DNA of 64,000 bases from Podarcis muralis (Eukaryota), in contig NC_135655.1 in the NCBI RefSeq assembly GCF_964188315.1, forward strand, positions 62,124,001 to 62,188,000, in the 5' to 3' direction. The translations under genes and the position numbers were made by a program. This document shows positions 1-64,000 of the stretch, one piece after another (position 1 is the first letter of the stretch; each line of letters opens with the position of its first letter). The notes under the pieces were generated by a model. The model worked only from the letters and a program-made list of their open reading frames with translations, ran no database searches and had not been told where the DNA came from.

Positions 1-93
1 AAACTTTCTCCTGAAGTTTCCTATCTTGAATTGACCAGAACCATGTGTATAAATGAAGAAATATTTCTGTGGCCATCAATTTTGATTTGACAG

Positions 94-219
94 AGAAACT
101 ATGTGAAACAGGCCCCTTACCATGTCCTAAATGTGTTAACAGTTTGGATAAAATGGTTGCCCCATATATCTCAGCCATCAATAGTACATGTGTCCCAGCA
201 ATGCCAAATGGCATATTTG
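94..219 (+). CDS. Candidate internal coding exon of an unidentified host gene (E-KLCETGPLPCPKCVNSLDKMVAPYISAINSTCVPAMPNGIF-G)
   Basis: Acceptor ttttgatttgacag at 93 and donor G|gtaaat at 220. Length is 126 nt (phase 1-1) and the frame is open. It joins in frame to the acceptor at 561. Confidence 0.4.
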
Positions 220-560
220 GTAAATGACTCAACCTGAAACAAAGAGCCAAAAACATTCCAAATACACCCAAGCTTTCCTATTTAGGTATTCAAATTTTGA
301 ATTAGAAATTTCCAGTTTTACATTCACATTGGGATTTTGAACATGCATTTTTTTAAAAAATTACAGAATTCAAAGTTCAAATATAGATATTTCTTGATTC
401 TTGTGGTTTTGCTCTGATTCATTAGGGTGTAAATGTGTGGGGGTATCATTTGCTGGAGTTCGTTCAAGGGTAAAGTAGGCACCCGTGTTGGGTGGGGAAA
501 GTGGTGCCACTGGGACTGGGGAACTGTTAGAACACAGACTGAACTGTTTCTCCTGTACAG

Positions 561-875
561 GTGACTATGAGGGGAACTTTGTCAATAAANNNNNNNNNNN
601 NNNNNNNNNNNNNNNNNNNNNNNNNNNNNNNNNNNNNNNNNNNNNNNNNNNNNNNNNNNNNNNNNNNNNNNNNNNNNNNNNNNNNNNNNNNNNNNNNNNN
701 NNNNNNNNNNNNNNNNNNNNNNNNNNNNNNNNNNNNNNNNNNNNNNNNNNNNTTTTTAAAAAATAAGCAACTTCCAAACATCAATGCCACTTCTTTCTCA
801 TTAATTAGACCTAGCCAGGAATCCAGTTTTAGTTCTCAGGAACAATTTCATGAATTAAATACATGGTGTGGATGA
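561..875 (+). CDS. Candidate (possibly terminal) coding exon interrupted by an N gap: GDYEGNFVNK...FLKNKQLPNINATSFSLIRPSQESSFSSQEQFHELNTWCG*
   Basis: Strong acceptor tgtttctcctgtacag|G at 560/561, phase-compatible with exon 94-219. The open frame after the gap ends at TGA 873-875. The frames match only if the gap length is off by 1-2 nt. Confidence 0.3.
   Translation: MTMRGTLSIXXXXXXXXXXXXXXXXXXXXXXXXXXXXXXXXXXXXXXXXXXXXXXXXXXXXXXXFLKNKQLPNINATSFSLIRPSQESSFSSQEQFHELNTWCG
590..752. other. Assembly gap (163 N)
   Basis: Run of N. Confidence 1.
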
Positions 876-1074
876 CATATTTCCAAGAAAATATGCACAA
901 ATCCACGAAGATAGTACCAAAAGACAACTGAAAAAGTTGGGATACCTGGATTGCTCCTGCCTGCAATTTTACAATTTAAAAAAAAAAAGGGAAAGAGAAT
1001 TAGGAGCACAAGAATGGATGGATGCAAAAGAAAGAGAAATCAGGGAAATCAATGCATGAATATCCTTTGGTGAA

Positions 1075-1271
1075 GGAAGGACCATAGCTCAATACTAGAG
1101 CACTTGTCTTGCAAGCAGAAGGTCACAGATTCTATGCATGGCAGCCAGGATGGACTAGGAGAGAACACTGCCCACGTCCCTGCAGATCCACTGCCAGTCA
1201 TTTTAGATGATACTGAGGCAGATGAACCAATGGTCTGAATCAGTGTAAGGCAGATTTCTTTGTTCCTATGT
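1075..1271 (+). mobile_element. tRNA-derived SINE, Squam2-like
   Basis: tRNA-like head (accatagctcaatactagagcac) and 3' end gaaccaatggtctgaatcagtgtaaggcag...ttcctatgt, shared with other copies in the window. Confidence 0.65.
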
Positions 1272-1305
1272 ATCCATCCAAAATACATGAGTTGAAAGGT
1301 ATGTA

Positions 1306-1544
1306 CAGTACCTTTGGTTGCAGACGCTTTAGGTTACATATGTTTCAGGTTACAGACTCTGCTATCCCAGAAATAGTACTTCGGGTTAAGAACTTTGCTT
1401 CAGGATGAGAACAGAAATCGCGCAGCAGCGGTGCAGTGGCAGCGGGAGGCCCCATTAGCTAAAGTGGTACCTCAGGTTAAGAACAGTTTCAGGTTAAGAA
1501 CGGACCTCCAGAACGAATTAAGTTCTTAACCAGAGGTACCACTG
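1306..1544. mobile_element. Tc1/mariner-type MITE
   Basis: TA flanks. Right TIR gaggtaccactg, left TIR partly deleted. Same family as 56758-56999 in the opposite orientation. Confidence 0.8.
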
Positions 1545-1675
1545 TAATTAGGACCAACAGAACTAACATTCCCTCCAAGCTGCAGTCTGGGCTGTTGTTT
1601 AAACCTCTGCCTGGGCAAATCAAAGCAATGAAGGCAAAGCTGCCACATCCAATAACATTCAGAAGACTGTGCACA

Positions 1676-1679
<4 letters not shown>

Positions 1680-1720
<41 letters not shown>
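1680..1720. repeat. (TAA)n microsatellite
   Basis: Direct reading. Confidence 0.95.
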
Positions 1721-1722
<2 letters not shown>

Positions 1723-2409
1723 TAAATCAATAAATCAATCACTGTGTTCTCTAAGAAAGAAACTATCCTACAGTTATGTTTAAAGGGAGAAACTCTGTCC
1801 TTAAATACCGCACCTTTTTCATTTGATTTTCAGTACATAGTTTGTTAACAGAGCTCTTTCCCTCCCTGTGTGAGAGGTTACATTGGGATACTGACATTTC
1901 AGTCCTGCACAGAGCTTCCAAATTAAACAAGGAAGCTGTTTTTCCACCACTGCAAATTGAAACAATACCTAGGACTTTCCCTGGTTTTGCTCTTTGACAG
2001 GCAAGAATGAAAAGGTATAAGCTGCAGCCCTCATATAATTTCTCTCTGTTTGGAGATCCATTTGTCGTGATAGACTATATCCTACTAAGAACCAGAGTTC
2101 ACCTGTATGCAGCAGCATTTGTTTTTCAGGTGATTGATTGAGAAACTTCCACAATTACAAATAAGCACTGCATGCTGTGTTTAGACCACTTATAATGATG
2201 GACCTGAATGAACCATTAATGTCCTAGCTTGATAGATGACTGAAAGCACAAATATTGAGGGCTGAGAGCACATGTGATAAAAATCATGCTCTGGCTTTGA
2301 TATTAGGCATTATATATAAAAAAAAAAATCCTTCTGGTTTCTGAACTCATGTGATTACTTCTGCAAGCATGAAACCCAGCAAAATCAAACTAGAAATTTT
2401 GCTTCTAAA

Positions 2410-2529
2410 GGGGGGTTCCTAGAATCTCAACTAAAACTAGCCTTAGAATCTGGGACACAGCTGGTAAGGGCTGCAAATCATCTCCCGGGTGCAGGCCTTA
2501 ATTTTCAGCTAGCGGGAGAGACCATAAAA
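2410..2529 (+). promoter_or_regulatory. Possible promoter: overlapping kB-like and GAS/STAT motifs plus CATAAAA box
   Basis: GGGGGGTTCC 2410-2419 (fits GGGRNNYYCC), TTCCTAGAA 2416-2424 (fits TTCN3GAA), CATAAAA 2523-2529. Motif match only. Confidence 0.25.
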
Positions 2530-3069
2530 GGCTGTCTCAGGCTGTGCTTCATGCAGTGTGCTGTGGTTACTTGTTCTCCCTCCATTCTGTGTTCTTTTCT
2601 TGTCTGAGCTCTGCTCCCTGTTGTTTGTTGCTGTTTAAATGAACTTTCTGCCACATTGAAAAGAAATAATTTTGTCATAATTTGTGTCAGCCAAAGTTTA
2701 TGTTGTCCTTTCATCCTGCTGTCCTTCCATTCTGTCAGGAGGAAGTTTTTGTGTTTGTGTAGAATCTAGAAAGATTAGCTGAAGGACAGAAATGAACCCA
2801 CATTTTTTTTGGAAGAAATGAAATACAATTGCGGCCTTGGTGTGTGGAGACAGGTTCAGAAACAGAGGAGCATGTGAGGGGGAACAAACATGGAATGTAA
2901 GCATAGAAGGTTGGGTGAAAGAAGACCAAAATACCTCTGAGATACAACTATGGAGAACTCCAACAGGAGGAAAGATTTGTGAAAAGAGGCAGTTCCAGTA
3001 ATAATTATTTAGAGTATACATTTAGGTTGCTTACAGGGTTCTTCTGTGTTAAACCAAATTGCTTTAGAA

Positions 3070-3323
3070 CAGGGGTCAGCAAACATTTTCAGCAGGGAGC
3101 CAGTCCACTGTCCCTCAGACCTTGTGGGGGGGCGGACTATATTATTATTATTATTAAAAAAAGAATGAATTCCTATGCCCCACAAATAACCCAGAGATGC
3201 ATTTTAAATAAAAGGACACATTCTACTCATGTAAAAACACACTGATTCCAGGACCGTCCACGGGCTGGATTTAGAAGGCGATTGGGCAGAATCCGACCCC
3301 GGACCTTAGTTTGCCTACCCATG
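3070..3323. mobile_element. hAT (Charlie-like) MITE
   Basis: TIRs caggggtcagcaaac / gtttgcctacccatg, 8-bp TSD ctttagaa/ctttagac. Confidence 0.85.
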
Positions 3324-3810
3324 CTTTAGACAATCGGGGGGGTGTGGTTTCAATATAGTGCTACGGCAATCATTCTGTCCACACAAGGTTCTCTGCTTGT
3401 GCAATGTGACATCCTCCCTCTCTCCACCTCTGTGTCCTCCCTAAATATGTTCCAGGGAGTTCCCTCAACCCTCTGAGGCAGATTTGGCAAGGGCATAGGG
3501 TGCACAGAGTGAGGAGAGGGGGCAGATTCCATTGCATGAGCAGAAATCCTTGGGTTGATGGTACTCTTGGGTTGATGGCACTGCCCTCAATACTGTGGTT
3601 GTCAAATAAAGGTTGGACAAGAAAGCACATGAACGACTGCATTGGAGTCAGGACTCAGTTAGAACCCGCTACATTTTTAACATCGCTCTCTTCCACCTCA
3701 CCACTTCACCACATTAATCCTCTCCACTTGAGAGTATGTAATGAGGATCAGTTACTGGGAGTTGCAGCACTAAATCTGTCACCATGCAACATTCCAACTA
3801 GTCCCCATAT

Positions 3811-3945
3811 CAGGGTATTCAACCTGGTGTCTCCCAGATGGTTTGGACTACAAGTCCCATCAGCCCCAGCTTACATAGCCAATTGTCAGGGATGGTGGCA
3901 GCTGTAGTTTACAACATCTGGAGGGCACCAGGTCAGCTACCCCTG
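3811..3945. mobile_element. hAT MITE (URR1-like)
   Basis: Imperfect TIRs cagggtattcaacctggtg / caccaggtcagctacccctg, internal ggactacaagtcccatca motif. Confidence 0.65.
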
Positions 3946-3993
3946 CCCAGAATCATAGCTTACTAACAGGAATGTTGTATAGAGAGGGAGTGG

Positions 3994-4150
3994 CAGGGTT
4001 GCCATATTTCAAAGAGTAAAAGGAAGACCCCCAAATTGTTGAACCAATGTTTAGGAGAAAGTGCCACCTTTCGGATACTTACCCTGGATATAAATTCTGC
4101 CTTTGAAATCCCGGTAATGTCTGGGGAAATCCAGACATATGGCAGCCCTA
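3994..4150. mobile_element. hAT (Tip100-like) MITE
   Basis: TIRs cagggttgccatat / atatggcagcccta. Confidence 0.65.
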
Positions 4151-4185
4151 TGCATGCCATGTCTGTTTGTTGTCTCCTAGCCTGG

Positions 4186-5020
4186 GCTACCCTATTGAAA
4201 AAGATCACTTCTTCTACCTAGGCAGTTATCTTTCCACAAGGGCCAACATTGATGCCGAAATCCAGCATTTCCTGAGCATTGCGAGTGTGGCTTTCTCCCG
4301 ATTGAAGTGCAGAGTGTTTGAGAAACGGGACATTCGCAGGGAAACCAAAATGCTTGTTTACAAAGCTATTGTACTACCAACCTTACTGTATGCTTGTGAA
4401 ACATGGACCACTTATAAACACCATCTCCAACTCCTCGAAAGATTCCATCAACGGTGTCTCCGGAAAATTTTCCGCATCACTTGGGAAGACAGGCAAACTA
4501 TTATCAGTGTACTGGAAGAAGCACAGATCACCAGTGTTGAAGCAATGGTTCTTCAACATCAACTTCGTTGGACTAGTCATGTTGTGCAGATGCCTGATGA
4601 TCGTCTTCCAAAGCAAGTACTCTATTCCGAACTTAAAAATGGAAAGCATAATGCTGGTGATCAACAAAAGAGGTTTAAAGACTGTCTCAAGGCAAAGCTT
4701 TAAAAATGTAGTATAAACACTGACAACTGGGAAACACTGCCCTGCAAGCACTTCAGTTGGAGAACAGCCTTTACCAAAGGTGTTGTGGGCTTTGAAGACA
4801 CTCGAACTCAGGACGCAAGGGAGAAACGTGCTAAGAGGAAGGCACGCTTGGCAAATCCACACCGTAATCAGTTCCCACCCAGAAACCAATGTCCCCACTG
4901 TGGAAGGACATGTGGATCCAGAACCTGCCTCCACAGTCACTTACAGACTCATTGTTAAAACCGTGTTTATGGAAGACAATCTTGATCGCCAAAGATTGAA
5001 AAAGACAAGGAGGCATTGTC
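4186..5020 (+). mobile_element. 5'-truncated RTE-clade LINE (non-Bov-B): RT C-terminal region with C2H2 zinc finger
   Basis: Translation FFYLGS...KMLVYKAIVLPTLLYACETW...LRW..HV.QMPDDRLPKQVLYSEL. One in-frame TAA at 4701, then CPHCGRTCGSRTCLHSHLQTHC* ending at 4958. Confidence 0.9.
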
Positions 5021-5071
5021 CAGGTTGTCATCTAGACTTGTAGCTGCTGACTAGGTGCCACTGTCACTACG

Positions 5072-5299
5072 AGAGAACCAGTGTGGTCTAATGGTTAGAA
5101 TGTCAGGCTGGGACCTGGATTCAAATCCTCCATTAGCTAGGAAGCTCCCTGGATGACCTTGGGCCAGTCACTGCCTCTAAGGCTAACCTGCCTCATAGGG
5201 GACTTTTTGAGATTAAATGAGGAGCAGGAGAACCATGTACACCACTTGGAGCTCCTTGGAGAAAAGGTGGGGTGTAAATGCCACAAATAAATAATAAAT
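5072..5299 (+). mobile_element. tRNA-derived SINE, Squam3-like
   Basis: Head gagaaccagtgtggtctaatggttagaa, B-box-like gattcaaatcc, body gaccttgggccagtcac, tail aaataaataataaat. Confidence 0.8.
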
Positions 5300-5416
5300 T
5301 CTGTCTTTTCAATAAATACCAGGGCTGGCTGTAGCAATATATCTTCTTAATCACCTCAATAATGCAGGGTATGATTAAATAAGGAGTCAAGCCACCACCA
5401 AACATGCCTAGAAGTC

Positions 5417-5540
5417 ATATAGAATCATAGAATTGTAGAGTTGGAAGGGATCTTGAGGTTCATCTAGTCCAACCCGCCTGCAATGCAGGAATCTCAACTA
5501 AAGCATCCATGACAGGTGGCCATCCAACCTCTGCTTAAAG
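5417..5540 (-). mobile_element. CR1 LINE 3' end fragment
   Basis: catatagaatcatagaattgtagagttggaaggg is the reverse complement of the CR1 (ATTCTATG)n tail and 3' UTR. Confidence 0.8.
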
Positions 5541-8500
5541 CATTCTGTTTTTCCCCAGATGTGCATTTGTGCCTACTATGCATGCTGTACGGTAGCACTG
5601 GCCCAAATCCTGCATATTTGTCTGGTATGATTTTTGTTGCTGTTCTTGCTGCTCTTCCATTCCCTTTTGTTTATTTTTCTGCTAGCTTACGCTTGATTGA
5701 GGAAGACCAAAGGAAAGGGATGCCTCTCTTAAATGCTGCTTTTTGAACCACTGTTGTTGTTGTTGTTGTTTCTTGTTGTTTCCAGCTGGAACATCTGCAG
5801 AACCTCTGTTCGTTCTATTTTTATCACAGACAGAAAAGTATAGACAGGGTGCTGGGATATGTCAACTTTTTTGTTGTTCTATGAAAACTGTGTCTCTGAC
5901 AGATGCTGACTTGGAATCCTGGGTTCTCCCAACCCTCACCCACCACCCTATTCCCTGTTGTCAAAATGCAGACAAGTAATTTTAGGACTAAATTTAAAAA
6001 CCACTTTGGGAATTGAAAGTTGTTGAGGAATATTTGTAGGCAGCGAGTGGAAGCTTCTTCACACAGCTTCTTCAGCAAAGTATCAAAAGAACAAGTTTTG
6101 GAGAGACATCTCTTAACATTTTAGGAAAGATGGCAGCCGAGGACAGAACCTTCTAGTCATTTTATATTAGTGCCCTACCAGTTTCTCTCAGGATATGAAG
6201 CACAAGGCAGGTATATTCAGAAGGAAAATGTTGCAGGAAGAAAGAGAGATATTGCTGCCACCAGCATTTATAGAACTCCATATAAGAGATGGAATGTGAC
6301 TCTTAAGGTACTTTACCAACTACCCAGATATGCAATCACAATATACTTGTTTTTTAAAAAGGGGAAAAACTCTTCCTAGTAGCAATCTTCAGTATAATTT
6401 AAGGTTCCACTAGCAATCTTTAGCATAAGCCAGGATACTCATAGTGTTACTTGAAAACTCTGATGTCTGAAAGGACTCTGAAGTTCCCAGATAATTCTCT
6501 AGGCAAAGGGTAGTATTCAACTAAGTTTTACTCAAAGTAGACCAGTGGTGTCTTGGCCCTCCTGGCTTGCTATACCAGGAACTGGTGATTCATTTCATTC
6601 CTTCATTCAATTTCATTCCTTCATTAAAAGCAGCAACCTGCTGCATGGCTTTTTCCTGCCATAGAAGGTTATATCAAAAGAGTTCTGTCAAACATCTTAT
6701 ATTCATCCTCTGTGTGGCCTCCATGATACTTCTCACAAATGTTTTCCTAACTGTTAATTTCCACATTATGCCTGAGCTTTCACGTGATGTAAAGGGCACA
6801 TCCAGAATCTTGGCTGGGGAAACCAGCAAAGTCTTCTGTCTGCAGACAAAGCTGCCAAGCACTTTGGCTGGTACTGTTGGTGAGGTAGCCTCGGAGAAGG
6901 CTTTCTGACCCTGTCACTCTCATAGGCTTTCTGGCCTTGGGTCAACAACTCTAAAATCAAAGCTTATATCTCCAAGGGATTAACTTGCACCTTGTGTTAA
7001 TGATGCCATAAGAAATCTTGTGAATTTCTGAAAATTAAATACCCAGCATGAGGGCAGGGCAGTGGGATGGGGGTGTCATGGCACCACAGTATACAGGAAG
7101 AGGAAGTTTTGCTTCCCCAGTTCCACTAGCAGCAACTCACATTAAGAAAAAAAATTCGATTAGTATCAATGGGAGTTCTTTTCCTGCCATGTTAATTGTC
7201 GCATGGGTAATTTTTACTGAGATCACAACTAGGCAGGGAAGATTTAAATCCCACCCCCCTCTCTGTGGGACATGACAGTTCCATTGCCTCTCCTAGCTTC
7301 GGTTGTTGTTGTTTTATTGGAAAAAAAACACAATCAGGTCATGAATGTAATGTGCACCTGGGCCCTTAAATCATCACAATAACATTTTCTTAAACTGCTG
7401 AAATAACTGGCTCTGTAGTTGAGAACACTTTCATGCATCAATTTGGAGATGAATTTCTTGTCAAATTTTAATTTTCATAAGAGTTCTGTTGCGCAGAGGC
7501 TATAATTAGGAAATCAAACATTATAAGAGTGCTGAGAAAATAAATTAGCTTATATCCCTTTGGGTATGCTGTAAATTAAAGCTGGCTGCAAAACCAAATG
7601 TATGTTATTTATTTTCTCCCAAACTTCTGCATTGAGCTTCCATTAATGCTGATGGAATTTACATGCTCAGCTGCTGGAAAATATATTCCTAAAACGTGGT
7701 CTGATGTAATTCCAAATGTCTGGGATATTAAACCCTAGAGAAATGTGACATGAAATAGAACATACAGAGAGATCTATTATTGGCTTTCTCTTTCCAAAGA
7801 CAACAAAGCTTTGAACCCCCAAGAGAAGTTTCTAATCTGAGTTCCTTACTTAAAGGGCCTAAAAATATTGAGCAATTCCTTAGAGTACGTACAGAGTAAT
7901 TACGCAAAAAGGAGGGTAATATTCTGTAACTGTGAACGGATTCTGCCCTGTAATGTTTCAGTGGAAAGGTATACAATAAATTGCAAACAGAATCAACATC
8001 ATCATTACTATATTTTGCAAACAGAAACAACTTCATCAGAATGTGATTGATTGGGCTCCCGGTACTTTTGTTCCATTGACTAGCACTGCAGAATAGAACA
8101 CAGCAATTTGGAAAACAGGCTCTGGGGTGGAGAGAAATATGGAGTTTCCTGACTGTAGCACCAGTTTTCCAAACCAGCTCTTTAAATTTTTTTTTGAACT
8201 TGCATGCAATTTGGAGGAGAGTGGGGAACACGGCTCTTGTTTTTTTCTAGGGGACAAGCTAGGGGCAGATTTCTCCTAGGGGAATTGAGGCATCTCAGAC
8301 TAAAAGCCCAAGAGCAGGGAGTTTCAGAAACAGATTGTTTTCATCCTAGAAAGACCAAAAATGGGAGACTGAAGACAGAGTCGGCTAAAGAATCCATAAC
8401 AGTATTTTCTTTATTTCTTTTTTGCAGGACCAAGCAACTTCAGATTTAAGATCACTCCCCATCCGGGAATGAATAATAATGCCAGTAAGCAGAGTGCTTA

Positions 8501-9669
8501 GTCTTTCCCAGCTGGCTTTCAGCAGGATGAATGGGCATGAATCCAGCTCTCAGCAGGTGAGATTGTACTAAACCAAGCCGAAGAAACAAGGCAAGAATGA
8601 GTGCTCAGGGTCTCGGATGTTGAAAAGCACAATTAAAGCTACTATGTGAAAGATAAACAATGGCACACTAGTCACATTATACTGCACCGTTATCATTTTG
8701 TATCTTGCCTTTGGATGAGGTTTCACTTCCCAAAAAACAAAGTGCAAGAGCTAGTTTACTCTTAAAATACTGGGTAAGTTTCCCTGTCACCAGCCAGGAT
8801 GGAAAATGGTTTGTAATCGGAGTATAGTCACCTCCTGTGAAATAATAGAAGCAAGATAACAAACGTGTCAGGAAAGCAAAATATTTGCTTTAAAAATAGA
8901 CTTCCTGTCTTTTAATTCTCTACTTAATTTCATTAGCAAACCAGCATTCAGCAGTTCCCAGCCCTGTTCAAAGAGTCACCCAAAACACTCATATTGTTTT
9001 ACAGCTTAGATGTAAAACACTTGGGAAATGGCCATCTAACTCACATCTCTATGTGCAAGCAGCGGAGATAATTGGAACTCACCCTAAATCTAGATCAGAC
9101 CTCTCAGCATGTGGACAAATAAGACTATTTATTTCTCCTTTATTAAACCTCAAGAGCTCTACAAGCCTCAATACCGACATTAAATAAACCACTGGTTTCA
9201 TGAGAAAAGTAATAAATATGCCAGACTTTTTTTTAAAAAAAACACCTTTTGTGGAAATTTGAGGAAGCAGAAAGACTTGAGAAAGTAACTCAGCCACCAT
9301 TGTGGTTCATATTACCACATTAAACATAAGACCTTACCAGTGTTATAACTTCAGGGCTTCAACTTAAAACAAAACAGAATTAGAATTCAGCTGATATTTT
9401 ATTTTAGTGTGTTGGGGCTAGACAGGATGTGTGAGCCTCTTGGTCTATCTGCTGGTGCCCACTGTGGTAAAACTCTCAGAGAGCCACAGCAGAGGAAGAA
9501 AGACACCACTCCATCCTCAAAATTCTCAAATCATTACCGGTCTTGGTCCCAACATATGCTTGTTTCTCTGGCCTGGATATAAAATACTTCCAGCTCAAAC
9601 CTGCATGTTTGACTAGGTGTGACCATATAGCCTGCAATTGCTCTTGCCTTTGGATCAACTATCCTGTAG

Positions 9670-9780
9670 AACTATCATAGGAACATTGGAGCCTTACACC
9701 AAGTCAGATCATCTGTCCATCTAGTTGAATGCTATCTACACTGACCAGCAGTTGGCTGTCCAAGGTTTCAGACAGGAGAC
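9670..9780 (-). mobile_element. Squam2-like SINE 3' part
   Basis: cataggaacattggagccttacaccaagtcagatc matches the reverse complement of the 1075-1271 3' end. Confidence 0.55.
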
Positions 9781-10129
9781 AGGAGATTAAACCCACTGAG
9801 CTACGTACCTTCCCCAATCCCTCCCTCTGCCACTCCATCCTTTGGGAACTTTCTATTCTCTGCATGGCCAACTCCCTCCATCTCTGTGCTGGATAGTACT
9901 GCTAAGAGTGTCAGTAGCCCTGTGCAGGAGTTCTTCTCCTCCCCCAAGTAGAATTGCATCAACATGTCAGACACAGCACAGAGAAGGGTCATCCTCATGA
10001 GGGAGCTATGCCTGGAGGAAGAACTGTGAGGGGAGATACTCCATCAGGCAAGTCCTCTTTCCACCTGTCTTGCTCCACCCTCTAGGCTCTGCTTCTCAAT
10101 TTGTATTGTATTATTTTATGTACTGTGGC

Positions 10130-10401
10130 TTGCCATTGTTTTATTGATTATAGTTTAGAAATTATTTATTGCAACTGTTGAGTGGATTTCTGTTTAACTT
10201 TTATATGTTGATATTATTATTTTGTACTATTCTAATAAATGTTGAATGTTACTTTTTGATGCAGGTTGCTTATTTTAAAGTTTTGTTTTATTATCACATT
10301 TTTGTATTGCATTAGATTGTTATAAGTTGTACATTTTTGTTTCTTCAGCTTGTAAACCGCCTTGAGTATTGTAAGATAGAAAGACGGTATACAAATAAAA
10401 A

Positions 10402-10439
<38 letters not shown>
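10130..10439 (+). mobile_element. L2-type LINE 3' UTR ending in a (GAT)n tail
   Basis: T-rich UTR, ttgtaaaccgccttgag...ggtatacaaataaa, then (GAT)n 10403-10439. Confidence 0.55.
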
Positions 10440-10440
<1 letters not shown>

Positions 10441-10584
10441 GGAGCCTCCGCTTTGCATGCAGAAAGTCCAGGCTCACTCCTGGGCATCTCCAGGTTGAAC
10501 TGGGAGAGACATTCATTAAAGACAATACCATGCTCTATGGACCACTGGTCTGACTTGGTATAAAGCATCATCCTATGTTCCTAT
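10441..10584 (+). mobile_element. Squam2-like SINE, internally deleted
   Basis: gctttgcatgcagaaagtccagg...ctggtctgacttggtataaagc...cctatgttcctat. Confidence 0.55.
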
Positions 10585-11193
10585 CCCTACTCATGGAGGA
10601 GTTAGTGTTCTTGAAATGGCTGCATTGGGGTCAAACTAACCTAATGCTTCCTATCCAAGACATTCCAAACTTTCCTATAGCTTCAGTGAAACTTGATCTG
10701 TTCTGTGTCCATTCAATTCAGCATGCTTCATACTGAATTGGGAGAGGACATAGAGGGAGGAAAAAACAGTGTATAACTTTCTTGATACCAGTTGACTCTA
10801 ACAGCCTTCAACAGTCATTATACTTTATGCCCACCATGAAGCTAACCTAGTATATATTGATGAACTGGTCAGCGTTTCCTTGGAAATGTTGCCATTCATG
10901 CTGATTCCTTGGGTACCTTTTATGTTTTTCCCTGCCTTAGCTAGTTTATAGCCATGTCCAGCTTTGCCAAGTTTTGAGAATGATTTTGGGAAGGACTACA
11001 TATCTAAATACTCGTTCTTGTCTTCAACCTTATTGCAGCTGCTTCTCCTTTTTGTGTATGCCAGACATCATATTTTTCTTCTGTTTTTCCATCCAGAGCT
11101 TTTATTCCACACCTAGAGAACTCTCCCATAAATCAACAGTTTAAAAAATCTAAACAGAGAAATAGCTCTCTATGCTTTGAAGAAATCACATGC

Positions 11194-11350
11194 AGCCTGA
11201 TCCTATGTGCATTTTTAGTCAGAAGTAAGTCATGTGAATTAAGTAGGGCTTACTCTCAAGTAAGTGCATAGGATTGCAGCCTTATAGAGCAATCCTGTTT
11301 ACTGAGAGTTCAGTGGGACTTACTCCAAACTAGGTGTGTATAGGATTGAA
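11194..11350. repeat. Two adjacent copies of a short palindromic interspersed repeat (MITE-like). Further copies near 27800, 30150, 31310, 49010 and 61370.
   Basis: gatcctatg...agaagtaagtc...gcttactc...cataggattgcagcc self-complementary motif recurring across the window. Confidence 0.55.
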
Positions 11351-11780
11351 ATCGTGAATACTCAGCAATGTTGGAATGCTTTCATCGTTGCCTCCAGCTT
11401 GTGAGCTTCTCAGAGGCATCTAATTGATGGTTGTTGGCAGTAGAATGTTGGACTAGATGGAACCTGATGCAACAAGGTAATTCTTACATTCTTAGCTCAA
11501 TACAGGCATTCTGGCTAGTTTTAACATGGGAAGGAACACTGCAGCTCACACTTGTTTTCCTAGAATACGTTTGCTTCTAATCTTCCTCTTGTATTGCAAA
11601 CTAAGTTTTCAGCTAAATTGAACTAGGTGGTCATTGGCTTAACTAAACTGAGCTCCTCCATGAATGGCAGGCAGTTCTTCTCGGGAGCTGATAACTTATT
11701 ACTTACACTTACACCCTTACCTCCAAATGGGATGTCTGCAAAGGCAGAATTTATGCACGTCAGGTTGCACACAATCTGGA

Positions 11781-11970
11781 ATTTATTATTGCATTTATAT
11801 TCCAAGGAGCAAAAGGAGCTCAGTTCTCCCCTTCCCCATTTTCTCCTCACAACAAGCCTGAGACATAAGCTAGGCTGGGTGACTGTTCCAAGATCACCCA
11901 GTGAGCTTCCTGGCTAAGTGGGGATTTGAACCTACTCCAGCGCTCTAAGCACTATGCCACACTGGTTCTC
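11781..11970 (-). mobile_element. Squam3-like SINE
   Basis: Reverse-complement head ctatgccacactggttctc, body cctcacaacaagcctgag. Confidence 0.7.
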
Positions 11971-12196
11971 ACAAGAGAGAATCCAGCATGATTGGCGTTC
12001 CTGGTCGTGGGAAGCCTACATAGATGTCCACTCTCGAAACGTGGAAGGAGGGGTGTTGCATATCAAGTCAGGGCCACTGTGGAAGCATCTTCATGCTGAT
12101 GACACTTGATAACACAAAGAAACAGAACTGGCTTTGAAACCAGATAATATGTACATGATACATATTATGTTAAAATGCACAGCTATACTGTGCCTA

Positions 12197-12591
12197 AGGG
12201 GATGCGGGTAGCACTGTGGTCTAAACCACTGAACCTCTTGGGCTTGCTGATCAGAAGGTCAGTGGTTTGAATCCTTGAATCCCCGCAACAAGGTGAGTTC
12301 CCGTTGCTCGGTCCCAGCTCCTGCCAACCTAGCAGTTCAAAAGCACGCCCAAAAGTGCAAGTAGAGAAATAGGTACCGCTCCGGCGGGAAGGTAAATGGC
12401 ATTTCCGTGCGCTGCTCTGGTTTCGGTACTCCATTGTGCCAGAAGCGGCTTAGTCATGCTGGTCACATAACCCGGAAAAACTATTTGCGGACAAATGCCA
12501 GCTCCCTCGGCCTGTAAAGCGAGATGAGCACTGCAACCCCAGAGTCATCCACAACTGGACTTAACAGTCAGGGGTTCTTTACCTTTACCTT
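12197..12591 (+). mobile_element. Sauria (Squam1) SINE, full length
   Basis: tRNA head, (ACCTTT)n tail, 13-bp TSD TATACTGTGCCTA at 12184-12196 and 12592-12604. Confidence 0.95.
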
Positions 12592-14442
12592 TATACTGTG
12601 CCTATGGCATATAGCCATGCCTTCCTGGCAATAATAATAAGATAAATTAGACAAATACTATGCATGTTGGCTTCTTGAGTGAGTTAATTAATCTAAAGAT
12701 TAAAATATTACTTTTTCAATAATGTAATAATCCCATTTCTCTTGACTGAACTATTTTTAAACAGTTTTCCTTTTGGTGCAACCAAAAGCGTAAAATTAAT
12801 GGAACTGCTGGCAGTACAGCAAGGGAATAATACCTCTGTTTGTTTGTTTGTTTGTTTGTTTGTTTGTTTAATATATTTATATATATTCTTTTATTTCCAT
12901 TGCAAATGAATCAAGGAAAAACAAGAACAACGGTTCCTGCATTTTGCCCAAAATGTTTTCTTTGACACTTGAACAGTGTTTCCACTTAAAACCACATTTT
13001 GTCAAATCAGTTGCTTTCTTAAACTTGCATGGAAAGCTATCAAAAGATGCAGCACAATATACTAATCTCAATTGCTGATGGCAGGGCATTGAGTTTTTCT
13101 ATTCTGCATTTATTCTATCATAGCAAGTTCCATCATTAATTGACAGGTTTTTTGTTATTAAAAAACCAATTAAAATGTATTTTTGCGATGTTTGTCATTC
13201 ATAGTAGCCCAGTTTCTTCAAGTGCAGAAATATATTATAGCTTTTATTAGGAATAGTAATGGCTTGTGTTAGAACAGTGCTTGCAAAAATACAATACAGG
13301 ATAGATATTGTTATGTGGCATGGCCTATCATGAGAAGCCAACTCTTTGGCTACCCTATTTTAAACCAACCATCTCCCCACCCCCTCTGCTTTCTAGTGAC
13401 TCTCTAGCAGCCTGCTCTCTATGCTCCTTCTCCCATTGGACTGCTCTTTCCCCTCTGAAGAGGTATGTTCCATTGTTTTGTGAGGCTGTACAACACATTA
13501 CCCTGTTCCACCATTTTTTGTTGACATGTGGAAGGGAAATTTATGTTTTGGTGATGTCACAGCATTTGTTTCCTTAACCACACAATAAAGGGAGAGTTGC
13601 CGTATTTAGCAGTAGTCCTGTGATTGGCAAGATGTCCCATTCCAACCTCAGAATATCAGATGATCAGATCCAGCTGGAACAAAACCATTGGCAATTCTTG
13701 CTAATCATAGTCACCACATGTTATATATAGACATTGTCCTTGTACCATGGAATACGATCATTTTTTTCTGCTTAGTTTTTAATAACGTTTGGGAGTCCAG
13801 TGGTAGATGGAAAACATGGCAGAAGATGAGAAGCCCTTTGACAAATTATCTCTCTTTCGCAATCTTCCATCTGGAAAAGACATCAGGCTGTGTGTGCAGT
13901 AAATCTGGAATGCTTTGGTCACTGGGGCATAAAGTTAATATAAATTAATTGCAAGATGGGGATTACATAAATGATCCTTCCTGCCCTGTATTGCCTCCCT
14001 TCAAAAATTAATCCAAGAAACAGCAGCAGAAAAAATATATAGGATCACATCATCTGTATGGTAAACCTATTGAGTAAGATCCCCTGCATTTCTAGTTATA
14101 TAAAAGTTGGTGTGGGTGTGAGAACAGAGAGAGATAGGCAGACCAATACCCCATGCCTCAAGGAGCTTATCATTTTTCAGCCTCATAGCTACACAAATCC
14201 TCAGGCTATTTCCGTTCTATAAATGACAGCAGGAAATGTATATTCTGTTTACTCACTGGGGATACCAGGAGATTCCATTAAGGTTTAGTGCTTTCGGAGA
14301 TTTTCCATTGGCAAAATAAAGCTGACATTGTTTGGTCTGCCGAACTTCATAAGATTGCTGGGAAACCTGCATTTGCTACTCTTGCAAATCCATTTTGAAA
14401 AGCAGCATATAAGTGGTAAAATGATGAGCACTTTCCTTTTAT

Positions 14443-14832
14443 GGGGACGCTGGTGGCGCTGTGGTCTAAACCACTGAGCCTTTTGGGCTTGCCAATCAGG
14501 AGGTCGGCGGTTCGAATCCCCACGACGGGGTGAGCTCCCGTTGCTTGGTCCCAGCTCCTGCCAACCTAGCACTTCAAAAGCACCCCAAAAAGTGCAAGTA
14601 GATAAATAGGTGCCACTCTGGTGGAAAGGTAAGTGGTGTTTCCATGCTCTGCTCTGGTTTTGGTGTTTTGTTGCACCAGAAGCGGCTTATTCATGTTGGC
14701 CACATGACCTGGAAAACTGTCTGCGGAGCGGACAAACACTGGCTCCCTCGGCCTGTAAAGCGAGATGAGTGCCACAACCCCAGAGTCATTCACGACTGGA
14801 CTTAACTGTCAGGGGTCCTTTACCTTTACCTT
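14443..14832 (+). mobile_element. Sauria SINE, full length
   Basis: Head ggggacgctggtggcgctgtggtctaaacc, B-box ggttcgaatcc, tail tttacctttacc, imperfect TSD tttccttttat. Confidence 0.95.
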
Positions 14833-15467
14833 CTTTTCCTTTTTATGCTGTTCTCAGGAGTTTCCAACATAGCTTTTGAATGCAAGGGAAAGATTGTGGG
14901 GCAGAAGGAAAGAGAAGCAAATTATTTATTAGTAGCAATTTATTCTCCGTGCCCAAGTGGACTTTGGGAATTTGAAACATGTCAGGCTATTGCACAGCAC
15001 TCTATATTTCACTTGCATCACACTGTAATTTGAGTTTCAAAGGAATGTCTATTAATTATATGTGTTCAGCATAGAGGAATTTCCATGTTTAAAATAACAT
15101 GTCTACTGAGAGGCCTATAAATAATGGCTATATATAAAAGATACCTATAAACAGAAAAAATGAATCACTATTTAGTTTTTTTAAAAAATACAGGCTGCAG
15201 TGTGATTTAAACCAATACAGTAGATGTAATTTAATTTACACTTTTTATCAATACCCCCCAACTTGGAATCTGTTCATATAAGAGCAGCACCCCATTTCTA
15301 TAGGGTATGCAGCAGCAGTGATAGCACAGAGTGGTTTCATAGATGAATAACTTGCCATACCTAAACTCATAAAGTGTGTGTGTGGCTGCATTTGCATATC
15401 ATTATGCATATCATTATGCACGAGTGAATGGGGCCCACTTTTCTGCTCCTAGTTACAGGGTAGGCTG

Positions 15468-16160
15468 TGTAGCACAGGAGGAGATTAGGAGAGTGACCCA
15501 GGAGAGGGGACCAGTGATTTATGGAGTTTGGTACCACCCACAAGGCAGGAGCAAGGGAAGCAGGGAGAGTCAGGGCAATACAAGATGGAGGAAGGTGTGC
15601 CAGATGTGGTAGAAGAACAGTCTGTTCTGCCAACAGATGTTTCAATAGATTTCCCACCTTGCCCCACCTCACTGTTTCCCACAGGGGTGCCAACTTGGAT
15701 AAAATATGGGGGGAAAGAAAGCCCCGCCCTCATAATCGATCACATGACATGGTGCATGTGAACTATTTGAATAGCAATGCTCATCAACTTTGTGGGGACT
15801 CAGCTCCCTCAAATATTTTGGGGGCCAAAGCCCTCTCAGCCCCTCAGAGTTGGCTCCTATGGTCTCCTTGAACCAAGAGGGGCTTGAAGCAGGAAGAGCA
15901 GCAGCGGCTTCCGTGTAGGAGAAGTCTCAGGTTAGAGGTGTGCAACCATAAGGGGAGGGTATATAGGGAGGCAGGAGGTGGGTCTCCTTTTTGCTGCAGC
16001 TGCTCCACAGGGCCTAGACCTGTGGACAGCTGCTGGAGGCTAGAAATGTTTGTGTGTGTGTATCCAGAGCACTGTGGAAGCCGCTGCAAGCGATTTTCTT
16101 GTCAATAAAAAGTTAAGTATCAGACATGTGTCTTCCTTGGCTGGGGGGGGGGCAAGTGAA
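15468..16160 (+). mobile_element. Possible degenerate solo LTR (split by a hAT MITE)
   Basis: Starts TGTAG, contains TATATA (~15960) followed by AATAAA (~16104). No clear TSD. Confidence 0.3.
15682..15861. mobile_element. Old hAT MITE
   Basis: TIRs caggggtgccaact / agttggctcctatg (11/14 match), degenerate 8-bp TSD. Confidence 0.6.
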
Positions 16161-16224
16161 ACAAACCATGGTCTGAGGATGAGCAACAAATCAGGATTGC
16201 TAAACAAAGAGCAAGTCTTGACTT

Positions 16225-16670
16225 CTTTTTTACAAAAAAAATAGATTTTTATTGGTTTTCAAGAAAGAAGAGTTAAAAAGAAGAGAGAGAAATTACAAAG
16301 TAGAAAATAAAATAAAATGACATCATAATATCGTAAAATTCCCACATGTCGAGATTACTCTGAATTTCTTGACTTTGTCCCATCCCGTCCATGGGTCCTA
16401 TTAATTCTACTTTCAACTGCATATCAATACTTCTCCAATTTTTCATATTCTTTCTGTTACAATGCAAATGTATTTAAAATCCTGCTAATGTTTTGACCTG
16501 TTAACAATGATTTTGTATATACATAATAAACATTTCCCATTCTTTTTTGAATTTCTTGTCTTCTTGATTCCTGAGCTTCCCAGTTAGTTTTACCATTTCA
16601 GCATAGTCCATTAGCTTGATTTGTCATTCTTCCTTAGTCGGGGTTGTCTCTTCCTTCTAAAAACTTGGAA
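16225..16670 (-). mobile_element. L1-clade LINE 3' fragment (ORF2 C-terminus, 3' UTR and A tail)
   Basis: Minus translation *KEETTPTKEE*QIKLMDYAEMVKLTGKLRNQEDKKFKKEWEMFIMYIQNHC*, AATAAA, 13-bp TSD caagtcttgactt / caaatcttgactt. Confidence 0.85.
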
Positions 16671-17767
16671 CAAATCTTGACTTTTTATCATGCTTTGTCT
16701 GGAATAAAACAAACCATGGTCTCTGGTCTGGCTATAGCATTAAATTTGGGGGCATGGCTTGTTTCCTCCTCAGTGGGAAGAACTGGGGTATGGTCCACTC
16801 ATTCATGCTAAACCATGGCTTATGGCTTATCATGATGTGCAAATACAGCCTATGTGTATTTATTCATTATTTAGATTTGCACCAATATACTTCATCTTTA
16901 CAAGTTGGCTTAGATATTCTTAGTGTTGCTTAGATTCCTTCTTGAGAAAACAACCGTAGGTCAATTGATACGTTAGCTGAGTGGCAAGGAAGCCATTTCT
17001 ATATGGCTGGATTTCACACAGCCGTGTAAATCTCTGTAGGAAGAGATCACTTTGATTCCTGTGCCACTTAAATTGGCGTGAGACATAATTCATCACTAAC
17101 CTGAGCAATTTCAGTAGTGGTGAGGCAGAGGCAGGAGGGCAGCTCCATCTCAGCACATGCTACTGCTTACCTAGATGGAGATAGTGCAGGGCTGGGCCAG
17201 TGTCAAGGCTGGGTCCACCCAGTTATACCATCATGAGCACTGCCACCAGTTTGGCACTCCAGTCACTGCAACCCCAAACCTGCTACCACTACTTCCAACT
17301 CCAGCCCTGTCCAAATAAGTCACAGTTTCATGGGTGTCAAGGGGGCAGCTCTCCTCCACCACATGCACCACAACCACTTACGTGTTCTCTGAAATTTGGA
17401 TAATAAATGAATTCCATAGGTCTGAAACCTATTTTCTCCGGAATTCAGCCAATTCCTAGACATATATGACTCCTGACTGCATGTCCTTGGAGTGAGGTGT
17501 GAGAAAATATTCAGGTAGATTTTGCTGGAAATATGGGGTGGTGGAGTTTGAAACTGTCACAACCATAATGTCGAATAGGAACCCTGTCATTTGTTAATGT
17601 TGGCAGCAGTTCTCCTACCTGCACTCAAATTATGCCACATTAAGTTGCTCAAAGGCTGTCAGATTAGATCAGAGGCTATATCTGTTATTGCTGGCAATTC
17701 CTAGTGAAGTGAAGATCGTCTATCCTTCTGGATTGGTACAGCATGCTTTGATAGACATCAGCACAGT

Positions 17768-18177
17768 TAGGGATGGAGAAATATGTCATTTTGGGTTGCT
17801 TTCATATGCTCATTTTTCCAGTCCTGAATTCCATACTCCACATTCCTGCATCTGTTTGCAATAATCGTACGAATACGAAGACCTCCTCTCAGCCTTTTAA
17901 TACACATTTCTCCTAATATACACATTTTCATGTGCAACTTTGTCTAACATAATGCATGCTTGCATCTTATTTTCAGTAATATAAGCATTGCAAAGCACAT
18001 TTGCCCCATAACATGCCTTTTTGGTATGCTTTGTTTGGTTGGAAAACGTCATAATGAAATTTGAAGTGCAAATTTTAAAGGATGGCTGTATTTCAGTTCA
18101 TGTATTGTTCTGGGAAGTGTAAACTACATAGGTTTGCACTGAAAGTGTGAACTGATCTGAATTTCTTCCCCATTCTA
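17768..18177. mobile_element. Degenerate MITE-like element
   Basis: Ends tagggatgg / ccattcta, AT-rich interior. Confidence 0.45.
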
Positions 18178-19697
18178 AGTACAGCCCAAGGAGCAAGAAT
18201 GGACAAGTCCAGTTACTGCTTTGCTTCTTACCATACATTTGTTTCCCAGCACATTGATGTTGGAAACAGACTGTGGGTTAGACTGCTTCACACATACCAC
18301 TGGCTTCTCCTGTGGCATATATATATAATGCCTGTGGCAGCTTCCTATTCATAACAAATGGAACATCTGGAGAAGGTTTGCAATGCAATGGAACACTGGC
18401 AGATTCTGCTCACATTGGATGAATCCCATGCCATCAGCAGCAGAAGAAAAAAGCTCCCACCACAAACCAAATGTGAGCTGAGCCTTGTTTGTAGAGAAAG
18501 AATAAGGAGAGACGAGGCTTTTGACATCTGAAAGGCTTAACTAGTCCATTGTGACATGAGCCTTAAACGAGACCTTTGGGGTTACAATCCAGCATAGAGT
18601 TTTAGGTGCCTGTTCAAATTAATGGGATTTGAATGTTCCTGTGCTGGCTCTGTTTCTCTTTTGGCTTCCACCGACAAATCCAGCTATGTTTGGGGATATG
18701 TTAGAATAGAATGCTGCCAGTACTGTTTATTATTTCTAGAGTTGGACTTCCTGTAAGTCCAGGCGTGTAATATTAATCCAATCAGGGCTAATTGTCATCG
18801 GTAGAGACAGGGCATGGACATCATTCGAGCTCTCTGGCTCATCCATCCCTTTTCCCCTCTTTGCTCCTTCTGTATCCATTTAAAGAGCCTGCTCGTACGT
18901 TTTCTGGAGTACACCCTGTACTAAATGCTTGAGTGCTACAAAAATAAAATAAAGCTGTAAAACCACCATGGAAGAGAGTGCACCACTGCAGCGGCTGCCA
19001 ATATGCTTTTCATCTCTTAGGAAATGCTTGCTTTCTAACAGCAGCTACCACATATGCTGCCGGGGGGTGCGGGAAGGATAACCTCAGTGTAAATGAGGTA
19101 CAGAGCTATGGGAAGCAATGCATGTGCAAGAATCAGAAACCCTACAGGCAATGATTATCCTACTGCTTTGCAAAAGATGTGGCAAGGGCTCAGAGCGAAA
19201 GCCACCGGATTTCCCAAGTTCATGTAAGGTTTTGCAAGCTTTAGAAGCTCCGAAATGTGGTACCAATATTCCAGTAAGAGAGGTGGAATGGTCTGGGTTA
19301 GAAAGCTACTGGCTATTAATTTAACATCTGTAGTCTATATAAAAGCATGGAAATGTCATGTCAGAACAAGTCAAAAGGGCATGCATGGAGTACTGCAGTT
19401 GTTCAATGTAGCATCATGGGCTTCAAAACTTTGGGTGACTAATTCCCTAGAGAAAATCATAAATGTGAATGTCTCATTTGAATGAATGGGAGGTGAGAAC
19501 ATTGTGTTTACTTAGGAAGCGTATGTACCCAATTAACTGGGACTATGCACTAAGTGACTATCATTATATAGTAGTCTACCACTAAGGATGCAAATCCCCT
19601 TCTTAAAGGAAGGAATCTGTGTTCAGACTACATAATGGGGTGGGTGTGTTTTTAATGGAGGATTGAGCCTTTGAGCCTTTCTGTGACTATGTATATA

Positions 19698-20210
19698 AGA
19701 AGACCTGTGCTGGATCAGACTAAAGGCCCATGCAGCCCAGCATCCTGTTCTTACAATGACCAACCAGATGGCTGGAGGAAGCCCACAATCAGGAGATGAA
19801 CACAACAGGACTCTCTCCCCTTATGAATCCCACAACCAGTATTTTTTATGTTGCGCACCACCCTGACTGAGAGGTGGTATAAGAGGCATCTTAAAATATC
19901 TGATGGGCCATCGCATGGAAGATGGAGCAAGCTTGTTTTGTGCTGCTGCAGAGCAGCAGACACAAACCAATGGACTCAATTGACAAGAAAGGAGATTCTG
20001 ACTAAACATTAGGAAGAATATTCTGGCAGTAAGAGCTGTTTGATGGTGGAGCGAACTACTTTGGAAGGTGGTGAACTCTCCTTCATTGAAGGTTTTTAAG
20101 CAGAGGTTGGATGGCCATCTGTCAGCGATTCTTGAGATGTGATTGCTGCATTGCAATAGGTTAAACTAGATGACCACTGGGGTTCATTATGACTCCTTAG
20201 TTCTATGTTT
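19698..20210. mobile_element. CR1-type fragments: minus-strand tail (~19698-19800) and plus-strand 3' end (~19860-20210)
   Basis: ataagaagacctgtgctggatcagactaaaggccc; ctgactaaacattaggaagaatattctggcagtaagagctgtt...aagcagaggttggatggccatctg. Confidence 0.75.
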
Positions 20211-20333
20211 CCTTCCATGGCTGCATTCAGCTGTTCCACCTGTTTGGCTTTGGGATCATACTTGCCATGCTAGAACCTTTTATATGCAGCTTTGGGTAAA
20301 TTCAGTCACAGATTTTACAAAGAAATACTGTGG

Positions 20334-20679
20334 GTGGTGCTGTGGGTTAAACCACAGAGCCTAGGACTTGCTGATCAGAAGGTCGGCAGTTCGAATCCCC
20401 GCGACGGGGTGAGCTCCCGTTGCTCGGTCCCTGCTCCTGCCAACCTAGCAGTTCGAAAGCACGTCAAAGTGCAAGTAGATAAATAGGTACCGCTCCGGCG
20501 GGAAGGTAAACAGTGTTTCCGTGCGCTGCTCTGGTTCGCCAAAAGTGGCTTAGTCATGCTGGCCACATGACCCAGAAGCTGTACGCCGGCTCCCTCGGCC
20601 AATAAAGCGAGATGAGCGCCGCAACCCCAGAGTCGGTCATGACTGGACCTAATGGTCAGGGGTCCCTTTACCTTTACCT
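20334..20679 (+). mobile_element. Sauria SINE (second subfamily, gggttaaaccacagagcc head)
   Basis: Intact B-box, CpG-rich, (ACCTTT) tail, TSD TACTGTGG at 20326-20333 and 20680-20687. Confidence 0.95.
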
Positions 20680-22843
20680 TACTGTGGAAACAAAGAATTG
20701 CTGTTTCTCTCCTTCTCATGTCTGCAAGTCTTATTCTGAAGCTTGGTTGGAGTTTGGACATGGAGAAAAGGAGTGGAAGAAGAACTATGTGAACGTTTCT
20801 CAAATGTCTGTCCTGAATATCTGGCATTTGGGGCATTTCTGCTGGCCAGAGCTTTGGTTACCTTAAGTGTAAGAATATGAAGGAAAATTGTCTCACTGGA
20901 TTGAAAATTGGCTAAGGGAAAGGAAACAAAGAATAGCCATGGACCGTGCTATTTCAACTGGAAAAGAAATTTCTCCCTAGGCCTCCATTGGGAAATATTA
21001 TGTAACTGCTAGCTTTTTATTATTTCTAAAACTGGCTCTGCAAATGGCCCTCTTCTCATCTTCTACTTTGCTGTTTCTCTGGAAGATGTCATTCTCCGTG
21101 ACTTCAATGGGCCCTCTATGCTGATTACTTCCAGGTTTACCTCTTTGGTCCGGGCATCCCGCACTCCTGTGCAAATAAAAACATTGGCCTGTGTGTCTGA
21201 CATCTCAGCCCAGCTGTTCAGCTGACAGCATAACCTCAAAGTGACTATAAACGAGACCTTAATAAAGCCATCTGCTGTCTGGTTGTATACCTTCACCTCA
21301 ATAATCACCTACTTTTTAGCCTTAAGAGAAACCTCTTTTCCTTCTTAAAACACTGATTTGGTGTAATTTTCTAGGCTTATGCTTTCTGATACCACCCTGA
21401 TTCCAGCAGCTCCTCTTCTTCTGCATCTACAATGACCTGAAGTTGCGATCCATATCCTACTGATATTAGTTGCAACTCTGATTGGTTAAAATGGGTTGCG
21501 TGCCCTGCCTTATGCATCACTTTTAAGAGATTCTGCCAGTACTTCTTCCAGCCATCCAATCTGTGCTTCTTGTATTTATTCTTAATCCAAAAGATCTATA
21601 TTTAGCAGATTTTTGAAATAATACCTGCATTGTGCTTGTATGCTTGTATCAGTTTTATTTCATTTTCTTTCCATCTTTTTTTTTAAAGAAAGGAAACTAT
21701 ACAGCTGCTTCCCTTTGTTGCTTCAAGAGACTGAGGTTTTTGCTTTGCTTTTAATTACTTGGACCCAATTTGCCCATTACTGAAACACCTAATGGGGTTC
21801 TGCTATTCTTTACAATAACCTCTCCGTTTTCCCAGACATATACATTCTCCACAACAAAAGCGCAGTTTGTATGTTGTTCCAAAAAGTTTAAGTAACGGCT
21901 GGCTATTAGGAGCTGAGTTATTTTCTTGTGTTTACCTTGGCATTAGAAGGCAGACTCACTTTTTCCAGTTCTCAGTAGTTAGTTCATTAACACTAAAGAT
22001 GGGAAAGAAGTCATTCATTTTAAAAATAATAATAGAGATTTCATATAGAATTTCTGAATAAAATGGACACGTCTAATAGAAGTCTTTCATTTACTTCTAA
22101 AAATCCCTGCTTGTACCAACACCAAAAGAAACAAAATATTTTTCATAACCAGGTTAATTTGCTAATGAATGGGAAATGAAACTGACATCACCACCACTTT
22201 CTTTACCCTCCTGCTCAAGGGTGTATCACCTGGTTTTCAAAATCCATCACAGTTTGAAGTGCCTTGGAAGCATGGCCCTGGCAACAGAGAAAGAACATTT
22301 GTAACTTCAGGTTACTTTTGCACACATATCCCTAGAGCAGAAAATATAGTGTAAGGGCATTTCATACCAGCAACTTTTCATGTGATTTGAGATGCGCCGT
22401 TTAAGCCACATCCAATGAAATGTCCTGACTCTATTGATCAAATACCTTTGAGGGGTGCAAAGCTTTCAGCAGTTGTTGACCCTTCCTTGCAATCATCTCC
22501 CAGGCTGCAGCCAAGCAAACAGTCACATGCATTGTGTGTTCAAAAACAGATGAGAGGGAGAGGGGAAGACTGCCTATCTTCCTCCTCCTTGATCCAGCAA
22601 ATCCGTATTAAATGAAGGACACATTCAGAAGCTTGATTTTGATGGATGCTTCTTAAAAGATCCTCTACTGCAAAAAGTGGGGTGAGTGACATTGAGAAAG
22701 GGTCAGAGCCTGTGTCCCTTTGCTGTGTGGGTCTACTTGTAACTAACATCTCAGCAGCTCATATGCAATGTCTTGCCATGTGGCAAAACAAGCCTTACCC
22801 ACTTATGCACCTAATCAGAAATTCAGGGAAGTAGGGCACCAAT

Positions 22844-23143
22844 TCTTAAGGAAATCAGCCCTGAGTGCTCACTGGAAGGACAGATCCTGACACTGAGGCT
22901 CCAATACTTTGGCCACCTCATGAGAAGAAAAGACTCCCTGGAAAAGACCCTGATGCTGGGAAAGATTGAGGGCACAAGGAGAAGGGGACGACAGAGGACG
23001 AGATGGTTGGAGAGTGTTCTTGAAGCTACCAACATGAGTCTGACCAAACTGCAGGAGGCAGTGGAAGACAGGAGTGCCTGGCATGCTCTGATCCATGGGG
23101 TCATGAAGAGTCGGGCATGACTAAATGACTAAACAACAACAAC
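22844..23143 (+). mobile_element. Bov-B LINE 3' fragment
   Basis: YFGHLMRRKDSLEKTLMLGKIEG, (CAA)n tail, 11-bp TSD AGGGCACCAAT at 22833-22843 and 23144-23154. Confidence 0.95.
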
Positions 23144-23726
23144 AGGGCACCAATAAAATTCTTCTCCCCATTTGGTAGGGCTACTACTAAATAGCTCCAT
23201 GCATCCACCAATGCAGAAATCAGTACTGGGATTTAGCAAGAGGAGGGGAATTTCAAAAAAGTTTGCCTTTCTTCTCCCATCCCCTGTAAGAATGGATAGG
23301 ACAGCACACAGCCCAGACTGGCATCATCTTGGACCCAGATGCTATCTGGAAAAGAACACTGTAGGAAGCAATCATGTACACAACTCAGTTTTGCCATGCA
23401 TTAATTTGGACTTGAACCTTGCTCTGCATGGAGCCCATCATTTTAAAGGACAGGTTTCTCCAGCATCTATTTGTCAGATGTTCTTAATCCAGCCTGATTT
23501 TTTAAAAAAATGAATACTTAGAGCAAAGTTTAATGATACCATGCTAAGATCATGTTTTGTACATTTACATTTTTACTTTCCAAATTCATATGATTTACAC
23601 ATACAAGTAAGCTCTCCACCCCTTACTCAAATTAATGGCAGGAAGCAATGGCAGTTTCTGACATAAATGAAAGAAAAATATATATTGCTGAATTGAACCA
23701 GCTGCCATAGATGAAGTCTGGATCAC

Positions 23727-24817
23727 GTTGTTGTTGTTTAGTCGTTCAGTCGTGTCCGACTCTTCGTGACCCCATGGACCAGAGCACGCCAGGCACCTCT
23801 GTCCTCCACTACTTCCCGCAGTTTGGTCAGACTCATGCTGGTAACCTCGAAAACACTATCCAACCATCTCGTCCTCTGTCGCCCCCTTCTCCTTGTGCCC
23901 TCCATCTTTCCCAGCATCAGTGTCTTCTCCAGGGAGTCTTCTCTTCTCATGAGGTGGCCAAAGTACTGGAGCCTCAGCTTTACGATCTGTCCTTCCAGTG
24001 AGCACTCAGGGCTGATTTCCTTCAGAATGGATGCGTTTGATCTTCTTGCAGTCCATGGGACTCTCAAGAGTCTTCTCCAGCACCATAATTCAAAAGCATC
24101 AATTCTTCGGCGATCAGCCTTCTTTATGGTCCAGCTCTCACTTCCATACATCACTACTGGGAAAACCATGGCTTTAACTATACGGACCTTTGTTGGCAAG
24201 GTGACGTCTCTACTTCTCAAGATGCTGTCTAGGCCTGTCATTGCCCTTCTCCCAAGAAGCAGGCGTCTTTTAATTTCGTGGCTGCTGTCACCATCTGCAG
24301 TGATCATGGAGCCCAAGAAAGTAAAATCTCTCACTGCCTCCATTTCTTCCCCTTCTATTTGCCAGGAGGTGATGGGACCAGTGGCCATGATCTTCGTTTT
24401 TTTGATGTTGAGCTTCAGACCATATTTTGCGCTCTCCTCTTTCACCCTCATTAAAAGGTTCTTTAATTCCTCCTCACTTTCTGCCATCAAGGTTGTGTCA
24501 TCTGCATATCTGAGGTTGTTGATATTTCTTCCGGCAATCTTAATTCCAGCTTGGGATTCATCCAGCCCAGCCTTTCGCATGATGTATTCTGCATATAAAT
24601 TAAATAAGCAGGGAGACAAAATACAGCCTTGTCGTACTCCTTTCCCAATTTTGAACCAATCAGTTGTTCCATATCCAGTTCTAACTGTAGCTTCTTGTCC
24701 CACATAGAGATTTCTCAGGAGACAGATGAGGTGATCAGGCACTCCCATTTCTTTAAGAACTTGCCATAGTTTGCTGTGGTCGACACAGTCAAAGGCTTTT
24801 GCATAGTCAATGAATCT
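23727..24817 (-). mobile_element. Bov-B LINE, 1.09-kb 5'-truncated copy with an uninterrupted RT reading frame
   Basis: FIDYAKAFDCVD, GVRQGCILSP, YADD. (CAA)n tail. 11-bp TSD GTCTGGATCAC at 23716-23726 and 24818-24828. Confidence 0.97.
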
Positions 24818-26779
24818 GTCTGGATCACAGTTGTCAACAAATACAGGACAGCTACAAATTAGAACTATAATTCTGTCCAAGATATATGACCATTGCCATA
24901 TCTCTTTCTGGTGACAGAAAGAGATTAGATGAATGTAAATTCATTTCTTAAGTTCCATAAACGAAAAACTAAGAAGGAAAGTACTTCATCAAACAAAATT
25001 GTATATGATGCTTTCAATTCAGCAGAAATAAGGCATAATGAAAATAACACAATAAGAGGAATAAAATAGCTTTGCATTGCTAGAGACAGATTTTTTTATT
25101 TCTTCTTGCAGATTAGATTGTTTCTGAATTATCACGTGCTAGGAATGAAATCTCAGGCTAGATTTTCTTGATCCACAGTGTATTGACCTCACAGAAATGG
25201 ACTGTGGACTATTTTATATCAGGATGATACAAATTTAATTTATAGTTTGGGTATACTTTGCTTAAAGAGAAAGGTCCCTATGTCTGTGAACCCTATTCAT
25301 ACATAGCCACTTCAACTGTGCAAGACAGATATCGGTTGTACTACGTTTTTATTTTTTATATTTGTTTTCCAATATACCCTCAATAATAGCCAAATTATAA
25401 CAATAACAATTAATTATCAAATTATACAATTATCAAACTTCCAATTAATACATTTTAGTTAAAGTGGCTCCCCACATGGTGGTTTGGGTGCATTTCCGAT
25501 ATTATATCACTGCATTCCATAATCTTAATTAATGTCAGTCACATTTCAGTTATAATAATAATCCCTTAGTCAACAGCTACATAATTAATGATTTCTATTC
25601 AAGATGCTACAATATATAAATTTATAAAGCTTCAAGTGAGGAACTTAAACTATTATCTTTATTCTGCCCTGTGTGTGAAAACTGTTATGTCCATGGAGAT
25701 TCCTTCTGTTCATATGTGGTGTTGTCTCTTTCACTTCTCAGCTGTTGCTTTCTCCCATCGTGACTTGGGGTGGAACTGAACCATTTAACTAAAATGTATT
25801 AATATCCTGAAGTTGCGTATTTGCACAAATGGTGCACGATTTCTTAAATGGCAGAATGTAAAACAGTTTATACAGGGATTGCATGTGAAGTTGGGCTAAT
25901 ACATGCCCATGAACAGTCTGGTAAAGCCCCCACAAATGATAACATGTGAACATCAAGCACAGGTTCATTGCAGGACAATGCTGAGTAAATCTGAACAATC
26001 AAATGAAACAAAAGCAAAAAGGAAAGGAAAGTCTTCAGCACATTCAAAGTCAATATTCTAAAAGGCACTTGTTTGGGCCAAAATCAGACACAGTCATGGC
26101 TTTCATTTGGAGCTCAGTCATTTAACAATGCAAGAAAGATGCTGAATTTCCACTGAGCTTTTTTGCTGTACAAAAAAGCATGAAATGCACTGGGTGGACA
26201 TGATTTATGCCATGTTGGAAAACTACATTGGAGACAGAAGAGAAGGGGGAAATCCTGGACATGTCAACCAGCCATGCTTTCTAGTTTTTCAGTGTTTGTA
26301 GCACCTGATTATTTAACTTTCAGCCAGCCTTTGGCACAGCAATAGCAAAACGACGCTCCCATACCTCTCTCCTATCAAATCTTCTAAAGCAATTGCACCC
26401 CAAAATTACTATTGCCAGGCCAATCTGATAGCAAACAGATGTTGATTCCACTGTCATTTGCCAAACCTCTGCTATGATTTAGTGTTCCTGACCTAAGCTT
26501 CATCACAATAGTGGGGCTGTATTTGAAACTCTATGGGGATCTCTAAACCAGATCGTTTTTACGCCAGTAGTTTCTTGGGAAAGTGCTGCAAATGCACAAC
26601 AGCATGTTTTCAAGTATTACTAAGAAGCAAAATGCCCATCATCATGACAGGTGGAGGAGGCAGGAGTGGGAAAAGACCTGCATCCTACAATGGAACACTG
26701 ATGTACAATGTTCCTCAGTGCCCACTGGATCCCTGTCTGTAAAGGCTGAAAAACAAACTCTACACACATTAAACATAAT

Positions 26780-26989
26780 AGAAACACCGCCACCCGACCC
26801 CACCCCCATCCATCTTCCCTCTCTCCACCCCCCCTTTTCTTCCCTCTTTCTTTTTTCTTCTCCCCCTAATGCCTCAACAAATGAAATGGATTTGTAAAAA
26901 TGTTACATGGAAAAAACAAACAAAAAACGAGGCACTACACTTCTGTAAAACAAGAAAATCCTTAATAAAATATTTTTTAAAAAAAAAAC
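26780..26989 (+). mobile_element. Possible L1-type 3' UTR remnant with A tail
   Basis: Pyrimidine-rich tract, then cttaataaaatattttttaaaaaaaaaa. No TSD found. Confidence 0.3.
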
Positions 26990-29900
26990 TAACATGACTG
27001 GGCAGCTTTGAGAGTGTCCCCAACTGTACTGTTTAACTTTCCTCCCATAGGAGTGAATGACAGCCATTCACTTGTATATGGCAGAAGTAAAGGAGTGTAC
27101 TTTAAAGGGGGCTTTAAAGTAAGAAAACACTTGATTTCTTTTTATAGGTCTTACCACTAGAAAGCCTAGTTCTCCAAAACAACTGGTGCGTTATATTTTC
27201 AAAGAATCGCTTTGGGGAACAAGGGAGCGTTTGTTTAATTCTTACTTGAAAGAAGGGACCACGTTTCATGAACATGCTTTGGACACCACTGGGCTCTTTT
27301 TGGAGGTGTGGCTGCACTAAAATCAAGACACACAGAGTGAGGACAATGGACTATAATATCAGAGGATGGAATTCAAAGTAGCACTAAGGAGATCGCTCCA
27401 TCAGCACAAGCATTTCTGGTTGCCCAATGGAACAATTTCCCCTTCTCCTCCTCCCACATTGTTGGAGTTCTCCTGATTCTCTGGAGTGGATATGGGGGAG
27501 GTATGGGGGCACAAAGGGGGAGCAGAGGGGAAACCAGTTGCATTAGTGGGAGTCCTTGTGCTGGCTTCTGCTAGCATCACCAGGTATTTGAATCTGACTC
27601 ATGGAGCACTTACTTTCACCAGGTCAGATGACTGCTGTTAAAGAACCTGCCTCCTAACTGCAAATGCAAGATGTGAAAACTGCAAAGAGGTTTAGATAAG
27701 TCTCCTACTGTGCAGGGGCAAAAGACCAGACACACCTTAGGAGTGTAGTTCACTATGTGTATAATAGTATAGTAGTTCAACTTACAGTATAATAGTATAC
27801 CTGTCTACTAAGAAGTAAGTGTATTTGTGTTTAAAGGGCTTATTCCCAGGTAAGTAGGATTGCAGCCTAGGTGTTGGTTTATGGCTAGCAGTGGGAGAAA
27901 GCAGCATTTTTTGTCCCTTTAACAACTGTGTAGCAGACAGAAATTCAAAAGGTTGTCATTTCTGGAATGAAAATACAGACCAGGGGGAAGTTTTACCTGT
28001 TCACATTCTGTCTGACATTTTATTACCTGTATGGCCACTGATTTATTTTTTGGACTCTCTCAGTCCAGTTAAATGAAAGCACTTCATGTTAATCGCATGC
28101 TATTGTGCTGAAATAAATGGCATGCTTTGGGTTTAAGCCAATCACTTCAATGTCATTGTGGTTGTGGCTTTGACAAGTAATTCATGTATGTGTCACTCAA
28201 TCACAAAGACTCTGTGAAAATTAAATTTGGGGCACATTTTCTTTTTTATTTCTCCTGAAGGGGACATTTTGTAAGACAATGCCCTTCCTGTAAAAGAACT
28301 TTCAGTCAAAATGACACTTTCATTGTGAATTGAAGCAACAAAGAGGAAGGTCTGGGCAGAAAATTTGCTGTCCTAAGAGTACCACAGTAACCACAAAATA
28401 CAAATTGTTTAAGTCAATGTATTTGGATTTATGTCCCATTGAAATGTAAGCATCTAATCTGGCCTACATCCAAGTGCTCTAGTGAACAGGCTTGTGGGTC
28501 GCAAGCACAGGGTCTTCTGTGACAGTTTCCATAAAGCATTAAAACAGAAAAAGCACATTTCAAAAGATGCATCCCATCCAACAGGCCAGGACTATAATGG
28601 AATTGCACCACAGACAGGATCAAGAAGTGATGCCAGCAGGATGAGCTGTTGTAAACCATTTCTCCCTGCATTTGGGATGATTGCCATTTTGCTTCACTTT
28701 ATTAGCCTACAAAGGAGATTCTGAGCTTTAACATTGTCTTTTCAACTCCTAGAAGTTTCAAGTGATTTATATGTTGTCGTGAGATAGCATTGCCAACAAC
28801 ATAGCGAATGAATTCAAATAAACAGAGCAGTTGCCTCTGCTGTTAGCTTGGATATATTTGGGCTTTGTGTGGAGATGAGGTGGGCCAACTACTCTTCCTT
28901 GCCATTCATGTTTATAAACCATTTTTTTCACTTGGTCCAGGGGGAGATGGCAGAGAAAATGATTCAAATAACTGGCCAGATCCAGTTCCACACTCCTATG
29001 CCAACTGGAGAGGTCACCCCATATATCTGAAATGTCTTCAGTAAGAAGAGATGAATGCTGAAAGGAAAAAAGTGGCTGTTTGAAACAATAGCAAAAGCTT
29101 ATGCAAAGCGGGGGTGGCTGGATGTTGAAAGAAAAATCAAAGTTTTAAACAACAACAGAGGTTTGAGTAAAGCAGGGTTAGAGGGACACTGAGTGGCTGT
29201 TTTTAAAACCAATATTACACACACACACACATATATCTGACAGAATTCAAGACTATGTTGTCTTGGGAGCAGACAAGTGCTGTTGCTTCCTGGGATGGTA
29301 CAGAGGCAGCAAATTGGCAAAGGCAGGCTGGCATGGGTGCAGCAGATTGGCTCCTCTGGTGAGCCCACATCACCCAATCATGCCACTGCTCTGTCCTGTA
29401 CCACCCCAGCAACTGAGGCCTGCTCCAATGAGCCACTACACCATGCTGGTTTGCTCATTCCTTCACAGTTTGTCTTTCTCTTAGCTGCATCCACAAATTT
29501 ATATTGGCAAGCTCCAGTCCAGATGTAGTCCTTGCCCCTTTCATAGGATGCCCACTGTGCCCACAGCATCAGCGCAGAGATGAGTGACCACATGGTCAAC
29601 CCTTTTTCTCAAAGCCTATGCAGATGCAACCTCAAAATGATGTTCTAAAGTAAATATGGATCCAGCAGGATTGGAAGCATCAGGGGCTTAGGGATTGATG
29701 GATGTCAGGTGGCAGGCTTTTAAAGTACATGGCTTAGCTTCAGTTGGTATAATATTCTTGCAAATCCAAATATATCTTTTAAAAACTGAGTGTAAACCAT
29801 AGGTTCTGCCAGCAAAAAAAGTGATTTTGGCAGCTGGATTTGACAGGGGGAAATGAAGTGGAAGCATATTTCCTTACAAAAATAATCAATATAAATTCAT

Positions 29901-30999
29901 GGTTCTAGGACAAGGATGTGATCTGCATTGTGGGCAGCAGAAAACGAACACAAATATACCTTAAAACAAGAAATGGAAAGTGTTGTGTCAACATATGCAA
30001 ATAATGGCTGCCTGGAGCAAATTACAAAACAGAAAATAAGTCATGACATAATTTTGGTTGAGTTTTTTAAAAAGGCAGGGTATTTTTTGTTTTGTTTTGA
30101 TGGGGTAAAATGAATTTGTCCTGAAAGAGTTCTGGAGTTAGTCCAAACTGTTTCTACTCAGAAGTAAGTCCTACTGAATTCAAGGGAACTTTTCCTGAGG
30201 TAAAGTTGGAATTTGGAATCAGATTGTAGCCTCCTAACCATGGTTAAGTACGTGGTAGTACATCATAGGTTCAAACAGAATTAAAGTCAGGTTTTCAAAT
30301 CATTGTTTGAGCTAACTTTACTTTCTCTTTGAAAATGTTGTTTGTTATAATAAATGCATCCCTACAGGCAAATATTTCAGAGTGGGTAACAAACAATATT
30401 AAACAATCATTGAATAACAAAATAAAATAATAATTGATTTTTAAATTTGGAAAAGAAGATTATAATAATATCTGAACATTAATAGCTGTCAGGTTTTAAG
30501 AGAGAGTTTAACCATTGGGATGCTACCACAGAAAAGGCCCTTTCTCAGTCCAGATACTGCTCTATCCTCCACCCTGGCCAGAGAATAACAGACAGACAGA
30601 CAAGCACAATACTTTTTGGCTGGGAAATTCCTGCCCAGTTCCGAATACAGGGATCAGCAAAGTCAGAGCAAAATACAAGAGAGGGAGGGTCTGAGATCTG
30701 TTGATGGAATGGATGAAAAGGTCAGGGGAGGATCATCTTAAGTACCCTGGGAGCAGACCTGAACAAAGCCAGTGGCCTTGGCCAGTCCTGCCCCCCAGGC
30801 TTGGCCAGCCCCAAAGCCTGCCCCCAATTGGCCAATTTGTGAGCGGGCTAGGATCCACAGCCAGGGCCTGTAAGCCTCCCCAATGGCTGATGGCTGCCAT
30901 TAAAAGTCATCCCATTGTTGGCTTGTGTTAGCTGGGCAACACTGGCCTGCAGCATCATTGTGCCTGTTTACTTCTCATACAATGTAGAGCTAAACCAAC

Positions 31000-31160
31000 A
31001 GATGGGTCTCTGTAAGAAGAGATGCTCCTTCAAACATGTAGATTCCAAGTTGTTTAGGGCTTTATACATCAGCAACAAAACCTTGACCAGACAGGAACCA
31101 TTTTGGCAGCTATCACAGTTCTTTAGGAACAGATGAAATATGACCCCAGCTGGTCACTTC
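31000..31160 (-). mobile_element. L2 LINE fragment
   Basis: ttgtttagggctttatacatcagcaacaaaaccttga is the reverse of the L2 FKVLL.MYKAL motif. Confidence 0.55.
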
Positions 31161-31429
31161 ATTCTGACTGCTCGTACCCTCCAGTTCCCATAAGAAGGGA
31201 GGTGGAGGAATGGGAAAGGAAGACATGAGCCCATGCTCCCAATTTCCTAACCATGGTTAGGAGATCAAGAATGCTTTCTTATACAAAGAGGTATTATCGA
31301 TACAACAGTTTTAGGGTGCAGTCATAGACCCACTTACCTTGAAAGCTTGACTGAACGCAATGGGATTTACTTCTGAGTCAATTTGTAGAGGATTGTAAGT
31401 AGTATAAACATGCAACAAGTTCTACCATC

Positions 31430-31580
31430 CACCCCACAACTCTTTGAGGTAGGTCATTCTTATTTTTATTCTACAGATGGGCAACCAGGTCTAGGTGAAA
31501 GTGACCCGCTCATCCCCAGAGTGCAGATGAGCACAAGTTGAACTCAGGCCAAGACAAATGCTTAAGCCACTGGAACACAT
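31430..31580 (-). mobile_element. MIR-like (CORE) SINE remnant
   Basis: ccacaactctttgaggtaggtcattcttatttttattctacagatgggcaacc resembles the MIR core. Confidence 0.5.
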
Positions 31581-31639
31581 TTCCTTGTTTATTGTTTTAA
31601 AAGCAAGACAGTAACATTTCCATTCTGGTACATACATAC

Positions 31640-31800
31640 ATAATTTTATTGTATGCCACCTTTCCATAGTCCAAACCATGCTCAAGGTGCCTTACAGCAT
31701 GAAAAATAATAATAATTACAAACATAACAGGAGTGGTCATAAGCAATAACACATCAAAGCACATGAAAAATGATTGCCACACAAATCATGAGGTCTAAAA
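31640..31800 (-). mobile_element. L2-type 3' end (same family as 62290-62520)
   Basis: ttttattgtatgccacctttcc...ccatgctcaaggtgccttacag is the reverse of gtaagcagccttgagcatgg...gtggcatacaaataaaat. Confidence 0.55.
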
Positions 31801-33873
31801 TAAAGATTTTAAAAAATCAATAAGAGCAACAACCACCACCAACAAACCCTGCTAAACAATACCCCAGCCCGAAAGCCTCTTCGGCAGCCTCAGCTTTTGA
31901 ATCTGGAGTCTGCCCTCCCAAGCCAGGAAGAAAAAGGCCTCCAGGACTCACATCCAAAATGGTCTCTGGCCACTTCAGCAGCCTCAGCCTAATTAACAGG
32001 TGTAGAGTCATAAAAAGAAATGTGAGAAAAGATTTCATGAAGATGTTTACAGGAAACCTTTGCAGTGTGTGAACGAAAATCAGGGTGTAGGTCCGCAGTC
32101 TTGGCTTGTCCTTTTGTAGGCTTTCCATTGGCTCCCCACCAAATCTACAGGAGCTTGTTTTGTTTGTTTTCATTTTTGGCTACAGAGCAGTTGGCTTCCA
32201 ATGAATTCAGTTCAACAACAGGAATACAGGGTGTTGCGATAACCGGTTATCATGCAATTGTGTATTTAATTCAGAAAGAATGCAGACAACATGGTCTGCG
32301 TGGAAGGATAATGATGGAAATTTAGCAGTAGAGAATACAGATGGGGGGAAATTGTGTCTGGGCACTTAGTCAATGTTGTGACTCTAATTATTATTATTAT
32401 TATTACTGCAAAACCACAGAAGAATATCATATAACAAAGGCCAAAAGAACGAATGAAGACACGTTTCCATATTGCCTACAGCAGAGGTCCCACTGTGATA
32501 TTGCTTCATGCACAGCAGCTACTTTCAGGGCTCGAGCTTCCACTGATGGGACCTTAGGAGACTTCATGTCATTATGGATTATGCCAGGAAAAAGAGACTC
32601 TGCCTGAAACTTTATACACTGTTGCATTGGAGATCAAATCTGCCTTTTCACTTAGTACCCTACAGCTAAAGTTAACTAACCAATGAACTGAATACCTGAT
32701 TCCGTTCTGGCTTGTTTGATGCTTGAATGCACAACCAGCTTGGCTTCATGCCTCGTCCAAGTTTAACACTTTTTGCATTTAACAGAGCCAAGGTCCATTT
32801 ACACCTAAATGCATTCCATCCCCCCCCCCCTTCTGCCTCGCATAGTATTCCACTGTTACATAGTGCTAGGAAACTAGGTTGGTTTAAAATGGGGTAGTGA
32901 TGGAACAAGAAGAAGGGAAAGAAAAGACTGGGATTACTTTTGGTTCACATACGATGATTTCTGTAACAAAAACAAAATTAGAATAGTTTAGTCTTGCTGG
33001 AAACAATATTTCAGTTGGCGCATGTAATCCAGCATACGAACGTTTTCCATCAAAAACAAGCTTTGATTATATTGAGATAATGTCAATAACATTTTGCAGA
33101 CTACATTTAAAAGAAAATGTATTTAATTTGTGCTGTGATTTATTGTGGTGGAGAACAGTGCCAGCCCTTCCATTGTCAGCAGATGCTGAGAGATGGCAGC
33201 AAAGTGAACATGTGCCATTGCCACACCCTACATGGCCTTAAGATAGCCTACTGCTTCAGGTACGGGGGGAGGATGCTGCCTTGTCATAAGGGTTGAAATA
33301 AGATTCAAAAGCCAGTCCAGTCACCCCCTAAATTGGAAATGTAGAGGGGGCACCAACGTATCCTTCACCTCAGGCAATCAAATGTCTTAGGCTGGCCTTG
33401 ATGGAGAATAGGTACCTAGACATAGCTACATCATAAACTTCTTGTGCCCATATACCGTAATTGGGAGGTGGGGTTTGGTGAGACACTTGAGTATTCTGTG
33501 TTAAAGAATCCTCACACAACAGGGGACCTGAAGCCCCTACATATTTCTTCTTTCATTTAAAATGCAAGCCAATGGTTAGTTTTGTATGTGTGCCCAGGAC
33601 CCCTTTCTATTACTTTCTCTGAAACGTGCAAACTCTCTGCAATTCCCATCCCATTGTTAACAGATACAAAGTTGCCGGATGTATATATTCATTCCTCTTT
33701 CTACTATACTTAGCAGATGACTTTTATGAATCTTCATTTTTCCATTTTCTTCAGAAATGTTGAGTTTTTTCCTTAGAGACATAACTTCCTCAAATGCGAT
33801 TAGCTCTCCATTTCTCCACTACTCCCATTTAAGTTAGGGTAGCTAAATGTGGCATGTGCCTGTTTCTCTTGCA

Positions 33874-34009
33874 CAAGCATCCCCAAACTCGGCCCTCTAG
33901 CTGTTTTGGGAGTACAACTCCCATCATCCCTAGCTAACATGACCAGTGGTCAGGGATGATGGGAACTGTAGTCCCAAAACAGCTGGAGGGCTGAGTTTTT
34001 GGGTGCCTG
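33874..34009. mobile_element. hAT MITE (URR1-like, near-palindromic)
   Basis: Perfect 8-bp TSD CTCTTGCA at 33866-33873 and 34010-34017. Confidence 0.85.
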
Positions 34010-34038
34010 CTCTTGCATTTTCAGTAAGCGTCAGCTGA

Positions 34039-34465
34039 CAGGAACCTACGTAATTGCCTTATGCCATGATAGAAAGAGTACTGGCCCATCAAACCCAGTA
34101 CTTTTCATACTGACTAGCAGCATCTCTCCAAAATTTCATACCTGGCTCTTTCCTTGCCCTAGCTGGAGATGCCAGGAGAAGAAGAGTTTGGATTTGATAT
34201 CCTGTTTTATCACTACCCGAAGGAGACTCAAAGCGGCTAACAATCTCATTTCCCTTCCTCCCCCACAACAAACACTCTGTGAGGTGAGTGGGGCTGAGAG
34301 ACTTAAGAGAAGTGTGACTAGCCCAAGGTCTCCCAGCAGCTGCATGTGGAGGAGCAGGGAAGTGAACCCAGTTCACCAGATTACAAGTCCACCACTCTTA
34401 ACCACTACACCACACTAGCTCTCTACCTTTTGCATATAAAATGTGTGCTCTACCATTGAGCTCTT
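34039..34465 (-). mobile_element. Squam2-like SINE split by a Squam3-like SINE (34176-34423, minus)
   Basis: Squam2 3' half at 34039-34175 and head at 34424-34465 flank a complete Squam3 copy (head ...accactacaccacactagctctc). Confidence 0.7.
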
Positions 34466-35136
34466 GCTCATTCCCTTATTCAGCCATTTATAAACATTGT
34501 GGGGGAAAGATGGCTGCCGGCTGAATGACTTGAGGGAACTAAAGCTTGAGCTCTGCGTTAGTATTGTGTTATTTGTGCTATTTTATTAGTGTTTTATTAT
34601 TGTTTTAAGTGATAAGGAAGATTAATAGTTGAACGAAACCTGCTGTGAACTTTTACTGCAGCTGAGAGAGTATAACTCCCTAAAGGAAAAGAACGTGACT
34701 AGAGAGAAATCCTTGGGAGGAAAGAAAAATTGCTTACCTGATAAGGGCCTGGAGAGGCCTTGGAACCTCTCCCTTTTACCTAAAACTGCCTTGCGGAGAG
34801 CGCTGCGACGGAACTAATGATCCTAGTTTAATTAAGTTTTTAACTCAAAGTTTTAAGGTACTGAGACCCTGAAGGAAGATATATGTATATATATTTTAAA
34901 GTGGTTTTTTTTTTGTTTTTTTTTTTTTTTTTGAGCCTCTTGATTGTTGCCGGGGGAGTACTAGAGCCTCTGCGGTAATCACTCTGCAGCAATTGAAGAA
35001 GTAAACTCACCCCTGCTTCTCCACCACGTTGTCTTTCTTCTCTTTTACAAATACCTCCTGTCTATTTATCTCAGTCAATCCATCGTAGCGTGTTTTTTAC
35101 AACAATAAAGAAATAATTTACAACTTTAAAGAAACA

Positions 35137-37245
35137 ATGGTGACGACCAGGAGTGGCTGCAAAACCTCAGGCTTTTCTCTGAAGGCTGTAAGACCCACCT
35201 TTAAAAGAACCACTCAAAAGAAAGCACAAACAAAAATCACTCGTTTCTACATGAACAGAGCAAAATGTGGAACAAATGAGGAAACGACTGAAATGAATGA
35301 GAACAAGAACAAGAAGGGAAGAGAAATTCTACTCTCTCCTACCAATCTCTCTTACAGCCATAGGGAAGGACTGGATATGCAAAGAAAGGAGTGTACTAAA
35401 AGCAGCGATAAAAGCCTGAATATATTGGAAGCAACACAAAATATCCTCGATACAGCTGATGAAACATCCCCGAAACGGATAGCCAAATCCCAAGTTCCCC
35501 CCGAACCATCGTTAGATCAAAAAATGGAGGAACTAATGTTAAAACAAATTTCGGAATTGGCCTCGGGAAATATTAAACCTTCGAAAGACTCTTATCTTCA
35601 TTCCCACGAGACAAATGAAGAAGGTCTCTCAATCATCAAATGGCTAGTGCTCCTTACCGAGGACATTGAATCCATAAAGTCCTACTTGGACAGTTGCACA
35701 AAAATTCTTACCATCATGGCTGACTCCTGTAAAACTCTCTGGAGAAAACCCGTTGGGATGCCTGTAGAATCGGAAAGTAATCATGGCATCGCTTCCACCC
35801 TCTGTAGGAGTGGCCCATTAAGGAAGGGTAAGAAAGCCTGCAGAGCTAATGCTTATAAAAGGAGATCCATAGTTGTAAAAAATGTTAAAAAAAGTAAAAA
35901 CATAAAAAATCTTAAGACAGTGCATTATAAAAAAATGGTTTTTAAAAAGCTTTTTAACCTACTCGAGAGCACATCAGCCTCTGGGACCAGAGGGAACCTG
36001 GTGAAGTCTTTAGCCAAGAAGTCAGTTAAACAGGATTTGTCCCCAAACCTCTGTGCTGACAAAGCTTTAGATTGTCTAAAATCTTCAGCGCTTGCTCCAC
36101 CACCAAGCTCTAAGCAAGATTTATTGCCCCAAGATCCATGGTCCTACGTTTTAACCATAGACAACTCCAAATCCAAGAAGGAGAGCATTTCAACAAATAA
36201 GAACTGGAAGCTGGTGTTGCTTCAAAACAAGCTTGTTTTTTCAAGCTATCCTAAGCCTCCAGGATTTTTATCTCAAGAGGATCGCAAAGTCCATCTACTG
36301 AACTTCCTTAAGGCATACATGCCAGGTACTTTGAGTAATCCCTCGGAGTTGGACCAAGTGGAATATCTATATTTTGATGGCTTGCTTGCCAGGGCGGTGG
36401 TCACATTCCATGATCGGAGATTGGCAAAACTGATATATAAACACAGAGAACATCTAAAGACAAGTGGTGTAAAAATATCAAGGTACTTTAAAAATGAGGC
36501 CTCTCCTATCCCACTATTACCCAGCTCTGCAACCTCGACTGCAGCACCTCATCAAAAGGCCGAATACCACACTTTAATTGATATAAAAGCCACTGAGGAC
36601 TTGCCTAATCACCACCCAGAGTTACTTACTAATGATCTTCAAAGACCAGACTCTCCCGGGACTTTATATGAGGCGAGCCAAGGTGACGGGTTTGAAAGTT
36701 TTGAAAATAACTTAGTTTACTCCTACTGCGCTCTCCCCCAAGAAACTCAGAACAAAATACTTGATAGATTGGATAACCTTCGTTCTTGTCTGACAAATCT
36801 GACGAAGGACCAACCGGGACCACACAACCAAAACATATCTGATTATGTCCCAGATCAGGCTTCATGCTTCTATCGTCACGAGCTGGGTTTATGGATCGGG
36901 AAACCCTCCGTTACCCCAGGCCAATTGGTTGTTGCGGAGATGAATCCATCCTCTCAGATCTTGGAGCCGAAACGCCCCTCCCATAACCCAGCTCGTATGC
37001 AATCCATCCCAGAGGCAAACCTGGTCACTACATTAGCATGGGATAAAATGAGAGAATTAAATGAGATTGAATTGGGCTCCCCAAATAAAGTGCCCAGCAT
37101 GGGTGCGCCAGGTTGCAATCCTAGCATTCCACCCTCCTCAAATGTGAGCATACTGAATACATCTTTAAACATCATTGAATTAGCATCTGAACTATCTGAA
37201 CCCGCTGTAAGGGCTAATAGTAAGAACCAGAGGAATTTGGTGTGA
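35137..37245 (+). CDS. LINE ORF1 (702 aa): basic, largely low-complexity, with a central RRM-like segment
   Basis: Uninterrupted ORF upstream of APE-RT. The segment LVFSSYP...RAVVTFHDRRLAKLIYKHREHLKTSGVKISRYF resembles LINE ORF1p RRM/CTD spacing (inference). Confidence 0.8.
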   Translation: MVTTRSGCKTSGFSLKAVRPTFKRTTQKKAQTKITRFYMNRAKCGTNEETTEMNENKNKKGREILLSPTNLSYSHREGLDMQRKECTKSSDKSLNILEATQNILDTADETSPKRIAKSQVPPEPSLDQKMEELMLKQISELASGNIKPSKDSYLHSHETNEEGLSIIKWLVLLTEDIESIKSYLDSCTKILTIMADSCKTLWRKPVGMPVESESNHGIASTLCRSGPLRKGKKACRANAYKRRSIVVKNVKKSKNIKNLKTVHYKKMVFKKLFNLLESTSASGTRGNLVKSLAKKSVKQDLSPNLCADKALDCLKSSALAPPPSSKQDLLPQDPWSYVLTIDNSKSKKESISTNKNWKLVLLQNKLVFSSYPKPPGFLSQEDRKVHLLNFLKAYMPGTLSNPSELDQVEYLYFDGLLARAVVTFHDRRLAKLIYKHREHLKTSGVKISRYFKNEASPIPLLPSSATSTAAPHQKAEYHTLIDIKATEDLPNHHPELLTNDLQRPDSPGTLYEASQGDGFESFENNLVYSYCALPQETQNKILDRLDNLRSCLTNLTKDQPGPHNQNISDYVPDQASCFYRHELGLWIGKPSVTPGQLVVAEMNPSSQILEPKRPSHNPARMQSIPEANLVTTLAWDKMRELNEIELGSPNKVPSMGAPGCNPSIPPSSNVSILNTSLNIIELASELSEPAVRANSKNQRNLV

Positions 37246-37314
37246 CATCCGGAATGCACCACGCATACCTCACTAGCACCCTTAAATCAAAGATCTCTCC
37301 AAAATATTTCTATT

Positions 37315-40300
37315 ATGTCATGGAATGTAGCTGGACTCTCATGTAAATTAGCTGATTCTGATTTTATAAATTTTCTTGAGTCTTATGATATAATACTTTT
37401 GCAGGAAACATGGTCTCTTAAACCTTTAAATATTCCTAATTTTATTACTTATAATCTACCCGCTACTAAAATGTCAACAAAAGGTCGTCCTAAAGCCGGT
37501 TTGATCTGTGGTATTAAACAGTCTTCTAACCTTAAAATTAATTATATCAGAAATATTGGACAGTATGCACAATTGTTATCATTTTCCATTGTTTACAGGG
37601 AAATTCTTCTTTTAAATATATATTTTCCTCCCGTAGAGTTGGAAACTAGACCAGATTATGGTTGGAATGTAGTCTCGGAAGAGTTGTATTTAATACGTAG
37701 TAAATCTCCAAATATCCCCCTGATTGTAATGGGAGACACCAATGCTCGAATTGGATCAGACAATACAGCTCTCTATAAACGCTATGTCTCAAATCTAGCT
37801 GAAGATGCCCCACTTCCATTGAGAATAGGGAGGAATTCAAAGGACATCATTATTAATAAAGCGGGAGGAAAACTTTTACAATTGGTTTTAGAATTTAATC
37901 TCTCATTCTTGAATGGCTCAATGTGGCCGGATATTCCAGGAAATTTTACTTTCAGCTCCAAAAGGGGTAGGAGCGTAATCGACTATTCTCTAGTTTCCGT
38001 TGAAATGTTAAATGAAGTTGCCTCTTTTACAGTTGTTCCTCGCTCAGAGAGTGACCACTTCCCAATAGTTTTAGAGATGTACAGGAACCCTAGAAATAAT
38101 GATATCTGTCCTCTTATTAGTATTGATAAGACCATTTATGCCAAAAGAATTTATATAAGTGATAAAAATAGGGAGGATCTATTAGCAGTATTTGAAAATA
38201 ACCCAGTTATTCTCGAATCTGTGGCTAACCAAAATTTGATGCCCTTGGAGGACAATGATTGTTATTATAAGACCATCCAGGAATTATTTTCTTCTTTTTT
38301 AGACCCTCACTTCAGCAACAAACCTTCAAATAAGTATAACTGGTTTGATAAAGATTGTATTAACTATAAGAAAGAACTTAGAACTTGTCTAAAAGAAGCC
38401 TATATTACCAACTATCAAGGTCTCTGGAAGACTTATTTTGAAATGAAAAGTGTATTTAAGAACATGCTCCTGGAAAAAAAATCTGAGTTCGCACTAGCCA
38501 AATGGTCTAAAATTGTTATTGCATTAGAAGTTAAAGATACCAAAACTTTTTGGTCACTTCTCTCAATAAAAGATATCACTGATTTCCCTAATATAAGCGA
38601 TGAGGCTTGGATTTCACATTTTACTGCTGTTTTTTATGATCACCAAGTTTGTAAAAAGGAAAATTTTAAATTTTCTCTGGCAAAAACCACACAATTTCAA
38701 ATTACTGTTGAGGAGATGAAAAGGATAATTCTCTCGTTTAAGCAAGGGAAGTCACCTGGTATGGACGGCATTCCAATAGACCTGTTGAGATTAGATGTAG
38801 AATGGTGGGCCATTAAACTTGTGCCGCTTTTTAATTCTATCTATCACTCAGCCCTCGTACCTAAATCGTGGAACAACTCAATAGTGGTACCGATCTTTAA
38901 AAAAGGTGATAGGAATTGCCAAGAGAATTACAGGCCTATAAGTTTGTTACCATGTATAAGTAAAATCTATGCCAAATCTCTGCTTATTAAATTGGAAGAA
39001 TGGATGCTGTCAAAAGGTCTACCTGGTAAAGAGCAGGCTGGTTTTAAGGCAGGCTCATCAACTCTGGACCAGTGTCTAGTGTTAAGTCACCTTGTGGATA
39101 AATATGTCATGAGAAATAAACGAAAACTCTTTGTGGCATTTGTGGATTTAAAAAGTGCCTTTGATTCGGTCGACCGCAACAAACTATGGACTAAACTAGA
39201 ACACCTTGGTATCGACCCATATCTACTTACACTGATTCAAAGTTTACATTCTAATAACCAAATATATGTTAAAGTATCAAAAGATGGTAGACTTGCAGGT
39301 CCTATTCTGAATAATCGAGGAGTTAGGCAAGGCTGTATCTTGGCCCCTACCCTATTTAATCTATTTTTATCTGACCTACCATTATTTCTTCAAAACGCAA
39401 CCACTCATACTCCTTATTTAAACAATAGCCCACTCTTTTTATTACTTTATGCAGATGATGCTGTAATTATTTCACTTTCTGTTTTGGGTTTAAAAAAATT
39501 ATTTAAGAGTTTCTCAAACTACTGCTCTCTCAATAATCTCAAAATTAATTATGACAAGACAAAGATTATGCAATTCAGAAAGAGAGGGAACCCAAAAGGC
39601 TGTATAATTAATGGACATCTAATACAGGAAGTTAAGCACTTCAATTATCTGGGAATCACATTCAAAAATAATATGAACTGGAATACACATATATGTGCTG
39701 CAATAGTTAAGGCCAAAGTGACAGCCCACCATATTAAATCCTACTTTTTTTCTCCAGTAGGAAACAGATTTATTCCAGCTGTATTGCAAGTGATTGACAT
39801 GAAACTTTGTGCCCAACTTTTATATGGCACACCAGTGTGGATTTTAGGTGACCTCAAGAGGTTGGATAAATTTCATGCATCCCTTCTGAGGTCATTATTA
39901 GGACTTGCAAATTCTGTAAAATATGAAACAATATGTTGTGAGCTGGGAATATTGCCTTTATCAGTAAGAGCATGGCTGAGGACCTTGAAATATTGGATCT
40001 TCCTCCATTATAGAGCCCTAGCCCCGAGTTCTCTACTTTACGATCTTTTAAGTGATAGTGTAACCTACAATCTATCATTGATTTGTAGGAGAAAACTTGA
40101 TTCGATAGGGCTCACTCTAACTGACTTTGTAATCTCTGATCCCAAAGATACATGGGAAATTATCAGGAAGACTCTTACAGAAAAAAGTGTTCTCGCCATG
40201 CTTGAGGTTGCAAAGCACAGCACCTGCTCTCCTATCCACTTAAATCTGCCTTTGTGTAGAGATTTCCAAAAGGGATATATGACAAATCTGAAGAAACATG

Positions 40301-40629
40301 AATCGTGTAGGCTGTTTATGTTGGCCAGATTTAACATGTTTCCCTCAGTGGTAGTGAGAGGAAGATACTTAGCTATCCCAGAATCAGAGCGTCTCTGCAA
40401 ATGCAGAAAACAGGAACCCGATACTCTAGAGCATATATTCTTTTCCTGTGATTTTGGCGGTTATGCCAGAAGACAATTATTTGAGGCCCTAAAATTTAAT
40501 AGACAGTCTTTTACACAACCAACTGTTCAGGACCTGCTGGCGGACAGCGATGATCAGATTACTTTAATAGTGGCTGAATTTTTAAGTGCTGTCCATGAAG
40601 AAAGAAAGGGCCATGATAAAGAGACTTAG
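37315..40629 (+). CDS. LINE ORF2 (1104 aa): APE endonuclease, reverse transcriptase and CCHC knuckle
   Basis: APE motifs SWNVAG, LQETW, NIYFPP, GDTNARIG, VIDY, SDHFP. RT motifs NYRPISLLP, EQAGFK, FVDLKSAFDSV, GVRQGC, YADD, YLGI. C-terminal CKCRKQEPDTLEHIFFSC. Confidence 0.97.
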   Translation: MSWNVAGLSCKLADSDFINFLESYDIILLQETWSLKPLNIPNFITYNLPATKMSTKGRPKAGLICGIKQSSNLKINYIRNIGQYAQLLSFSIVYREILLLNIYFPPVELETRPDYGWNVVSEELYLIRSKSPNIPLIVMGDTNARIGSDNTALYKRYVSNLAEDAPLPLRIGRNSKDIIINKAGGKLLQLVLEFNLSFLNGSMWPDIPGNFTFSSKRGRSVIDYSLVSVEMLNEVASFTVVPRSESDHFPIVLEMYRNPRNNDICPLISIDKTIYAKRIYISDKNREDLLAVFENNPVILESVANQNLMPLEDNDCYYKTIQELFSSFLDPHFSNKPSNKYNWFDKDCINYKKELRTCLKEAYITNYQGLWKTYFEMKSVFKNMLLEKKSEFALAKWSKIVIALEVKDTKTFWSLLSIKDITDFPNISDEAWISHFTAVFYDHQVCKKENFKFSLAKTTQFQITVEEMKRIILSFKQGKSPGMDGIPIDLLRLDVEWWAIKLVPLFNSIYHSALVPKSWNNSIVVPIFKKGDRNCQENYRPISLLPCISKIYAKSLLIKLEEWMLSKGLPGKEQAGFKAGSSTLDQCLVLSHLVDKYVMRNKRKLFVAFVDLKSAFDSVDRNKLWTKLEHLGIDPYLLTLIQSLHSNNQIYVKVSKDGRLAGPILNNRGVRQGCILAPTLFNLFLSDLPLFLQNATTHTPYLNNSPLFLLLYADDAVIISLSVLGLKKLFKSFSNYCSLNNLKINYDKTKIMQFRKRGNPKGCIINGHLIQEVKHFNYLGITFKNNMNWNTHICAAIVKAKVTAHHIKSYFFSPVGNRFIPAVLQVIDMKLCAQLLYGTPVWILGDLKRLDKFHASLLRSLLGLANSVKYETICCELGILPLSVRAWLRTLKYWIFLHYRALAPSSLLYDLLSDSVTYNLSLICRRKLDSIGLTLTDFVISDPKDTWEIIRKTLTEKSVLAMLEVAKHSTCSPIHLNLPLCRDFQKGYMTNLKKHESCRLFMLARFNMFPSVVVRGRYLAIPESERLCKCRKQEPDTLEHIFFSCDFGGYARRQLFEALKFNRQSFTQPTVQDLLADSDDQITLIVAEFLSAVHEERKGHDKET

Positions 40630-41119
40630 TGGTACTTAATGGTAGGTGATGTTGCTGTGCTGTATTATATTATCTATGTACATAGATTTATTTCTTGGAG
40701 TTAAGAATAGGTCTGAGATAAATTGTGTTCGCTGAGCCTGTATTTTATACAGTCTGTATATGATGTTTGCTTGATAATGTGTGGTGTGCTATGCCTAATA
40801 AAGGATTTTGAATTTGAATTTATAAACATTGTTAGCAGTGCTGGAAGTTCCTCCTCTTTCTGATGATTTTCCAGCACTCCCTAGCAAAAGGAATCGGTTA
40901 TACATTTACACTGAGCTTTCATTCCTTCACTCTCAATTGCCCAATTGCCCTTAGTGGAATCATCACTTGGCCAAATCTGATTGGCTACGTCATGTTGTGA
41001 TGCCATTCCATTCGTTATGTGATTCCTCATGGCATGGAATGTCAATGCAGCTAATTGCAGAAGGAGGGAAATGTAGCAGATTGGGATTTTAAAAACTAGC
41101 ACTGGTGCAGCAGTTAGCA

Positions 41120-41745
41120 GAAATGGAGGCAGTGAGAGATTTTACTTTCTTGGGCTCCATGATCACTGCGGATGGTGACAGCAGTCACGAAATTAAAAGA
41201 CGCCTGCTCTTTGGGAGAAAGGCGATGGCAAACCTAGACAGTATCTTAAAAAGCAGAGACATCACCTTGCCAACAAAGGTCCGTATAGTTAAAGCCATGG
41301 TTTTCCCAGTAGTGACGTATGGAAGTGAGAGCTGGACCATAAAGAAGGCTGATCGCCGAAGAATTGATGCTTTTGAATTATGGTGCTGGAGGAGACTCTT
41401 GAGAGTCCCATGGACTGCAAGAAAATCAAACCTATCCATTCTTAAGGAAATCAGCCCTGAGTGCTCACTGGAAGGACAGATCCTGAAGCTGAGACTCTAA
41501 TACTTTGGCCACCTCATGAGAAGAAAAGACTCCCTGGAAAAGACCCTGATGTTGGGAAAGATTGAGGGCACAAGGAGAAGGGGACGACAGAGGACGAGAT
41601 GGTTGGACAGTGTTCTCGAAGCTACCAACATGAGTCTAACCAAACTGCGGGAGGCCGTAGAAGAGAGGAGTGCCTGGCATGCTCTGGTACATGGGGTCAT
41701 GAAGAGTCGGACATGACTAAATGACTAAACAACAACCAACAACAA
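41120..41745 (+). mobile_element. Bov-B LINE 3' fragment with a nonsense change
   Basis: EMEAVRDFTFLGS...LKLRL* (TAA at 41498-41500 where the other copies read CAA/CAG), (CAA)n tail. Confidence 0.95.
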
Positions 41746-44268
41746 GTGCCTGAAAGTTGAAAAAGGAGAGCGTATTCACTCAAAGTGGTGTTTTTTGGGG
41801 GGGATTCCAACTCTGAAATTGCTGAAAATGGAGGATTTTTAGTGCAACTTTAATTTTCATGTGAATAGGGAATGTGCAAAGCTTTCAGAATTCTGTCTCT
41901 CCCCCTCCCGCCGCGAGCTACAGTTTCTCAGCCCGATGAACCCTCCACTTGTGGAAGAACTGATGTATTGTATGGGTATGAATGCACATGTGTTTTTGCA
42001 ATCAGCTAGTAAAGTTTGCACTGTGCTAAAGGTCCAACTCTCTGAAAGGTGATACCTACACTGAGATTCACTGAACCAAATGTTCTCGAGGCTACTCTAA
42101 CATAAAACTTTGCAGTAATGATTAAAAAACAATAAATGTGAACTTGACTTAAATGGAATAACTCTATCTACATCATGCAGAAAGGAACATCACTGCACAT
42201 CTGCAAGAGAGACCAAAGGCTCCCCCACCCCTCCTTTCCTAATGACGTCAAACCTGCATTACTATGGCTTGTTTGCAAACTATTGCAATCTTGCCACCCA
42301 GCTTTGCAAGATCTAATCAGGTTGCCCTGACATCTTGAGGTTCACATGGTTGAAAATATAATGCTCGTAAATAACATTGTTAACATTCCAACGTGTGGAT
42401 TTTGATCCCCAAACCCAGGCTTCCCAATCCCTTTTATGCACAGTTGAGAAGCAGATTTTTTTCTCCTGATGCTTACCAAGGGATTAATAATGCAAAACCT
42501 GGCAAGGAAACTGCTGTCTGAAAGCTGGAACTGATATCACTTGATGTAATCCAGATATTAAAATTCCTGGTGTAATTTTCCCCCCGCCCCAAACCATCAT
42601 ACGTCATAGCTTGATAAACAATGCAGATCCAGGGACATTTGTAATTCTTTGCAACCACAGAAAATCACGTGCTCCGCACTTCCGTTTGAAGTAAAAATAA
42701 TTCAGACTCCATTTAGAAGTAACCAGATACGATGTTTAAATCATCAGCCTTATGGAACTTTCAATCCTGGAAAAAGTGGTTTAAGTTTTTTCTCTTTTTT
42801 TCTTTTAAAGAGATATTTTATATTCTCTTTTGCATGCCATCCAAGCTTCTGTCTATTGTGGATTGAATCTGATCAAGACTGTATTGACACCGTGTCTTTG
42901 AGGAGCATATAATTAATACCTTGCAGTTCTGGGAAATAAAGTTGTTTTGAGCATGATCATGCTGGAATCTTTCTTATGTACAGACTACCTGTACTTAATC
43001 CTGCCAAACTGAAGCACTTTTACATCCCATTAATTTTAATAAAAGTGCTAAGCTCATTGAAATCAATGGAGCTTTAAAATGCTTGACTTTTGCTGGATGT
43101 TGCTTACAGTGAGCTGTATCTGTTTATAATTATCTTTAAAAAATAGATGGTTGCATTCATTTACATCAACGGCAAATTTGTCTGGGTTTGCAAGATTTAT
43201 TGCTTCATGTTTTGGGGGTTTAAAACCAATTTCTAAAAGAATTTTCCAAGAACTGAACATCATCCACTACTTAATGCTCATGTTTGACTTGCTCAGCTGC
43301 CAATATATACTAGCTAACCAATTTGAAAGACCTTCAATTCTCTACCCTCAGCTCAGCCAATGCATTAGAACAACGTGTCAGAACAGGGAGCCAATTTAAT
43401 ATCATTTTGTCTCATTACTTTTCATATGAAACCATCACTTGACATGTAAATTAACCCAATTTTAGGGCTCGCCAGCATGTGCAAATATGCCTATCCATTT
43501 CTATTGCTGAATTTCACAGAGATGGAAGTTCATGGCCTGTTTTATACGGTAAGTTACTCTCGTTGTTACAGCCCTTTGTTACTCTCTTTCCCATTGTTGC
43601 AAACTGCATGCAATTAGGAAACATGAAGCATACCCCTAAACGACTGGGTGTGGCCCCCAGGGAGAACACTTCTTCAGACTTCTAGAGACAAAACAAGACA
43701 GCTTCCCTTTAAAACCAGGAGACAAAAGGAAATTCCACAAATTCCTAGAGCAATTGTTTTCATGGCCTAATTGTTCCAGCAGCTGAAGTTTTCCTATTAT
43801 ATATCCATGAATCTAACGACTAAAATATATAATACAACAACCATACCATATGGATACAATACATTCACTTAGCTGGTCCTGTCTCTAAAAATTAAAGCAT
43901 GATCTCTGTACCTCCATGGAAAACCATGAAAATGGCCCAGATTTTCTGCAGGCACATTGTGAGGGTGTGCGTAGTGGAGATTGGCCCAGTAGGATAAATG
44001 GGGCAGTGTTCCACCAAACCCAATCTCAAGGTCATAATACATGCCATTCATTCCACTCCTGTCTGAAACCCTAGAATGCTGCTACCTCTCATGGTAGACA
44101 GTACTAAACTAGAGGGACCAGTGGTCTGACTTCTAATAAGGCAGCTCCCTTTGATCCTTCAGTTTCCCCTTCTCAGTGAGTCTGTCTCCTCGCTCCTGCA
44201 GGACCAAGGAACGCTTGTCCATGAACCCCTTGATGGGATGTAGACTCTCAACAGATGCCCAAGCATCC

Positions 44269-44628
44269 CAGACCCTCCAAGCGCCCCTATTTTCCAGGGA
44301 TAGTCCCAGATTTACAGAAGCCATCCTGGTTTCTGATCTGATCCCAGAATATCCCACTTTTCCTTATCCCACTTTCCCTATTTTCATTGGAGGAATGTTG
44401 GAGGGTATGGAGTTATGTGACCCCTGAGCCAAGGAGATAAGTAACTATATCACTTTCAGAAGATGTCTGAAGGCAGCCCTGTATTATTATTTTTTAATTT
44501 TTAATGTATTATTATGTTTTATACATGTTGAAAGGCACCCGAAATGGGCAGAGTATAGTCATCATCATACTATCATCATCATGGAATAGGACATCCCTAT
44601 TTTCATTGGAGAAATGATGGAAGGCATG
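44269..44628. mobile_element. hAT-like MITE with a duplicated right end
   Basis: cagaccctccaa left end; ccctattttcattggaggaatgttggagggtatg (~44376) repeated as ccctattttcattggagaaatgatggaaggcatg (~44595). Confidence 0.45.
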
Positions 44629-44836
44629 GCAAGGGTCATTAGTTTAGGTAGCACTTTTAAAAGATTAGAGAAAACCGCTCCACTTCCTGGTGGGACGGTG
44701 TTGCGGGCAGGCCACATGGCCTCTCGCACACAGCAGGGGCTGGACTTAGCCCCCGCGTCATTGGAGAGTCCCCAGCTGCGTCACGGCCCCCAGCCAGCCA
44801 GTCCAGTTGGCCGGGGGGCATGGCTTGGCACATTGA

Positions 44837-44839
<3 letters not shown>

Positions 44840-44867
<28 letters not shown>
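44840..44867. repeat. (GA)n microsatellite
   Basis: Direct reading. Confidence 0.9.
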
Positions 44868-44871
<4 letters not shown>

Positions 44872-46226
44872 CTTATATGCTACTTTTCCACAATGAATGA
44901 CTGCTAGCAGGGACAGAAATAATGCTTTTGCGTTCAGATACCATTTACGTCTGGGTGAAAGGCAGAATCACTGAACTAGACCAAGCTTTGCTTTGCTTTG
45001 CTCTAACCCAGTACAGCAATCTTCGTGTACTTAGTGCATAAAAATCTCTCTTGTCAACATCTGCTGCTGTTGATCTGACTCAGTATGAGGCAGCTTCCCT
45101 ATGTCCCTAAAGAAAAAGTGGTGCACAGGAACTCTCTCAGTGGGTGAAGAACTATCCAGTCCCTGAATGTCTCAGCCTTCACAGTCAGGGACCCAGTGGG
45201 GAAGGGAGAGATCTCTGCACACAGAATGCAAAGTGAAGGCATTGTGCCTTGGTGGTCTCTGCATTATGTGGGTGCTTTCCCCCTCTCCTTCCTCCACCTG
45301 TCATGAGGACAGACATTTTGCTAGCCCATAAAATTTGCACATGTCTTGTTCCGCTTTTGCCAAACCTTCCTCCGAGACTATCAGAACAGGTATGTATGTA
45401 ATAAGGAGGATGCCTTTGTGCATTTTATCGGCCGTGCCATGATAAGGATCCCACTAGGGTTTCAGCATCATTGTTGGGAAGAAATGTAGATCGGGAGCTC
45501 TAAATCATAGCAGAGCTTTGGCAAATGACAGTGGAATCAGCATCTGCTTGATGTAAGACTGGCCAATAGATTTTTTTTCCCCTGTACAATTGTTCACAGA
45601 TGATTTGGTGGGAGACGGCAAAGTTATTCAGCTGTTGCCTTGCCAGAGGCTGGCTCAAAATGAAACAATCAGGTGCTGCGAACCCTGGAAAACTGGAACA
45701 TGTGACAGGTTCTTGTGTCCAGAAGGATTTTCCTCTTCTCTCCTGTCTCCAGACTCATTTTGTAATTTGATTTATAGCAGGTCGCTTCATCCAGCAACTT
45801 CTGGTCCTGCAAAATAATGGATCTTACTGATCTAAAAATGAAAGCCATGGCTACAGCTATATTGGCACAAGCATCTGATCTGTGGACTGAAAACTGTGGG
45901 TGTGTTCATCACATCCCTTCCACGACGGCCTGCTCAAATCTTCTCTTTTTGTTTCATTAGGAGTTTGGATTGACTCCACCGCCCTGCTCTGTTCATACAA
46001 AGGCTTACTGTTCTCACGCAATCCATTTACCCCATTACATGTAGGAGGCTTCAAACTTGTAAGCGCCAACATTCAAGAGCAATTCCAGTTCATGCGACTT
46101 TGCATGGTCTGCAAAGAGGACCAATGCAAAAAGTAAGAGGGCTGAATTCCACAGATGCCACATTTTGTAATTCGAGCACTGAAAATAGGTACTAGTTTTT
46201 CAGATTTTGTGATGTAATACTGTTGC

Positions 46227-46227
<1 letters not shown>

Positions 46228-46263
<36 letters not shown>
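46228..46263. repeat. (TG)n microsatellite
   Basis: Direct reading. Confidence 0.95.
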
Positions 46264-46265
<2 letters not shown>

Positions 46266-46289
46266 TCCCCCTAAAGAAAACCTAAATTT

Positions 46290-46535
46290 ATTGGGCTATG
46301 TTCAAGGTTCTTGTACTAGTATACAAAGCCTTACCCTGTATACCATATTGGGGAAAGCACTATTAGTGGTTTCCTATGAGCCAAACGCACGACTCACGTC
46401 AATGAGGAGTCATGCCTTTAGTTTTGTGGGTCCAACTCTGTGGAACTCCTACAAGAAGTGAGGCAGACACCATCCCTACTGAGTTTCAGGTGCCTCGTCA
46501 AAACTGTTTTATTTCAGGAAGCCTTTGCACCCTGA
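46290..46535 (+). mobile_element. L2 LINE 3' fragment
   Basis: gttcaaggttcttgtactagtatacaaagcctt (FKVLVLVYKAL); RSHAFSFVGPTLWNS. Confidence 0.7.
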
Positions 46536-47542
46536 AAGATAAGCCCGACAGGGCTTCCGTGGCTTCTGATTGGCTGCAGGAGCTTCCTGCATCAGGTACA
46601 TCAGGTATGCAAAAGTGGCTCACCAGGCAGGCCTGAGTCACTTCCCAGCAGAAGGGGCAAGGCAGTTCAGAGGGTGGTGCGGTGCAAATGAACTGGCAAA
46701 GCCACTACAACATTCCTGCTGTTGCATTGCCACCACACCAACCTCCCCAGACTTCCCCTCTCCCTCTTGGTAAGCAACCACCTGCAAGGATGGGGTGTGA
46801 CCTTGTGACTGGGGTGGATGAGGGGGTGACATTAAAAGGTTGAGGAACAAAATAACTACAACAGTTTTGTTCTACAAATAGCACAAAGTAGCTATATATA
46901 TTTACAATCTTATATGTATGAATGCTTGTTTTTGTTTTTAAAAAAAGTTGGAGGAACTAAATCAGCCATCATTTTTATTAGGGCTCTCTTGAGAACAATA
47001 TAATTCTCCTATTACATGTATGAAAAATAGCCAGCTTCTGAGAGAGAGTTGTGTATACTACCATTATTTATTTCCAGATTGGCGTGCCTTCCTTCATGAT
47101 CACTTTGTTGCTGGACTCCTTTACATTAATTGCCTTTAATTTCATTCTCACTGAAGAAAAGGCTGGCTGCTTAGCTTCCAATGTGTACATCTGCACATGT
47201 AGCTTGGGGTTTGGCCAGCATTATTTGCATTCGTCCAAACCAAAACTGCATATAATGGGCCATTCGGATTCAGATTCCAAAGTAAAACTCATGCTGTTCA
47301 CTGGGCTTTTGCTAAAACATTTGGGCTCCATTGCAACAAATCGAAACAGTGTTGTAAAGATGAAGAGCTGATAGCAAAAGAACTTTTTTATTGCTTTCTG
47401 TTATGAATTTGTAAAACACTGGTGAGAACGAAGGAACATATTAATTAGGCTAGAGCTGCCTCTGAGACAAAAGATCTTAGAACTTTTACAGGAGTCCCTA
47501 GAGTTAAAAGTAGTGCCATAAGTGTGGCCCATTACCATTACC

Positions 47543-47689
47543 CAGTGCTTTTTTCCTAGGGGTACACAGGGGTAGGCATACCCCTAAACATTTTGTCCAT
47601 TTACTGGACAAATTTGAACTATAAAATGGTGATTTTCTTGAGTCAAAATGAGAGTACCCCTAAACATTTTTTTAGGGGGGAAAGCACTG
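47543..47689. mobile_element. hAT MITE
   Basis: TIR CAGTGCTTT / AAAGCACTG, perfect 8-bp TSD CCATTACC. Confidence 0.9.
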
Positions 47690-49878
47690 CCATTACCTAA
47701 TGCAAGTCTATTGACCCTTATTCTGGATGTGCAGGTTAATAGAAATATGAACTATCCTGTAGTAACTTCTCATGCACCAAGTACCACGACCATCCACCTT
47801 CCTTGAACTGACAAGACATCACTAGCGGTTTCAGACCACTGAGCAGCATACTGTGTGACATTCATACTCTCTTGCACAGCGATTCCATTGAGCTGGGGAG
47901 CAAGCAGGGGAGTTCACATTACCACATCCTGGCTATCACCTAGAAATGTGGGGGTGGTGAGACTGTGCAAAGAGAAGATCAGCTCCATCATATAACTCGA
48001 CACCCCCCCCCCCCCCAGATTTAGAACATTGACGGGGACCACAAGTAGTTCTGATGCCCACAATCATGGACTGGATGGACAAACAGAGGTGATGCAGCAG
48101 CCATGCTTGGCAGATTACCATGAGAAGAAAATATTAAATTTAATATTTGCAGCATTAAACCCAAATATTCATTAAACCCCTCAATCCATGGATCTATCCA
48201 ATAAATCTCCCCTTTCTCTTTGCCACCAGATGACTATTTGGATTGGGTTGCTAAGCAGCTGGTAAATAAATGTAACAATGGCTCTATATCAAATTTGCGC
48301 TCTGTCAAACTGGAGTCAAACTTGGCCATCTTGAAAGGTGGTAAAATCTGAAGTCTTGCCCAGTGGTGGTAGAATTAGATTGACTGCCAAAACTGTGGTG
48401 AATATGAGCCTTTTGAGATCATAGTCAGGTGATATGCCACACAAAATTGTTAGTACATGAGGAATGATGTTGACCACAAAGAATAAACATGTTACCGCTA
48501 ACATTCAGAGCACAACTATGAATGCCAACCATATAATTTATCCTCGAAGCACCCTACATTTTCAGAGTCTCTAAAGATGCTAGTGGGGTTTACTTATGAA
48601 TTAACAAGCACAAAGAATGAAGCATGAATTTAATTTATAGAAATGTTGGGCAAGGCAAGAAGAGTAAGTTCTGTAGCTGCATTCAGGCAGCACTTTCTTC
48701 CATTTTCATTACATTTCCTCCCCTGGTAATTTCTACAGTTTATGTGAATTTTCACACAAAGGAAAAGTCACTTATTGAGATCTGGTGGAATCTAGACCCA
48801 ATCATGTACTTCTATGGAAATGCTAATTGAAAGGCTTGCCTTGTCAGTGTTCTTGAATGATGTTGTCACAGTGTTTTTAAATCCAGAGAGTAAGCCAAAC
48901 TTCAGAGTGTTCAATAGATTCAGGTCAGGGAGAAAAACATTTCTCTCTCCCATTCACCACCTATTCCACACAAACAATCCTCCACATGTCAACTCAGAAG
49001 AATTGGACTTAGGTCACAATTCTAACCATGTCTACTCAGAAATAAGTCCCATTGAATTAAATGAGGCTTACTCTAAAATTAGTGAGGATTCAATAGCAGC
49101 CTTACTCTTGGGATTTGCACTTTTCCGCTGTCTTTCTGGTTTTTACTACTACAACGGAGAAATCAGACAGGCCATGGTGGAGATAAACAACTTAAAATTG
49201 GATCAGAGATTTACTTTGGCAAAGCCAAAAGGTTCTCTGAAGATTGTATCGCAGGTGTTTTCCCAAAGTATTTCATCCACTAAGATTCAGAAAGAATGAC
49301 ATTATGTCTTTGCACTCCCCCAGACAAGTTTTGTGCCAGTTTGTTCCCTCAGTACAGTTCTATGCCAACAACTGAATTAGCTGCAAATTTGCTTGTTCAG
49401 CAAAAGTCCTTGATTTCTTAGTTATTTCCTTTAAGTGCCAAATAGCAATCTTCTTTTTTTTTTTTTGGAAAGCAGACATTGTGAACCATTGTTCCTGCCT
49501 GATAGACTAGACAGAGAAAGGATCAAGCAGAGGCTAGTGTGTACAATAGAGAAGACACAAGTCCTCTTTATGAACCTGCCACAGATACGGCTTTATCTGT
49601 CAAAGCTATGAGGATAAAATATGCAAAAGCAATGAAATCCTTTGACCTTTGTGTGAGTGTCACAGCCTCATACTTTTGACTCCACTGCACATGGTCTGTA
49701 AAAATGAATAGGATTTGCATAGAACAACTAGCAGCCCATAAATTGATCACTTGAGAGAAGTGCTGTAAGATGCAGGTATTTTGCAAGGTTTAATGTTGCA
49801 TCTCTCTTTGAATTTGGATGTCATGTCCAGCAATGCTTAGGTATTTATATTCCTGTTAACTATGAAGCTCTTGCTGTT

Positions 49879-50400
49879 AAAGTAAGGGACCCCTGACCAT
49901 TCGGTCCAGTCATGGCCGACTCTGGGGTCGCGGCGCTCATCTCGCTTTATTGGCCAAGGGAGCCAGTGTACAGCTTCTGGATCATGTGGCCAGCATGACT
50001 AAGCCACTTCTGGCGAACCAGAGCAGCGCACGGAAATGCCGTTTACCGTTTTTGTCTTAAAAGGTACAGGTAAAGGACCCCTGACAGTTAAGTTCAGTCG
50101 CAGATGACTGTGGGGTTGTGGCGCTCATATGGCTTTACAGGCCGAGGGAGCCAGCATTTGTCTGCAGACAGTTTTTCCAGGTCATGTGACCAGCATGACT
50201 AAGCCGCTTCTGGTGCAACAGAACACCAAAACCAGAGCAGCGCACGGAAACGCCATTTACCTTCCCACCGGAGCGGTACCTATTTATCTACTTGCACTTT
50301 GGCATGCTTTCGAACTGCTAGGTTGGCAGGAGCAGGGACCGACCTTCTGATCGGCAAGCCCTAGGCTCTGTGGTTTAATCCACAGTGCCACCCACGTCCC
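49879..50400 (-). mobile_element. Composite Sauria SINE (duplicated 3' half, B-box deleted)
   Basis: Two tails, at 49879 and 50059, and one head at 50400. The two 3' halves belong to different subfamilies. Confidence 0.9.
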
Positions 50401-50938
50401 TTATAGTTCATCAGCTTTATTATCAAACCTATGTACGAAAATGTCAATGTGTGTGGCTAATATATAATCATTGATCCTTGAATTGTTCTGCGTATCCCCT
50501 TGGAATACAGCTATTGGCCCTTCCTGACATTGATTTGGAGCACTTTCTTTTTTTAAAAAAATCATATTTATTAAAGTTTCCAAAAAATCCAAAATATAAA
50601 AAGAAAAAAGACATAAAAAAGAAAAAAAAAAGAAAAAAAAGAATATTTAAAACCTTATTTTCATTAACATCTTTCCAGGACTTCCCCACCCCTCCCCCTA
50701 TTGTATTCCATTTCCATTAGATTAATTCCACAAGTTTTTTCCCCAAATTTAAAACTTATTATATTTAGCCCAATATTCAATTTAATTCATCTTATATAAT
50801 CCCTTTCCCTTAAAAATACCTTCTTTCAACATTTAAATTCTTTTTTTCCTCCCTAAGGACGACCCCAATTCCCTTCCACGAATTCCCCTTTTTAATAGAC
50901 ACAAAAATTAAAAGAAATAAAAAAGAAGATTCTTAATA

Positions 50939-52342
50939 CAGTGGTGCCTCGCAAGACGAAATTAATTCGTTCCGCAAGTCTCTTCGTCTTGCGAGTTTTT
51001 CGTCTTGTGATGCACGGTTTCCCATAGGAATGCATTGAAAATCAATTAATGCGTTCCTAGGGAAACCGCCTTCAGACCAGGTCCAGGGACAGTCTGTCCC
51101 CGGAACTCTTCTGAAGGCTGGGGGGCGGGCAAGGGCTTTTCTTCCCACCCCCAGCATTTTAAAAAACCCCGGGACAGCGGAGGACGTCTCCGCTGTCCGG
51201 GGCGATCTTAAAATGCTGACGGGCGGCATTTTAAAATCACCCGGGACAGCGGAGGACTTCTCCACTGTCCGGGGCGATTTAAAAGCCCCTGGGAAGGCAG
51301 GCAGGGGGGACAAAGACTTTCGCCCCCGCCAGCCTTCAGAAAAGGTCCTGGACCTCTTCTGAAGGCTGGCGGGGGGCGAAAGTCTTTGCTCCCCCCGCCT
51401 GCCTTCAAAAGCTGTCCGGCCCAGGCTTCGCGGACCTCTCCGCAAGCAGCGGCAGCGCTGCCGCTGCTTGCGGACAGGTGCCAGCATGCCGAAGCCTGCG
51501 CGCGCTGAGATCAGCGCGCCCAGGCTTCCCGCCCCGCCGCCCGGGATCGGGGCATCGTCCCGATGGCGCGCGGCGGCGGAGGCGTTCCCCCCCCGCCGCC
51601 CGGGATCGGGGCATCGTCCCGATGGCGGGCGGCGGGGGGAGGCGTTCCCGCCCCGCCGCCCGGGATCGGGGCATCGTCCCGATGGCGCGCGGCGGCGGAG
51701 GCATTCCCCCCCGCCGCCGCCCGGGATCGGGGCATCGTCCCAATGGTGGACGGCGGGGGGAGGCGTTCCCGCCCCGCCGCCCGGGATCGGGGCATCGTCC
51801 CGATGGCGCGCGGAGGCGGAGGCGTTCCCCCCCCCCGCCACCCGGGATCGGGGCATCGTCCCGATGGTGCGCGGTGGCAGAGGCATTCCCCCCCCGCCGC
51901 CCGGGATCGGGGCATCGTCCCGATGGCGGGCAGCGGGGGAGGCGTTCCTGCCCCGCTGCCCGGGATCGGGGCATTGTCCCGATGGCGGGCGGTGGAGGAG
52001 GCGTTCCCCCCCCCCGCCGCCCGGGATCGGGGCATCGTCCCGATGGCGCGCGGCAGCGGAGGCGTTCCCCCCCCCCCCGCCGCCCGGGATCGGGGCATCG
52101 TTCCGAAGCCCGGCGGCGGGAGGAGGTGTCCCCGCCCTGCCACCAGGCTTCGGAGGAGGTCCAAGGACAGCGGGGAAGACGCGCTGCGCTTCCCCGCTGT
52201 CCCGGAGATTTCCCTATGGGCTGTCGTCTTGCGAAGCAAGCCCATAGGGAAATTCGTTTTGTGAAGCGCCTCCAAAACGGAAAACCCTTTCGTCTAGTGG
52301 GTTTTCCATCTTGCGAGGCGTTCGTCTTGCGAGGTACCACTG
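50939..52342. mobile_element. Tc1/mariner (Tigger/pogo-like) MITE, 1404 bp
   Basis: 22-bp TIR CAGTGGT(G/A)CCTCGCAAGACGAA (21/22 match), TA on both sides, no transposase. Confidence 0.92.
51526..52130. repeat. GC-rich minisatellite, 10 units of 59-63 bp
   Basis: Core cgggatcggggcat at 51542, 51601, 51661, 51722, 51782, 51843, 51902, 51961, 52022 and 52085. Confidence 0.97.
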
Positions 52343-54159
52343 TATAATTTTACACCCTTTGGATTCCAAATCTCCCTCCCCCCTTTCCCGGTGTCGATCC
52401 CCAATATCCATCAATCTAACTGCTATCAGCCTGGAGGCCTCACGTCCATGTCCGAATCTCTCTCAGCTCCACTTTGCCGGTTTTCTTGGTAATCTTTAAC
52501 TTCAAACACCCAATCTTAAAAAAGTTCTATCTCAAGAAAGTCCATTTTTCTTCCATCCAGACCTCTATATTTAAGAGTAAAACTCAACTTCTGTTTCTTA
52601 ATCCTTTTAAGTCTGAATGTCCCAAATGTTCTAACTTCCAGCTTAGTCCAATTCTTGTTTTCTTTTATGTCCCCCCTAGCAGGCTTTTGGCCTTCCTTGA
52701 TCTTTACAATAATATGGCTCCTCCTTCATTCTCTTCCAAATCGTCATGGATCCCTTGTTCTCTTTCCTCAAATTTCTTTTCCTGTTGCGCTGCAAAAACA
52801 TACTAGTTCAAAAACTTCTGGTTCCTCTACAGAGGTGTTATTTGTTCAGGAACAAAAACTTACGTCAAGTCCCTTCCATTCTTCAATAGATAAATCTATT
52901 GTCTCCTTTAGTGTAGAAACCTCTGTAGACAAAATAATGTTTCATTTTTGCAGCTTTCCCAGGAGATAAAATAGTCCAGTCCCATTCCATGAGTATTTTT
53001 CCACTTACAGTCTTTCTTGTAATGTCCAAAAGCCCCCCTAGGGGGATTATGGTAATTTAGTTTCCTTCCAAATCAAACCCAAAAGTCCAGCTAACTTGTA
53101 TTCCTTATTTTCAGCAATTTATATCCAAATTGTAACAAATCTAACCAGCAAAGTCCTCGTAACAAAGTTCTCTTTTTGTTCTCCAACTTTGACAGCTACT
53201 TTGACAGCTGTCAAAATCTCTATATCTCTTCACCAGGCTCTCTCACTGATCTCTCCCGGTTCCCGGGGGGGTTGCATTTTAGCTCATCCACTCTTCTCCT
53301 CCAGCACAGTTACTTGTAATTTCCCATCGTGAAATTAATAGCTTTTATCAATAAAAAAGAGCGAGCTCTTCTCTCGACCTTAGTTGTCAGATCCTTGCTT
53401 TAAATTGTCTACAATGGGGGGGGGGGCGGACTTCCTTTTTGCGCCTCCCCCGCTCGTACCGAATTCCAAAAAAAACCATTTTCCCTTTTAGGTCCAATTT
53501 CCAGATTACTCACGGGTTGTTATTTTAAGTCCAGATTTTCAAAGAAGAAGTCAGCGCTCTCCGTCGAATGGCATGCGGCTTCGCTCGGCAGGGGAAGCAT
53601 AGGACTCATAGCACCACGCCACCCCCCATCCCCCGCTCCGGAGCCTTTAAAAAGGCTCCTTCGCGGGTCGGGGGGCGCAAACGGTGCCCGCCGAGTCACC
53701 AAGTCCATGGGCATCCGCGCCCATGGTTTTTGAGGGTCCCCGCGTCGCCGGCGCGGCGGGACCCGACCCCTGCCGAGCAGGCTCCCTCCAGAGCTCGGAG
53801 GGAGTCCGCCATTCGGCGCTGGCGCCAACCCGGAAGTCTGATTTGGAGCACTTTCACTTGGCATTCAAGAGTTACAGTGTAACAGTGTTCAAAAATAATG
53901 TTTACTTTGCTTGCTTTAACAAAATACAGGAGATTTTCAGAAGTACCATTGCCAAAGAAACCCATCAATCAAATGCCTTTCAATATAATTAACTTAATAC
54001 ATTTATCCCTAGTTCATATGATCAGCATTGGTTACAACACATTACTTGTGCCAAAAAGAAGAAACGAGAAGTGCAACTTAGTCAGGAATTCATGCCTTTA
54101 CTTCTTAGGTATGTGAATATGGAGTCAAAATGGTTTTGGATTGGATTGCTTGATGTACT

Positions 54160-54600
54160 TGGGAAAGCAGCTAATGTATTGATGGGGACAGTCAGACGAC
54201 AACATTTGACACCTCTGTACTGGCTGCCTTTATGCTACCAGGCCAAGTTCAAGGTCTACATGAAACCTTGAACAACATGAATACCTTAAAAACCAGGTGA
54301 GCCCTTATATCACTGAAATTATCTGCAGGAATGCTGTTAGTTTTCTCCCACATCTCAGAAGCCTGACTGGCTTCAACTAGGTTGGACATCTAATGTCACT
54401 ATTTCCATACTGTGGAATACTTTTCCAACAGAGATTCAGCAGGCATCCTTGCTGCTAGCTTTCATGTGTTTTTTAAAAACCGTTTTTATGCCAACCATCC
54501 TGTCCAGTTGTTTCCATTTCCACAAGATGATCTTATCAATGTTATGATTATTTTGATTTTTTTAAAGTATCTTATCTTTCATTGCACCTGTATGTATTGT
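54160..54600 (+). mobile_element. Old L2 LINE 3' fragment
   Basis: RQHLTPLYWLPLCYQAKFKV; catactgtggaatacttttccaacagagattcagcaggc. Confidence 0.65.
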
Positions 54601-56152
54601 TGTTTTTGTTGGCACCTGCCTGCCTTGAAACCAAACCGCTGGAGAATCACAGTGCCAGCTGTGGCTGCAAAGACTGGTAACTCAGAAGTTCTGCATTCTG
54701 TATTGTTTTCACTGCATTAGCAGCACTGAAGGGACTTCTCCTGGGCTCAAGTCTGGGCAGTGTACATGGGACTGCCCAGGCAACAAGACCCCGCTCTTAA
54801 CCTTGCTGATGTGGTCGAAAGATAAGCATTTGGCACCAGCTTGGGTGCAGCAGTTGCCAGAAGGAGGCATGGAAGACGCCATCCAAGTATCTTATGGACT
54901 CCACTCTTTAGCCTTTTCTTTTCCAAGGTGTACTAAATATTTACCAGAAAACGAAAGTGGTTTTTGGCACTGCTGGAAATGTTCACAAAGACAGTGAGTC
55001 GCTTTGCTTGATTTCTAACTGTTCTGGATATTATAAGGCTCATTTTTTACTGTGCTTCTTTAATTCCTAGAATATAAAAAACCCAACTTTAGTCTTATTG
55101 ACTGCATTGTATTTATACACCACATAAATTGTGCTTTTATCATCTGTGTGGCACTGAAGAAAAATGCTTTTGGAGACTATAGCCATGCATTTGTTACCTA
55201 ACTGGTATAATAATGACTTTGTCTATAGGGCCTTGGATTGAAATCAAATTCCCTCTGCTGCTATGTCAAACTATTTTCAACTGAATGCACTTGTAGTTTT
55301 TAAACTGAGGAATTTGTGCCAGAAATGACATCATTTTCAGATACATATTTTTACATATGAGTCCAATTTCACTTGGTTGCTGTGATGATTTGTTTCCCTG
55401 ATGGTCTATAGTCTGCCTGTTAATAGCAGTTTACTAATGTGTTGTTGGCATGGAATCACAGGAAGCCTGATTGTGTTTTTTTCTGTTGTGAACTTCACAG
55501 TAGTTCATCTAATGGTCTTCTGTTAACTTTAACCAATACACTTACTCTACCAGCTGTGAGGGACATATTTGTGAGGGCCTTTTGATTGACAACACAAAGA
55601 GCAATGGAGGCCAGATTTTAACAAGGGCAGCTTCCCATTCTGTCCACAAAGCAGTCAATAAAAATGAGAGTTGGGTTCAGAAAACTATTTTTTCACCCCA
55701 GGATTCGACGCCAGCTTACTCATGACATTGGAAGTTGTCACGGGGGTAAACTGAGGCCTATACATAGGTGTATACATTGTTTTGAGCCATGGCTACCACT
55801 GCAATACATAGCCCCAAATTGATTTTGTTTCAGTAATCATTTCATACTGGACTAGCATGCTCAGCATGGCATGAGTTGCACTGGTGAAGTAGCAACTGGA
55901 GATTTTTGTATATATGTCACAGTGATATATGAACAAGGGAGTCCATTCCTTCAGGAAAGCTAAGAAAAGGTGGATTGAGAAGATATAAATCAATATAGTG
56001 GCCAGATTCAAAGAACTGAACTCCTCTACCTGGTTGTATATCAAAGAAAATTGCAGGTTTTATCACTTGACAAACTACACCTGCCAAAACGTTATACAAC
56101 TATAAGAAACCTGTCCCTCTTTGCATTTCATCACCCTAGTTAATAGTACAGC

Positions 56153-56293
56153 NNNNNNNNNNNNNNNNNNNNNNNNNNNNNNNNNNNNNNNNNNNNNNNN
56201 NNNNNNNNNNNNNNNNNNNNNNNNNNNNNNNNNNNNNNNNNNNNNNNNNNNNNNNNNNNNNNNNNNNNNNNNNNNNNNNNNNNNNNNNNNNNN
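56153..56293. other. Assembly gap (141 N)
   Basis: Run of N. Confidence 1.
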
Positions 56294-56499
56294 AGTATTC
56301 ATTCTTGCATCCTGATAGAAAGAATGACTCTGAATGTAAGAAGCACATCTTGTGCTTAAAAAATCAACATCAAAAACAGGCCACCCAAAAAATGAACAAC
56401 ATAGTAAACAACTGGGCAAACAAAATAGGAAGGGGAAAATACGATCCTTGGGGTCCATTCCAACCCTATGATTCTAGGAAAGAAAAAGAGCCTGAATGA

Positions 56500-56686
56500 G
56501 CATATGGAGCTGTCTGTTAGTGAGTCAAGCCATTGTTCCACCTAACCCAGCTCTGTATACTCTGACTGGCAACAGCTCTCTCAGAGGTCTCTGGAAGAGG
56601 CCTTTCTTTAGCCTTTGACATGCCAGGGATTGAACCTCAAGTCTTATGTGTGAAAAGTATGTGCCCTACCACAGGGCAATGAGCCA
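56500..56686 (-). mobile_element. Squam2-like SINE
   Basis: tctgactggcaacagctctc...gacatgccagggattgaacctc...gtgccctaccac. Confidence 0.6.
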
Positions 56687-56757
56687 CACACAAGTTGATT
56701 ATGCTTGAATAGACCTCACTTTAGAAAGAGACTCACATTTTGTCTGCTATAGAGTTA

Positions 56758-56999
56758 CAGTGGTACCTCTGGTTACGAACTTAGCTCATTCCGGAGGCCC
56801 GTTCTTAACCTGAAACCGTTCTTAACCTGAGGTACCACTTTAGCTATTGGGGCCTCCCACTGCTGCCGCGCCACCAGTTTGCGAATTCTGTTCTCATCCT
56901 GAGGTAAAGTTCTTAACCCGAGGTACTACTTCCGGGTTAGTGTAGTCTGCAACCCGAAGTGTTTGTAACCTGAGGTGTTTGTAACCCGAGGTACCACTG
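56758..56999. mobile_element. Tc1/mariner-type MITE
   Basis: TA-CAGTGGTACCTC ... GAGGTACCACTG-TA. Confidence 0.92.
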
Positions 57000-57844
57000 T
57001 ATTTAGGAGAACAAGGCATCTCAGGGAGCACATGTCCTGAGCTAAAGAGGAAATATCATGAGAGGGAAGGAACACATCAGCCTCTGTGCAGTCTTCTAAT
57101 TAGGCAATGTTTGCTGTTTCTTTTACTTCTGGGAATGCTCTTTGGCATCAGGCCCCTGAGCTTGTGATCCAAGTGGAAGAGAGAGAAAGTTACTGCTTGC
57201 TGCTGAAGTAACTGTTTTTCCAAGCTCTGGTCAATGAGCCCTTCTGAACTCCATTTATAAGCTTGCTGAATGTTCCTGTTTTCCTGAAAAAGGATGTGTT
57301 GGCATATCGTGGTGAGCACGTAACTGGGTTCAAGACTTTAGCATATGCTGTGAAATTTGAATGGTTGTCAAGCATTCTAAGAATCACATTTTGCATGAAG
57401 ACCAACCGAGCAAGGGTTAGGTTTCCTGGCTCATAAAACTAGCTACACTTTATGCAAGGTTGTTCCCTGAACTTGCAATATGGATGAGAAGAAAGAGGAC
57501 GAGTGTATATTTGGATCTGGGAATTATTTGCAGGAGAAAGGCAATTTACAGGAGAGAGTCATAGAATTGTGGAATTGGAAGGATCTCGAAGGGTCATCCA
57601 GCCCAGCCCACTGCAATGCAGGAAGTGCAACTAAAGAATCTCTGGTAGCTAACTATCCAACCTCTGTTTAAAAACTTCCAATGAAGGAAAGCCCACCACC
57701 TTCCAAGATCTATTCTTACACTGTCAAACAGCTCTTACCACCAGAAATTTCTTCCTGATGTCTAGTCAGAATCTTCTTTCTTGTAACTTGAATCCTTTAG
57801 TTCGGGCTCTACCCTCCAGAGCAAGAAAAATCAAGCCTGTTCCA

Positions 57845-58448
57845 CAGTGGCGTAGCGTGGGGGGTGCAGGGGGGCCAGCCGCACCAGGTGCAACAACTGG
57901 GGGGGGCGCGCTCACCGCCTCCGGAGTCGCCGAAGAGCCTCGGGCGCAGGCTATAGCAGAGCCCCATGTCTCGTGGAACCGACGAGCTGGCAGCGGCTCT
58001 CAGCACTCACCGTGGTCCCCGCGCGTCAGGGCTGCGGAGGGCGCGCCAGGCAGCCCCTCCTCACAGCCCCGCCGCCACCGCCGCTGCTGCTGCAGCTGCT
58101 GGGCCATGTTGCATTTTCCTCGCCTCTCTGCCCTCCTCCTCCTCCGGGCAAGCGGCATCGTTTGGGCAGCAGCGCCAGTGGCAACTCACCTCAGATCACC
58201 TGACACAGACCCCCCACCGCCGCCGTGGCTACCTTACCGTAAATACCCCAGCCCAGGCAGCAGCAAGAAGAAGCTGGCAGCGGCGGCAGGTTAGGGGGCG
58301 CAAATTACTTGCCTTGCCCCGGGTTAGGGGGCACAAATTACTTGCCTTGCCCCGGGTTAGGGGGCACAAATTACTTGCCTTGCCCCGGGTTAGGGGGCGC
58401 AAATTACTTGCCTTGCCCCAGGTGCTGACAACCCATGCTACGCCGCTG
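57845..58448. mobile_element. hAT (Tip100-like) MITE, 604 bp, with a subterminal 33-bp x4 repeat (58289-58420)
   Basis: TIR CAGTGGCGTAGC / GCTACGCCGCTG, perfect 8-bp TSD CTGTTCCA. Confidence 0.92.
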
Positions 58449-58664
58449 CTGTTCCATCTTCCATGTGTCAGCTCTTTCGATAACTATCATAGCTCATCTT
58501 ATCCAAGCTCAACATACCCAGCTCCCTCAACTGTTCCTCGTAAGGCTTGGCTTCCAGACCCTTGATCATATTGTTCACTCTCTTCTGCACACATCAATAT
58601 CCTTCTTGAACTGTGGTGCCCAGAACTGGACACAGTACTCAAGGTGTTGCCTGACCGAGGCAGA

Positions 58665-58666
<2 letters not shown>

Positions 58667-58715
<49 letters not shown>

Positions 58716-59267
58716 TAGACCCCGCCCTCCTCAGCCAGGACCGGGCTCAGGACGGCTAAAATCAAAGTAAAAAGGTAAAGGGACCCCTGACCAAAGTATG
58801 ATACATTAAAAACATAAATCAAACAATCAATTAAAATACATCTTAAAATCAAATTTGGAGCAGATTATAACTATAGGGGATGGGGAACACCAAATGCTTA
58901 CTAGGCCCAACTGTTTGTGCTGGTCATATATGAAAGGGTTAGGGAGGCCACTTACACACTGGGTCTTATAACAAAAAGGGGGGGTCAGACTGGGCCCCGG
59001 CCAAAGGGCTGTCAGAACAGCTCCATCCTGCAGGCCCTGCAGAAAGATGTCAAATCCCACAGGAACCTGGTCTCTTGCGACAGAATGTTCCACCAGGCCG
59101 GGGCCAGGGCCAAAAAGCCCCTGGCTCTGGTCGAACCCAGTCTAACCTCCTTGAGGCCTGGGATCTCCAAGATGTTATTGTTTGTGGACTGTAAGGTCCT
59201 CCACAGAGCATACCAGGAAAGGCAAACCCATAAGTACGAGGGTCCTAGGCCTTATAGGACTTTAAAT
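58667..59267 (-). mobile_element. L2 LINE 3' fragment with (TAA)n tail, nested in CR1
   Basis: Minus translation GLGPSYL...ILEIPGLKEVRLGSTRARGFLALAPAWWNIL. The host CR1 resumes at aatagagtgg (3-bp AAT overlap). Confidence 0.85.
58770..58791 (-). mobile_element. 22-bp extreme 3' tip of a Sauria SINE
   Basis: aaaaggtaaagggacccctgac flanked by CAAAGTA on both sides. Confidence 0.75.
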
Positions 59268-60926
59268 AATAGAGTGGTACTATTACTTCCCTTGACCTGG
59301 ATACCTGATGCAGCCTAGAACTGCATTAGCATTTTTTTGCTGCTGCATCACACTGTTGACTCATGTTAAGCTTGTGGTCTACTAAGACCCCTAGATCCTT
59401 TTCACCTGCACTGCTGTCAGTCCAGGTGTCCCCATCCCATATTTGTGCATCTGATCTTTCCTAAGTGTATAACCTTACATTTGTCCCTATTAAAATTAAT
59501 TTTGTTAATTTGGACCTAGTTCTATACTCTGTTGAGATCATCCTGAATCCTGATTCTATCTTCTGAGGTATTCGCTATCCTTCCTAGTTTGGTGTCATCT
59601 GCAAATTTGATGAGCATGCCCTCAATTCTTTCATCCAAGTCATTTATAAAGATATTGAACAAAACCAGACCCAGGAAAGAACCCCACAGCAGCCCGCTTG
59701 ACACTTTTCTCCAGGATGATGAGGAACCATTAGCGAGTACTCTTTGGGTTCAGTCAGTCAAATAGGGTTATTTAAAACGTCTTTGCACATTTCATAATCT
59801 CATCTGTGAACAAATTATAAGTATGCTTTGACTTTGAGGCAGAGGTCTACAATAGATACTCATAAGCAAGAGTGGAACTCCTCATATACACAAGAGTAGG
59901 TATGGGACTACTGGTATGAGTTTGGTCTGCAACTCCCATGTGACCACCCATTTGCAACTGAAAATATAGACCAATCAACGGCAAGCCAATCTTAAATAAT
60001 GTTAGTCAAATTCAATTAAACTCAAACTTCTTGCAGCTGTATCCTTTTACTAAATTCCAAGCTACTTGGATTAGCCAGGCTTAGCAGTGTACAAAAAGTC
60101 AAGGTGCAACACCTTGTAAATATTAAGCAAAATTATTTCTTTTTGAGTATCACTGCAGGGTATGTGGCTTGAATTACAAATTGATACCTTTGCTGTGTTA
60201 CGGGTTGATGGTGTACATAACCAGTTTCTGTAGGGTCAGGAATATATGAATATTTGTTACTTTCAACTCACATCTTTCAATATTATATGCATTCAGATAT
60301 TAAATTATAGCTGCAGATAGAGTATATAATTGACTAATAGTCATTTGATGTGAAGTTGTACTTTGGGCAAAGACATTGTCCTTTGGTTGATTGTATGAGA
60401 CAGTGGGGGGGCTGACATATGAACATCATAATCTAAGAGCCTGATAGTTCAGACCAATGGCCTGCAACATTCCTTTAGAAATCATACTGGAACAAATCTA
60501 ATCGTTAGAGTAGATTTATTTGTTTTATGTTCAAACTGAAGCAAGGATTCTCAGCTAGTAAAGCCTTGTTGATTTTCCAGAGTTGTTACATACACTGTTT
60601 TCTTATCTTCTGCAGGCTGTGTGCTCTGCAGACATTTTAAGTACTGTAATTAATATTTAGAATTTACACCCTGAGTCAGAACCTCCAGTCAGCATTTTCA
60701 CATAATTTCTATTGACCTTAGTAGGAGTTTGGTACTTTGGAAGATAAGAAGATGGGTGATCTTTTCCGAGTACTAAAGGACTGATTTGCAGCCAATGGGC
60801 AATCCAGCCTTTGGAAATACTTATGCTGGCTGATACACAGTGAATTATATTATATTAGTAGGAAAACCACAAACTCAGAAAAATGCTCCAAAAATGCAGT
60901 TAGTTAATCCATGGCACTTATGACAG

Positions 60927-61078
60927 AGGATGGGGAATGAGGCTCTGGGAAGCATGTGGCCCTCCAGATGTTGTTGGACTCAAACTCCTCTCATCGCTAA
61001 GAATTAGCCATGCTGGTTGGAACTGATGTGAAGTTAAGTCCGGCAACCTCTGGAGGACAACAAGTTCCTCCTGCCCAG
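60927..61078. mobile_element. Degenerate URR1-like hAT MITE
   Basis: gtggccctccagatgttgttggactc...caacctctggagg inverted arms. Confidence 0.5.
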
Positions 61079-61489
61079 TTTAACTTAGACCTGAACGTTG
61101 CTGATGCCTTTCTCAGAGGTAGATAGTATCACAATTGCACAAGTTTTCCAAAATGCCTCTTGGAACTCGAAATGAGCCTCGAGAGAGAGAGACTGTGCAT
61201 GTAGCTGACACCGTTTTCTTGGAAGAGCGTGTGCCTGAGTGTTCCAGATGTCAGTCTTGTTATCCGGAGGATTAAGATGAAAATTCTCTCTCTTGATACA
61301 ACATGTCACAACATTTGCAGGTCTGAAATGAGAACAAGTAGAATCCTCGTTAAATAATGTAGCATCAAGAACTAAGTCCGCAGTCCTAAACTAGGAGTAA
61401 GTTGCACTGAACACAATGGGATTTATTTCTGAGTAAACAAGCACAGCATTGATCATGTTCTCCATTATAAGACTCCTGAAACATATATA

Positions 61490-64000: not shown

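Follow-up and report, generated by a model that had tools for sequence, protein, structure and literature searches.

Background

Accepted models for the translation of ORF2 from a bicistronic LINE RNA are reinitiation-like and yield a separate ORF2 protein (ORF2p). For the Arabidopsis ATLN LINEs, Noma and colleagues reportedly described in 2000 that an amber codon separates orf1 from orf2 within one frame in some elements and that the two overlap in the -1 frame in others, and are said to have proposed, from computation only, that suppression or frameshifting leads to an Orf1-Orf2 protein. The inter-ORF spacer of human LINE-1 holds further stops, and its ORF2 is said (Alisch and colleagues, 2006) to be reached by an unconventional route independent of an AUG, so that a missing ATG is not proof against reinitiation. 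LINE-1 ORF2 is reported to be made via unconventional termination-reinitiation, and in the silkworm non-LTR element SART1 translation of ORF2 depends on ribosomes finishing ORF1, with UAAUG stop-start coupling (PMC5972666). The Vingi and Ingi elements of reptiles, hedgehogs and trypanosomes are described as compact and as having a single ORF (PMC3894237, PMC13708176). With respect to readthrough, UGA-CUA, UGA-CGN and stop-CAA-UUA-like sequences are established contexts (PMC13517186).

The element in the window

The window, namely the whole stretch of 64,000 nucleotides of Podarcis muralis contig NC_135655.1 that was analysed, contains an intact, recently inserted non-LTR retrotransposon of the AP-endonuclease type (table 1). 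As in LINEs, Pfam places both the AP-endonuclease and the reverse transcriptase (RT) domains within one ORF (ORF2), and an exact 14-bp target-site duplication flanks the full-length copy. In structural comparison the endonuclease model comes closest to the endonuclease of human LINE-1 (E about 1e-14), and the Cys and His columns of the C-terminal knuckle are invariant in the four families compared. A long ORF1 and a Cys/His knuckle following the RT are not known to be typical of RTE-group elements. Distant matches carry zf-RVT and RNase H.

Table 1. Features of the retrotransposon, in window coordinates.
Feature	Position	Strand	Basis or remarks
5' target-site duplication ATTTATAAACATTG	34486..34499	+	exact 14-bp match to 40818-40831, bracketing the element
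5' untranslated region	34500..35136	+	between duplication and ORF1 ATG; stops in ORF1 frame 5' of the ATG
ORF1, 702 aa, gag-like protein without Pfam family	35137..37245	+	ORF calls, Pfam
Conserved RRM-like domain of ORF1	36211..36495	+	AlphaFold2 fold, Foldseek
ORF1 stop UGA plus +4 C, proposed readthrough site	37243..37246	+	sequence; kept in L003 and seven other families
In-frame spacer, 23 codons, stop-free; linker of the proposed fusion	37246..37314	+	sequence; L003 alignment
Short out-of-frame ORF, 30 codons	37254..37346	+	begins 5' of and ends 3' of ORF2 ATG; own ATG kept in L003
Endonuclease first beta-strand (ISIMSWNV), enclosing ATG 37315	37306..37329	+	AlphaFold2, residues 21-28, block pLDDT 92
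ORF2 from first ATG, 1104 aa	37315..40629	+	ORF call
AP-endonuclease domain	37315..38058	+	Pfam Exo_endo_phos, residues 1-248
Reverse transcriptase domain	38899..39663	+	Pfam RVT_1, residues 529-783, E 3.6e-33
C-terminal Cys/His knuckle	40384..40455	+	sub-threshold Pfam zf-RVT match, E 0.008
3' untranslated region with AATAAA and short TTTGAA-like repeat, without long poly(A)	40630..40817	+	
3' target-site duplication	40818..40831	+	exact 14-bp repeat

The clade to which the element belongs has a long, RRM-containing ORF1. Pfam gave no match for the window ORF1, including to Transposase_22, by which membership of the LINE-1 (L1) clade was judged, other than a sub-threshold one to RRM. AlphaFold2 predicts for the RRM-like region a beta-alpha-beta-beta-alpha-beta fold (pLDDT mostly >90), the best low-rmsd Foldseek match of which is a weak one to the human LINE-1 ORF1p trimer (2yko, 3.0 Å over 95 columns, E 3.8e-3), RRM domains being also matched. 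The ORF1 protein is 89% identical to that of L003 and, over its whole length, 30% identical to that of L001. A profile search of 1.84 billion representatives returned 37 homologues, the longest of 751 aa, and none of the 37 is an ORF1-ORF2 fusion.

The ORF1/ORF2 junction

The initial annotation had described ORF1 as ending in GTG TGA and being followed by 23 same-frame sense codons that run directly into the MSWNVAGL of ORF2, and the sequence bears this out: GTG TGA occupies 37240-37245, base 37246 is C, and the spacer (HPECTTHTSLAPLNQRSLQNISI) contains neither a stop nor an in-frame ATG before the ORF2 start. The distance between the two start codons (37315-35137 = 2178 = 3 x 726) places ORF1 and ORF2 in the same frame, and the read-through product of about 1830 aa that had been suggested is correct as arithmetic (702+1+23+1104 = 1830 aa). 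Taken alone, the junction of this copy is little proof: the arrangement is within chance, a shared frame having odds of about 1/3 and a run of 23 codons without a stop odds of roughly 0.3, and it is only across families that the pattern becomes non-random. The stop context, UGA CAU CCG, lies outside the classic hexamers. The first in-frame start downstream of the ORF1 stop is ATG 37315, at 69 nt and with A at -3, the out-of-frame ATG 37254 lying between the two; a ribosome scanning on from the ORF1 stop would meet the latter before ATG 37315. The stop and start codons do not overlap as UAAUG or AUGA, that is in the manner of SART1/calicivirus-type reinitiation.

Conservation across ten families

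Junctions were read in ten families (window/L003, L001/L002, L005, L004, L009, L010, L011, L012, L013 and L007/L008), each represented by one or two copies, the N-terminal endonuclease parts of which are 27-48% identical. Alignment of these junctions, which the initial annotation had proposed as a check for a TGA-C with a stop-free in-frame spacer, gave a positive answer. A TGA stands in the ORF2 frame just 5' of the endonuclease in nine of the ten families and is followed by C at +4 in eight of these nine (CAT CCG, CAA CTA, CTA AGA, CTT CTT, CAA TTG, CTA CCT, CAA CAG and CGT AAT being the six nucleotides found after it), the exception being L013 (AAG). Of the nine families whose frame could be judged, eight have ORF1 and ORF2 in the same one, one decayed copy being left aside; with a null expectation of 1/3 this corresponds to about 1e-3, with shared ancestry as a caveat, since the families are related and the counts are therefore not fully independent.

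In the UGA families, the Trp of the SWN motif follows the stop at a distance of 6, 6, 14, 14, 15, 16, 25, 38 and 60 codons, and a second in-frame stop was found in none of their nine spacers except, further upstream, in the L004 copy, which shows decay in other places as well. Thus, stop and frame persisted through repeated length changes. That TGA-C is not a compositional habit follows from the ORF2 stops of the same elements, which are TAG-T, TAA-T, TAA-A and TGA-G. As expected of readthrough, the identity of the stop, its leaky context and the frame are conserved across diverged relatives, and the downstream ORF continues the frame without another stop ahead of its functional domain and has no conserved initiator. 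Between the window copy and L003 the TGA-C is the same, and the 69-nt spacer differs by 4 substitutions, without indels or stops; all 4 are non-synonymous and 0 synonymous, so that this single close relative, with so few changes, gives no sign of constraint at the codon level in the spacer. The corresponding dN/dS values of 0.40 in ORF1 and 0.20 in ORF2 indicate that the two copies diverged along active lineages that kept both the TGA-C and the spacer.

The earlier argument that a hydrophobic beta-strand precedes SWNV and would be cut by an ATG start also holds. In the AlphaFold2 model of spacer plus endonuclease, residues 1-17 of the spacer are predicted to be disordered and strand 1 corresponds to ISIMSWNV, with the Met in mid-strand, so that, according to the model, an ORF2 start at 37315 would remove three of its residues. 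All families keep hydrophobic residues at the positions -5, -3 and -2 relative to the Trp, and the Met of the window sits at Leu(-2), the residue conserved in the others. Counted from the stop or the frameshift window, no Met precedes the catalytic Asn in six of the ten families; five of these six are known from decayed copies, and in the AUG-less L005 both ORF1 (751 aa) and ORF2 (1121 codons) are intact. Where a Met is present (window family, L001 and L010), the ATG lies 2-10 codons before the SWN Trp, but at the non-homologous positions -2, -5 and -10, with replacement of the conserved strand Leu in the window and in L010. A separate initiation codon for ORF2 is not conserved in this clade.

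The tenth family, L007/L008, groups with the UGA families (89/89) in a weakly resolved tree. Its ORF2, also without ATG, is in the -1 frame with respect to ORF1, and the 118-nt overlap contains, in phase, U UUU UUA (L007 2289-2295) as the sole X XXY YYZ heptamer, as a -1 frameshift would need. Hairpins are predicted 3' of this slippery site, with a fold no better than that of shuffled sequences (z +0.62, in a pseudoknot-free folding model). For the UGA families, folding of the sequence 3' of the stop gave no significant structure for the window (z +0.56) and for seven further families. Over nine junctions z ranged from +1.3 to -1.1, L005 being the only junction with significant downstream structure (z -2.44). 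A stimulatory structure of this kind, which only some types of readthrough need, is thus generally lacking, so that the efficiency of readthrough would depend on the local context and may be low.

Proposed mechanism and competing explanations

Among the three alternatives raised in the initial annotation, the junction pattern favours programmed readthrough of the UGA leading to an ORF1-ORF2 fusion, which we consider the best explanation and a probable one. ORF2 continues the frame of ORF1 and is separated from it by one UGA, the context of which is leaky (UGA-C, frequently as UGA-CAA or UGA-CUA). Most ribosomes would stop there and release ORF1p, and a small fraction would insert a near-cognate amino acid and translate on across the linker and the endonuclease. 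The outcome would be a fused ORF1p-ORF2p protein of about 1830 aa in a low, fixed ratio to ORF1p, according to the same scheme as the gammaretrovirus gag/gag-pol strategy; in L007/L008 the equivalent fusion would arise by -1 frameshifting at U UUU UUA. The occurrence of readthrough, its efficiency and the role of the fusion as the active form are our inference, whereas the anatomy of the junction, its conservation across families, the missing ATG in six of them and the place of the window's ATG within strand 1 are what the analysis shows. The broader proposal, that a vertebrate LINE clade makes its endonuclease/RT only as a recoded ORF1p-ORF2p fusion, mostly by UGA-C readthrough and by -1 frameshifting in at least one family, has in our estimate slightly less than an even chance of being correct.

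An ordinary bicistronic LINE, in which the UGA terminates ORF1, a separate ORF2 is reached by termination-reinitiation or by an AUG-independent start (at or near ATG 37315 in the window), and the common frame is a relic or is under some other constraint, is rather unlikely. It would agree with the accepted model of LINE-1 reinitiation and with SART1 stop-start coupling (PMC5972666), with the ATG found shortly before the Trp in the window family, L001 and L010, and with the scarcity of stimulatory RNA structure at the junctions folded, except L005. However, it predicts neither the shared frame (8/9), the exclusive use of TGA and the +4 C (8/9), nor stop-free spacers of 6-60 codons, and it has to accommodate six families without an ATG before the catalytic Asn, Mets that are non-homologous and in two cases take the place of strand residues, the predicted loss of three strand 1 residues with a start at 37315, and the absence of a UAAUG or AUGA overlap. 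Furthermore, the out-of-frame ATG 37254, kept in L003, opens an ORF that overruns 37315, a situation unfavourable for scanning reinitiation. The A at -3 of ATG 37315 speaks for the reinitiation alternative of the initial annotation; the ATG-less families and ATG 37254 weaken it. That both routes operate, with low-level readthrough fusion being complemented by a free, slightly truncated ORF2p from a secondarily gained ATG in some families including that of the window, seems improbable: three non-homologous ATG positions in three families are what one would expect if readthrough elements had recently gained ATGs independently of each other, but a Leu to Met change within the strand may be neutral, and use of these ATGs is presumed.

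The third alternative, a nonsense change (CGA>TGA or TGG>TGA) of this copy in a family with one long ORF1-endonuclease-RT frame, would agree with the description of the related Vingi and Ingi clades as single-ORF (PMC3894237, PMC13708176) and with the more distant relatives P0012 and P0013, in which the endonuclease is preceded by a long fused N-terminal extension. It is rejected as very improbable since the TGA is also present in L003 and eight further families, at non-homologous positions, and none of the 37 ORF1 homologues exceeds 751 aa, which is short of fusion length. A single-ORF LINE of the Vingi/Ingi/L2-2 type was likewise ruled out, a stop or a frameshift being present in 10/10 families. 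Decoding of the UGA as selenocysteine would account for its exclusive use in nine families, but is the least credible possibility of all, as an Rfam scan of 34400-40950 gave neither a SECIS nor any other family with E values of up to 1, and the stop does not keep a fixed place in a protein motif.

Significance and comparison with known systems

The conserved frame, the single leaky UGA, the AUG-less ORF2 and the -1 slippery site of one family make an answer different from reinitiation directly testable. If such recoding is confirmed, non-LTR retrotransposons would have evolved the retroviral gag/gag-pol strategy; the covalent fusion would set the protein ratio and enforce cis-preference, with ORF2p tethered to an RNA-coating protein, and free ORF2p and a dedicated ORF2 initiation would be unnecessary. 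These elements would also be a compact natural case, among vertebrates, of UGA readthrough that relies on context alone, and their annotation would change, part of the endonuclease being lost at present because gene callers take the first ATG or GTG as the ORF2 start. The question also bears on reptile LINEs as gene-insertion tools (PMC13708176).

With human and mouse LINE-1 the window element shares the AP-endonuclease and RT, an RRM-type ORF1 protein, a short spacer (63 nt in L1, 69 nt in the window) and the expectation of a very low ORF2 output. It differs in that the families compared retain a lone UGA-C together with the frame, many of them without an ORF2 ATG, and in an ORF1 that lacks Transposase_22 and has an RRM only weakly resembling the L1 ORF1p structure. 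In SART1 the stop and start codons overlap and ORF2 is a separate protein, whereas the overlap is absent here. Vingi and Ingi similarly have AP-endonuclease and RT without RNase H, occur in lizards and carry a Cys/His knuckle after the RT, but the clade described here has an ORF1 of 640-750 aa, a distinction drawn from published descriptions. The UGA-CUA and UGA-CGN found among these families are type II viral contexts, as in the UGA-C readthrough of alphaviruses and dicistroviruses (PMC13517186). In gammaretroviruses such as MoMLV, as proposed here, a structural RNA-binding ORF is followed by an enzyme ORF in one frame after one stop, with a low fixed ratio of the fusion; however, MoMLV uses UAG-G and a pseudoknot, whereas no conserved downstream structure was found in our junctions, and the window element is non-LTR and has no protease to free the enzyme. 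Finally, the ATLN LINEs, which are plant L1-clade elements with a UAG instead of the UGA-C seen here, reportedly display the same two-mode pattern, with either an in-frame stop or a -1 overlap between the two ORFs.

The window element

Flanked on both sides by an exact duplication of 14 bp and free of any N, the window LINE is therefore a complete element that was inserted recently. At its 3' end it carries AATAAA and a short TTTGAA-like repeat in place of a poly(A) tail, and a portion of the duplication may belong to the tail of the element. Towards the C-terminus of ORF2 a Cys/His knuckle of the zf-RVT type gave a sub-threshold Pfam match. The closest database protein to ORF2 is also from Podarcis muralis (94% identity); no further copy of the element was found in the window by self-BLAST, and a reverse-transcriptase fragment on the minus strand is the remnant of a different LINE.

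The initial annotation described the junction accurately throughout: ORF1, the gag-like gene, ends in TGA-C and is followed by 23 in-frame sense codons and by ATG 37315, at the start of the endonuclease and reverse transcriptase gene, ORF2. For the window copy by itself, the shared frame and the 23 stop-free codons are within chance expectation.

Features of the window element and of related LINE loci (coordinates without a prefix are those of the window)
Feature	Location	Strand	Description
ORF1	35137-37245	+	702 aa; last codons GTG TGA, then C; no Pfam family
ORF1 core	~36211-36495		conserved
Spacer	69 nt after ORF1 stop	+	23 sense codons in ORF1 frame, leading into ATG 37315
Out-of-frame ORF	37254-37346		30 codons; ATG 9 nt past ORF1 stop
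ORF2	37315-40629	+	1104 aa from first ATG
ORF2 domains	residues 1-248; residues 529-783		Pfam Exo_endo_phos; RVT_1
Flanking duplication	34486-34499 and 40818-40831		14 bp
Element end	40780-40831		AATAAA and repeat
Other LINE fragment	24065-24814	-	~27% identical to ORF2
ORF1-only remnant	L006:9805-11638		no ORF2 after it
L010 element	L010:4125-9298		ORF1 and ORF2
ORF1/ORF2 overlap	L007:2214-2331		118 nt; same in L008
Slippery pattern	L007:2289-2295		U UUU UUA
Post-UGA structure	L005:2864-3003		predicted; ORF2 without ATG
ORF2 start	L005:2867-3019		removed by gene callers

Related families and their junctions

Word-indexed protein searches gave 28 ORF2 matches, just two of them close, and a single ORF1 match, and a four-family profile used in such a search retrieved no additional close member; nothing useful for ORF1 came from the protein atlas. 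The clade was opened up by an exhaustive profile search with the ORF1 alignment against 1.84 billion representatives, which returned 37 ORF1 homologues, the longest of 751 aa. DNA was obtained for eleven ORF1-homologue proteins, and the junctions were read from the copies as they stand, decayed ones included. L006 yielded no junction, the locus holding an ORF1-only remnant of the clade that lies in the model of a homeodomain gene, within an intron, and is annotated as belonging to a spliced gene.

By sequence comparison, the families are old: the N-terminal parts of their endonucleases share 27-48% identity between families, the window element and L003 being the sole close pair (94%). In L010, ORF1 is 50% identical to that of the window element and ORF2 about 33%, no nearer than the ORF2 of any other family, which suggests that ORF1 modules may have been exchanged between LINE families.

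ORF1/ORF2 junctions of the families carrying a UGA
Element	State	Stop and following codons	Distance of stop to SWN Trp (codons)	Met upstream of that Trp (position)
Window, L003	intact	TGA CAT CCG	25	-2
L001/L002	intact	TGA CAA CTA	14	-10
L005	intact (ORF1 751 aa, ORF2 1121 codons)	TGA CTA AGA	16	none
L004	decayed	TGA CTT CTT	6	none
L009	decayed; frame of ORF1 unclear	TGA CAA TTG	6	none
L010	ORF2 frameshifted downstream	TGA CTA CCT	15	-5
L011	ORF2 frameshifted downstream	TGA CAA CAG	38	none
L012	ORF2 frameshifted downstream	TGA CGT AAT	14	none
L013	ORF2 frameshifted downstream	TGA AAG ACA	60	none

A tblastn comparison puts ORF1 in the frame of ORF2 in the window element, L003, L001, L005, L004, L010, L011, L012 and L013. 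The odds of finding the same frame in at least eight of nine families are about 1e-3, those of TGA in nine of nine 5e-5 to 2e-3, and those of C at +4 in eight of nine about 2e-5 at a C frequency of about 0.2, all of them rough values that ignore shared ancestry; since the families are relatives of one another, the counts are not independent. The stops at the end of ORF2 in these elements, taken as a control, read TAG-T, TAA-T, TAA-A and TGA-G. The flanking codons and the length of the spacer vary in nearly every family, so that stop, context and frame were retained while their surroundings turned over. L004 and L009, which come from one genome, each carry Asp-TGA-C five codons upstream of SWNIMGW, and the stop is therefore older than the split of these two subfamilies. 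On a shorter time scale, the window element and L003 differ by 6% at the nucleotide level with dN/dS values of 0.40 in ORF1 and 0.20 in ORF2, and have thus diverged along active lineages in which TGA-C and the 69-nt spacer, free of indels, were retained; within that spacer there are four changes, all non-synonymous, too small a number for an informative dN/dS.

The start of ORF2

A Met before the catalytic Asn is absent in six of the ten families with junctions, and the three existing Mets fall each in a different alignment column, that of the window element corresponding to the conserved hydrophobic strand position Leu -2 and that of L010 to Leu -5. A start of ORF2 that is conserved across the families is thus lacking. 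In an AlphaFold2 model covering the spacer and the endonuclease (pLDDT 77.5 on average; 92 for the strand-1 block), spacer residues 1-17 are disordered, the predicted fold matches the human LINE-1 endonuclease, and Met is the fourth residue of strand 1, ISIMSWNV. The product of a start at 37315 would therefore lack three residues of this strand, in agreement with the argument of the initial annotation that such a start omits the strand just before SWNV.

Automatic gene callers take the first ATG or GTG as the beginning of ORF2, and in L005 they remove about 50 codons, the catalytic Asn and Glu motifs among them. Annotations of the clade will systematically truncate the endonuclease.

Proposed readthrough and its rivals

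Programmed readthrough at UGA-C, yielding an ORF1-ORF2 fusion, is in our judgement the probable explanation of these junctions. A nonsense change in a single-ORF family, which the initial annotation had considered, is rejected, as the TGA is common to L003 and other families and none of the 37 ORF1 homologues is a fusion. Reinitiation at the ORF1/ORF2 junction is the main rival and is described for LINE-1 and SART1 (PMC5972666). The conservation of the frame, the exclusive use of TGA and the C at +4 are, however, all unpredicted by it, and its scanning form is made awkward by the out-of-frame ATG 37254, which is conserved in L003 and opens a reading frame that overruns ATG 37315. LINE-1 reportedly copes without the ORF2 AUG (Alisch et al. 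2006), so that a missing ATG does not speak decisively against reinitiation, which we regard as the less probable of the two here.

With regard to how readthrough would occur, no conserved RNA structure was found downstream of the stop, L005 alone giving a significant result, and no SECIS or other RNA family was found in the element, so that the likely mode is a context-driven, low-level readthrough. Recognised contexts include UGA-CUA, UGA-CGN and CAA-UUA-like downstream sequences, and UGA-CUAG alone leads to more than 1% readthrough in human genes (PMC13517186). A low level set by the local context would suffice for an enzyme that is required in trace amounts. The L005 structure is predicted to be stable (z -2.44, 3/200 shuffles) and to start about 18 nt downstream of the UGA; a murine leukaemia virus (MLV)-like pseudoknot model is unsupported, no post-stop structure being significant outside L005.

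A different putative device is seen in L007/L008. Their ORF1 (640 aa, stop TAG) is homologous to that of the clade at E 7e-28 by profile search, and their ORF2, which is open from 2214 and has no Met upstream of KVLSWNIAGW, occupies the -1 frame. The overlap of the two ORFs contains a single slippery pattern in the correct phase, which makes the family a candidate for programmed -1 frameshifting in a LINE; the RNA fold downstream of the slippery site is no better than that of shuffled sequence. A tree of the endonuclease part, poorly resolved and used for this weak statement only, groups L007/L008 with the UGA families (support 89/89). A second putative means of recoding at this junction speaks for the fusion being what selection maintains.

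Comparison with known systems

No report of readthrough into a LINE ORF2 was found in the literature searched, reviews listing reinitiation, IRES, stop-start coupling and 2A peptides as routes to its translation (PMC3894237, PMC5972666). Judged by its ORF1, which has no Pfam family, the clade is not L1, and it does not correspond to the Vingi elements, which are described as having a single ORF (PMC3894237, PMC13708176). The conserved ORF1 core has a high-confidence beta-alpha-beta-beta-alpha-beta predicted fold, and among its low-rmsd structural matches the RRM of human LINE-1 ORF1p ranks best, accompanied by further RRMs, although the E-values are weak. ORF1p is thus plausibly an RNA-coating partner, a role that would fit the gag analogy. 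In the Arabidopsis ATLN LINEs, described in 2000, the two ORFs are said either to be in frame across an amber codon or to overlap in the -1 frame, and an Orf1-Orf2 protein was reportedly proposed for them.
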